In this document: positions 1-38,258 of the stretch, one piece after another
Layout of the letters: each line of letters starts with the position of its first letter
How positions within the stretch are numbered: position 1 is the first letter of the stretch
Source of the DNA: a virus
Lineage: Duplodnaviria; Caudoviricetes
Reading direction: 5' to 3' (one strand)
Length of the DNA: 38,258 bases
IMG/VR virus record: IMGVR_UViG_3300010381_000011
Span: 1 to 38,258 of that record
Translations under genes and position numbers: made by a program
The notes under the pieces: model-generated
Database searches by the model: none
What the model was told of the DNA's origin: nothing
What the model saw: only the letters and a program-made list of their open reading frames with translations

Positions 1-618
1 TTACCCCGCCTCACCCACCGCTTGGTTCTGCCTCGGCGGCTCCAGACGCCGCTTTAACTCTCTGTTTTCTCGCTCTAATTCTTCCATGCGCTTCATCATC
101 TCGTCCGCCTTGGCCTCCCATTCCGCCATGCGCTCTTCGAGGCGCGCCAGCGTTCGCTCGCTCCTCACCGCTTGATGAAAAGCGTTGATATTACTCGCTA
201 AAGCTGTGCGATAGATGGTGTCGGACTCCAAGACTTCGGCCGTCTTGGTCAGCATGTCCGACATCCGAAACTCTTCCTGCGGGGCTGTCAGGAAGGCGTC
301 GGCAGACGGTGCGGATGTATCCCCAGGTTCAGCGGACTCTTTACGGTGCATCGGGCCAACACCTGTGACGAGCCAATCTATTGAAACCTTTGCTACCTCA
401 CCGACAGAAATAAACCACGAAGGCGGAATTTTATTCGCTGCACGTGCCTTGTTGATTGCTTGCCTGCTTATATCCAGAACGGATGCGAGTTCGCCGATAT
501 CATGGCTATTCGTGGCCAGGAGGAGTCGGTGGATGACGGCGTCAACAGGCTTCCGACTTTCAGGGGAGAAGTCGGAAGTTAAGCCGGAAGTGTTATTGTT
601 TACATTATTGTCAATCAT
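1..618 (-). CDS. Phage CI-like repressor (N-terminal HTH, C-terminal coiled coil)
   Basis: ELASVLDISRQAINKARAANKIP...VSIDWLVTGVGPM is a typical CI-type HTH; divergent from the early operon; exact start uncertain. Confidence 0.85.
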   Translation of the reverse strand: MIDNNVNNNTSGLTSDFSPESRKPVDAVIHRLLLATNSHDIGELASVLDISRQAINKARAANKIPPSWFISVGEVAKVSIDWLVTGVGPMHRKESAEPGDTSAPSADAFLTAPQEEFRMSDMLTKTAEVLESDTIYRTALASNINAFHQAVRSERTLARLEERMAEWEAKADEMMKRMEELERENRELKRRLEPPRQNQAVGEAG

Positions 619-671
619 TTCAGCGTATTACCTAAAAAAGACGGGAAAAAAGAACAAAAGAAAGTCGGAAG
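550..671. promoter_or_regulatory. Repeated AAG(T/C)CGGAAG sites, candidate operators/enhancer
   Basis: Copies at 550-559 (inverted), 569-578, 581-590 and 662-671, around the repressor start and early promoter. Confidence 0.55.
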
Positions 672-686
672 TACTTTTTTTACCCG

Positions 687-715
687 TTGACAACTTTTAC
701 TACAGAACTTAAACC
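687..715 (+). promoter_or_regulatory. Candidate early sigma70 promoter
   Basis: TTGACA 687-692, 17-nt spacer, TAAACC 710-715, in the AT-rich divergent intergenic region. Confidence 0.5.
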
Positions 716-817
716 TTTCCTCACGGGGTCACTTGACCCGTTGGAACCTAGCTAACAGGGGCGGCGGAAATCCTCAATGTCCAGTCCCCGGGAAAGTTTG
801 GATCGGAGAAATAGGAA

Positions 818-1252
818 TTGGCAGCCCAAGCCCGACAACTCAGCCTGCTCGAACTTCCCGAGCTCAATCCGGACGCGGACATTGCGATGTCCATGGATCG
901 GATCGTCCAAGCGGCGGGGCTGTCGCGGGCCGAGGCCGTGGATCGGCTCAATGAGGCTGCGCGACGGTTCGGGGTCCGGCTGGCGGCTGGCAGCGCCAAG
1001 GAGCTTGGGCTGGCCACCTTTGAGAAGTGGCTTAACCCGCAAGCGCCCGACTACGTGCCGAGCGTGCGCGCGCTCAACCTGTTTTGCCACGTCTTCGGCA
1101 CGCCCGAGCCGTTGGCCCTGCTGGTCAGGTCTCATGGAAAGGGTTGGCGCGTGATCGACGGCGAAGACGCCCGGCTCCTGGAATGGGCGCGGACGGAACA
1201 GGAAATCAAGCGCCTGCGGGCGCGCAAACGCAAGATCGAGACGGAACTATGA
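818..1252 (+). CDS. Putative phage regulatory protein (CII-like)
   Basis: First early ORF, SD-like AGGA upstream; TFEKWLNP-type segment; ATGA overlap with next gene. Confidence 0.65.
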   Translation: MAAQARQLSLLELPELNPDADIAMSMDRIVQAAGLSRAEAVDRLNEAARRFGVRLAAGSAKELGLATFEKWLNPQAPDYVPSVRALNLFCHVFGTPEPLALLVRSHGKGWRVIDGEDARLLEWARTEQEIKRLRARKRKIETEL

Positions 1253-1464
1253 AGCGAAACAGCAGGGAGATCAAAGCCTGGATGGCGCGCAAGGGCGTCT
1301 CCGTCGCCACGCTCGCCAAGGTTGCCGGCGTACCTCGTCAGCACATGTCCGACACCATCTGGGGCCGCCGCAACAACACCCTGGCTTTGCAGGGACTCGT
1401 GGACGCCGGCTGTCCAATGAAGTGGCTCGCCCTGCCGGAGACCAAGGACAAGCAAGCGGCCTAG
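1249..1464 (+). CDS. ner: Ner/Cro-like HTH DNA-binding protein
   Basis: MKRNSREIKAWMARKGVSVATLAKVAGVPRQHMSDTIWGRR; 71 aa; ATG 1249 overlaps upstream stop; ner-like position. Confidence 0.7.
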   Translation: MKRNSREIKAWMARKGVSVATLAKVAGVPRQHMSDTIWGRRNNTLALQGLVDAGCPMKWLALPETKDKQAA

Positions 1465-1476
1465 GCCGCCAGGAAT

Positions 1477-1579
1477 TTCCGCGCTCTCGCGGCGCCCGGG
1501 GGCCGAGCGGCCAGACCGCCAGTCCACCCGGCACGAGAGGTAGAGCGACACGATCGCCATCCCCTGCGGGGGCGCGGAA
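1477..1579 (+). ncRNA. Candidate structured intergenic RNA (multibranch)
   Basis: TTCCGCG 1477-1483/CGCGGAA 1573-1579 encloses CTCTCG/CGAGAG, CCGGG/CCCGG, GCGA/TCGC and CCCC/GGGG helices. Confidence 0.35.
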
Positions 1580-1608
1580 TATATCAAACAGGAAAGGAGG
1601 TTGGCGCA

Positions 1609-1806
1609 ATGAGCAGGCGGAAGCGGATGACCGGGAAGGCGGAAGAGATGCGGCAGATTGCCCAGGTTTTGAGGCAAAACCAGATACCGGAACCTGCCGT
1701 CAGGGCCGCGCTGCTGGGTATGTGCGGCGTCGGCATGATGATGCCCGACAGCGGGGATGGGTTCGAATCCGCGACCGCGAGGCGTTTCCTTGGGATGGAG
1801 GAATAG
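1609..1806 (+). CDS. Hypothetical protein
   Basis: Strong SD AAGGAGG upstream of ATG; 65 aa. Confidence 0.7.
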   Translation: MSRRKRMTGKAEEMRQIAQVLRQNQIPEPAVRAALLGMCGVGMMMPDSGDGFESATARRFLGMEE

Positions 1807-1810
1807 CGCC

Positions 1811-2251
1811 ATGAACAAGCGGATTCGAAAGAAAAAGGAAACGCAGTTCCAACGAGTCTTACGTGCTATAATGGCAGATGTTTGCGGAAAAAATGGCCCT
1901 ATTGGAGACAGAGGGGCCGGCATTATTGTCAGGGAATCAAAGAAGCACAGCGTCCCTCTTAAGATGCTGTATTCCTCCATGAAAAGAATTTTGCGCGCCG
2001 GCTTGGTCGTGGTGCCTGGAAGTGACCGCTGCGAGATATGGCTCTGTGGCGGCTACCCCACATACTTCGCCGATACTCCATTTCCTTACGACAAATGGGA
2101 AGATTTTCGGCTGTTCATAACGTCCAGACTCGTCGGCCGCAATGGCTGGCGAGACATGTACCGGATGGTGCGTCGGCTAGCCAGACAGTTCGGTGGCTTT
2201 GAATTTTGTTTCTTGGACGTTCCCGAAGAACCGAGCCCTCTTCCGGCTTGA
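1811..2251 (+). CDS. Hypothetical protein
   Basis: SD GGAGG then ATG 1811 (MNKRIRKKK...), 4 nt after the previous stop. Confidence 0.65.
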   Translation: MNKRIRKKKETQFQRVLRAIMADVCGKNGPIGDRGAGIIVRESKKHSVPLKMLYSSMKRILRAGLVVVPGSDRCEIWLCGGYPTYFADTPFPYDKWEDFRLFITSRLVGRNGWRDMYRMVRRLARQFGGFEFCFLDVPEEPSPLPA

Positions 2252-2256
2252 CCCCT

Positions 2257-2318
2257 TGCGAAACCGCCCCGCGCGGGCGGTCGTCGGACGGTGGCGCGTC
2301 CGGCCTGATGAGCAGCCA
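2257..2318 (+). ncRNA. Type II hammerhead ribozyme (HHR1)
   Basis: GAAA 2260-2263; stem III CCGCCC/GGGCGG; GUC cleavage triplet 2280-2282; stem I GUCGGACG/CGUCCGGC; CUGAUGA 2305-2311; open stem II UGC/GCA; pseudoknot UGGC(loop I)/GCCA(3' tail). Confidence 0.92.
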
Positions 2319-2320
2319 AG

Positions 2321-2980
2321 CTAAATGTCGAGCAATGTGGCCCACTCAGGAATGCCCTTAACAACAAAGTAGACATCCTCGAGACCATCACATGTGTAGG
2401 GAGTAAAAATAACAAGACCAATGTCGAACAACTGCTGAGTTGCTTCGTTGCAAAGCCTAGCGGCGACTGCAACTGAAACAAGTACTTGGCGAAAGCAACC
2501 CAAGGCGAGCCGACGTTTTGCCGGGTACAAAGGAGTAAGATCTAATGAGTAATAATATCGAGACCTCAGAGCTGTCGTCACCTCCAATGCCGCGACAAGA
2601 GATGGAGATGGAAGACCACGCTTACACCAAGCCTTCAACCGCTCCTGTGCATTACGAAGCGGGAAGGGAAGCTCAACAGTATCAACTGCGCGAATATGCT
2701 CCCATTGGTCTGGAAGACTATGTCGAGCTAGTGCGACGCTATGCCCCAGAAATGCTTGTGCAACTTTCCACTGCGACAAAAGACGATGCGCTTTGGGCGA
2801 AAGTTCAAGACCGGGCGCGCTCGGTTTTTTGTAAGGGGGCAAGAAGGTGTTCCGCAGCAAATAGACCCGGCTATCCCCTCTCTTGTGCATTTCAAAAATG
2901 GGCAATGGATAACCTTCGCCTGTTAGGGCTGTCCAATCTGGGACGTTCGGCAGTGGCTCGTTGTCGTCATGCGTTTTCAT
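2321..2980 (-). CDS. Hypothetical protein, reverse-oriented accessory (moron) gene
   Basis: 219 aa; SD GAGGT before ATG; own candidate promoter at 3036-3065; lower GC than flanks; stop 2 nt from HHR1. Confidence 0.6.
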   Translation of the reverse strand: MKTHDDNEPLPNVPDWTALTGEGYPLPIFEMHKRGDSRVYLLRNTFLPPYKKPSAPGLELSPKAHRLLSQWKVAQAFLGHSVALARHSLPDQWEHIRAVDTVELPFPLRNAQERLKAWCKRGLPSPSLVAALEVTTALRSRYYYSLDLTPLYPAKRRLALGCFRQVLVSVAVAARLCNEATQQLFDIGLVIFTPYTCDGLEDVYFVVKGIPEWATLLDI

Positions 2981-3030
2981 TAAACGACCTCATCTCTCTC
3001 ATCGAGGATGTGAATCAGGTGAACATGTAA
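2545..3030 (+). CDS. Possible overlapping hypothetical protein
   Basis: 161 aa with SD AAGGAG upstream of ATG; overlaps the minus-strand ORF by 436 nt. Confidence 0.35.
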   Translation: MSNNIETSELSSPPMPRQEMEMEDHAYTKPSTAPVHYEAGREAQQYQLREYAPIGLEDYVELVRRYAPEMLVQLSTATKDDALWAKVQDRARSVFCKGARRCSAANRPGYPLSCAFQKWAMDNLRLLGLSNLGRSAVARCRHAFSLNDLISLIEDVNQVNM

Positions 3031-3035
3031 CGGGG

Positions 3036-3065
3036 GTTCTATCAGGAGACGTGTTGAATCTTCAA
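3036..3065 (-). promoter_or_regulatory. Candidate sigma70 promoter for 2321..2980
   Basis: Minus strand TTGAAG-18-TAGAAC with TGn extension; homologous to the element at 3661-3690. Confidence 0.5.
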
Positions 3066-3126
3066 GCGAAACCGCCCTGCGCGGGCGGTCGTCGGACGGT
3101 GGCGCGTCCGGCCTGACGAGCAGCCA
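3066..3126 (+). ncRNA. Type II hammerhead ribozyme (HHR2)
   Basis: 60/62 identical to HHR1; GAAA 3068-3071, GUC 3088-3090, CUGACGA 3113-3119; the two differences are in loop III and the variable core position 7. Confidence 0.92.
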
Positions 3127-3142
3127 ACAAAGGAAACGCACT

Positions 3143-3361
3143 ATGGTCGAGAAGCCGCTCAAGGAATGGAATACCTGGGAATGGATTGATGCCGTTGAAG
3201 CCGCCAAGAAAAACATTGCTCCTGTCTTTGAGACAACAAAAGACCAGCGGATTGCCTCGGGGATCGTGGCGCTTTTGGAGTCTGCCGACGATCCGTTGAT
3301 TGTCCTTGAGGCAACCCGCCTCGCTTACGAAAAAATGTGTGGGTATCCTATAAGGTACTAA
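3143..3361 (+). CDS. Hypothetical protein
   Basis: 72 aa; SD AAGGA directly after HHR2. Confidence 0.65.
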   Translation: MVEKPLKEWNTWEWIDAVEAAKKNIAPVFETTKDQRIASGIVALLESADDPLIVLEATRLAYEKMCGYPIRY

Positions 3362-3612
3362 AGATATCCAGCAAGGCAGATATCTTTAGGGAGACCAGAG
3401 TGCTCAATGCAATGCTTGCAAATTAAATATCCTTTGGAGACAGCCCTTCGGGCGGCACTCTCAACACTGGAACCCTTGTTTACAATTTCTATGGCATGCT
3501 TTGCCTTGCCCATTTGCTCTAAGTTGCATGATCCAGTGATGCCGGAACCGATATGAACCTCTTTCGAGTCGTGATTGATGATGAGCAAGTCTTCAATGTT
3601 CGGGTTCAACAT
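3358..3612 (-). CDS. Hypothetical small protein, reverse-oriented (His/Cys, CxxC)
   Basis: 84 aa; SD AGGAG 8 nt before ATG; EVH..C..CKHC suggests metal binding. Confidence 0.65.
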   Translation of the reverse strand: MLNPNIEDLLIINHDSKEVHIGSGITGSCNLEQMGKAKHAIEIVNKGSSVESAARRAVSKGYLICKHCIEHSGLPKDICLAGYL

Positions 3613-3660
3613 TTCCGCGTCTCCTTTGCGGGTTGATGGTTGAAAGGACGGATAACGGAA

Positions 3661-3690
3661 ACCCTATCAGGGGACGCGGAACCTTTTCAA
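3661..3690 (-). promoter_or_regulatory. Candidate sigma70 promoter for 3358..3612
   Basis: Minus strand TTGAAA-18-TAGGGT with TGn extension. Confidence 0.55.
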
Positions 3691-3705
3691 GCGGACGGCG
3701 GCACA

Positions 3706-5811
3706 ATGCAAGACACCTACACGGCAAAATCAATCGCACAGGCGATGGACATCACGGAACGGGCAGCTCGTGCCAAGGCCGAAAAAGATGGTTGGCCCTT
3801 TGAGGAGCAGCCCTGCCGTGGCGGAAAGCGCCGCTTGTATCTTGCCGCCTCCCTCCCTGCCGAAGTCCAGGACGCCCTGACGGCCTCCGAGGGGGTGAAC
3901 CTGCCCGCCGAAGGGGCCGAACTCGCCCTTACCGAGGACCAACGGCGCGGCGCGTTGGCCCGGGCCGATCTGGTGCGACTCTACACCGAAGCCCTGGCCA
4001 AAGCCCCGCGCAAGGGCGCGGCGCAAAAGGAATTTCTCGCTGCCTACCGGGCCGGCGTGTGGCCGAAGATCAAAGAAGTGCTGGGGGATGCGGTGTCCGT
4101 GCAATCCCTGGAGCGCTGGAAGCTCAAGTTGCGCCGCACCGGTTCGGCCCTGGCCCTGGCCGACACACGCGGCGGCGTGCGCGTCGAACCGATTTTGACC
4201 GTGGCCCACCAGACCCTCATCGTTAACCTGGTCCGGCATCCCAACCAGCCCAACATCGCCGAGGTCTGCCGCGATGCCGTGAAATCCTTCAAATCGGCCG
4301 GGCTGCCGCCGTGTGCCGAAATCACCGTCCGCCGTTTCATCGAAAAGTGGATCGCCAACAATTACAGTGAGTTTGTGTACTCCAGGCGGGGCAAGAAGGC
4401 CTGGGTGGACGATTGCTGCCCTTACATCGAACGCGACTACTCGAAGATTCAGGTTGGCGACATCCTGGTGGCCGACGGCCACGTCCTCAACTTTGAGATC
4501 TTGGACCCGGAGACCGGCAAGGGCGCGCGCATGGAGCTGGTGCTCTGGTACGACATGAAGTCGTCGTATCCCCTGGGCTGGGAAATCCTGCCCACGGAAA
4601 ACACGCAAGCCATCGCCTCGGCCTTGCGCCGGGCCTGCCTGCGCCTCGGGAAGTTCCCTCGCATAGCCTACCTGGACAACGGCCGTGCGTTCAAGGGCAA
4701 GTTTTTCATGGGTGTTGATTTCAAGCAAACCGGTCTGGGCGGCGTCTTCCAGGAATTGGGCATCGCCCCAATGATCGCCGAAAAATACCACGGCCAGTCC
4801 AAGACTATCGAACGCTTTTTCGCCTCTTTCGGCGAGCTGGAACGCTGGTGCCCCTCCTACGTCGGCACCTGCATCGAAAACAAGCCTCCCCGACTCAAAC
4901 GCGGCGAGGAACTGCACCGGCGGCTCTACGAAGCCTCGGGCTACCGGCCGCTGACCATCCCCGAAGCCCATACGGCCATCGCCATGTGGTTCGATGAGTA
5001 CGCCCGGCGGCCCCAACGCGGCCACTTGCAAGGCCAGACGCCGCTTGAGGCGTACGCGCCGGGCGCTGGGCCGGGCCTGACCGACGCCGAACTGCTCAAG
5101 CTGCGGTTGTGCATGATGCACAAACGCATCCGTCAGATCGAGCAGAACGGGGTCAGCATTTTCGGACGGCATTACCGCCACCCCTTCCTCCACAGTCTCC
5201 GCCACCCGGTGCTGGTCCGCTACGACGACCAGGACCGGCGGTCCGTGCTGATCTACGACGAGACGGGCAAGCGGCTGATCTGCGAGGCCACGCCGGTGCC
5301 GAACACCGTGCATCCGGCCGCCGGCATCCTGGGCACGGAGGAGGACAAGGCGCTCCTGGCCTCCGAGCTCGCCTACAAAAAGGCCATCGAAAATCAGGCC
5401 ACGGCCTCCGCCCGGGAATTTTTGGATGCCGTGGTGCTGCCGGAGACGCGACAGCGCATGCGGCTGGTCGAGGCGGCCAAGGCCGAACCGGCCGCCCTGC
5501 CGGAACCGCCGGCCCCCAACGTCAAAAGCATCGAAGCCGCCAAGAGCGCGGCCCGGGCCAAGCTCGACGCCGCCCCGGCCTACGTGCCGCCGGCGCAACT
5601 ACCCAATATCGTAACAGAACTTGATCGTTACGAATACCTTTTCAACGTGTCCGTCCGGGACGGCGTGGACCTCCGTGAGGCCGATGCCGACTGGATGGCT
5701 CGTTACGAGCAAACCGAGGAATACGCGGCGTGCGCGCGGGGCCGTTTCGAGGGCCTGCGCCGGGTCTACGCGCGCCGCCGCATGGCCGCCAACGGGGAGG
5801 AGGCTTCATGA
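3706..5811 (+). CDS. muA: Mu-type DDE transposase (MuA-like)
   Basis: N-terminal Mu HTH (GGKRRLYLAASLPAEVQ); DDE motifs VADGH, YLDNG, KTIERFF; C-terminal VLVRYD Mu transposase region; ATG 3706 preferred. Confidence 0.95.
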   Translation: MQDTYTAKSIAQAMDITERAARAKAEKDGWPFEEQPCRGGKRRLYLAASLPAEVQDALTASEGVNLPAEGAELALTEDQRRGALARADLVRLYTEALAKAPRKGAAQKEFLAAYRAGVWPKIKEVLGDAVSVQSLERWKLKLRRTGSALALADTRGGVRVEPILTVAHQTLIVNLVRHPNQPNIAEVCRDAVKSFKSAGLPPCAEITVRRFIEKWIANNYSEFVYSRRGKKAWVDDCCPYIERDYSKIQVGDILVADGHVLNFEILDPETGKGARMELVLWYDMKSSYPLGWEILPTENTQAIASALRRACLRLGKFPRIAYLDNGRAFKGKFFMGVDFKQTGLGGVFQELGIAPMIAEKYHGQSKTIERFFASFGELERWCPSYVGTCIENKPPRLKRGEELHRRLYEASGYRPLTIPEAHTAIAMWFDEYARRPQRGHLQGQTPLEAYAPGAGPGLTDAELLKLRLCMMHKRIRQIEQNGVSIFGRHYRHPFLHSLRHPVLVRYDDQDRRSVLIYDETGKRLICEATPVPNTVHPAAGILGTEEDKALLASELAYKKAIENQATASAREFLDAVVLPETRQRMRLVEAAKAEPAALPEPPAPNVKSIEAAKSAARAKLDAAPAYVPPAQLPNIVTELDRYEYLFNVSVRDGVDLREADADWMARYEQTEEYAACARGRFEGLRRVYARRRMAANGEEAS

Positions 5812-6527
5812 AATCCGTCTTTGTGGAGACGTCCAACGTGACCGCGTTTCGGCGCGCCGTGTTGACCGTCGAGGACACCGAACGCGGCCAGCCGGGCCTT
5901 GTCGTGGCCTGGGGACAGGCCGGTCGCGGCAAGACCTTTGCCGCGCGCAACTCCCACGCCGAGCGCGGCGGGGTCTACCTGTCCGCCTGGGAAAATGAGA
6001 GCCAAGCCGCCTTTTTGGGACGGCTGTGCTTCGAGGCCACAGGGGCCAAAGCGCCACGCTCGGCCAGCACCTGCAAGGTAAAAATCATCGAGGCCTTGGA
6101 GAAACGCCGCGATCATGGGCAGGTCGCCACCATCTACATGGATGAGGCGGACAGGCTGCATTTCAGCCGGATCGAGGACTTGCGCGACATCCATGAGGCG
6201 ACCGGCGCGGCCGTGATCCTGATCGGCGAGGAAGAGCTGATCGGGCTTTTGTCCCAGCGCCGGCGCGTCTGGTCCCGCGTGACCCAGGAAGTTGCCTTTG
6301 CCCCGGTTGATGAGGCCGACGTCGCCGCTTTTGCTCTTGAGTCGGCGTCCCTCGACCTGACGCCCGAGGCCTGCGCCATGGTGCGCACCACGTCCGACGG
6401 CGACATGCGGCTTGTGCGCAACATGGTCGGGCTCCTGGAGCAAGCGGCCAAGGCCCGGGAAACGAACATCGCCGATGTGGCCATGGTGAAAGCCGTGCAA
6501 AAGCAACGATCCTGGAGGCGGTCATGA
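5808..6527 (+). CDS. muB: MuB-like AAA+ ATPase
   Basis: Walker A GQAGRGKT, Walker B IYMDEAD, LRDIHE; ATGA-coupled to the transposase. Confidence 0.93.
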   Translation: MKSVFVETSNVTAFRRAVLTVEDTERGQPGLVVAWGQAGRGKTFAARNSHAERGGVYLSAWENESQAAFLGRLCFEATGAKAPRSASTCKVKIIEALEKRRDHGQVATIYMDEADRLHFSRIEDLRDIHEATGAAVILIGEEELIGLLSQRRRVWSRVTQEVAFAPVDEADVAAFALESASLDLTPEACAMVRTTSDGDMRLVRNMVGLLEQAAKARETNIADVAMVKAVQKQRSWRRS

Positions 6528-7156
6528 GGACTCCGGACGCGGACCGCGTGCGCCTCGTCATCCAGGGGCTGTCCGTGGGCGGCAAAAAAAACGTGACCAA
6601 TGCCTTGGTCTTCGAGGCTTTGGGCTGCGCCATCGAGCCGGAAAAAGCCCGGGTGCGGCGGCAGATCAACGACATGGTGCGCCGGCAGGAACTCACGCGG
6701 GTGGAAGACGGTGTGTTTACCTACAACCCCAAGGCCGTAGGCAAGCGGCAAGCCGAATACCTGCACCGGATATGGCGGGCCATCCGTTCAGCCAAGCCGG
6801 GTTTTGGCTGCAAAGATTTGGCGTCGGTCACCCGGGCTTCCTACACCCACGTGATGCGTTACTGCGCTTGGCTCAAAGAGGACGGCTACCTTGAACCTCA
6901 CGGGATGCGTGGCCAAACGAGGCTCTACCGGGCCACGGAAAAAGCCCGCCAGCAGGTTGAAACGCCCTTCCCGCCCCGGCGCCTGAACGATCCCTTTGAC
7001 TCCCCGAAGCGGGAGGCTCTGGAACTCGTGCGGCTGTTTCTGATGGGCGATCCCTACCAGCCGGCCGTGCGTACCAAAATCGTCGAGAATTGCCGGGCCA
7101 TCCTGGCCCGCTTCGAGAAGGAGGAAAGCGAGGATGGACACAAAGTATCTGGTTAA
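6524..7156 (+). CDS. Hypothetical protein, possibly winged-HTH
   Basis: ATGA overlap, SD GGAGG; IWRAIR..FGCKDLA..YCAWLKEDGYL resembles Mu-like early HTH proteins. Confidence 0.75.
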   Translation: MRTPDADRVRLVIQGLSVGGKKNVTNALVFEALGCAIEPEKARVRRQINDMVRRQELTRVEDGVFTYNPKAVGKRQAEYLHRIWRAIRSAKPGFGCKDLASVTRASYTHVMRYCAWLKEDGYLEPHGMRGQTRLYRATEKARQQVETPFPPRRLNDPFDSPKREALELVRLFLMGDPYQPAVRTKIVENCRAILARFEKEESEDGHKVSG

Positions 7157-7328
7157 GGACGCCCTGGCCGAGTTGATGGCCGTTGACGGGCTCGACGGTG
7201 TGACGGCCATCAAAATCCACGTGGGCGCGGCCCGGGCCTGCTTGCGGATGGTGCTCGAACAAATGGAAGGCGTCGCCACGGCAAAGGTCGTCGGTCTTCC
7301 CCCCGCGAAGGAGGTGGCCCATGGCTAG
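7134..7328 (+). CDS. Hypothetical protein
   Basis: SD GGAGG upstream; fills the operon between neighbours. Confidence 0.6.
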   Translation: MDTKYLVKDALAELMAVDGLDGVTAIKIHVGAARACLRMVLEQMEGVATAKVVGLPPAKEVAHG

Positions 7329-7854
7329 GACGAAACCAAAGGTGCTCGCCCTTTCGGACATCAAGGAGGCCGATGCGGCCCTGGCCGAGTTGGCCGGCAT
7401 CAAGCGCGATCTGGCCGCGCTGGAACACGTCATGAACGAATCCATCGACAGCATCAAGGCCGAGGCCAAGGCGCAGTCCGCGCCGTTGGCGGCTCGCGCG
7501 AAGGACCTGGAGGTGGCCCTGGCCAACTTCTCCACGGCCCGCAAGGACGATTTATTCCCGAAAAAGAAGTCCCTGGACCTGACGTTCGGTGTCCTGGGTT
7601 TCCGGCAGTCCACCAAGCTCAAGACACTGGCGCGGTGGACCTGGAAGCTGGTGTTGGGGCGGCTCCAGGAACTGGCCGATTCCCCGGATGGCGGCGCTTT
7701 TCTCGAAGCGATCCGGATCAAGCCCGAGGTGGACAAGGAAGCCATGCGGGAGTGGCCGGAAGAACGCTTGGCGACGGTCGGCGTGCAACGGGTGGCCGAG
7801 GATGAATTCTTTTACGAGCTGAAAAGTGTGGAACTCAAGGAGGATGCGGCATGA
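7321..7854 (+). CDS. gam: Host nuclease inhibitor Gam family protein
   Basis: Coiled-coil N-terminus, KKKSLDLTFGVLGFRQS, IRIKPEVDKEAM, EDEFFYE. Confidence 0.9.
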   Translation: MARTKPKVLALSDIKEADAALAELAGIKRDLAALEHVMNESIDSIKAEAKAQSAPLAARAKDLEVALANFSTARKDDLFPKKKSLDLTFGVLGFRQSTKLKTLARWTWKLVLGRLQELADSPDGGAFLEAIRIKPEVDKEAMREWPEERLATVGVQRVAEDEFFYELKSVELKEDAA

Positions 7855-8126
7855 ACAAGGCGGAACTTGTTGACGATTTGGCCGGGCACGAGGGCCTTAG
7901 CAAGGCCCAGACGGAGCGCGTGCTGGACACGCTGTCACGAAGCATCACCGAGGCGTTGCGCGCCGGCAACAAGGTGGTGTTGCCGGGCCTGGGGCACCTG
8001 GAACCCGTGACCCGCAAGGGACACTGGGGGCGCAATCCCCGCACCGGGGAGCGGCTTTATATCCAGGACACGCGGGGCGTGGCCTTCCGGCCGGGGAAAG
8101 CCCTCAAGGACGCTCTTAAATCCTGA
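7851..8126 (+). CDS. HU/IHF family DNA-binding protein
   Basis: MNKAELVD..., GRNPRTGE, FRPGKALKDAL. Confidence 0.93.
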   Translation: MNKAELVDDLAGHEGLSKAQTERVLDTLSRSITEALRAGNKVVLPGLGHLEPVTRKGHWGRNPRTGERLYIQDTRGVAFRPGKALKDALKS

Positions 8127-8189
8127 TGCGAAACCGCCCCGCGCGGGCGGTCGTCTCGGCGTGGCGGCCGAGGCCTGATGAGCAGCCAC
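8127..8189 (+). ncRNA. Type II hammerhead ribozyme (HHR3)
   Basis: GAAA 8130-8133, GUC 8150-8152, stem I GUCUCGGC/GCCGAGGC (compensatory changes versus HHR1/2), CUGAUGA 8175-8181, pseudoknot GUGGC/GCCAC. Confidence 0.93.
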
Positions 8190-8198
8190 GGATACCAT

Positions 8199-8642
8199 AT
8201 GCGCATCTATATCGCATCATCCTGGAAGAACCAGCACGCCGTAGAGTTGTTGTCCGACCTCTTGGAGGACAACGGATATCAAGTGGTCTCCTTTGTGGCC
8301 GCACGGCGACGCGAGGAAGGCGGCACCTGCACCGGACCGGTGGATGTTGACGCCTGGATCAATTCAGAAGCCGGGCGGCAAATGTTCCATCACGACCTCG
8401 ACGGGGCCTGCCGCTCCGACCTGGTCATTTACCTTGGCCCCTCGGGCACCGATGCCTGGGCTGAGGTCGGCGCGGCCTGGGCGTCCGGCGTGCCGGTCCT
8501 CGGACTCCTGGCCAAAGGCGAACGGGCCGGGCTCATGCGGCGCATGGTGTCGCGGTGGTTCAACGATCACCGGGAGTTGCTGCGTTTCTTGGAAGAAGCC
8601 CAGGATGAGGATGAATCCCTCCTGGAAGCCTGTGTGGGGTGA
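8199..8642 (+). CDS. Nucleoside 2-deoxyribosyltransferase-like protein
   Basis: MRIYIAS start; SDLVIYLGPSGTDAWAEVGAAWASGVPV matches the NDT-like D..GT...E.G.A pattern; the upstream ATG 8178 lies inside the ribozyme core. Confidence 0.65.
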   Translation: MRIYIASSWKNQHAVELLSDLLEDNGYQVVSFVAARRREEGGTCTGPVDVDAWINSEAGRQMFHHDLDGACRSDLVIYLGPSGTDAWAEVGAAWASGVPVLGLLAKGERAGLMRRMVSRWFNDHRELLRFLEEAQDEDESLLEACVG

Positions 8643-8645
8643 CCA

Positions 8646-8858
8646 ATGCCCAGCGCAGAAGATCGTTTTTACGCCGAGGATAGGGCCATCCGGGGCCGGG
8701 CCGGCATCCTGGACCGGAAAAATGGCGATCGGCTGGTTTGCTTTTTCTTTGCCGATCCGGCCTGCCCGGAACACGCCCCGCGCATGGCCCGGGTATGCGC
8801 CCGGGCGCTCAACCTTGCCGTGACCAAACCGACGCAAGGGAGTCTGACCGATGGCTAA
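8646..8858 (+). CDS. Hypothetical protein
   Basis: Packed between neighbours in the operon; 70 aa. Confidence 0.55.
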   Translation: MPSAEDRFYAEDRAIRGRAGILDRKNGDRLVCFFFADPACPEHAPRMARVCARALNLAVTKPTQGSLTDG

Positions 8859-9129
8859 GAAATGTGACGGCGGGACCTATTGGCTCGCCTGGGTGGCGGA
8901 TCGGCCCGGGTACACGGTCCTGGAGGCCGAGGCCGGGTACAAGCCCTGCAAAAAGCCCGGGACGTATGTCGCCCGGCAGTTTGCCGACGGTTTGCGTTGC
9001 CCGGGATGCGTGCGGCGCTGCCGTATCCCCGAGACGGCGGGCATTGCCCATGACGACAGCATCCTGCTGCTCAAGAAGGGAGAATATCTCTCCTCTGCAC
9101 AGCGCATCTCCACAACGCGAAGGAACTAG
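8851..9129 (+). CDS. Hypothetical Cys-rich protein
   Basis: SD GGGAG; CPGCVRRC; 92 aa. Confidence 0.55.
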   Translation: MAKKCDGGTYWLAWVADRPGYTVLEAEAGYKPCKKPGTYVARQFADGLRCPGCVRRCRIPETAGIAHDDSILLLKKGEYLSSAQRISTTRRN

Positions 9130-9131
9130 CC

Positions 9132-9695
9132 ATGCGGAAACAATACGTTACCTGTGCGGCCATCTACAACATGCAGTCCAAGGTCTTTTTCGGGACGCTG
9201 ATTAAAGCGACCTCTTTGAACTACGAGGCCGACAAAGACCTCCTTATCGAAATGTTCGGTCGCATCCTGGGAGGTCCGGCGGCCTCCTGGTCGCAACTGG
9301 CGCTCGGCCAGCGCAACCAGGTGCTCGACGCCCTGGCCGGCCAGTGGCTGCCCGAGCATGCGGCCGTGGACATTCCGCTTTTGCCCAAGCGCCTGCGCGA
9401 CTGGAAAAAAGGCGACAAGGCCGACGGCTACGAGCGCCTGGACATCCCGGCCGGGCCGCTGGCCCGGCAGAAGCGCTACATCCTCATGCTGTGGTGCCTG
9501 CTCGGCTACGAGCCCAAGGGCCTGGACAGCCGGGCGGCCAAGCAATTCGGGGTGGAAAAGTTCGCGTGGTTGTCCGACCCGGCCGCCCTGGCCACCTTGG
9601 CCAAGGACCTGTGGTCCCGGTGCCGCAAGGCCGGCATCGATCCCGAGCCCACCGAGGCCGGCGGCACGCGGCACACCATGGCCATGGCCAAATGA
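9132..9695 (+). CDS. GemA/gp16-like (DUF1018) protein
   Basis: SD AAGGA; C-terminal QKRYILMLWCLLG..LDSRAAKQFGVEKFAWL resembles GemA; expected position. Confidence 0.6.
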   Translation: MRKQYVTCAAIYNMQSKVFFGTLIKATSLNYEADKDLLIEMFGRILGGPAASWSQLALGQRNQVLDALAGQWLPEHAAVDIPLLPKRLRDWKKGDKADGYERLDIPAGPLARQKRYILMLWCLLGYEPKGLDSRAAKQFGVEKFAWLSDPAALATLAKDLWSRCRKAGIDPEPTEAGGTRHTMAMAK

Positions 9696-9698
9696 CGC

Positions 9699-10067
9699 AT
9701 GGAGTCAGCCGAACGCGAGGCGTTGCGGGCCGCCATCCTGGCCCGCCATCGGAGCATCTACGCGTACTGCAAGGCGACCGGCGTCACCAAGTCGGTGGTG
9801 CTGCAAGTGCTGGACGGGCGCTACCCGGGCAACGTGGCCCGGCAAACGGCGCGTATCCGGGCCGCCCTGGCCGACACGCCGCCAACAGAGGTGGGGCACG
9901 AGCCCCCCTCGCTGACAGCGATCTACGAGGCCCTGGGGCGCGTGGCCTGCTCCCGGTGCCGGGTCACGGACAAACGCCGGTGCAAGAGCTGCCGGGCGCT
10001 GTGGGAGCGGCAGGCGGCCGAAGTGGCGGCTCTGTATGCGGTGGCCGCAATATCTCAAATTGGTTGA
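9699..10067 (+). CDS. HTH plus Cys-cluster hypothetical protein
   Basis: SIYAYCKATGVTKSVVLQVLDGRYPG HTH-like; CSRC..CKSC. Confidence 0.7.
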   Translation: MESAEREALRAAILARHRSIYAYCKATGVTKSVVLQVLDGRYPGNVARQTARIRAALADTPPTEVGHEPPSLTAIYEALGRVACSRCRVTDKRRCKSCRALWERQAAEVAALYAVAAISQIG

Positions 10068-10083
10068 TACGACAGGCGAGGCC

Positions 10084-10509
10084 ATGAGCGAGAAGCGCCA
10101 AAAATCGACAACGATTTTGCTCCGAAACCAGGGCAAGACGATCAAGCTGGAGCTGTTCCCGGCGTCGGCCTGGGGCGGTCCTGCCGACGCCTGCCGGGTA
10201 CGCATGGACGGCTGTTGGTACAACCCGGCGGGCGAGCGCCATGAATTTTTCACGCCGGCCGGCTTGATGGGGGTGCTCTTCCGCCTGTTGGCCGACCAGG
10301 AACCGCTCCAGGATGCGCCCAATCCGCCGTATCGTCGCGGTAACCGGGTGTCCGTGCCCACAGGACGGATAGGCCCTGATGGAGCGCCTGCCTACGAAGG
10401 GACGTGGCTGGCCGGTGTGCCGATCCTGGGCATCGACGGCCGCTGGTGGGCTCCGGTGGTCGGCCGTGACGAACCTGTGCCCCTGGATACCGTGAGGAGG
10501 CGATTATGA
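10084..10509 (+). CDS. Hypothetical protein
   Basis: SD GAGG, ATG 10084 (MSEKRQK); ATGA overlap with next gene. Confidence 0.65.
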   Translation: MSEKRQKSTTILLRNQGKTIKLELFPASAWGGPADACRVRMDGCWYNPAGERHEFFTPAGLMGVLFRLLADQEPLQDAPNPPYRRGNRVSVPTGRIGPDGAPAYEGTWLAGVPILGIDGRWWAPVVGRDEPVPLDTVRRRL

Positions 10510-10952
10510 GCGGGGTCTTTGACGATCTGCTGCGGCTGTTGTCCCGGGGGTGGGTGCCGTATTACGGTCGGGTCGAGGGACGCGTGTATGAGCAGTTGGG
10601 GTGCGCCAAGTCGCGTCAGGCCCGGTGGATGGTGCGTGATGGTATGTATGTCTGCCTGGGTTGCGGCAAGCGGTGCAGTCTGGCCAATCCTGCCGGGTTC
10701 GAACTCTTGTTGCCGGTGACGAAGAGGACAAGGAATTTCGTTTATGCGGCTTTACCCGCCGTTTCCGCGCACGATCTACTGACGAAAAAAATGCTGCTTA
10801 CAGTTCCCGAGGTGTCCTTTATTTTGAGTATAAGTGATCGGAAAGTGTACGAATTAGTAGATGAAGGGCGGTTGGAGCGTCATCCCGATCTGCCTATTCG
10901 TGTCACGGCCGAAAGTGTACGGCGTGAGGCGGCGCGGCTCAAAGAGGGGTAG
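10506..10952 (+). CDS. Zn-finger plus MerR/Xis-like HTH protein, candidate late-gene activator
   Basis: C..CLGCGKRC and LLTVPEVSFILSISDRKVYELVDEGRL; last early gene, at the position of Mu C/Mor. Confidence 0.7.
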   Translation: MSGVFDDLLRLLSRGWVPYYGRVEGRVYEQLGCAKSRQARWMVRDGMYVCLGCGKRCSLANPAGFELLLPVTKRTRNFVYAALPAVSAHDLLTKKMLLTVPEVSFILSISDRKVYELVDEGRLERHPDLPIRVTAESVRREAARLKEG

Positions 10953-11002
10953 CGAGACAGTTGATTGCCCTCTTAAATAGCGTATACGTAGAATCCGAGT
11001 TG

Positions 11003-11467
11003 TTATTTCTTATGTTTCTTTCGTATTATTATTTGACTAGAGTCACATGTTTGCATGAATAATTCCTTCCGGTTCTTTTCTTGCTCTTTCTTGATTACGT
11101 CATGACTTTGACGGCATAATATCGAGTCTGCCGCTTCTTTTGACATCTTTTTTTTGATAATATAGACAATATTACTTTGACATTTGCATTTATTGCACGG
11201 ATAATTATTCCTAAATTTTCTATATATAATACGAAAATTTGTATCCAATTGGAATATATTTTTTATATATTCCAGACTAATATTATTTGTGTGTTTGCAA
11301 TGTTTACATACGACAAACAGCCCATCAATAAAATCTTGAATAAAATACAATGACAAAGAAAAATCAACCCTAAATTCATAAGGCCTTTGGCGTGTATGTT
11401 CTTTTGTGTAATTATCATTACAGACAGACCACCGTTGAAAATTTCGAGAAACTGTTTTGTAGGCCAT
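11003..11467 (-). CDS. AT-rich hypothetical accessory protein
   Basis: 154 aa; SD GAGG; two CxxC motifs; strongly AT-rich island. Confidence 0.6.
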   Translation of the reverse strand: MAYKTVSRNFQRWSVCNDNYTKEHTRQRPYEFRVDFSLSLYFIQDFIDGLFVVCKHCKHTNNISLEYIKNIFQLDTNFRIIYRKFRNNYPCNKCKCQSNIVYIIKKKMSKEAADSILCRQSHDVIKKEQEKNRKELFMQTCDSSQIIIRKKHKK

Positions 11468-11600
11468 TTATTACCTCAATAAAAGATAGTATTATAAGAC
11501 AACTCCATTGCTGGCGCTCAATCAACAATTTCGACATAAGATAATCAGTAAAATCGGAGCCAATGCTCACCATAGAATCTGTCGATTATATTTTTAATAT

Positions 11601-11629
11601 AAGTTATGCGTTGATTGGCCATGGGTCAA
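11601..11629 (-). promoter_or_regulatory. Candidate sigma70 promoter for 11003..11467
   Basis: Minus strand TTGACC-17-TAACTT. Confidence 0.45.
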
Positions 11630-11721
11630 GGGGCCTTAGCGCTGAAGGCACCCTCTTAGATGAAAATGCCTAATATCACAGAGACACACTACCGCCTTTG
11701 TGTCTCCATTACGGGTGACGA

Positions 11722-12162
11722 ATGAAATTCGGTCCACGCATCCCTTCCTTCAAAAAACGAATTGCCGCGCGCACGTCGCTGTCGCGCTATGTCCGGCACT
11801 CGCTCGGTCTCAAGGCCCCGCGCGGCTGGGGCTGGATCACCAACCCCAAAAAAGCGGCTTATAATCGGGTGTACAACCGCACAACATGGGGCTGTCTACT
11901 CCCTGTGTTGCTGGGCCTTTTGCTGGTGGCGCTCTTTGGCGGATGGGCACTGGCCGCCAACACCGAGACCACCCAGCCCAGGGACGCCAAGCTGTACGAC
12001 CGCTCGGGACGGTATCAGGGCCGGGTCACGTCCAATGGCCACGGCCAAGCCAAGACCTACGACAAGTCCGGCCAGTATCAGGGAAAGGCCGTACGCCAGG
12101 GCAACACCATCAAACTCTATGACAAGTCCGGCCATTACATCGGCCGGGTTAATACTCGATAA
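11722..12162 (+). CDS. Hypothetical membrane protein with basic N-terminus and three YD(K/R)SG repeats
   Basis: MKFGPRIPSFKKRIAARTS..NPKKAAYNRVYNRTT, hydrophobic segment, then KLYDRSGRYQG / KTYDKSGQYQG / KLYDKSGHYIG. Confidence 0.7.
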   Translation: MKFGPRIPSFKKRIAARTSLSRYVRHSLGLKAPRGWGWITNPKKAAYNRVYNRTTWGCLLPVLLGLLLVALFGGWALAANTETTQPRDAKLYDRSGRYQGRVTSNGHGQAKTYDKSGQYQGKAVRQGNTIKLYDKSGHYIGRVNTR

Positions 12163-12163
12163 C

Positions 12164-12238
12164 GGATTAATCCGGATTATCCCGCAAGCCTCGCGTCGTC
12201 TGCTCCCACCCGTATCTCTTTGCCGCTAGCGTAGCGGC
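12164..12238 (+). promoter_or_regulatory. Candidate late promoter of the lysis operon
   Basis: GGATTA twice, CGCAAGCCTCGCGTC 12183-12197, -10-like TAGCGT 12227-12232; same architecture upstream of the protease gene. Confidence 0.55.
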
Positions 12239-12697
12239 ATGCAACGCATCAGATACCCCCAAGCGATTGTCGTCCTTGTGCTCCTGCTCCAGGTCGCCGG
12301 CCTCCCGGCGGCCTGGGGCGCGGAGCCTGTGTACCACGAGTCCGTGGCCGCTGTGGTGGACCACGTCCACGACGGGGACACCATCATCGTGGCCGTGCCG
12401 TCCTGGCCGGCCGTGGTCTCGCCCATCCAGGTCCGCGTGGCCGGCATCGACACCCCCGAGCTGCATGACAAACGGCCCCCGATCCGCGCCCTGGCGCTCA
12501 TGGCCCGGGATTGGGTGGCCGACCATCTGCCGGCCGGCGCGGCCGTGACCCTGCGCCGCGTGCGGCGGGACAAGTATTTCCGCCTGCTCGCCGACGTGGA
12601 TGTGACGGTGGATGGCGAGACCCGCGATCTGGCCACGGAGCTGGTGCGACGCGGCTTGGCCAAACCCTATACCGGCCAGGGCGCAAAGCCCTGGTAA
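12239..12697 (+). CDS. Thermonuclease (SNase-like) with signal peptide
   Basis: VHDGDTI, VRVAGIDTPE, DKYFRLLADV, ELVRRGLA; N-terminal hydrophobic signal. Confidence 0.9.
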   Translation: MQRIRYPQAIVVLVLLLQVAGLPAAWGAEPVYHESVAAVVDHVHDGDTIIVAVPSWPAVVSPIQVRVAGIDTPELHDKRPPIRALALMARDWVADHLPAGAAVTLRRVRRDKYFRLLADVDVTVDGETRDLATELVRRGLAKPYTGQGAKPW

Positions 12698-12704
12698 GGA
12701 GCCG

Positions 12705-13133
12705 ATGATGCGACACGTTATCGGACTGTTGGCTGTGGTTGCCCTGGCCTCGACGCTCGCCGGCTGCGGCACCCTGGGCCCGACGTCGAACCCCTTGCCC
12801 GCGGCGTCCTTGGTGGGACCGGATACGGTAACGACCGATACGGCGACGGACACGACAGCCGCGCGCCTGGATGCCGGCATGCAGTGGCTGTGGGCGTCGG
12901 TGTCGGGACTGCGGGACAAGCTGGACGCCGTGGCGACCGTCGCACCTCATGCGGCGGAAGTCGTTGGGCAGAAGCTGGATAAGGCGCGGCAGGTGGTCGC
13001 GGACGTCGAGGCGGCGGCCAAGGCCGGCAACCTTGGGCACGCGCTGGTGCTGTGGACCAAAGCCCGGTCCGCCATCGGTACGGTGGCGAACATGGTCCAG
13101 GGGTTGGCCGCCACGAGCGCGGCGGGGGTGTAA
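12705..13133 (+). CDS. Lipoprotein in the lysis module (possible spanin)
   Basis: SD AAGGAG; MMRHVIGLLAVVALASTLAG-C lipobox. Confidence 0.75.
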   Translation: MMRHVIGLLAVVALASTLAGCGTLGPTSNPLPAASLVGPDTVTTDTATDTTAARLDAGMQWLWASVSGLRDKLDAVATVAPHAAEVVGQKLDKARQVVADVEAAAKAGNLGHALVLWTKARSAIGTVANMVQGLAATSAAGV

Positions 13134-13135
13134 CT

Positions 13136-13726
13136 ATGCAAACCGCCATCGATTTTGAGGGGCTTGTGGATACGCTGGTCGCCGCCCGCGACGAACTGCA
13201 ACAGAGGCGTACCACCTCGGAGGCCATGACAGCCGCGCCGGTATCGGCCCCGACCCAGGACGCGCTGGTCGAGTCCATGGGTACCAGTTACCAGCTGCCG
13301 GTCGTGATCGTGCGCGCCATGGTGGAGCACGAGTCCGTGGGGGGCATCCCGGCCGCCATGCGGTTCGAGCCGGACTTCTATAAGCGGTACATTGAAGGGA
13401 AAACCCAGGATTTCCGCCCCGAGGGGTCTTCCTGGGATACCGAGCGCATCGGCCGCGCCATCTCCTGGGGGCTCATGCAGGTGATGGGCGAGACCGCCCG
13501 CGTCATCGGTTTCCGGGGTTGGTTCGGGGAGCTCCTTTTGCCCCAGGTCGGCCTGGAGTGGGGCTGCCGCTACCTGCGCCGGTTGGCGGATCGCTATCTG
13601 GCGGACGGTGGCTGGCCCACGGTCATGCGCGCGTACAACGGCGGCCCCGGCAACCGGCATCAAATGGACAGCCCGTACCCGGGCAAAATCCTGGCGCTGA
13701 TCCCCGGCGGCGTCTGGCCCGAATAG
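13136..13726 (+). CDS. Lytic transglycosylase (SLT) endolysin
   Basis: Catalytic ES (VEHES), GLMQ and AYNGG motifs. Confidence 0.9.
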   Translation: MQTAIDFEGLVDTLVAARDELQQRRTTSEAMTAAPVSAPTQDALVESMGTSYQLPVVIVRAMVEHESVGGIPAAMRFEPDFYKRYIEGKTQDFRPEGSSWDTERIGRAISWGLMQVMGETARVIGFRGWFGELLLPQVGLEWGCRYLRRLADRYLADGGWPTVMRAYNGGPGNRHQMDSPYPGKILALIPGGVWPE

Positions 13727-13738
13727 CAAGGAGGCATC

Positions 13739-14188
13739 ATGTCCGAGCAAGTCCCAGTCCAGGCGGCACCGGAAGTCGCACCCGCCGCCACGCCTTCGCC
13801 GGCCAGCCCGTTGGAGGCGATCCTGTCGGCCGCCATGACCCTGACCCAGCTGGTCGAGACACTTCAGGCGAATCTGGCTGCGCCCGCCCCGACGGCCGAT
13901 TCGGCCCCGGTCGCGCCAGTGGTGGCGAAAGCTCCCGTCACGGCTGCTCCCGTGACCTCGGAACGCATCGGGGATATGGCCGCCACCGTGCTGGCGTCGC
14001 CCGTAGTCAGAACTTCCATCCTGCGATCCAGCCCCCTGTGGACCCTGCTGGGCACAGTGGCCACCCTGCTGGCCCAGGACCCGTTAGGGTTGCATCTGTC
14101 GCCCCTCACACAGGTATGCATCACCGGGTTGGCCGGTCTGTTTATGATCCTCTACATGCCCAAACACCCAACCCGCACCGGAGCCTGA
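13739..14188 (+). CDS. Membrane protein, holin candidate
   Basis: SD AGGAGG; Pro/Ala-rich N-terminus; two C-terminal hydrophobic segments; follows the endolysin. Confidence 0.6.
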   Translation: MSEQVPVQAAPEVAPAATPSPASPLEAILSAAMTLTQLVETLQANLAAPAPTADSAPVAPVVAKAPVTAAPVTSERIGDMAATVLASPVVRTSILRSSPLWTLLGTVATLLAQDPLGLHLSPLTQVCITGLAGLFMILYMPKHPTRTGA

Positions 14189-14189
14189 C

Positions 14190-14600
14190 ATGGATCAATC
14201 GTTGGCGGCGACGCTGCTCAAACTGCTGGGGGCCATGGATGCGACCACGCTTGCCTATTTGGTGGCCCTGGTGACGCTGACGCCCATGGGACTCGTGGCG
14301 CTCATCGTGGCCTTTTGGCTTATCGAAGATCGCCGCCGGCGTGCCGATCTGGCTCGTTATCAGCGGGATATGGATCGTATCCTCAAGGCTTACGGCGACG
14401 ATCTGCGCGTGGTGACCGGCTACTACAAGGACAACGTCAAACTGGTGGAGTCCTACGAATCATTGGCGCGAAGTCTCCATGATCAAGTCGTCCTTAATAC
14501 CCAGATCATGCAGCGCCTCACCGACGCTATATGCAGTAACCAATTTTGCCCACTGGCTCGTATCAATAAGGGGGAAAGTCCCATGAAGGGGGCCTATTAA
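14190..14600 (+). CDS. Membrane-anchored coiled-coil protein
   Basis: N-terminal hydrophobic helices followed by a charged helical region. Confidence 0.7.
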   Translation: MDQSLAATLLKLLGAMDATTLAYLVALVTLTPMGLVALIVAFWLIEDRRRRADLARYQRDMDRILKAYGDDLRVVTGYYKDNVKLVESYESLARSLHDQVVLNTQIMQRLTDAICSNQFCPLARINKGESPMKGAY

Positions 14601-14846
14601 ATGGACCTGGAACGCGCCGCCATGGTCGGTCAGCGTGCGGAAAAGGAATTGGCCGTCAAAAGTTTGATCCTGCGGATTTCCGGTCTGCGGGACTCTTTGC
14701 GGCTGCTGCTGCTCCCCACGCTGCCCGAGGACGCCCTCGACGATGAGCGCATCGCCGCCCAGGCCCTGGATCTGGCCCAAGCCGTGATCGATCTGCGGGG
14801 CGTGCGCGCCGAGATCGCCGTCATCAACCATCACCTGGGGCATTGA
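14601..14846 (+). CDS. Hypothetical protein
   Basis: Abuts the previous stop; 81 aa, helical. Confidence 0.65.
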   Translation: MDLERAAMVGQRAEKELAVKSLILRISGLRDSLRLLLLPTLPEDALDDERIAAQALDLAQAVIDLRGVRAEIAVINHHLGH

Positions 14847-14850
14847 TCCC

Positions 14851-15471
14851 ATGCCCACTGTGGCCGGCGGACGCCGCGAGCATCCCATGGAGACCGTGGA
14901 GCGCGCCGAAGAGCTGTGGTGCGTGGACGGTCTCACCCTGGCGGACGTGGCCACGCGCACCGGGGTGGCCACATCGACCCTCAAGCGGTGGGCCGAGAAG
15001 TACGGCTGGCAGGCCAAGCGCGACGAGATACGCCAGTCCATGGCCGCCATCCGCGTGGACACCATCAAGCTCCGCGCCAAGCTCATCAAAAATTGTTTGG
15101 GCTCCATGCAGGCCATGGACGCCTTTGCCGTGGCCAAGATGGAAGAAGTGGCCATCAAGGCGGCCGAACTGGCGGACAAGCGGGCCGAGGCCGCGCCGCC
15201 GGCAATCGCGCCCATGCGCGAGATCGCCACCGAGGCCGACGCCGTGGCCGCCCTGGAAGAGGCGGTGGGGATGCGGCTTAACGCCATGCTGGCCAGCCCT
15301 GACAAGGTGACGCTGACGGCGCTTCGGGAGGTCAAACAAGTGCTCGATCTGCTCAAGGACATGCGGGCCGCCGCCGGCGCGGCCGCCAAGGACGGGGCCT
15401 TGGCTCCGGAGCGTGGCATCAGCGCCGCCACGGCCGAGCGCATCAATGAATTACTTGGGGGGCAGGCATGA
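14851..15471 (+). CDS. Terminase small subunit-like HTH protein (Mu gp27 position)
   Basis: AEELWCVDGLTLADVATRTGVATSTLKRWAEKYGW; ATGA-coupled to the large terminase. Confidence 0.75.
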   Translation: MPTVAGGRREHPMETVERAEELWCVDGLTLADVATRTGVATSTLKRWAEKYGWQAKRDEIRQSMAAIRVDTIKLRAKLIKNCLGSMQAMDAFAVAKMEEVAIKAAELADKRAEAAPPAIAPMREIATEADAVAALEEAVGMRLNAMLASPDKVTLTALREVKQVLDLLKDMRAAAGAAAKDGALAPERGISAATAERINELLGGQA

Positions 15472-16931
15472 GCGGTTTACTGTTGCCTTATCAAAACCGC
15501 TGGAACCGCGATGCCACACCGGTAAAGTTCTGCGAAAAATCCAGGCGCATCGGCTTGTCATACGGGGACGCCGCTCAGTCCGCCAAGTTGGCCGGCCTCA
15601 TGAAAAGCGCCGGCGGCACGAATACCTATTACATCTCCTATAACAAGGAAATGACTGAAACCTACATCAAGGACGTGGGTTCCTGGGCCAAGGTGTTCAA
15701 TTTGGCCGCCTCGGATTTCGAAGAAGTGGTCTTGGAGGACGAGTCGGACGTTCTGGCCTACCGCGTTCGGTTCGCTTCGGACAACCAGGTGGTGGCCCTT
15801 TCCGGCAGCCCCAGAAACCTGCGCTCCAAACAGGGGCGCATCGTCATCGACGAGGCGGCCTATTGCGAGGACCTGGAAGAACTTTTGAAGGCGGCCATCG
15901 CCCTGACCATGTGGGGCGGCAGCGTCGAGGTGATTTCGACGCACAACGGCGAGACGAATCCCTTCAACAACTACATCCTCGACATCCGCGCCGGTAAATT
16001 GCCCTACAGCCTGCACCGCATCACCCTGGATGATGCCCTTGGGCAGGGGCTCTATCAGCGCATCTGTCAGGTGCGCGGGCTCGTCTGGACGCCCGAGGCC
16101 GAAGCCAAATGGCGGCAAGAGCTCATCGATTTTTACGGCGACGGCTTGGAGGAAGAGCTTTTCTGCATCCCATCCCAAGGCTCGGGCACCTACCTGACCC
16201 GCCAAATGATCGAATCGTGCATGTCGGCCAACGTCCCCGTTTTGCGCTGGTCGCCGCCGGCGGACGATTTTGTGGACTGGCCCGAGGATCGTCGCTGGCG
16301 CGAGATGCAGGATTGGTTGGAGGCCGAGTTGGGGCCGATCCTGGTCAGCCTTCCCAGGGAAAGCCGATCGTATCTCGGCGAGGACTTCGGCCGCACCGGG
16401 GATTTGAGCGTCCAATGGCCCTTGCTCGAATTGCAGAATCTGATCCTGGCCACGCCGTTTGCGTTGGAATTGCGCAACTGTCCCTTCCACCAGCAGCGCC
16501 AGGCGCTCTTTTACATTTGCGACCGGCTGCCGCGCTTCTCCGGGGCAGCCCTCGATGCGCGCGGCAACGGCCAGTACCTGGCCGAAGTGGCCCGGCAGCA
16601 ATACGGCCCGGAGGTCATCCAGGAGGTCATGCTGTCCGAGTCCTGGTACCGGGAGCACATGCCCAAGCTCAAGGCCGCCTTCGAGGACAAAACCTTCGTC
16701 GCGCCGAAGGATGCTCTCATTTTGGATGATCTGCGCGCCTTCAAGGTCGTCAAGGGCGTGGCCAGAATTCCCGACAAACGCACCGGGGGAAAAAAGGAAA
16801 AGCGCCACGGCGACGCCGGCGTGGCCGCCGCCCTGGCGGTCTTTGCCGCCAAGTGCATCGAGGCCGAGCCTTTCGAGGTCATCACGGCCGCGCCGTACCG
16901 TGCGACAACGCTTTTTCGGGGGTATCGATGA
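15468..16931 (+). CDS. terL: Terminase large subunit (Mu gp28-like)
   Basis: LLPYQ, EKSRRIGLS, IVIDEAA, ISTHNG, GEDFGRTGD, RHGDAGVA. Confidence 0.93.
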   Translation: MSGLLLPYQNRWNRDATPVKFCEKSRRIGLSYGDAAQSAKLAGLMKSAGGTNTYYISYNKEMTETYIKDVGSWAKVFNLAASDFEEVVLEDESDVLAYRVRFASDNQVVALSGSPRNLRSKQGRIVIDEAAYCEDLEELLKAAIALTMWGGSVEVISTHNGETNPFNNYILDIRAGKLPYSLHRITLDDALGQGLYQRICQVRGLVWTPEAEAKWRQELIDFYGDGLEEELFCIPSQGSGTYLTRQMIESCMSANVPVLRWSPPADDFVDWPEDRRWREMQDWLEAELGPILVSLPRESRSYLGEDFGRTGDLSVQWPLLELQNLILATPFALELRNCPFHQQRQALFYICDRLPRFSGAALDARGNGQYLAEVARQQYGPEVIQEVMLSESWYREHMPKLKAAFEDKTFVAPKDALILDDLRAFKVVKGVARIPDKRTGGKKEKRHGDAGVAAALAVFAAKCIEAEPFEVITAAPYRATTLFRGYR

Positions 16932-18463
16932 GCGCCAAAGGCTTGTGGATCAACGGCCGTGATTTTTTGGAGTTTGGCGAGGACAGCGCGTCCTCGGCCT
17001 TGCTCGGCGAGGTGGCCGTGCGCGACTCCTGGGAATCCTTTCTGGGCATCCTCCCGGACCCCGACCCCGTCCTGCGCAAATCCGGCGAGGATGTGCGCGT
17101 CCTGGCTGACTTGTCGGCCGACACGAAGGTCACGTCGTCCATCCAGGGCCGCAAGCTCAAGACACTCAATAAACGGGATTTCCGTTTTGTCCCGGGCCAT
17201 GTCCAGGACGCCGAGCCCACGCCCGAAGCCCAACGCCTGTGCGACGAACTGGTGGCCGACCTGGAGCGGGTCAACCTCTACAATGTCTTTTCCGGTGTGC
17301 TTGATGCGCCGTACTTTGGCTACACCCCCCTTGAGCACCTGTGGCGGCCGGATGGTTCTGGCGGGCTGCGGCTCCAAGACCTGATCGCCAAGCCCTGGGC
17401 CTGGTTCACCTTTGACGGCGGCAACCGCCTGTGCTGGCGCGGTGAAACCGGCGTGACGGCCGTGCCGGTGCATCCGTACAAGTTCACCCTGGTGCAGCAT
17501 TTCCCGACCTACGACAACCCCTACGGCCTGCGGCTGCTCTCCCGGTGCCTGTGGCCTGTGGCCTTCAAACGGGCCGGGACCGAATTCCTCATGCGGTTCG
17601 CCGAAAAATTCGGCCAGCCCTGGATCGTGGGCGAAGCGCGCAATGGCGCACAGGCAGCCGAAAAGCAGGAGATGGCCCGAGCGCTGTCGGGCATGATTCA
17701 CGACGCCGTGGCCGTAGTGTCCGGAGGCAGCAAAGTGACGGTCCACGAGACCACCGGCAAGGCCGGCGACCTGCACCCGGCCATCATCGCCCTGTTCGAC
17801 GGGACTATTGCCCAGCTCCTCCAAGGGCAGACGCTCACCTCCGACATCGGCGATCATGGCAGTTACGCCGCCGCCAACACCCATTACGCGGTGCTCGGGG
17901 ATTACGCCGCCGCCGACCAGACGCTCATTGAGACGGCCATGACCGATCTGGCCTGGACCTATGGCCAGGTTCGGGCGCCAGGCGTGCTGACGCCTGTCTT
18001 CGAGTTCGTAACTCCCGAGGACCGCAAGGCCCAGGCCGACGAGGCCAAATCGCTGTATGACGTCGGGGTCCGCTTCCGGGCGGTCTATTTCGAGCGTCGT
18101 TTCGGCCTGGCTCAAGATGAATTTACCCTGCCCGACGAGGGTGGTCAGGGTGGCTCCGGCGACACCGCCCCGGCCTTTGCCGCCGCGCCGGCCGGTACGG
18201 CCTCGCCGCACACGGCCGCCCAGCAGGCCGTGGAGGATCTGATTGCCCGCAGCCTACCGGCGGGCAAGGCGGCTTTGGAGTCCATGGCCAGCGCGATCCT
18301 GGAGCTGGTGGCCAAGGCCGAGACGCCCGAAGATCTGGAATTGCTCCTGGCCGAAGCCTGCCCGGAACTGGGAGGCGACCTCGAAACAGCCCTGGAAGCC
18401 GGGTTGCTGGCCGCCGATCTGACCGGCCGCTATGCCGTCACCAAGAGGCCTGACGGTGCTTAA
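16928..18463 (+). CDS. Portal protein (Mu gp29/DUF935)
   Basis: DAPYFGY, NPYGLRLLSRCLWPVAFK, FAEKFGQP, GQTLTS..GSYAA..H. Confidence 0.92.
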   Translation: MSAKGLWINGRDFLEFGEDSASSALLGEVAVRDSWESFLGILPDPDPVLRKSGEDVRVLADLSADTKVTSSIQGRKLKTLNKRDFRFVPGHVQDAEPTPEAQRLCDELVADLERVNLYNVFSGVLDAPYFGYTPLEHLWRPDGSGGLRLQDLIAKPWAWFTFDGGNRLCWRGETGVTAVPVHPYKFTLVQHFPTYDNPYGLRLLSRCLWPVAFKRAGTEFLMRFAEKFGQPWIVGEARNGAQAAEKQEMARALSGMIHDAVAVVSGGSKVTVHETTGKAGDLHPAIIALFDGTIAQLLQGQTLTSDIGDHGSYAAANTHYAVLGDYAAADQTLIETAMTDLAWTYGQVRAPGVLTPVFEFVTPEDRKAQADEAKSLYDVGVRFRAVYFERRFGLAQDEFTLPDEGGQGGSGDTAPAFAAAPAGTASPHTAAQQAVEDLIARSLPAGKAALESMASAILELVAKAETPEDLELLLAEACPELGGDLETALEAGLLAADLTGRYAVTKRPDGA

Positions 18464-19748
18464 ACCGCTGGTCGAGTCCAAGCCGCTGCCCCCAAAGGGG
18501 GCCATGGCCTTTTGGGATGGCAAGGTCTCACTCACGAAAAGTGAGTGGAACGCCCTGACGGATGAACAGAAGACCCGGGCGTTTTGCGTGGCCGGGCTGG
18601 CCAAGGGCGATCTGCTGGATGCCGTCCGGACATCCCTGGGGGATGTGCTCAAGGATGGCCAGACGTTCGAGGGCTGGAAAAAGGGCGTGGCCGCCCAAGG
18701 CTTGGCCGGGCTCGGCTTTAGCGACATCCGGCTGGAAACGATCTTTCGCACGAATCTCCAGTCGGCCTATCAGGCCGGCCGGTACGCCCAGATGCGACGG
18801 GTAGCCCAGGATCGGCCATACTGGCGCTACACCGCCGTCAACGATTCCCGCACCCGCCCCACCCACCGGGGCATGCACGGGCTGGTCTATCCCGTGGATC
18901 ACCCGTTTTGGGACACGTACTATCCGCCCAACGGCTACCGCTGCCGCTGCTCAGTGCAGTCCTTGTCCGCCGACCAGGTCAAGGCCCGGGGCTACGAAGT
19001 GCAGACCGCGATCCCGGAAATGGTCACCTACAAGGACCCGACCACGGGCTTTGAAACCGAGACGCCGCTGCATCCGGACCAGGGCTTTGCCGGCAACGTG
19101 GGCAAGGACTGGTTTGCCGGGCTGGCGCCCGAGGAGCTGGACGCGGTTATTCGGCCGCTGGCCACCCGGGCCGTGTGCCGGGATGGTGGCGGCCCGGCCT
19201 TTGCCGCCAGCGGAGACGCCTGCCGGCCGCCCCTGGCCAGCCTCGACGCCAAGCACGTGCTGCCCGTGGCCGGGGGGGACATCCTCAAGAAGGGGCTGGC
19301 GCCCGAGGACTACGTCAAGGCGTTCCTGGGAGAGTTTGGGCTGCCGGGCCTGGATACTTCGAAGGTCATCACGCTGCCCGGCGTCAAACTGCCGGTGGTC
19401 ATCGGCAAGGGCTTTTTTATCGACAGACGCTCAGGGGCGTGGAAGGTCGATAAATCGGGCCGGGCTCCCTTTGTCCGGCTGTTGGCCAGGACGCTGCAAG
19501 ACCCTTACGAAATCTGGAATGTACCGGTCGAAATCAACGGCAAGCGTTCGCCCGAGCTGCGTTTGATCCGGCTTTTTGCCGGCCCGTCCGGCCGCATTGG
19601 CGGCTATGTCGTCTTTTCGCTACTGCGGGGGCGGCGGGCCTGGACGGCGACCACGGCCTACACGCCTAAAATCGAGGTCAACGAAACCGTCATGTTGCGG
19701 TATCTGGAAGAGCACCGGGTGGGGACGCTGTTGTATCGGGAACCGTGA
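18456..19748 (+). CDS. MuF (gp30) minor head protein with C-terminal PBECR2-like nuclease domain
   Basis: RLETIFRTN, DSRTRPTH, YPPNGYRCRC (MuF); C-terminus LLARTLQDPYEIW...YLEEHRVGTLLYRE resembles PBECR2; GTG 18456 after AAGAGG (ATG 18432 is an alternative). Confidence 0.85.
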   Translation: MLKPLVESKPLPPKGAMAFWDGKVSLTKSEWNALTDEQKTRAFCVAGLAKGDLLDAVRTSLGDVLKDGQTFEGWKKGVAAQGLAGLGFSDIRLETIFRTNLQSAYQAGRYAQMRRVAQDRPYWRYTAVNDSRTRPTHRGMHGLVYPVDHPFWDTYYPPNGYRCRCSVQSLSADQVKARGYEVQTAIPEMVTYKDPTTGFETETPLHPDQGFAGNVGKDWFAGLAPEELDAVIRPLATRAVCRDGGGPAFAASGDACRPPLASLDAKHVLPVAGGDILKKGLAPEDYVKAFLGEFGLPGLDTSKVITLPGVKLPVVIGKGFFIDRRSGAWKVDKSGRAPFVRLLARTLQDPYEIWNVPVEINGKRSPELRLIRLFAGPSGRIGGYVVFSLLRGRRAWTATTAYTPKIEVNETVMLRYLEEHRVGTLLYREP

Positions 19749-19856
19749 AAAGTGTCGCGGGCACTCCTGAGTGGCAGGCCCCAGGAGCGAACGGCCGCCT
19801 CCCAATCCCCCTGCCGGGGCGACTGACGCCGTCCATCCCCGCGATGCCGAGGCATC
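19748..19856 (-). ncRNA. Candidate antisense structured RNA convergent on muF
   Basis: Three-way junction with G-U pairs on the minus strand, complementary loops GGCAGG/CCUGCC, 3' U-run, upstream TTGACC plus (TA)n. Confidence 0.55.
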
Positions 19857-19895
19857 ATATATATATAGCCCAGTCGGCCGGGGTCAAGCGCCGAT

Positions 19896-20000
19896 TAGAC
19901 CTCTCCTAGACCTACCCGCGTCCACCGTCTCCTCGCGGTCTTCCCCGGTCACGACATGCACCGCGCGGGCTCCCACGAATCTTAGACCTAAATTAGACCT
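19896..20000. repeat. Two pairs of TAGACCT with 11-bp period
   Basis: Copies at 19896, 19907, 19983 and 19994. Confidence 0.7.
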
Positions 20001-20001
20001 A

Positions 20002-20129
20002 GGATTATACCGGGATTATCCTACCTCTCCCCCCAAACGCGACCCGATGCAGGGATGGGGCTCGAAAACCGCGCACGCCTCGCGTCACCGCATGGTCGCT
20101 TCCGATCCCCTCGGGGCATAGTCGCTTCC
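20002..20129 (+). promoter_or_regulatory. Candidate late promoter of the head/tail operon (PI-like)
   Basis: GGATTA twice, CGCACGCCTCGCGTC 20072-20086, -10-like CATAGT 20117-20122. Confidence 0.55.
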
Positions 20130-21029
20130 ATGAACGAGCCCTGGAACGAAATCGCCCGCGCCGGCACCTGGACCGCCATGTCCGGCCAGGCCGTGACCCT
20201 GACCGAGGGTGACCTTGCCCGGATCGTGGCCGGCTTTTCCGCCGAAGACCCCGACGGTGCTCCTTTGGTTTTCGGTCATCCGTCCATCGACGCCCCGGCA
20301 TACGGCTGGGTCGCCGGCCTGCGCCGCGATGGGGACCGGCTCTTGGCCGCCTTCCGCGATGTGCCCGAGGCGGTCAAATCCCTGGTCTCTGCCGGCCGGT
20401 ATCGCAACGTCTCGGTCAAGCTGTCGCCGGACAAGAGCAAGCTGATCCACGTGGGGCTGCTGGGGGCCGTGCCCCCGGCCATCCCCGGCTTGGCACCGGT
20501 CAAGTTCGCGGATGGGGACGGGCTCACCATCGAATTTTCAGGAGGAGACATGACCGAACTGGAGAGGTTGCAGGCTGAAAACGCCTCGCTCAAGTCCCGG
20601 TTGGCCAACGGCGAAAGCGCGGCCCGGGTCAAGGAATTGGAAGCCGACGTGGCCACGGCCAAGGATGCCAAGGCCAAGGCCGAGGCCAAGGCGGCCGAGA
20701 CCGAAAAGGCCTTTGCCACCCACCGGGCGGCCGAGGCCGACAAAGCCCGGGAGGTTCGGTTCGACGCGCTGGTCAAGGCCGACAAGGCCACGCCCGGCGA
20801 AAAGGCGTCGGTGCTGGCCTTTGCCAGGACACTGAGCACGGCGACCGGCGAAATCGAGTTCGCCGCTCCCGACGGGCAGCCCGCCAAAGTCTCCCAGGAG
20901 GAGGCCTATTGGCGTGGCCTGGAGGCCCGGCAGCCCCAGGGCTTGCTTCACGAGTTCGCCGCGCCGGGCGTCGACCAGAAATCCCCGACGCCCGGAACCA
21001 TCCCGGCCGACCTGACCAAGTACATGTAA
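20130..21029 (+). CDS. Head maturation protease (Mu gpI-like) with C-terminal scaffold
   Basis: EIARAGTW, PLVFGHP..APAYGWV, GRYRNVS, HVGLLGAVPPAIPGL. Confidence 0.9.
   Translation: MNEPWNEIARAGTWTAMSGQAVTLTEGDLARIVAGFSAEDPDGAPLVFGHPSIDAPAYGWVAGLRRDGDRLLAAFRDVPEAVKSLVSAGRYRNVSVKLSPDKSKLIHVGLLGAVPPAIPGLAPVKFADGDGLTIEFSGGDMTELERLQAENASLKSRLANGESAARVKELEADVATAKDAKAKAEAKAAETEKAFATHRAAEADKAREVRFDALVKADKATPGEKASVLAFARTLSTATGEIEFAAPDGQPAKVSQEEAYWRGLEARQPQGLLHEFAAPGVDQKSPTPGTIPADLTKYM
20550..21029 (+). CDS. Scaffolding protein from an internal in-frame start (Mu gpZ-like)
   Basis: Strong SD AGGAGG then in-frame ATG 20550; Ala/Lys/Glu coiled coil. Confidence 0.65.
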   Translation: MTELERLQAENASLKSRLANGESAARVKELEADVATAKDAKAKAEAKAAETEKAFATHRAAEADKAREVRFDALVKADKATPGEKASVLAFARTLSTATGEIEFAAPDGQPAKVSQEEAYWRGLEARQPQGLLHEFAAPGVDQKSPTPGTIPADLTKYM

Positions 21030-21038
21030 GGAGCGGAA

Positions 21039-21626
21039 ATGAAAGCTCGATTTGGAACGTTTGCGTACGACGATCAGCGCGCCCGTGGGGGCGGCCATCC
21101 GCCGGTCCTCGTGTCCCGCGCCCTGGCCGCCGATCTGGGTGAGCTGCCGGCCGGGCTGCTCCTGGCCAAGGGCGCCGCCGGCGCCGTGCCCTACGTGGAG
21201 GTCGCGGCCGAAGTGGTCGGAGCCGGGAATGGGGCGCTCAAAGACTTCTCCGGCACGCTGGTCAATGCTCCGGTGCTTCCCGGCTCCGTGGCTATCTCCG
21301 ACGGCGTCGAGGCATTTGCCGACGACGGCAGCGGCCGGCTGGTCGGCAGCGCCGGTGGTGTCGGGGCCGTTCATTACGGCACCGGCGCAGTGAGTGTCGC
21401 GTTTGAGGCCGCTGTGGCCAACGGGACCAACGTCACGGCCGCCTACGCCAACCACCTCGACGGCGTACTGGATGAGCCGGCGGACACGGACGTGTCCAGC
21501 TCCGGCCTGGTCGTGATCCACGGATCGGTGCGGGGCGACGTGCTCAAAGTCGGCGCGACGGCCCAGGCGTCCCCGTCCGCCGCCACCCTGGCCCGGCTGC
21601 AAGCGGCCGGCATCTTCGCCGATTAG
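21039..21626 (+). CDS. Head decoration-like protein
   Basis: Between scaffold and capsid; ends ..LQAAGIF; Gly/Ala/Val-rich central insert. Confidence 0.65.
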   Translation: MKARFGTFAYDDQRARGGGHPPVLVSRALAADLGELPAGLLLAKGAAGAVPYVEVAAEVVGAGNGALKDFSGTLVNAPVLPGSVAISDGVEAFADDGSGRLVGSAGGVGAVHYGTGAVSVAFEAAVANGTNVTAAYANHLDGVLDEPADTDVSSSGLVVIHGSVRGDVLKVGATAQASPSAATLARLQAAGIFAD

Positions 21627-21635
21627 GGAGCAACC

Positions 21636-22613
21636 ATGATCAATTTACGAGGGCTTTTCACGCGGGATGCCATCATCCGCTATATCACCTCCCTGCCGGT
21701 GCTCAAATCGCCGTGCATGGACATCATCTATATGGATCGGCCGCAGCATGGCCTGCCGGTGCTTGGCGCCGACGACGTGGGCCAGGTGGCCCAGCCGCTG
21801 CCCGTGATCCGGCGGGGCGCGCCGTCCATCCCGGCCGTTTCCGAATCGGGCGTGATCGCCACCTTCGAACCCATGCCGATCCGGACCCACAAGATGGTGA
21901 CCGGCGCGGACCTGCTCAATCTGCAAATGCTCACCGGCGACGGGCAAAACGCCTGGGCACAGCAAAAGACCGACCTGCTGCGCCGTGGTGTGCGCCTGAC
22001 CACCGAGGCGCTGTGCGCCCTGTCCCTGGGGGGAACCTATTCCTGGCCCATGGCCCTCGAAAACGGCGGGTTCGAGGCCTACGTTGTCGAGTTCGGCGAT
22101 GTCCTTTCCGTGGTGCCGGAGGAGACCTGGGACGCCGATGGCGTCAAGCTCAAAGACGTGTTCGAGCTGCTTTCGAACATGCAGGAAGCCATCCAGGACA
22201 ACGGATATGGCGGCACCGTGGAGGTCTGGGCCGGCCGCAAGGCTTACGGCGCGCTCTTCGCCATCGCCGAAGCCACGACCTCAACGGCCAAGTTGCAAGT
22301 CGAGATCACCGGGGCCGGCATCAACGTGGGCGGGTTCCTGGTCAAGCGTCGCTCCGAGCGGCTGCGCAATCCTCAGACCAAGGCCATGGTGCCTGTGGTG
22401 GCGGACAAGGTGGTCAAGATGATCGCCACCGACGCCGGTCACAAGCTGCCGTACTGCGCCCTGGACGATCTGGACGCCAAGCTCCAGCCCATGCCGTTTT
22501 TCGTCAAGCCCATCAAAAAAGACGACCCCAGCGGCTACAAGCTGGTGGCCGAGTCCAAGCCGTTTCCGGTGCCCAACATCAAGGGCATCTGCGACGCCAC
22601 GGTGGTGGCCTAA
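21636..22613 (+). CDS. Major capsid protein (phage E family-like)
   Basis: 325 aa; position; TTEALCALSLGG and DDPSGYKLVAESKPFPVP. Confidence 0.85.
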   Translation: MINLRGLFTRDAIIRYITSLPVLKSPCMDIIYMDRPQHGLPVLGADDVGQVAQPLPVIRRGAPSIPAVSESGVIATFEPMPIRTHKMVTGADLLNLQMLTGDGQNAWAQQKTDLLRRGVRLTTEALCALSLGGTYSWPMALENGGFEAYVVEFGDVLSVVPEETWDADGVKLKDVFELLSNMQEAIQDNGYGGTVEVWAGRKAYGALFAIAEATTSTAKLQVEITGAGINVGGFLVKRRSERLRNPQTKAMVPVVADKVVKMIATDAGHKLPYCALDDLDAKLQPMPFFVKPIKKDDPSGYKLVAESKPFPVPNIKGICDATVVA

Positions 22614-22625
22614 GGACCTCCGGCC

Positions 22626-23060
22626 ATGAGCGCCTATTGCACCACGGATGACCTCGAAAGCTACGTGCTGCCGGCCTACTTGACCTCGGCCGAGGGATTG
22701 CGCCCCGGCATCCGTGCCAGGCACATCGGGCAAGTTTCGGCCGAGATCGATGACGCGCTGGCTCCGCTCTATCAGGTACCGCTGTCTCCGATTCCGGCAA
22801 CGGTCAACCGCGTGTGCGCCGTGCTGGCCGCCTACCGGGTGATCGGCGAAATCACCACCATCGTCACCGAGGACGGCACCACCAAGAACGAGTGGATTCC
22901 CCTGCAAGGGCTCGAAAAGCAGGCGCGGACCGACCTGGATGCCATGCGCGCGGGCAAATCCGGCTACGGCCTGGACGGCTACGAACTGGTCGACCGGGCC
23001 GTGATCGTGAAAAGTGGCCGGCCCATCTTCGGCGACCGGTTCTGGCGGGAGCGGTACTGA
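22626..23060 (+). CDS. Head-tail connector (Mu gp36/DUF1320-like)
   Basis: MSAYCTTDDL, SAEIDDALAPLYQVPL. Confidence 0.85.
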   Translation: MSAYCTTDDLESYVLPAYLTSAEGLRPGIRARHIGQVSAEIDDALAPLYQVPLSPIPATVNRVCAVLAAYRVIGEITTIVTEDGTTKNEWIPLQGLEKQARTDLDAMRAGKSGYGLDGYELVDRAVIVKSGRPIFGDRFWRERY

Positions 23061-23515
23061 TGGCCGGCACCAGCTTCATGATGAACCTTGGGCCGATCAT
23101 GGCGGCCATGGGCACGGCCATCGGCGAGGTAGCCGACACCCAGCGGCTGGCCGAGAACATCGGCGAAGCCCTTGTGTCCGGCACCCATGACCGGTTCGAG
23201 GCCGGCAAGGCCCCGGACGGCAGCGATTGGGCACCCAACAAGCGCGGCGGCCAGCCCCTGGTGGATACCGGGCGTCTTAAAAACTCCATCGGCTACGAGG
23301 CGTCGCCGGAAATGGTCGTGGTCGGCACGGCCGACGTTCGGGCCGGCACACACCAGTTCGGCGCGCCCAAGGGCTCCTACGGCACCAGCAAGCGCGGCGG
23401 CCCTGTGCCCTGGGGCGACATCCCGAAGCGGGCGTTCATCGGTATCTCGGAAGCGGACGAGCAGGAGGCCCAGGCCTGCATGGTGCGCCATGTCGGCCGG
23501 GCCTTTGGCAAGTGA
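23060..23515 (+). CDS. Virion morphogenesis/tail completion protein (Mu gpG, P2 S family)
   Basis: RFEAGKAPDGSDW, LVDTGRLKNSI, HQFG, IPKRAFIGIS. Confidence 0.9.
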   Translation: MAGTSFMMNLGPIMAAMGTAIGEVADTQRLAENIGEALVSGTHDRFEAGKAPDGSDWAPNKRGGQPLVDTGRLKNSIGYEASPEMVVVGTADVRAGTHQFGAPKGSYGTSKRGGPVPWGDIPKRAFIGISEADEQEAQACMVRHVGRAFGK

Positions 23516-23533
23516 GCGCGGGTATCAGGCAAA

Positions 23534-24082
23534 ATGAGATCGCTTGCGGAGTCCATCATCACCACGGCGGCCGTGGCCGCCGGCGTGCCGGAGGCCAATG
23601 TCATGGCCGAGCCGGACAAGCAGCGCACGGCCATCATGCCCAAGCCGCGCCTGGAAATCGCCTGGCTGCCCGAGGAGCTGACGCGCGACCGCCGGCGCCT
23701 GGCCCGGCTGCCCCGGCCGGCCGCCAAGGAAGAGGACACGCATTGCCGCATGCGCTGGGTGGTCTACCGCCGCACGTTGCGCGGCCGGCTGACGCTCCGC
23801 ACCGAGGACGGCGACAGCCTGGAGACCATGAGCCTGGCGTTTCTGCTGGCCCTGCCCAAGCAGATGCCCGACGCGGATGGCAACCTGGTCACCATCAAGG
23901 CGGATAAGGCGGCCCTGGGCGGTTTCTTGACCCGCATCGCCGAGCCGCTGCCGGAAAGGTCCTGTGCCATCCACGTGGCCTTTGCCGGCTACCTCTGCCG
24001 GGATGAGTCCAAACCCTGGATCAAGGAAGTGCATTTCCAAGACCCGGTAACATTTAAAGGAGTTCCTGATGGCGGAGAGTGA
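23534..24082 (+). CDS. Putative tail terminator/neck protein
   Basis: Position between neck and sheath genes; 182 aa; codon usage consistent with the operon. Confidence 0.6.
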   Translation: MRSLAESIITTAAVAAGVPEANVMAEPDKQRTAIMPKPRLEIAWLPEELTRDRRRLARLPRPAAKEEDTHCRMRWVVYRRTLRGRLTLRTEDGDSLETMSLAFLLALPKQMPDADGNLVTIKADKAALGGFLTRIAEPLPERSCAIHVAFAGYLCRDESKPWIKEVHFQDPVTFKGVPDGGE

Positions 24083-24449
24083 ACAACAAGTCATCGATGC
24101 CGCAGACGTGGGCGATATCTCGTCAATTATGGGCGATTCCGACGCAGCCACGACCGAAACGGCCGCCACGGCGGCCACGGACGAAACCGAAACCGCCAGC
24201 ACGGCCACAACCGCGACCGAGGGGGCGACCATGACCGAGACCACCGTGACCAGCCAGACCGCCAGCACGGCCACGGCCGAAGCGGACGAACTGGTCGACG
24301 TCGAGACCTTGGGCAAGGACCTGCCGGCCTGGAAACTGGCCGGCGTCATGCGCCACAACCGCTGGGCCAGCGGTAAGGCGCTCACCAAGACCGCGTTTGA
24401 GGCCGCCGTGGCCACCTTCGAGGGCCGGCCGCTGGGCGGCGGGAGGTAA
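24069..24449 (+). CDS. Hypothetical protein with Thr/Ala-rich region
   Basis: SD AAGGAG; C-terminal PAWKLAGVMRHNRWASGK segment. Confidence 0.7.
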   Translation: MAESEQQVIDAADVGDISSIMGDSDAATTETAATAATDETETASTATTATEGATMTETTVTSQTASTATAEADELVDVETLGKDLPAWKLAGVMRHNRWASGKALTKTAFEAAVATFEGRPLGGGR

Positions 24450-24452
24450 CAC

Positions 24453-26159
24453 ATGGGCCAGCTCCACGACGTTTTTGAGTATATCGTCGACGGGACCAGC
24501 GGCCTTACCCCCGGGGACGTCTCGGGGCAGGCCGTCATCGCCGGCGTGTGCTCGGCCGGCACCGTCGGCAAACTCTATTACCTGGGCAAGTCCTCCGACC
24601 TCGAGGACCTGCTCGGCGTCGGCCCGCTCGTGGACGCCTTGCGCGACATCTTCGCCACGGCCGGCCAGGACGCCGTGGTGCTGGCCTGTCCCGTTACCGG
24701 CCAGGACGGTGGCTACATCACCGACGTGGTCCACACCGGCGAAGGGCCGGACGCCACGGTCTCGGGCTACCCGGCGCTCAATGCCGACGTGATCTGTCAG
24801 ATTGTGGCCGGCGGCGCGCTCGGCACGGCCACCTACAAGCTCTCCCTGGACAACGGCGTGACCTACGGCGACCCGGACACCGTGGCGGTAAGCGGGCAAA
24901 TCCCCTGCGGGGCCACCGGGGCCACTCTTGTTCTGGGCGAGGGCGACCAGGTCGCCGGCGACACCTACAAGGTGGACGTACGCACGCCCATCGGTCCCAT
25001 CAGCCTTGTGGGCACCGGTCCGGACATTACGGCCTCGGGCACGCCGCTGGCCGCCGCCCAGGTGTCCCTGGTCATCACCACCGGCGGAGCCCGCAACGAG
25101 GGGCAATACGAACTGTCCGTGGACGGCGGCGACAACTACGGCAACACCAAGACCATCCCCGTGGACGGCCAGATTGCCGTGGGCTCCACCGGCGTCACCA
25201 TCGCCATGCCGGTGGGCACGTATGTCGTCGGCGACACCTACACCTTCGAGATCCTGGCCCCGGTGCCCACGGTGGTCAACGTCATCGACGCCATCACTCT
25301 GCCCCTGGAAACGGTGGACCCCGAGTTCATCTACGTGGTCGGCCCCTCGGATTCCACGGACTGGGCGTCGCTGGGCGCGCTCATGGACACGGAGTTTTCC
25401 AAGCACCGGCCCAAATTCGTGATCTGCGAGGCGCGTCAGCCCCAATCCGATGAGGACATCGACGACTGGGTCACGGCGCTGATCCAGGAGCGTGACGGGT
25501 ACAGCCATCGGTTCGTGTGCGTGGTGGCAGCCTGGGGCGAGATATCCGACTCCCTTGGCTACACCAAGCAGCGCAACGCCGCCGGCCTGGTGGTGGGGCG
25601 CGTGCTGTCCATCCCCGTCATGCGGGCCATCGGCCGGGTGCGCGACGGTGCCGTGTCCCAGCTCGGTCTGGCATCGACTTATACCGAGGCCCACGTGGCC
25701 CTCCTGGAGGCCAACGGCTACATTCCGGCCAAGCGGTATGCCAGCCTTGAGGGAACCTACTGGGGCGAGGCGCTCACCATGGCCGACGACACTTCGGATT
25801 ATCAATGGATCGAGGTGCTGCGGGTGGTGTTCAAGGCCCTGCGCCTTCTGCGCATTCAGGCCCTCAAAAGTATGTACGACGAGGTGGGGGACCCCTTGGC
25901 CGAGGGAGGAGCCGCCGGCCTCGCTTATCTCCAGGCCAATCTCGAAAACGCACTCAACACCATGGTCAAGGCCGTCCCGCAAGAGCTGGCCGGCCACGTG
26001 GTCAACATTCCGTCGGGCCAGGACATCGTCAATAACGGCGTGGCCTGCGAGATCACGCTCATCGGCATCCCGATCATCCGCAAAATCAAGCTGTACGCCA
26101 GCTACGTCTATGCCGGTTCGGATTTCGATCCGCGCCTGTCTGACACGGCAACGGCGTAG
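24453..26159 (+). CDS. Tail sheath protein (DUF2586-like)
   Basis: 568 aa; IGRVRDG, SDYQWIEVLRVVFKALR; precedes the tube gene. Confidence 0.85.
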   Translation: MGQLHDVFEYIVDGTSGLTPGDVSGQAVIAGVCSAGTVGKLYYLGKSSDLEDLLGVGPLVDALRDIFATAGQDAVVLACPVTGQDGGYITDVVHTGEGPDATVSGYPALNADVICQIVAGGALGTATYKLSLDNGVTYGDPDTVAVSGQIPCGATGATLVLGEGDQVAGDTYKVDVRTPIGPISLVGTGPDITASGTPLAAAQVSLVITTGGARNEGQYELSVDGGDNYGNTKTIPVDGQIAVGSTGVTIAMPVGTYVVGDTYTFEILAPVPTVVNVIDAITLPLETVDPEFIYVVGPSDSTDWASLGALMDTEFSKHRPKFVICEARQPQSDEDIDDWVTALIQERDGYSHRFVCVVAAWGEISDSLGYTKQRNAAGLVVGRVLSIPVMRAIGRVRDGAVSQLGLASTYTEAHVALLEANGYIPAKRYASLEGTYWGEALTMADDTSDYQWIEVLRVVFKALRLLRIQALKSMYDEVGDPLAEGGAAGLAYLQANLENALNTMVKAVPQELAGHVVNIPSGQDIVNNGVACEITLIGIPIIRKIKLYASYVYAGSDFDPRLSDTATA

Positions 26160-26171
26160 CGAGGAGGAACC

Positions 26172-26621
26172 ATGGCCATCAACGGCAACACCTACGATTG
26201 GGAGAGCGTGACCATCCAAGGGCCGCAGGGCGTATTCGTGGATGTGCAGGAGATTTCCTACAAAGACGAGCGCCCCATAGAGCCGACCTACGGCAAGGGT
26301 TCCATCCCGCAGGGGTACGGAAGGAAGAACTACAAGGCCACCGGCAGCCTGACCGTCCTGCGCACCGAGTTTGAGGCGTTGCGCCAGGCCTGCGGCGGCT
26401 CGATCTACACCCGGCAGACCGTGTCCATCACTGTGGGTTACGCCAACGATGACCAGGACACGGCTGTGGACACCCTTCCGTCCATCCACTTCACGACCTC
26501 CGATACCAGCCCCAAACAGGGCGAGGAGAAAATCGAGGTCAAGCTCGATTTCGTGATCCTGTCCCCCATCAAGTGGGGCGGTGTGCCCGCCTACGCCGAT
26601 ACCGGAGCCACCGGCAATTAA
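26172..26621 (+). CDS. Tail tube protein
   Basis: MAINGNTYDWESV, YGKGSIPQGYGRKNYKATGSLT; follows the sheath. Confidence 0.8.
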   Translation: MAINGNTYDWESVTIQGPQGVFVDVQEISYKDERPIEPTYGKGSIPQGYGRKNYKATGSLTVLRTEFEALRQACGGSIYTRQTVSITVGYANDDQDTAVDTLPSIHFTTSDTSPKQGEEKIEVKLDFVILSPIKWGGVPAYADTGATGN

Positions 26622-26645
26622 CCGCTAACCGCCAAAGGAGCATTC

Positions 26646-27005
26646 ATGCCCGAAATCGCCAACACGACCACCGCCGCGACCACCGCGACCCCGTCCACGG
26701 CTACGACCGCGACGTCCAACGACACGGTCAAGGCCTTGGAGCTGTCGCACAGCTTTACGGACTTCGAGGACAAGGAACGCTCGGCCACCTACCATTTCCG
26801 GCGTCCGACCCGACCGCAGATATCCCGGTCCCAAAGCGCCATGCGCAAGGACGCCATGGCCGCCTTGCGCACGCTGTGCCTGGACTGCGTGGTCGCCGAG
26901 GAAAAGGACAAGCTCAAGGCCGACCTGGAGGAATACGAGGGCCTCGCCGGAACCTTCGGCAACGAAATCCTCGGCCGCGTCGGTTTCGGCGAGCTGGGAA
27001 AGTAA
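26646..27005 (+). CDS. Tail assembly chaperone (G-like)
   Basis: SD AAGGAG; YHFRRPT; ends ELGK at the slippery site; between tube and tape measure. Confidence 0.8.
   Translation: MPEIANTTTAATTATPSTATTATSNDTVKALELSHSFTDFEDKERSATYHFRRPTRPQISRSQSAMRKDAMAALRTLCLDCVVAEEKDKLKADLEEYEGLAGTFGNEILGRVGFGELGK
26996..27002 (+). other. Programmed -1 frameshift site GGGAAAG
   Basis: G GGA AAG immediately before TAA; -1 frame open to 27199; same heptamer as lambda G/GT. Confidence 0.85.
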
Positions 27006-27199
27006 TCCGCGCCGCCTCGGCCGAGTTGGCCGGGGACGGCGCCGAACAACTGGCGGTCCTGGTGCGGTACTGGCTGCGCCAGGACCCGGCAGACGACCTG
27101 AGCGACTTCGTGGCCCAAGCGGCCCGGGCCAAATGGCTGGAAGACCGGATGTGGCAGACGTTCGCGGAGATCATGAGCAAGGTCATGGGAGGGAAATAG
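26996..27199 (+). CDS. Frameshift extension of the tail chaperone (GT-like)
   Basis: -1 frame GKVIRAASAELAG...AKWLEDRMW..MGGK ends 1 nt before the tape measure ATG; no own start codon or SD. Confidence 0.7.
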   Translation, partial: GKVIRAASAELAGDGAEQLAVLVRYWLRQDPADDLSDFVAQAARAKWLEDRMWQTFAEIMSKVMGGK

Positions 27200-29944
27200 A
27201 TGGGCAACGCAGTGTTTTCGGTCCAAGCCATCATGACCTTGCAGGACCTCATTTCCGGCAAGCTGACGGCCATTGCCGGCAAGCTGGCTGCCACCGGCCG
27301 TGAGGCCGCCGCCCTGGGCGTCAGGATGGCTGCCCTGGCCAGGGCCATGCTGCCCCTGGTGGCTGTCGCCGGACTTGTGCTCGGCGGCCTGACCGCCGCC
27401 GCCCTGTCCACGGTCAAAACCCAAAAGGCGCTCGGCGAGCTGGCCTCTGTGGGCGTCCAGGATATGCGAGCCATGGAGAGCGCCGCCACCGCGTTCTCAA
27501 ATGCGTTTTCCGGCACCACCAAAGCCGAATTTATCGCCGCCGCCTATGACATTAAATCCGGCATCGCCAGCTTATCCGATGCCGGCGTTGCCGCCTTTAC
27601 CGATCTGGCCGCCCTGACCGGCAAAGCGACCAAAAGCACTGTGGACGTGATGACCAGCCTTTTTGCCACGGGCTACGGCATCTACAAGCAGAGCTACGCC
27701 CAACTGTCCGACATGCAGTTCGGCGAGCTCTTTTCGGCGGGCATCGCGTCCAGCGTCCAACAGTTCAAGACCACGGGCTCCCAGATGGCCGGCGCCATCA
27801 GCCAGATGGGCGCTTCGGCCACCAGCGCCAAGGTGCCCATGCAGGAGCAGCTCACGATCCTGGGCATGCTGCAAGCCACCATGAGCGGCAGCGAGGCCGG
27901 CACGAAATATCGGCAGTTCATCGCCACGGCGGCCAAGGCCGGCGGCGACCTCAAACTCAAATTTCTGGACGCCAACAAGCAGCTCAAATCCATGCCGGCG
28001 ATCCTCGGCGAGCTGCACCGCAAGTTCGGCGATACCCTGGACGCCACGGAAAAGCTGCAAATCAAAAAGGCCTTCGGAAGCGAAGAGGCCGTGGCCCTCA
28101 TCGACCTGCTCTACAACAAGGTCGGGGACCTCAATGCCAACATCAAGGCCGTTGGCGGGGCCATGGGCCAGGGGCGTGGCTTTACCCTGGCCATGGCGCA
28201 GACCATGAACCGGGACCTGGGGGCGTCCATCCAGCGGGCCGGGCAGCGGCTGCACAACCTGGTCGAAATCATCGGCGGCATGTTCGCGCCTATCCTCAAA
28301 GGCGTTATCGACAGCGTTTCGGCCTTCGTACTGGTGTTGCAAAAGGGGGCGACCTGGTTGGCCGACTCCGGCTGGGGGAGCGCCATTGTCGGCATCGTCG
28401 CTGGCCTGTCGGCCCTGGTCACTGTCTCGGCCGCTGTGGCCGCCGGGATGTGGGCCATGACCATCGTCGGTCCTGTGGTCACGGCGGCGCTGGCCCCGCT
28501 CGGGGTTGCCCTTGGGGCGCTCGGCGCGCCGATCCTGGCCGTACTTGCCGTTATCGTCGCCCTGACCATGGCCTGGAAAACCAATTTCGGCGGCATGCGC
28601 GATACCCTCATGGGCTGGTGGGACAATATCTCGCTGGTCTTCCGTGGGGTGTCGGCCGTGTTCGCCAGCCTGTCCGGCTCGACCGGTGAGCTTCGGGGGC
28701 AGCTTGCCCGGGACATCCAAGCCAAGGGGCTGCTCGGGCTCGTGACATCGGTGGGTAAGATCGTCTTCCGTATCCGCCAGTTTTTTGTCTCCCTGTGGGA
28801 CTCCGTGCGCGACAGCACGAAAAGTCTTGGAGCCATCTTCGCGCCGCTGGCCAGCGCCTTTGATCCCCTCTTCAATGCCCTGGCTCCCCTCGGGGGCGTA
28901 ATTAAAAGCCTTCTGGGCTTGGGGGTGGATTCCAAGCTGTCCTCCTGGGGCGCGGCCGGCCGGTTGGTCGGGGAGGCTTTTGGCACGGCCATGCGCATGA
29001 TCGCCATGGGCATCCGCATGGCCCTGGTGCCGCTCCAGCTTTTCGGGGCGCTTCTCGGGTATGTCATCGGCCTGTTTACCGGCCAGGGCGGCACGCTGGC
29101 CGACCTGGAGGCCTCGCTCGGCAATATTTTTTCCGGGATATGGCAATCGGGCCAGGCCGCGTTCCCGCAGATTACGGCAGTCCTGGAAGCGATCGGGACG
29201 GCGGTTGTGACCAAGATCGTCGGCCTGGCTACCGAAACCGTAAATGACCTAGCGATGATCGGACAGTCCCTCGCCAATTGGTTTTCCGGTCTGTCTCCCG
29301 TGGCCTGGATCACCAATGCCTTCGCCGGCGTGGGCGCGGCCATATCCGCCGGTTTCGAGCAGGTGCGGCAATTTTTGGCGGGCATCGATCTTTCCGCCGC
29401 CGGCGCGGCCATCATGCACACGCTGGTGGCCGGCATCAAATCCGCAGCGGGGGCGGTCTGGGGCGCGATCAAAGGCGCGTTTGCCGGCGCCGCCAAGCTC
29501 ATCCCGCACTCGGACGCCCCGGAAGGCCCTTTCAGCACGCTGACCGCCAGCGGTCGCGCCATCATGACCACCATGGCCACCGGCGTCACGGCCGCCGGAC
29601 CACGCCTGGCCCGGGCCACTTCCGCCGCCATGGCCGGAGCCGCCCTGACCCTGGCCAGCCCGATGCCGGTGCCGGCCATGCAGCCCATGGCCATCGCGTC
29701 TCCGGACGCGCCGGCGCTGCCCGACCTGACCGCCACGGCATCCTGGAGTGTGCCCCAGCCGGACGTGGTCGTGCCGGCTCCGACCTCGGACCAGCCGGCC
29801 TCTGGCGGCGCCCGCTCCGGACAAGGTTCCGCCGGAGGCTCGCGCATCGTTATCCAGTCCCTCAATGTGACCCTGCCCAATGTCCAGGACGGCGAGGGCT
29901 TCAAACGCGAGCTGCAACGCCTCGTGGAGCAGTACGATGCCTGA
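27200..29944 (+). CDS. Tail tape measure protein (TP901 family)
   Basis: 914 aa, Ala/Gly-rich helical; AAAYDIKSG, MSGSEAGT, AFGSEEA, PHSDAPEGPFS. Confidence 0.92.
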   Translation: MGNAVFSVQAIMTLQDLISGKLTAIAGKLAATGREAAALGVRMAALARAMLPLVAVAGLVLGGLTAAALSTVKTQKALGELASVGVQDMRAMESAATAFSNAFSGTTKAEFIAAAYDIKSGIASLSDAGVAAFTDLAALTGKATKSTVDVMTSLFATGYGIYKQSYAQLSDMQFGELFSAGIASSVQQFKTTGSQMAGAISQMGASATSAKVPMQEQLTILGMLQATMSGSEAGTKYRQFIATAAKAGGDLKLKFLDANKQLKSMPAILGELHRKFGDTLDATEKLQIKKAFGSEEAVALIDLLYNKVGDLNANIKAVGGAMGQGRGFTLAMAQTMNRDLGASIQRAGQRLHNLVEIIGGMFAPILKGVIDSVSAFVLVLQKGATWLADSGWGSAIVGIVAGLSALVTVSAAVAAGMWAMTIVGPVVTAALAPLGVALGALGAPILAVLAVIVALTMAWKTNFGGMRDTLMGWWDNISLVFRGVSAVFASLSGSTGELRGQLARDIQAKGLLGLVTSVGKIVFRIRQFFVSLWDSVRDSTKSLGAIFAPLASAFDPLFNALAPLGGVIKSLLGLGVDSKLSSWGAAGRLVGEAFGTAMRMIAMGIRMALVPLQLFGALLGYVIGLFTGQGGTLADLEASLGNIFSGIWQSGQAAFPQITAVLEAIGTAVVTKIVGLATETVNDLAMIGQSLANWFSGLSPVAWITNAFAGVGAAISAGFEQVRQFLAGIDLSAAGAAIMHTLVAGIKSAAGAVWGAIKGAFAGAAKLIPHSDAPEGPFSTLTASGRAIMTTMATGVTAAGPRLARATSAAMAGAALTLASPMPVPAMQPMAIASPDAPALPDLTATASWSVPQPDVVVPAPTSDQPASGGARSGQGSAGGSRIVIQSLNVTLPNVQDGEGFKRELQRLVEQYDA

Positions 29945-30476
29945 TTACGACGGCTATCTGACCCTCGAGGATGGCGTCCTCAAACTGGGCGAGACCGCCA
30001 TCCCGGGTGTGCTGGTCAACAGCAACATCATTTGCGACGTCAAATTCGATGAGGCGCAGTCCGACCAGCTTTCGGGCAAGAAAAAGACGCCCATGGGCTG
30101 GGAGGACGCCGAGATCGATTTCGATTTCAGGCTGATTTCGGACGATGACGGCGACTGTTACGACAAGCTGACCCAGGTCAATGCCCTGTTCAAGGGCTAC
30201 GGCGACAGCGCTGCCCCCAAAATCCTCACGGTGCTCAACCGGCACATCCAGGCCCGAGGCATCGACCAGGTCGTCTTTAAGACACTGGCCAGCCGCGAGA
30301 CCAACCGGAATGACACCATCGTGGTGTCGCTGCATTTCGTGGAGCATGTTCCGCCCATCGTCCAGGCCGAGGAGCGCGTGGTCAAGTCCGACCAGGCCAA
30401 AACCTCTTCCGGCTCGGCACCGTCCGTCAACCCGGCCAATGCCGATGATTATACGATCCCGGTGGATGTGGGATGA
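29937..30476 (+). CDS. Baseplate/tube initiator-like protein
   Basis: ATG 29937 (MPDYDGY) with SD GGAG; follows the tape measure. Confidence 0.65.
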   Translation: MPDYDGYLTLEDGVLKLGETAIPGVLVNSNIICDVKFDEAQSDQLSGKKKTPMGWEDAEIDFDFRLISDDDGDCYDKLTQVNALFKGYGDSAAPKILTVLNRHIQARGIDQVVFKTLASRETNRNDTIVVSLHFVEHVPPIVQAEERVVKSDQAKTSSGSAPSVNPANADDYTIPVDVG

Positions 30477-31321
30477 TGACTGTCCCCAGCCAGGGCGCCG
30501 ACCGGGGAGCGCGCACCATCGACGGCATCCGCCTGCACTTTTTCGTGGGGGGCGTGGGGTACCCGCGCTGTCCGCATTGTTGGATCGAAGCCCGGCGCGG
30601 CACGCCCCTGTCCCGGGCCGGCCTGACCCTGCCCGATCCGCTCGGCGCCGAGGCCAAACGCCTGACCAAGGGCGCGGCCGTGGAAATCCGGCTGGGCTAT
30701 CGCGGCGACGAGCCGGCCGTATGGACCGGCACCGTCGAGTGGGTACGGCCCGGCACCATCGACCAGATCGAGGTCGGGGCGGCGGGCGGCGAAAAAGCCC
30801 TTTCCACGGCGCGCATCACCCAGGCCTGGCAAAGCGAATCCCCAGACCGCATCGTGCGCCACGCCATCGAGGCCGCCGGCCTGACCGTGGGCCGCATCGA
30901 CGCCCCGGCCGGCGTGATCCTGCCGCGCTTTATCGCCTCCAATATCAGTCCTCGGGACGTCATCGAGCAGGTGGAGCATTCCTGCCGGCGCGCCTACGGC
31001 CAGGACATGGCCGGCTGGCGACTGTGGATGGATGCATCCGGCGCGGTCAATTGGGGCGATTTCGAGGATGCAAGCGGCCAAGGATTCGTGGCCGCCAGCG
31101 ACGGCAACCTCATCACCCATTCCCCGGCCACCGATGCCCAGGGCCAGGGCCTGGTCCAGACGTTTCTGGCTCCGGCCGTCTGGCCCGGACAGACCTTCAC
31201 ACTCAAGGACAACAGGCGCGGCACCAATCAGACCCTGCGCGTTCTGGGCGTGCGCCATGACATCCAGGGCGTGTCCGCCCGGACCTGGATCACCTACGGA
31301 GTGGAACATGCCAAATACTGA
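30473..31321 (+). CDS. Baseplate hub (gpD/gp44-like)
   Basis: VEIRLGY..VWTGTV and VLGVRHDI; position. Confidence 0.7.
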   Translation: MMTVPSQGADRGARTIDGIRLHFFVGGVGYPRCPHCWIEARRGTPLSRAGLTLPDPLGAEAKRLTKGAAVEIRLGYRGDEPAVWTGTVEWVRPGTIDQIEVGAAGGEKALSTARITQAWQSESPDRIVRHAIEAAGLTVGRIDAPAGVILPRFIASNISPRDVIEQVEHSCRRAYGQDMAGWRLWMDASGAVNWGDFEDASGQGFVAASDGNLITHSPATDAQGQGLVQTFLAPAVWPGQTFTLKDNRRGTNQTLRVLGVRHDIQGVSARTWITYGVEHAKY

Positions 31322-31916
31322 TCCCGCTCCGGACCTGCGCGAACTGCTGCGCCGGGTCATTGAGCTGGCCCAGCCCAACCTGCGCAAGTATTTCCGCCTG
31401 CCCCGTAAGGGACAGATTGTCACGGCTTATAAATCCGACGGCACCTATTACGCCGACGTGCAGCCACTCACCAACGATGGCAGCCCCGATCCGGACGAGC
31501 CCATGTATCCCAAGCTGGACCTGCCCGTGATTTGGGGCGGGGCCAACCGGGGTGTGGTCTGCCCGCCCAAGGCCGGCACGCCCTGCGTCATCGGCTACTA
31601 CGACGGTGATCCCAATTTTCCCTTCATCCAGGACCTCCGCTGGACGGCGACGCCCGAGGCCGAGCTGGAAGAATTCGTGATCCAGCTCGACAAACAAACG
31701 CACCTCAAGATCGACAAGCAGGGCAACCTCTGCTTCACCGCCGCCGTCTCGGGCGCTTCGGGCGACAAGGTGGCCAAGTCGGTGCTGATCGAGGTGGGCG
31801 AGATCGGCAAGCTCGTGTTCCGCGCCCCGGAAGTCCGCACCTACACCAACAACGTCGTGGCCGGCACCTATGACGACTGCCCCGTGGAGCTGCGGGCATC
31901 CACAAAGGCAAAATGA
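31308..31916 (+). CDS. Baseplate spike (gpV-like)
   Basis: YYADVQPL, GVVCPPKAGTPCVIGYYDGDPNFPFI (OB-fold). Confidence 0.75.
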   Translation: MPNTDPAPDLRELLRRVIELAQPNLRKYFRLPRKGQIVTAYKSDGTYYADVQPLTNDGSPDPDEPMYPKLDLPVIWGGANRGVVCPPKAGTPCVIGYYDGDPNFPFIQDLRWTATPEAELEEFVIQLDKQTHLKIDKQGNLCFTAAVSGASGDKVAKSVLIEVGEIGKLVFRAPEVRTYTNNVVAGTYDDCPVELRASTKAK

Positions 31917-32377
31917 TGAGCGACAGCCTCAACGCTTTCGACCTGTTCGGCCAGGACATCAAGCTTGATGCCGATTGGCAGCCTTCTATCCGGGCCGACG
32001 GCACCTTGGTGCTGTGCTCGGGAACGGCCACGGCCAACCAGGATATCGCGTTGCGGCTCTACACCGTGCTCGAGACCCTCTTTTACGATGTCACGTTCGG
32101 CAGCCTGGTCATGATGTTCGTCAAGGACGAAAACACGGCGATCAACCGGGCGGCCCTGTGCGCCGAGGTTGCTCGCCGCATCAACGCCGATCCGGCCGTC
32201 CAGGTCGGCTCGGCCACGTGTTCCATCCGCAAATGGGATGAGGAGCAGGTCCAGTTGTCCGCGTCTTTCACCCTTATAACCGAAACCCACCCCAGCAACA
32301 TGGCGTTTTCGATTGACGTTTCGACCATGTCGCTTCGGGTGGATGATCTGGTGGCCGATGTCGATCCCCGTCAGTAA
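31913..32377 (+). CDS. Baseplate wedge protein (gp25/W-like)
   Basis: NQDIALRLYT..LFYDVTFGS, INADPAV. Confidence 0.75.
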   Translation: MMSDSLNAFDLFGQDIKLDADWQPSIRADGTLVLCSGTATANQDIALRLYTVLETLFYDVTFGSLVMMFVKDENTAINRAALCAEVARRINADPAVQVGSATCSIRKWDEEQVQLSASFTLITETHPSNMAFSIDVSTMSLRVDDLVADVDPRQ

Positions 32378-33518
32378 AACCCTCGCTGAGGTGCGCGAAG
32401 ACCTCTACACCCGCCTGTCCGAGGTGCATGCCACCTATGCGGCCGCCGGGTATCTGCCGCGCGCGCTCAACCTCAACAAGGGTGTCATCCGGGGCTTGAT
32501 CGAGCTGTGGGCCTGGGGCCTCTATGCCCTGTATGTTTTCCTGTTCAAAATTCTCGCCCAGGCCTTCCCGGAGTCGGCTACCGGCGATTGGCTCGACCTC
32601 CATTGCGCCCAGGTCGGCGTCACGCGTAAGGCTGCCACCAAGGCCCAGGGGCTGGTCATCTTTTCGCGCACCGGCACCTCGGGCAACGTCAAGATCGCGG
32701 CCGGGCGCATCGTCAAGACGCTGCCGGACGGCACCGGCACGGTCTATCGCTACACCACCGACGCCGACGCCGTGCTGCCCGACGGGCAGACCTCCGTGGC
32801 CGTGGCCGTCACGGCCGAGGAGTACGGCGCGGCCTCCAACGTCACCGTGGGCAGCATCACCGAGCTGGCCACCGTGGTGCAGGGTATCGAGGCCGTGACC
32901 AACGCCGCCGACTGGCTGACCAGCGAGGGCACCGACGAGGAGGACGACGATTCGCTTCGAGAACGCTATTTTTTGAAGTGGACCGACGCCAACGGCTGCA
33001 CCAAGTTCGCCTACAAGTCCTGGGCACTCAGCGTCACGGGCGTCATCGCCGTGACCATCCTGGACCAGCATCCGCGCGGCCAGGGCACGGTGGACGTGGT
33101 GCTCAAGGGGGCGGCCGGCATCCCCACCGATGCGCTCGTCGAGGCCGTGCGGGTCGTGGTCGCCGCAGTGGCACCGGTCAACGACGATTTCCTGGTCAAG
33201 GGGCCAACGGCCGTGGATGTGGCCATCGAGGCCAATCTGGTGCTCACCCCGGACGCCGGTGACGCCGCCACCATCCTGGCCGCCGCCGAAGCGCGCATCA
33301 GGGCGCTTTTTACCGATCCGACCGACGTCACCAAAATATCGCCCCTCCAGATCGGCGAGGATCTGACCCTGGATCGGCTCACCGGCACGGTCATGTACGT
33401 GGACGGCATCAAGTCCGTGACCTGGACGAGTCCGATCGCCGACGTGGCCGTGATTGCCGACGGTCTGGCCGTGCTGGCCAGTCTGGCCCTGACCTCCAGC
33501 ACCGCTGAGGAGGCCTGA
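32358..33518 (+). CDS. Baseplate J/gp47 protein
   Basis: ATGDWLDLH, RKAATKAQG, GTDEEDDDSLRER, RGQGTVDV. Confidence 0.92.
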   Translation: MSIPVSKTLAEVREDLYTRLSEVHATYAAAGYLPRALNLNKGVIRGLIELWAWGLYALYVFLFKILAQAFPESATGDWLDLHCAQVGVTRKAATKAQGLVIFSRTGTSGNVKIAAGRIVKTLPDGTGTVYRYTTDADAVLPDGQTSVAVAVTAEEYGAASNVTVGSITELATVVQGIEAVTNAADWLTSEGTDEEDDDSLRERYFLKWTDANGCTKFAYKSWALSVTGVIAVTILDQHPRGQGTVDVVLKGAAGIPTDALVEAVRVVVAAVAPVNDDFLVKGPTAVDVAIEANLVLTPDAGDAATILAAAEARIRALFTDPTDVTKISPLQIGEDLTLDRLTGTVMYVDGIKSVTWTSPIADVAVIADGLAVLASLALTSSTAEEA

Positions 33519-33520
33519 CC

Positions 33521-34264
33521 ATGGGCGTCATGTGGGATTATTTCCATAACACGCTCCGCTGGAACCTGATCCGGTTGACCAAGTCCGCCTTGTCCCTGCT
33601 GGGCGAGGGTGGCGGCAACGCCCTGGATGATACCCGCGAGGCCATCCTGTGGCTGCGTAAGCAGTTTTTGCCCGAGACGTCCGAGACCGACTACCTGACC
33701 AATTATGCCGCGTCCCGCTCCATCGTGCGGCATCCCAGCGAGACCGACGCCCAATTCAAAATGCGCGTGGTCCGGGCCTGGTACTGGCACTATCTGGGTG
33801 GAAAACAGGCCGGCATGCCCAAGATGCTGGAACTCTACGGCTACACCGGCGCGGACATCATCAACTGGCGGCAATACGATGAGGAGCGGTGGGCCGAGTT
33901 CTGGTGCAAGTTGCTCCCCCCGCCGACTCAGACGTTCGCCGAGGCCGATTATGAACTGCTCCTGTGGCTGCTCAATGAATACAAGCCGGCCCGCTCCAAG
34001 CTGGTCAAGCTGTCCATCGCCGTGGAGGAATCCGCCGCGACCGGCGTCGGCATCCTGGCCGTGCAGGGCGACCGGCACATACTTATGGCCCGGTTCGAGC
34101 CGCAACCGGCCTCGGGGGCGCTTACTGCCTGGGCTGGCGTTGTCGCCGGCGACCACCAAGCTGTGCCCGTGGCCGATCTGAAGCTGTTGCCGGGCCGCTC
34201 GCCTGTTTTCGCCGCCGCGCTGGTGGCCACCTGCTGCGAACGCATAACCGTAAGGAGTGCCTGA
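33521..34264 (+). CDS. Baseplate/tail protein (P2 gpI-like)
   Basis: ETDAQFKMRV, LLNEYKPARS; follows J. Confidence 0.75.
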   Translation: MGVMWDYFHNTLRWNLIRLTKSALSLLGEGGGNALDDTREAILWLRKQFLPETSETDYLTNYAASRSIVRHPSETDAQFKMRVVRAWYWHYLGGKQAGMPKMLELYGYTGADIINWRQYDEERWAEFWCKLLPPPTQTFAEADYELLLWLLNEYKPARSKLVKLSIAVEESAATGVGILAVQGDRHILMARFEPQPASGALTAWAGVVAGDHQAVPVADLKLLPGRSPVFAAALVATCCERITVRSA

Positions 34265-34265
34265 T

Positions 34266-35720
34266 ATGGCTGATTTTGGCGGCATGGTCCTGACCACCCA
34301 GGGCCTCAATCTGCTGGCCAAGGCCCAAACCGGCGCGGCCCTCGACATCACCCGTGTGGCTGCCGGCGCCGGCGTCTGGGCCGATGACACCAATGCCGAG
34401 GACGTGACGGCCCTGGTCGACGAGCGTCTGTCCGTCCCCATCCAATCCATGTCGGTCCAGGGGGATGGCACGGTCAAACTGACCGTGGTCATCAGCAACA
34501 GCGGCTTGGCCGCAGGGTTCATTTTTCGTGAGTTGGGCGTCTTTGCCCAGGACCCAGACCTCGGCGAAATCCTCTATGCGGTAGCCTATTCCGGCGACCG
34601 CTACGACTATCTGCCGGCGAGCACGACGACGGTCGAAAAGATCCTCGACATCTACATCGTGGTCGGCGGCGCGCAAAACGTCACGGCCACCATCTCTCCT
34701 GGTGCGATCTTGGCCCTCAAAGAGGACATCACGGCACACGAGAATGCCGATCCGGCCCATCCGTCCACGAAAATCGGCTTCGACAACACCACGGCTGTGC
34801 TGGCCGGCGAACCCGACCGGGCGCAATCCGCCATCGAGGCACTGGCTAACGAACTGGCGGATGCCGAGAGCGGTTTAGCCGCCCACGAAGCGGCCGACCC
34901 GGCGCACCCGGCCAGTCACATATCGTTTGACAACAGCGTGGCCAAGCTCCCCGGCGATCCTGACCGAACCCAAACCGCCATCGAGGCGCTGAATGCCAAT
35001 CTCATTGCCGCGCCGTATGCCACCCTCGATTATCCGACCGTCTGCACGGCGGATAACCGCGCGGGGGTGACCGGAGCGGCGGCGGCGGCCGGCGGCATTG
35101 TTTCCCTGCCGGCCGGGGTGACCATTGTCCTGGGCGAGGACTTGGGGGATGGGCTCGGCCGTATGCGGGCGTTTTCGCCGGCAGCGTGGCAATCGACCGA
35201 CCTTGATGCCGACAGCACGTATTATCTACGCGGCCAGGTGGCGGCGGATGGGACGCTGCTCGTCTATACGGCCAAGGGGACGGATAGCGACGCGATCCCG
35301 GACGGGCTCAAGGGTACGGTGGATGCGACTGAGAGCGGCGGCTTTGACTCAACCGTGTTGGACGTGCTGCTGGCCAAGGTGGTCACGGGCGCGGCCGGGT
35401 CCGCGCCGGCCATCACTCTCCTTGCCAATGCGGCAGTATTGTCAGCGAGTATATCTCGGACATCAACAGTATACAGTTCGACTGGAAACGACCCTGATAC
35501 ATACCAATTGTCGTGGGCCAGAGCGCCAAGACGTACATCGTTATCAAGTTACTCGGTCTATACGTCATCTGGCCATTATTGTGGTTTGTTTAGCCCTTCT
35601 CTTACATGCAATAGACATACGGCAACCGTCTATCCGTTCATTCAGGAGTATGCTAATTCTACAGCTATGCCAACAAATGGATATTACAAGGCACAGTATA
35701 AGTATAATCTAGAAAGCTAA
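34266..35720 (+). CDS. Tail fibre protein
   Basis: N-terminal LTTQGLNLLAKAQTG..FIFRELGVFAQDPDLGEILYA collar domain; SD AAGGAG before ATG 34266; internal repeat; AT-rich tip. Confidence 0.85.
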   Translation: MADFGGMVLTTQGLNLLAKAQTGAALDITRVAAGAGVWADDTNAEDVTALVDERLSVPIQSMSVQGDGTVKLTVVISNSGLAAGFIFRELGVFAQDPDLGEILYAVAYSGDRYDYLPASTTTVEKILDIYIVVGGAQNVTATISPGAILALKEDITAHENADPAHPSTKIGFDNTTAVLAGEPDRAQSAIEALANELADAESGLAAHEAADPAHPASHISFDNSVAKLPGDPDRTQTAIEALNANLIAAPYATLDYPTVCTADNRAGVTGAAAAAGGIVSLPAGVTIVLGEDLGDGLGRMRAFSPAAWQSTDLDADSTYYLRGQVAADGTLLVYTAKGTDSDAIPDGLKGTVDATESGGFDSTVLDVLLAKVVTGAAGSAPAITLLANAAVLSASISRTSTVYSSTGNDPDTYQLSWARAPRRTSLSSYSVYTSSGHYCGLFSPSLTCNRHTATVYPFIQEYANSTAMPTNGYYKAQYKYNLES

Positions 35721-35737
35721 CTACAAATGGAGGAAGT

Positions 35738-36268
35738 ATGGAATATACATATAAATATGATATTATAATAGGGTTAATTGAAGGCCATTGTGATAGAGGT
35801 ATCATTATACCGGACTCCATGGCGTCTATTCCGATTGATCGTCTCCGCATTGTTGATGGCGCTGCCGTCGACATTGGGAGCATGTCGCATTTTTACGTTG
35901 ACGGCAATAAGACAAAGCACGTGGTTCAGTCCGATCCGAATTGGCAGCCGTTGGATTGTGCGTGGGATGACATGCTATCATTGGAGGATGGGCAATGGCG
36001 AGTCGTCACATTGGCCGAACAACAGGCCGTCACCATCCGCGCCGAGCGAGACCGGCGCATTGCCGCGACGGATTATCTCGTGATGCCCGATTACCCCATT
36101 TCGGAGGCATTATTGACGGACGTTAAAGCCTACCGCCAAATACTGCGGGACCTGCCAACCCAGGACGGTTTCCCCTGGGGCGGCGACATATCCGCCGTGC
36201 CCTGGCCCGAGATGTCCACGATTTCCACGACCCCTTCCGAGTCCACCGAGGAGACCACCGCGTCATGA
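35738..36268 (+). CDS. Tail fibre assembly chaperone
   Basis: IRAERDRRIAATDYLVMPDYP..AYRQILRDLPTQDGFP..WP. Confidence 0.88.
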   Translation: MEYTYKYDIIIGLIEGHCDRGIIIPDSMASIPIDRLRIVDGAAVDIGSMSHFYVDGNKTKHVVQSDPNWQPLDCAWDDMLSLEDGQWRVVTLAEQQAVTIRAERDRRIAATDYLVMPDYPISEALLTDVKAYRQILRDLPTQDGFPWGGDISAVPWPEMSTISTTPSESTEETTAS

Positions 36269-37227
36269 GTTATCGCATCCTCTCCATCGACGGCGGCGGC
36301 ATCCTGGGGCTCATCCCGGCCATGGTCCTGGCCGAGATCGAGGCCCGGACCGGCCTTCTGGTCAGCGACCTCTTTGACTCGGTCTCCGGGACAAGCACAG
36401 GCGGCATCATCACTTGCGCCGGCGCTGTAGGCATCCCGGCGCAAAAAGTGGCCAACCTTTACCGCCAACGTGGCGGCGAGATTTTTAGCCGGCCGCTTCT
36501 CCATCGCCTTATCACGGGGTGGGGACTGTGGGGGGCGCAATACAGTGCAGCAGGCCTGGAGGCGGCCCTCTTTGATGTGTTCCAGGGACTCAAACTGTCT
36601 GATTGCGCCACAACCCTTCTCGTGCCGGCATATGACATAGAGGCCAGGACGTCGGTGTTTTTCAAGTCGGTCAAGGCGAGGTGGGCCGGAGTGGTTGGGA
36701 TTGATGCGCATTATGCGCGCTCGCGCGACTACTACTTGCGCGATGTGGCCCGGGCCACTTCCGCCGCACCGACTTTTTTCCCGCCGGCACGCATCATTTC
36801 CCTGGGCGGAACCGTCGTCACGGCCGTGGACGGCGGCCTCTATGCCAACAACCCGTCGACCTGCGCCCTGGCCCAGGTGGCCAAGGCCAGCCGCATGTAC
36901 GGCGCGGTCATGGTGTCGCTGGGCACGGGTTCGCGTCAGCGGCCGTATCTCTACAACAAGGCCCGGCATTGGGGAGTGCCCCGTTGGGCGCGCCCGCTCC
37001 TTGACTGCATGTTTGACGGGCAGTCTGACACGGCCAGCCATCAAGCCCAAGCACTGTTGCGGGACAAGTATTTCCGGCTTCAGCCGGCCCTGGCCAATGA
37101 CATCGCCATGGATGACGCCAGCCCCCAGACGCTGGAGCTGTTGGAGGCTGTGGCGCGCGGTTTCATCGCCGAGCAGGACGGGGTGATCGACAAGATTTGC
37201 GAGATGCTGCTGCCCAAGGCGGCATAA
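36265..37227 (+). CDS. Patatin-like phospholipase
   Basis: ILSIDGGG, GTSTG, ATSAAPTFF, DGGLYANNP, SLGTG. Confidence 0.94.
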   Translation: MSYRILSIDGGGILGLIPAMVLAEIEARTGLLVSDLFDSVSGTSTGGIITCAGAVGIPAQKVANLYRQRGGEIFSRPLLHRLITGWGLWGAQYSAAGLEAALFDVFQGLKLSDCATTLLVPAYDIEARTSVFFKSVKARWAGVVGIDAHYARSRDYYLRDVARATSAAPTFFPPARIISLGGTVVTAVDGGLYANNPSTCALAQVAKASRMYGAVMVSLGTGSRQRPYLYNKARHWGVPRWARPLLDCMFDGQSDTASHQAQALLRDKYFRLQPALANDIAMDDASPQTLELLEAVARGFIAEQDGVIDKICEMLLPKAA

Positions 37228-37229
37228 GT

Positions 37230-37307
37230 GGAGCAGGCGAGGTGGTAGCCGCCACCTCACTGGCCCGGTGTACGACCACCGGTCCACCGGCCGAAGCCGG
37301 CTGCTCC
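37230..37307 (-). ncRNA. Candidate cloverleaf RNA upstream of com
   Basis: Closing GGAGCAG/CTGCTCC and three hairpins; one has a cUUCGg loop on the minus strand; candidate minus-strand promoter at 37340-37368. Confidence 0.55.
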
Positions 37308-37375
37308 CTCCCCGTGATCTGGCGACCAAGGGTGTTGAGGGCGTAGCAGGCGGCGGCACAACAATCAACGGACTT

Positions 37376-37555
37376 ATGCGAGAAATTCGATGCGGTAACT
37401 GTGGCAAACTGTTGGCGAAAGGGGAGGCCGTAAACCTCTCCATCAAGTGCCCCAAGTGCAAGACGCTCAATCACGTGAGGGCCACGTGCCCCTGCCTAGA
37501 GAGCCCGAGAGCTCCAGCGAAGGAGACCTCGGATGGAACGCAAAACGATCTTTGA
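37376..37555 (+). CDS. com: Com family zinc-finger translational regulator
   Basis: MREIRCGNCGKLLAKG..IKCPKCKTLN; overlaps the downstream methylase as com does mom. Confidence 0.9.
   Translation: MREIRCGNCGKLLAKGEAVNLSIKCPKCKTLNHVRATCPCLESPRAPAKETSDGTQNDL
37505..37532 (+). promoter_or_regulatory. RBS-sequestering hairpin of the methylase (TIS-like)
   Basis: CCGAG/CTCGG and CTCC/GGAG pairings bury the SD directly before ATG 37533. Confidence 0.6.
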
Positions 37556-38258
37556 CAACGGCATATTGTATAACGGCGATGCCCTGGCGATCCTGCACGA
37601 CCTGCCGGATGCCTCAGTGGATGCCGTCCTGACCGACCCGCCGTATTCGAGCGGTGGGTTGCACGCAGGGGCGCGCCGGGCTGATCCTGCCCAAAAGTAC
37701 CAACAAACAGGGACCAAGCGAAGCTACCCGCCTATGCTTGGAGACTGTAAGGACCAGCGATCGTTTATCATGTGGGCGGCTTTGTGGCTGGGGGAGTGCT
37801 GGCGACTGGCCAAGCCAGGCGCGCCTTGCCTTGTGTTTAGCGACTGGCGGCAGCTGCCCGCGATGACGGATGCGGTTCAGGCCGCAGGGTGGGAATGGAG
37901 GGGCATTGTGGTCTGGCACAAGCCGAGCGCCCGGCCTATGATGGGCTGGTTTCGCCGGGATGCTGAGTTTGTGATCCACGCCGTGAAAACCCCGGCCAAG
38001 GCATTCAGTCGGCGCTGTTTCCCTGGCGTATTCAATCACCGGGTGGTGGCGGCCGACAAAGTCCACCTCACCAGCAAGCCGCTGCCGCTCCTGATTGACC
38101 TCCTCGGCGTCACGCCTGAGGGTGGTACGATCCTTGACCCATTTATGGGCGGCGGCACCACGGCCCTAGCCTGCCTGGAAACGGGTCGACGGTTTATCGG
38201 GGTGGAGTTGTCAGCGGAGTATTTTAAGTTGGCAGCGCATCGGATTCAGGCCGCTTAG
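37533..38258 (+). CDS. DNA N4-C/N6-A methyltransferase (beta class) at the mom position
   Basis: TDPPY before HLTSKP and DPFMGGGTT..GRRFIGVE. Confidence 0.93.
   Translation: MERKTIFDNGILYNGDALAILHDLPDASVDAVLTDPPYSSGGLHAGARRADPAQKYQQTGTKRSYPPMLGDCKDQRSFIMWAALWLGECWRLAKPGAPCLVFSDWRQLPAMTDAVQAAGWEWRGIVVWHKPSARPMMGWFRRDAEFVIHAVKTPAKAFSRRCFPGVFNHRVVAADKVHLTSKPLPLLIDLLGVTPEGGTILDPFMGGGTTALACLETGRRFIGVELSAEYFKLAAHRIQAA

What the first reader, a model, noticed from the sequence alone, without database searches (positions are those of the whole stretch)
2257..8189. Three type II hammerhead ribozymes punctuate the early operon
Seen: three ~62-nt copies (2257-2318, 3066-3126, 8127-8189) each have the full hammerhead core (GAAA, stem III, GUC, stem I, CUGANGA), a 2-3 bp open stem II and a loop I (GUGGCG)/3' tail (GCCA) pseudoknot. 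HHR3 stem I differs from HHR1/2 by compensatory changes (GUCGGACG/CGUCCGGC versus GUCUCGGC/GCCGAGGC), which indicates selection on structure. HHR1 and HHR3 begin 0-5 nt after a stop codon; HHR2 and HHR3 end 9-16 nt before a start codon. Known: type II hammerheads occur in phage and prophage sequences, with unclear function. Inference: self-cleavage after 2282, 3090 and 8152 cuts the early transcript into a regulator piece, an 808-nt cassette, a 5062-nt A-B-gam-HU transposition piece and a downstream semi-essential/activator piece. Each downstream piece would start with a 5'-OH hairpin, giving ribozyme-based control of transposase and late-activator mRNA stability.
Basis: partly seen in the sequence, partly recalled or inferred. 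Interest (0 to 1): 0.9.

Follow-up and report, generated by a model that had tools for sequence, protein, structure and literature searches.

The report
Hammerhead ribozymes bordering Mu-phage gene slots
Three type II hammerhead ribozyme motifs sit at gene junctions in the early operon of a Mu-like prophage, where they likely cut the long message and border slots in which accessory genes differ between relatives; the class and its link to Mu-like phages are already published, and the purpose is still untested.

Summary
All three copies are Rfam RF02276 hits (63-76 bits, cut-off 37), with the stated cores, stems, cut sites and piece lengths. The window is a Mu-like provirus.

The arrangement is known: clustered prophage hammerheads (Perreault 2011), strongest association with Mu-like genes (PMC10085705), and close look-alikes in Desulfovibrio vulgaris that cleave in vivo (Olzog 2021). 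This scan noted similar clusters on other DNA.

The reading needs correcting. HHR3, between gam/HU and gemA, is the conserved copy (8 of 8 relatives examined). A ribozyme before the transposase is optional: 7 intact, 2 damaged, 6 absent in 15 relatives. No Mor/C activator was found. HHR1 and HHR2 lead two stacked accessory units that each occur without the other in relatives. The real gene of the 808-nt piece is antisense (219 aa, 2980-2321), behind a conserved leftward promoter-like element, so the piece is probably not a sense mRNA.

Most likely role: RiboJ-like insulators at swappable gene slots. The direction of any stability effect is open, since kin hosts encode both RNase E/G and an RNase J-family protein. 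Cultured phages DMS3, JBD30 and RcapMu carry the conserved copy and make the question testable.

The parts
2258..2319 (+). HHR1, type II hammerhead; predicted cut after 2282; leads accessory unit 1
   Evidence: RF02276 63.6 bits; coordinates
2321..2980 (-). Antisense gene of unit 1, 219 aa, family of unknown function; fills most of the 808-nt piece
   Evidence: 21 representatives at E<=0.001; 18 synonymous vs 13 non-synonymous codon changes against a relative; a homolog lies antisense just after repressor/ner genes in L264
3028..3068 (-). Diverged second copy of the leftward promoter-like element (TTGAAG-18-TAGAAC); its last bases overlap the first bases of HHR2
   Evidence: 28 of 41 bases identical to 3653-3693; alignment; promoter function inferred
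3066..3127 (+). HHR2, type II hammerhead; predicted cut after 3090; leads accessory unit 2
   Evidence: RF02276 63.3 bits; 60/62 identical to HHR1
3143..3361 (+). Sense gene of unit 2, 72 aa, unknown function, convergent with the antisense gene
   Evidence: ORF list; called in other assemblies, cluster of 2
3358..3612 (-). Antisense gene of unit 2, 84 aa, unknown function
   Evidence: AAGGAG ribosome site in sequence; 4 silent vs 1 replacement change against a relative; cluster of 2
3613..3693 (-). Conserved leftward promoter-like element (-35 TTGAAA 3685-3690, 18 nt, TG-n-TAGGGT 3661-3666) with leader and ribosome site, directly upstream of A
   Evidence: Conserved before A in related prophages; not flagged by the consensus scan; promoter function inferred
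3706..8126 (+). Mu-like core: transposase A (3706-5811), B (5808-6527), two unknown genes, Gam (7321-7854), HU (7851-8126)
   Evidence: PHROG 310, 296, 491, 379; PF00216
8128..8189 (+). HHR3, type II hammerhead; predicted cut after 8152; the conserved family position between gam/HU and gemA
   Evidence: RF02276 75.5 bits; same position in relatives
8199..9129 (+). Accessory genes behind HHR3: nucleoside deoxyribosyltransferase-like gene and two small ORFs, not found in three close relatives
   Evidence: phrog_12607; no match in L002, L003, L004
9132..10952 (+). gemA-like gene and distal early genes ending in an HTH_17 protein (10506-10952); no Mor/C hit
   Evidence: PF06252, PF12728 below cut-off; NCBIfam; Atlas
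1..2251 (.). Repressor (1-618, -), regulator (818-1252), ner-like gene (1249-1464), and two unknown ORFs (1609-1806, 1811-2251) upstream of HHR1
   Evidence: PHROG scan; TIGR04111 weak hit

Best explanation
The three motifs are type II hammerheads placed at gene junctions of a Mu-like early operon, at the 5' edge of slots whose genes differ between relatives, and they likely cut the transcript as it is made so that each downstream module would get a fixed 5' end regardless of what lies upstream. Shown: identity and structure of the motifs; position just after a stop codon and just before a ribosome site as a family rule; variable genes behind them; HHR1+unit 1 and HHR2+unit 2 each occur without the other in relatives. 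Inferred step 1: cleavage after 2282, 3090, 8152, by analogy with validated D. vulgaris look-alikes. Inferred step 2: the upstream piece ends in the stem III hairpin with a 2',3'-cyclic phosphate, the downstream piece starts with a 5'-OH on the stem I hairpin followed by the ribosome site, as with the synthetic insulator RiboJ, so translation and decay of neighbouring modules are uncoupled. Inferred step 3: because the motif is conserved DNA between variable genes, it also serves as a recombination joint; the HHR1/HHR2 pair arose when a second unit was stacked in front of A. The 808-nt piece would then be a by-product, antisense to a leftward gene, not a purpose-built mRNA.
For: Junction rule: a stop codon within 5 nt before the motif in 162 of 199 contexts (random control 3.5%) and ribosome site plus start within 30 nt after it in 147 of 199 (control 10.4%); 185 and 179 of 235 with a better parser. 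Genes behind the motif are diverse: 181 proteins in 100 families, 79 singletons. 100 of 121 long loci with a structured motif carry A-like and B-like genes on the same strand, 13 another Mu-like marker, 8 none; among 17 genome loci that matched the pattern without stems, 13 had none. Stacking: contigs in three runs of three studies join unit 1 directly to the A leader (3027 to 3653, 6 shared letters), others hold unit 2, and one holds 227 other letters in the slot. The end of unit 1 is a diverged A-leader copy. L059 has the orf1609 start fused to the 3' half of a ribozyme. L076 has three copies behind gam, two identical. Six of 38 within-locus pairs are >=90% identical against 1.1% between loci. 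Units are low in G+C (48-51% vs 64%).
Against: No cleavage, RNA end or expression datum exists for this window; the one RNA-labelled run gave only contigs. Tight spacing to the stop codon may just reflect compact phage genomes. The ner-A slot exists and varies without any ribozyme in 4 relatives, so the ribozyme is not needed for exchange there, and two pre-A copies have decayed. Median within-locus identity is only 0.83, low for frequent homologous recombination. Depth of the 808-nt unitig (289.7) matches its flanks (274, 292.6), so no excised or deleted DNA form is visible in the source sample. HHR2 is predicted to misfold at equilibrium. Five of five genomes carrying kin prophages encode both RNase E/G and a TIGR00649 protein (RNase J family, name recalled), so a 5'-OH end could stabilise or destabilise. 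The loci are related to each other and were found with a pattern written from these three motifs, in scans that stopped at 13 and 17 of 64 parts.
Confidence: 0.6

Rival explanations
1. One reading: the ribozymes are dedicated regulators of transposase and late-activator mRNA stability.
For: HHR2 heads the piece that carries A-B-gam-HU; a pre-A ribozyme is intact in 7 of 15 relatives; in L028 a ribozyme lies directly before A and in L277 one gene before it; gemA often follows the conserved copy.
Against: Absent or damaged in 8 of 15 relatives, including L002 and L003 with 72-73% identical transposase; 4 of 127 before A in the wider sample; 616 nt and two genes separate the cut from A; no Mor/C hit.
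Confidence: 0.15
2. The ribozymes release a discrete antisense RNA that shuts off the leftward accessory genes when the early operon switches on; the 808-nt piece covers the whole 219-aa gene and its leader.
For: The gene is real and antisense; the leftward promoter-like element is conserved before A and drives at least seven unrelated antisense ORFs across relatives; both ends of the piece would be hairpin-protected.
Against: In relatives unit 1 has one ribozyme only and runs straight into A; four relatives have the antisense slot with no ribozyme; the family homolog in L264 has none nearby, though that contig ends there; the promoter did not pass the consensus scan; convergent transcription alone could silence the gene.
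Confidence: 0.12
3. Cleavage reads translation or prevents polarity: a ribosome stopping at the adjacent codon would cover stem II and the GAAA core, or cutting would release Rho from untranslated RNA before it reaches A.
For: Stop codons abut the motif in about 80% of contexts; upstream coding sequence can pair with stem I in L001 and L004, and the orf3143 start region with stem I of HHR2; HHR2 follows about 800 nt of RNA with no conserved sense gene.
Against: Compact genomes explain the spacing; the alternative folds are not conserved (L032 and L028 fold natively); single-unit relatives put untranslated antisense RNA before A with no ribozyme behind it.
Confidence: 0.08
4. The 808-nt unit is a retrozyme- or viroid-like RNA that circularises and moves through an RNA stage.
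For: Two near-identical hammerheads flank a unit of suitable size.
Against: No rod-like fold (z -0.29); no ribozyme on the - strand; no reverse transcriptase among 51 ORFs scanned; relatives carry the unit with one ribozyme; Perreault 2011 looked for circles in such clusters and found none.
Confidence: 0.03

Closest known systems
Type II hammerhead ribozyme with loop I/3'-tail pseudoknot, Rfam RF02276; clustered in prophages (Perreault et al. 2011, PMC3088659)
   Same: Same family above cut-off; several copies flank single genes or short blocks whose identity is not constant; operon processing proposed there, and triple arrangements cleaved in vitro.
   Different: Here two copies flank a unit whose conserved gene is antisense, and the pair can be traced to two stacked units. 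The main text has no occurrence of Mu-like or transposase.
Three type II hammerheads of Desulfovibrio vulgaris (Olzog et al. 2021, PMC8782182)
   Same: Same core, stem III start, loop and cut site; near phage-like and DNA-binding genes; two copies about 310 nt apart; cleave in vitro and in cells.
   Different: One locus of one and one of two copies, against three in one operon here; function was not addressed there.
Enrichment of self-cleaving ribozymes near Mu-like phage genes (stated in PMC10085705, citing its refs 25 and 26, which I could not read)
   Same: The window is a direct example; the paper says the strongest associations were with Mu-like phage genes and the reason is unknown.
PeSL cassettes of T4-type phages (Arbiol et al. 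2010, PMC2839356; abstract only)
   Same: Repeated small expression elements at the borders of variable genes, with shuffling by recombination between copies.
   Different: PeSLs are promoter plus terminator and form DNA mini-circles; here the element is a ribozyme and no circle was seen.
RiboJ insulator (synthetic; described in PMC8942793)
   Same: Hammerhead plus hairpin before a ribosome site, giving the same mRNA whatever lies upstream.
   Different: Engineered, different topology (recalled), used behind promoters; the natural role here is inferred.

Membership tests
Hammerhead type II (RF02276) | Covariance-model score above the family cut-off | tested here: met
   63.3-75.5 bits against 37
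Hammerhead type II (RF02276) | Core CUGANGA, GAAA, NUH with stems I and III closed and stem II open | tested here: met
   Sequence and alignments; covariation
Hammerhead type II (RF02276) | Pseudoknot between loop I and the 3' tail | tested here: met
   4-5 possible pairs in each copy; 98.1% of cells paired in 27 sequences, but no two-sided change
Hammerhead type II (RF02276) | Self-cleavage at the NUH site | not testable with these tools
   Look-alikes cleave (PMC8782182); no raw reads were available
Mu-like transposable phage | Repressor, ner-like gene, DDE transposase A, B ATPase, Gam, GemA, then head and tail genes | tested here: met
   PHROG and Pfam scans; ner and GemA hits are weak
Mu-like transposable phage | Mor/C-family middle or late activator at the end of the early operon | tested here: inconclusive
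   No Mor hit; an HTH_17 protein holds the place
Retrozyme or viroid-like circular RNA | Unit flanked by tandem hammerheads | tested here: met
   808-nt spacing, 60/62 identity
Retrozyme or viroid-like circular RNA | Highly self-paired unit | tested here: not met
   z -0.29, 9 of 20 shuffles fold as well
Retrozyme or viroid-like circular RNA | Circular RNA detected | not testable with these tools
   Only contigs were available
PeSL-type shuffling cassette | Repeated element at borders of variable genes | tested here: met
PeSL-type shuffling cassette | Element is a sigma-70 promoter with a terminator stem-loop | tested here: not met
   It is a ribozyme; no promoter or terminator flagged at the three sites
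PeSL-type shuffling cassette | DNA mini-circles from exchange between copies | tested here: inconclusive
   Unitig depth equals flanks; contigs drop rare forms

The most novel reading that the evidence does not exclude
Mu-like phages use hammerheads as dual-purpose joints: in RNA they cut the early transcript into self-contained modules, in DNA they let ribozyme-led gene units be swapped and stacked. In this clade the unit holds a gene expressed leftward in the lysogen, and on induction the ribozymes cut out an end-protected, full-length antisense RNA (808 nt here) that silences it: a ribozyme-made antisense switch for a prophage accessory gene of an uncharacterised family.
Probability: 0.12. 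Interest if true: 0.72.

Novelty: new member of a known kind. Interest (0 to 1): 0.33.

Why it matters
Why bacterial self-cleaving ribozymes cluster near Mu-like phage genes is an open question stated in print (PMC10085705, PMC6765202). This window does not answer it and comes from an uncultured provirus. The comparison does sharpen it: the conserved copy sits between gam/HU and gemA, directly after a stop codon and before a ribosome site, at the edge of a variable slot, and cultured phages DMS3, JBD30 and RcapMu carry it, so one point mutation can test function. If the insulator-and-joint model holds, it would be a natural counterpart of RiboJ and explain how transposable phages take up accessory genes without disturbing core genes. 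The leftward expression slot before A, with many unrelated antisense genes, is a separate lead for prophage accessory functions.

Tried and rejected
(1) Sense ORF 2545-3030 as the cassette gene: rejected; 2 silent vs 13 replacement codon changes against a relative, and only this genome's own shorter call as homolog. The count uses the 34 substitutions inside 2321-2980 that searches listed, of 47 differences over 2258-3027. (2) Rod-like circular RNA: z -0.29. (3) RNA evidence: run X2 is labelled RNA but comes from the source sample, has contigs up to 79 kb and covers the whole stretch; its breaks at HHR1/2 match the DNA run and come from the 38-nt exact repeat; a contig runs across HHR3. It shows neither cleavage nor its absence. 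(4) Function of the 219-aa protein: no Pfam, PHROG-adjacent, NCBIfam or PDB sequence hit, only two single-member weak PADLOC hits among 23 members, model pLDDT 82.9 with no Foldseek match at E<=0.001 and best Z 4.9; Atlas score 0.75. This does not show a new fold. (5) Defence genes: no PADLOC hit for 10 slot proteins. (6) Loci for the 219-aa gene: none in viral contigs, one weak partial in metagenome contigs (L134, dropped), 2 of 401 genomes. (7) Antisense strand of the ribozyme as terminator for leftward transcripts: not flagged. (8) Other ribozyme classes in the window: none. (9) Stem III probabilities were mis-indexed and are replaced. (10) L275 was a chance match and was dropped; L271 and L272 repeat the antisense proteins of L004 and L018 and were counted once.


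Full report
1. Observation. The three motifs are real. Rfam gives RF02276 at 2256-2321, 3064-3129 and 8126-8191 (63.6, 63.3, 75.5 bits; cut-off 37) and nothing else above threshold; a permissive scan finds no further ribozyme. HHR1 and HHR2 differ at 2 of 62 positions. Across 27 hand-picked family members the structure covaries strongly in stems I and III, while the pseudoknot is nearly invariant. With native flanks and no pseudoknot term, stems I and III form in HHR1 and HHR3, but stem I of HHR2 has probability 0.03-0.39; 52 of 248 family members behave likewise, so this is a caution only.

2. Setting. The window is the whole 38-kb virus record, classed as a provirus. PHROG annotation of 51 ORFs shows a Mu-like layout: repressor, regulator, ner-like gene, transposase A, B, Gam, HU, gemA-like gene, lysis, head and contractile tail genes. 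A Desulfovibrionaceae-type host is inferred: the DNA before A matched in 8 of 401 genomes of the family of G001, whose locus L158 is titled Fundidesulfovibrio; one of the eight was a chance match. No Mor/C activator was detected; the last early gene has an HTH_17 domain.

3. Family rule. A pattern written from these motifs returned 126 viral and 125 genome stretches from partial scans (13 and 17 of 64 parts). After removing 12 own, overlapping or irrelevant loci, 246 remained; 145 were at least 6 kb long and 125 of these held a motif with proper stems. Leaving out the four found by transposase, 100 of 121 carry A-like and B-like genes on the ribozyme's strand, 13 another Mu-like marker, 8 none. 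Of 17 genome loci with the pattern but no stems, 13 had no marker. The profiles were built from this window's proteins and could include non-phage transposases. Of 127 ribozymes in A+B loci, 123 lie after B and 4 before A; 26 directly follow HU and 12 gam. A stop codon lies within 5 nt upstream in 162 of 199 contexts and a ribosome site with start within 30 nt downstream in 147 of 199, against 3.5% and 10.4% at random positions; the improved parser gave 185 and 179 of 235. The 181 downstream proteins fall into 100 families; the larger ones include DUF2786/DUF7168, GemA and HU. One non-Mu contig, L037, has 24 Rfam hits, most leading one small gene each. These loci are related to one another, so the counts are not independent events.

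4. Close relatives. All 8 relatives examined over that region have a ribozyme between gam/HU and gemA (L001-L004, L018, L032, L059, L076). The genes behind it vary: the deoxyribosyltransferase-like gene is in L001 and L076 but not L002-L004, and L076 inserts two more ribozyme-led genes. Before A the picture differs. L002 and L003 join ner to A directly. The others have an insert ending, except in L277, in a conserved leftward element: a -35-like hexamer, 18 nt, TG-n-TAGGGT, a leader and an AGGAG site that opens an antisense ORF. The consensus scan did not flag it, so promoter function is inferred from conservation. The antisense ORFs belong to at least seven unrelated groups. A ribozyme precedes the slot intact in 7 relatives (L001, L004, L032, L268, L270, L276, L277), damaged in 2 (L274 core changed; L059 5' half lost) and absent in 6 (L002, L003, L018, L076, L269, L273).

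5. The 808-nt piece. Two ORFs overlap in it. The minus-strand one (2980-2321, 219 aa) has two same-length homologs at 75% and 69% and 21 representatives at E<=0.001. Against a relative, 18 codons change silently and 13 not, with 20 of 34 listed substitutions at third positions (p 0.002); the plus-strand ORF 2545-3030 shows 2 and 13. So the gene is antisense. A homolog sits antisense just after repressor and ner genes in L264, and one after a transposase in L265, with no ribozyme detected in either. Its function is unknown. The piece ends in a diverged copy of the leftward element (28 of 41 identical) whose last bases are the first of HHR2. Contigs in runs X3, X4 and X7 (three studies) join this unit straight to the A leader; other contigs in the same runs hold unit 2, and X4 holds other fillings. 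The window therefore carries two stacked units, each of the form ribozyme, cargo, leftward element. The piece has no special fold, and its depth in the source sample equals its flanks.

6. Mechanism. Most likely (0.6): cleavage during transcription gives the upstream piece a hairpin and cyclic phosphate end and the downstream piece a 5'-OH hairpin next to a ribosome site, insulating modules as RiboJ does, while the conserved DNA serves as a joint for exchange. Identity, position and variability are shown; cleavage is inferred from look-alikes; insulation and recombination at the motif are inferred. Against it: no RNA data here; slots vary without ribozymes; within-locus copies are only 0.83 identical at the median, though 6 of 38 pairs reach 0.9 against 1.1% between loci. 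The sign of any stability effect is open: that 5'-OH ends resist RNase E but not RNase J is recalled knowledge, and five of five genomes with kin prophages encode both kinds (the RNase J name for TIGR00649 is recalled). Rivals: dedicated transposase or activator control (0.15), ribozyme-made antisense silencer (0.12), translation or Rho coupling (0.08), RNA circle (0.03).

7. What is known. PMC3088659 (passages and first part of the Discussion) describes type II hammerheads, their pseudoknot, and clusters flanking variable genes in prophages, proposes operon processing, and reports no circles. PMC8782182 (passages, whole section 7, supplement passages) shows cleavage of three close look-alikes in D. 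vulgaris. PMC10085705 (one passage) says the strongest gene associations are with Mu-like phages and the reason is unknown; one likely source paper was not held, and its supplements may already hold the position rule. PMC6765202 (passages) calls bacterial ribozyme roles largely elusive. PMC2839356 (abstract) and PMC8942793 (passages) supply the PeSL and RiboJ analogies. Ten searches showed no functional test of such a ribozyme in a Mu-like phage; none was aimed at the leftward slot, so I make no claim that it is unpublished. This scan has noted similar clusters in other genomes and nothing on this one.

8. Test systems. A blastn search of cultured phages found 188 records covering at least 80% of HHR3. 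The three I checked, DMS3, JBD30 and RcapMu, have RF02276 above cut-off (66.2, 66.2, 71.9 bits) directly after an annotated stop codon in the early region, in RcapMu right after HU.

9. Verdict. Real, well-formed and ordinary for its class: a new member of a known arrangement. Interest 0.33, mostly for the traceable stacking, the antisense cargo and the route to a direct test.

Noticed in passing
window 3613-3693 (-) and 3028-3068 (-); L001, L004, L018, L032, L059, L076, L268-L274, L276: Conserved leftward promoter-like element with ribosome site directly before Mu-like transposase A, opening unrelated antisense genes (56-219 aa), often convergent with a small sense gene; looks like an accessory-gene hot spot of this phage clade.
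   Followed up: partly
window 2321-2980 (-); L264:9561-10142; L265:7540-8226: Uncharacterised family of about 200-230 aa with invariant N, Y, H, K, N residues, confident model (pLDDT 83) and no clear structural match.
   Followed up: partly
L037:5917-13505 (-): 24 RF02276 hits in under 8 kb, most followed by a ribosome site and one small ORF whose stop abuts the next ribozyme; no Mu-like marker found in the locus.
   Followed up: partly
L259:8950-9021 (DMS3), L261:2999-3070 (JBD30), L260:8999-9069 (RcapMu): Unannotated type II hammerheads in cultured transposable phages, at the conserved early-operon position.
   Followed up: partly
L059:2630-2688; L274:1104-1171: Decayed pre-A ribozymes: one is a 3' half fused to the start of an orf1609-like gene, the other has an altered GAAA core.
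   Followed up: yes
window 10960-11640: Island of 32% G+C after the early operon, with a minus-strand ORF (11003-11467, 154 aa) and four plus-strand promoter-like sites including TTGACA-17-GATAAT at 11177; no family hit.
   Followed up: no
window 3091-3160: The 3' product of HHR2 can refold so that stem I pairs with the ribosome site and start of orf3143.
   Followed up: partly
window 11722-12162 and 12239-12697: Small ORF with internal repeats and a thermonuclease-like gene (phrog_452) ahead of the lysis genes.
   Followed up: no
L005:11632-11811: isrK and C4 antisense RNA hits in a distant transposable phage that has no hammerhead hit.
   Followed up: no

What the first reader, a model, noticed from the sequence alone, without database searches (positions are those of the whole stretch)
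2283..3090. 808-nt cassette between two hammerheads with overlapping opposite-strand ORFs: possible excised or circular RNA
Seen: HHR1 and HHR2 are same-orientation repeats (60/62 identical). They enclose a lower-GC segment with a 219-aa minus ORF (SD GAGGT, own promoter, stop 2 nt from HHR1) and a 161-aa plus ORF (SD AAGGAG) that overlap by 436 nt in different registers. Known: tandem hammerheads release a monomer with 5'-OH and 2',3'-cyclic phosphate, which can be circularised (retrozymes, viroids, RtcB). Inference: lytic transcription would release an 808-nt RNA whose ligated ends rebuild one intact hammerhead. It would be fully antisense to the lysogen-oriented 219-aa gene and could silence it, encode its antagonist (toxin/antitoxin or defence pair), or both. 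At the DNA level the repeats could also act as recombination points for cassette gain or loss.
Basis: partly seen in the sequence, partly recalled or inferred. Interest (0 to 1): 0.82.

Follow-up and report, generated by a model that had tools for sequence, protein, structure and literature searches.

The report
Overlapping antisense effector–inhibitor phage genes
A Mu-like phage carries two reading frames on opposite strands of the same 436 bases, an overlap kept open in distant relatives, whose proteins are predicted to bind each other and likely act as a prophage defence factor and its off-switch; the self-cleaving RNA motifs around them are ordinary and a circular RNA is unsupported.

Summary
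The sequence features are real, but the novelty is the gene overlap, not the hammerheads. Both hammerheads are Rfam type II motifs of a standard module in these Mu-like phages; HHR1's core is identical at 6 of 117 other sites. Hammerheads flanking prophage genes are in print (Perreault 2011; circles not detected), and this scan noted a single one before MuA elsewhere. Nine relatives have one hammerhead at this slot, and five distant loci with the same cargo have none. The 219-aa minus gene belongs to an unnamed family (21 representatives). Its antisense 161-aa frame is stop-free over the overlap in 5 of 6 DNA loci; the sixth carries a frameshift. A dipeptide that forces a stop in that frame occurs 0 of 126 times inside the overlap and 27 of 142 outside. 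Both ribosome-binding sites recur in distant loci, and wobble positions are constrained only under the plus protein's folded core. The two proteins are predicted to bind (ipSAE 0.70, best control 0.00). Best reading: a lysogen-side effector with a lytic-side protein inhibitor, working like Tha/Ith but without its HEPN motif. Function is inferred, not shown.

The parts
2256..2321 (+). HHR1, type II hammerhead; predicted cut after 2282; lies right after the stop of ORF 1757-2251
   Evidence: Rfam RF02276 63.6 bits; stem II 4 bp
2321..2980 (-). m219: 219-aa gene of an unnamed family, same orientation as the repressor; proposed lysogen-side effector
   Evidence: 21 representatives; 12 of 18 listed changes outside the overlap are synonymous; AF2 pLDDT 82.9, pTM 0.80
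2530..2537 (+). Ribosome-binding site of p161, lying in the codons of the conserved m219 motif S-[LF]-D-L-T-P
   Evidence: AAGGAGTA + 7 nt + ATG in both the window and L158; 20 of 23 family members compatible with an antisense ATG here
2545..3030 (+). p161: 161-aa antisense-overlapping gene in early-operon orientation; disordered N-terminus, helical core from about residue 53; proposed inhibitor
   Evidence: Frame kept open across the family; AF2 core pLDDT 70-89; predicted complex with m219
2987..2991 (-). Ribosome-binding site of m219 (GAGGT, 6 nt before ATG), lying inside p161
   Evidence: Same GAGGT + 6 nt + ATG in L158 and L159
3028..3068 (-). Diverged copy of the MuA leader with a leftward promoter-like motif (-35-like 3060-3065, -10-like 3036-3041, 18-nt spacer); joins HHR2 at a shared short end
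   Evidence: 28 of 41 identical to 3653-3693 (my count); motif in 5 of 5 relatives with antisense cargo, 0 of 6 without
3064..3129 (+). HHR2, type II hammerhead; predicted cut after 3090; heads the next module (SD and ATG at 3143)
   Evidence: Rfam 63.3 bits; stem II 2 bp, 4-bp pseudoknot
3143..3361 (+). 72-aa sense gene of the second module
   Evidence: no family match
3358..3612 (-). 84-aa antisense gene of the second module
   Evidence: same slot layout in L002, L003, L015, L029
3653..3693 (.). Canonical MuA leader with the leftward promoter-like motif
3706..5811 (+). MuA transposase (context)
   Evidence: Pfam Mu-transpos_C E 1e-11
1..618 (-). CI-type repressor (context; defines the lysogen orientation)
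   Evidence: Pfam Phage_CI_repr E 2e-7
8126..8191 (+). HHR3, third type II hammerhead after the HU-like gene
   Evidence: Rfam 75.5 bits

Best explanation
The cassette is a conserved pair of reading frames overlapping on opposite strands in the early region of Mu-like phages, whose products are predicted to bind, and it likely works as an immunity switch: m219 would be made in the lysogen as a defence or toxic effector, and p161 would be made on induction to neutralise it. Steps. (1) Shown by sequence comparison: both frames, both start sites and the register are kept in homologs at about 20-28% identity. (2) Inferred: m219 is transcribed leftward from the promoter-like motif in the MuA leader, which the repressor would not shut off, while p161 is read from the rightward early transcript. 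(3) Inferred: induction turns m219 down by opposing transcription and supplies p161, which binds existing m219. (4) Inferred: in this phage the two hammerheads cut the early transcript into an 808-nt linear p161 message, an incidental result of two hammerhead-headed modules having been stacked; the pair does not need them. The overlap makes effector and inhibitor hard to separate when the module moves.
For: m219 is a real gene: 21 representatives with conserved polar residues N44, Y50, H65, K72, N178; 12 of 18 listed changes outside the overlap synonymous, p 9e-4. The p161 frame is kept open: no stop over m219 residues 20-144 in 5 of 6 DNA loci where 4-9 are expected, P 0.009 or less each; F-[IMTNK], which forces a stop in that frame, occurs 0 of 126 times in residues 25-145 of 21 proteins against 27 of 142 beyond, and first appears at 146-152, just past the p161 start; 2 of 55 unrelated control ORFs have this frame open that far. 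m219 wobble identity is 0.46 under the p161 core, 0.30 under its disordered part and 0.285 outside; bootstrap P 0.0002. Synonymous rate of m219 in a 95%-identical variant is 0.077 inside against 0.224 outside, p 0.015. Both SD sites recur. Complex prediction: ipSAE 0.70 against best control 0.00; mark reached by 116 of 157 solved and 2 of 215 mismatched pairs (counts hold only roughly with my alignments); runs agree in at least 68% of contacts, partner pLDDT at least 72; none of the 25 best contacts pairs residues encoded by the same bases (my check). All 6 loci place p161 in the direction of ner or MuA. Patchy presence, 2 of 401 genomes in a family-level draw, fits an accessory module. Precedent: Tha/Ith (PMC11087260) and Fc02 olg1/gene 10 (PMC9936078).
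Against: Nothing shows that m219 is toxic or antiviral: no match in Pfam, PADLOC, PHROGs or NCBIfam, and the HEPN R-X4-6-H motif is present in only 3 of 23. Which protein is effector and which inhibitor rests on orientation alone. Expression of neither gene is shown. In the close variant p161 itself takes 13 non-synonymous against 3 synonymous changes, one at a residue invariant in the 5-row alignment; this is partly forced, because its synonymous sites are second positions of m219. The p161 alignment has only 5 rows from the same loci as m219, so coupled signal cannot be fully excluded. L159 carries a frameshift that appears to break both genes. The promoter motif scores below the scan threshold and the copy serving m219 here is diverged.
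Confidence: 0.45

Rival explanations
1. The pair is real and binds, but it regulates the phage's own life cycle (repressor, Ner or MuA/MuB activity, transposition timing) instead of acting in defence.
For: All 6 loci lie between the switch genes and MuA or right beside MuA; no defence-library match.
Against: Absent from all 19 closer relatives found through gene 818, which carry nothing or unrelated cargo in the same slot; no nucleic-acid-binding fold recognised.
Confidence: 0.2
2. Roles reversed: p161 is an early lytic effector against the host, and m219 is the antidote that protects the lysogen from leaky early transcription.
For: Same overlap and binding evidence; p161 is in the early-operon direction.
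Against: m219 is the more constrained partner (second-position identity 0.55 against 0.46) and carries invariant polar residues suggestive of a functional site.
Confidence: 0.13
3. Two independent accessory proteins share DNA, for example two exclusion factors for the two phases as in phage Fc02, and the predicted complex is false.
For: Fc02 olg1 and gene 10 overlap antisense after ner and each excludes phages (PMC9936078, section read).
Against: Complex score 0.70 against 0.00, and the partner's pLDDT falls to 46 with an unrelated chain; no clear membrane segment in either family.
Confidence: 0.1
4. One reading: the 808-nt fragment is ligated to a circle that is the working regulator or a stable p161 message.
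For: Both cores intact; a ligated junction would keep core, stems I and III and a 2-bp stem II.
Against: Pair lacks hammerheads in 5 of 5 distant loci; contigs from 3 runs of 3 studies leave the cassette into the ordinary leader; no unusual fold; circles were looked for and not found in other tandem prophage hammerheads (PMC3088659).
Confidence: 0.07
5. The plus frame is kept open only in cis, so that ribosomes cover the early transcript on its way to MuA; the protein has no role.
For: p161 sequences are only 16-27% identical and the N-terminus is free to vary.
Against: Position-specific constraint under the folded core and the predicted interface; 224 nt of the same transcript are untranslated anyway.
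Confidence: 0.05

Closest known systems
Tha/Ith of Staphylococcus aureus prophages (Rostol et al. 2024, PMC11087260; abstract and passages read)
   Same: A lysogen-expressed gene paired with an antisense gene whose protein inhibits it on induction; mutually exclusive transcription (noncontiguous operon).
   Different: Tha is a HEPN RNase and ith-1 is a 201-nt gene with its own promoter inside the cI operon. Here the HEPN motif is not conserved, the coding frames share 436 nt with each start site inside the other gene, and the layout is inverted (the effector candidate is the antisense gene inside the early operon). Activity here is untested.
olg1 (sie1) / gene 10 of Pseudomonas phage Fc02 (PMC9936078; abstract, passages and section 3.4 read)
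   Same: Opposite-strand overlapping genes next to ner in a temperate phage; one read in the lysogen, one in the early lytic operon.
   Different: Olg1 is 7.9 kDa, each protein excludes phages alone, and no binding was reported in what I read. No tblastn match of either family in the phage collection; I did not check that Fc02 is held there.
Clustered type II hammerheads in prophages (Rfam RF02276; Perreault et al. 2011, PMC3088659; passages and one results section read)
   Same: Several hammerheads flank single genes or short blocks, with changing gene identity; proposed to cut long transcripts.
   Different: Here the enclosed unit is an antisense-overlapping pair; in 10 of 11 other close pairs surveyed the longest enclosed ORF is on the sense strand.
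Long antisense overlapping genes olg1/tle3 and olg2/PA1383 of Pseudomonas aeruginosa (PMC8850804; abstract and one section read)
   Same: Long antisense frame with stop depletion and position-specific constraint.
   Different: Those are longer, shown to be translated, and limited roughly to one species; this overlap is kept among proteins about 20-28% identical and the two products are predicted to bind.
Retrozymes and viroid-like circular RNAs (search listing only; otherwise recalled)
   Same: Two same-sense hammerheads several hundred nt apart.
   Different: Here the unit is protein-coding on both strands, not unusually structured, single-copy, and its cargo mostly occurs without the hammerhead pair.

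Membership tests
Type II hammerhead (RF02276) | Score above the gathering threshold, full model length | tested here: met
   63.6 and 63.3 bits against 37, model 1-66
Type II hammerhead (RF02276) | Core CUGANGA / GAAA / NUH, closed stems I and III, open stem II of 2 or more pairs, loop I-tail pseudoknot | tested here: met
   Cores intact; stem I 8 bp; stem II 4 and 2 bp; 4-bp pseudoknot
Type II hammerhead (RF02276) | Self-cleavage | not testable with these tools
   Needs in vitro transcription
Clustered prophage hammerheads (Perreault 2011) | Several hammerheads flanking variable genes in a prophage | tested here: met
   3 in the window; 11 other close pairs with varied cargo; 103 of 115 follow a stop codon directly (chance 7.6%) and 86 of 115 precede an ATG by 8-24 nt (chance 12.5%)
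Retrozyme / viroid-like circular RNA | Hammerhead pair is an obligate part of the element (recalled) | tested here: not met
   No Rfam hit in 5 of 5 distant loci; close relatives join the ordinary leader
Retrozyme / viroid-like circular RNA | Compact, highly paired monomer (recalled) | tested here: not met
   Circular MFE -254 against -257 +/- 7 in 20 shuffles, z +0.4
Retrozyme / viroid-like circular RNA | Circular RNA detected in cells | tested here: inconclusive
   Only contigs available; the repeat makes a back-junction ambiguous
Long antisense overlapping gene pair | Stop codons depleted in the antisense frame across homologs | tested here: met
Long antisense overlapping gene pair | Codon-position constraint from both frames; conserved start signals | tested here: met
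Long antisense overlapping gene pair | Both frames translated | not testable with these tools
   Needs ribosome profiling or proteomics
Tha/Ith | HEPN R-X4-6-H motif in the effector | tested here: not met
   An R 5-7 residues before the invariant H65 in 3 of 23
Tha/Ith | HEPN fold | tested here: inconclusive
   No clear fold match for the m219 model
Tha/Ith | Antisense gene in lytic orientation paired with a lysogen-oriented gene | tested here: met
   Orientation in 6 of 6 loci
Tha/Ith | Anti-phage activity, blocked by the partner protein | not testable with these tools
   Binding is predicted only
Fc02 olg1 / gene 10 | Sequence homology | tested here: inconclusive
   No tblastn match in 50,697 phage records; presence of Fc02 in the collection not checked

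The most novel reading that the evidence does not exclude
A new prophage defence or toxin-antitoxin system in which two proteins with no recognised fold, effector and inhibitor, are encoded on opposite strands of the same DNA with each ribosome-binding site inside the other gene, an old dual-coding module of Mu-like phages of sulfate reducers; in this phage a hammerhead pair would additionally cut out the inhibitor's message as a separate 808-nt RNA that is fully antisense to the effector gene.
Probability: 0.4. Interest if true: 0.85.

Novelty: new variant of a known kind. Interest (0 to 1): 0.7.

Why it matters
Well-supported long antisense overlaps in prokaryotes are few, and the two cases I read in detail are limited to about one species. 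This one is kept across proteins about 20-28% identical, with clean statistical signs on both strands and a predicted complex between the two products. Gene callers report only one strand of it (the plus ORF was called for this genome, the minus ORF for the relatives), so such pairs would be missed, and a toxic partner could be cloned with its antidote unnoticed. It gives a direct test of how prophages avoid their own immunity, two candidate new folds, and a simple screen (forced-stop dipeptide depletion) for other hidden antisense genes. The hammerhead part adds a dataset for the open question of what phage hammerheads do, but is known in kind.

Tried and rejected
RNA evidence: run X1 is labelled RNA and holds the cassette, but only as contigs covering the whole region at similar depth (342 against 398 and 295 on the flanks), from the same sample as the possible source DNA; no back-joint is listed, and the repeat would blur one. 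It shows neither expression nor a circle. Local duplication as the origin of the hammerhead pair: rejected, since identical cores occur in other phages and HHR2 is preceded by a diverged MuA leader. p161 as a mere shadow ORF: my reading after (no homolog but itself; no synonymous excess), dropped. LemA-like reading of the YNE motif (recalled): no Pfam, PDB-sequence or fold support. Fold searches: no Foldseek match at E 0.001 or better; best Z 4.9 for m219 and 4.3 for p161; this does not prove new folds. ESM Atlas: no usable hit. L034 and L160 were chance hits and were dropped; P0009 (47-aa fragment) was left out of the alignment; P0001 and P0002 were left out of the dipeptide count as too close. 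No close m219 locus in viral, genome or metagenome scans. Phylum-level draws found nothing: 0 of 401 for m219, 0 of 351 for p161, without a positive control; genus draws gave no new locus. Whole-record search of L158 and L159 found no RF02276, but no control rang. Literature: no paper on this family or on hammerheads of these phages in searches; none in the scan's notes. Supplements were not read and subscription papers are not covered.

Full report
Setting. The window is a whole 38-kb virus record with a Mu-like early region: CI-type repressor (1-618, minus), a regulator at 818, a small HTH gene at 1249 (Ner-like by position), MuA (3706-5811), an AAA protein, Gam and an HU-like gene. Named genomes that share its hammerhead pattern are often Desulfovibrionaceae, so a sulfate-reducing host is likely.

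Observation. All described features are present. Rfam finds three type II hammerheads; the first two form the 60/62 repeat 808 nt apart; the ORFs of 219 aa (minus, m219) and 161 aa (plus, p161) overlap by 436 nt.

The hammerheads are a standard module. A pattern survey of all fetched loci gave 115 distinct hammerheads with enough flank: 103 follow a stop codon directly (chance 7.6%) and 86 precede an ATG by 8-24 nt (chance 12.5%). The loci were picked by hammerhead pattern or by gene 818, so this describes this phage group only. HHR1's core is identical at 6 of 117 other sites, so near-identity of HHR1 and HHR2 needs no local duplication. Eleven other close pairs enclose varied genes, sense-oriented in 10. 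Perreault et al. 2011 already describe hammerheads flanking variable genes in prophages, show cleavage in vitro for three such arrangements, and report that spliced or circular products were not detected (PMC3088659).

How the pair arose. Nine distinct relatives have one hammerhead at this slot: 4 lead almost straight to MuA, 5 enclose unrelated cargo that always includes an antisense gene. A leader motif with a leftward promoter-like arrangement is present in those 5 and absent from 6 of 6 loci without antisense cargo. The 41 nt before HHR2 are a diverged copy of that leader (28 of 41, my count) that runs into the hammerhead at a shared short end. Contigs from runs X6, X12 and X17, about 95% identical to the cassette, leave it at 3033 into the canonical leader, and an X6 contig joins 3027 to 3653; only 24-30 letters beyond the joint are visible, so absence of HHR2 there is inferred. 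The simplest history is two modules stacked in one slot, each headed by a hammerhead.

m219 is a real gene. It has two full-length homologs at 75% and 69% and 21 representatives among 1.84 billion proteins; the 4 of 10 looked up that carry a name are hypothetical proteins of Desulfobacterota-type organisms. Outside the overlap, 12 of 18 listed differences in the X6 variant are synonymous (expected fraction 0.285, p 9e-4; that table listed 33 of 41 differences). The model is confident (pLDDT 82.9, pTM 0.80) with no clear structural match and no family match.

p161 is real too. At first it looked like a shadow: no homolog but itself and no synonymous excess. Distant loci changed this. L156, L157, L158, L159 and L161 all carry a long antisense ORF in the same register; L158 encodes the P0014 sequence, so it is not independent of the protein alignment. 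Over m219 residues 20-144 that frame has no stop in 5 of 6 loci where 4-9 are expected; L159 has one, next to a frameshift that also breaks its m219 homolog. L156's ORF runs off the contig end. From proteins alone: Phe followed by I, M, T, N or K forces a stop in this frame; it occurs 0 of 126 times in residues 25-145 of 21 family members (about 23 expected; 83 distinct events over 45 columns), 27 of 142 times beyond, and 107 of 504 times in control ORFs. The first forced stops fall at 146-152, just past the p161 start. The conserved m219 motif there encodes the antisense SD and ATG: the window and L158 share AAGGAGTA, 7 nt, ATG, and 20 of 23 members are compatible with the ATG. The m219 SD in turn lies inside p161 and recurs in L158 and L159. 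Wobble positions of m219 are 46% identical under the p161 core, 30% under its N-terminal part and 28.5% outside (P 0.0002 without L161, 0.0016 with it), which matches the p161 model, disordered to residue 52 and helical after. In the close variant the synonymous rate of m219 drops threefold in the overlap (p 0.015). Against: p161 takes 13 non-synonymous and 3 synonymous changes in that variant, and translation is not shown.

The pair does not need hammerheads. None of the five distant loci has an Rfam hit. All lie beside MuA or just after ner-like genes, with p161 in the early direction and m219 in the opposite one.

Binding. The complex of m219 (24-219) and p161 (40-161) scored 0.70 (runs 0.72, 0.59, 0.70) against a best control of 0.00; the mark was reached by 116 of 157 solved complexes and 2 of 215 mismatched pairs, counts that hold only roughly with my alignments; runs agree in at least 68% of contacts and partner pLDDT is at least 72. 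The best contacts join m219 203-213, which lies outside the overlap, to p161 49-66, and none of the 25 best pairs links residues encoded by the same bases. With no solved relative found for either chain, a pass from memory is unlikely. It remains a model, not a measurement.

Mechanism. Opposite orientation, predicted binding and patchy presence (2 of 401 genomes) fit a lysogen-side effector with a lytic-side inhibitor. Tha/Ith is the functional precedent (PMC11087260; noncontiguous operons in PMC11034616, passages), and Fc02 olg1/gene 10 is the positional one (PMC9936078). m219 lacks the HEPN motif (3 of 23), so it is not filed as Tha. My odds: overlap real about 0.9, binding about 0.7, defence effector plus inhibitor about 0.45. 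In this phage, cleavage at both hammerheads would free a linear 808-nt p161 message antisense to all of m219; a circle is possible chemically but nothing supports it. A review passage notes that the roles of bacterial and phage ribozymes remain largely unknown (PMC6765202, passages).

Novelty. Hammerhead clusters in prophages are known. I found no description of either protein family or of this overlap in eight paper searches or in the scan's notes; supplements and subscription papers were not seen. The long antisense overlaps in PMC8850804 (abstract and one section) are roughly species-restricted. Verdict: a new variant of a known kind, interest 0.7, with the value resting on the overlapping pair.

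Noticed in passing
window 8126-8191: Third type II hammerhead, directly after the HU-like gene and 11 nt before the next ATG; this second site is occupied in most relatives.
   Followed up: partly
window 2258-2317; L005, L014, L022, L031, L066: The hammerhead core is letter-identical among phages whose MuA proteins are only 25-76% identical, which suggests these motifs also serve as shared recombination boundaries for gene shuffling.
   Followed up: partly
L025:1294-3683; also L099, L136: Hammerhead plus 342-aa gene units in tandem at 1160-nt spacing; the two units in L025 are 89% identical, differing mainly in the C-terminal part.
   Followed up: no
window 3143-3612; L002, L003, L015, L029, L031 before MuA: A variable slot: small sense gene converging on an antisense gene that follows a conserved leader with a leftward promoter-like motif; cargo differs in every phage and may include further defence genes.
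   Followed up: partly
L002:5225-5899: The 215-aa antisense cargo is overlapped by a 201-aa plus ORF, but in the codon-aligned frame that is often open by chance (10 of 58 controls) and without a clear SD.
   Followed up: no
window 3358-3612 (-): The 84-aa ORF ends in a G-Y-x2-C-x2-C motif reminiscent of Ada-type metal-binding regions (recalled; only a weak zinc-ribbon Pfam hit, E 0.036).
   Followed up: no
window 2256-2282 (-): Read on the minus strand, stem III of HHR1 is a GC hairpin followed by a short U run right after the m219 stop; it could act as a weak terminator for the antisense transcript. Not flagged by the terminator scan.
   Followed up: no
window 10800-11700: AT-rich stretch (GC about 0.29) with a 154-aa minus-strand ORF at 11003-11467, likely another accessory gene.
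   Followed up: no
L004:8516-8584; L002:10535-10602: Hammerhead copies with altered cores, possibly inactive, at the post-HU site.
   Followed up: no
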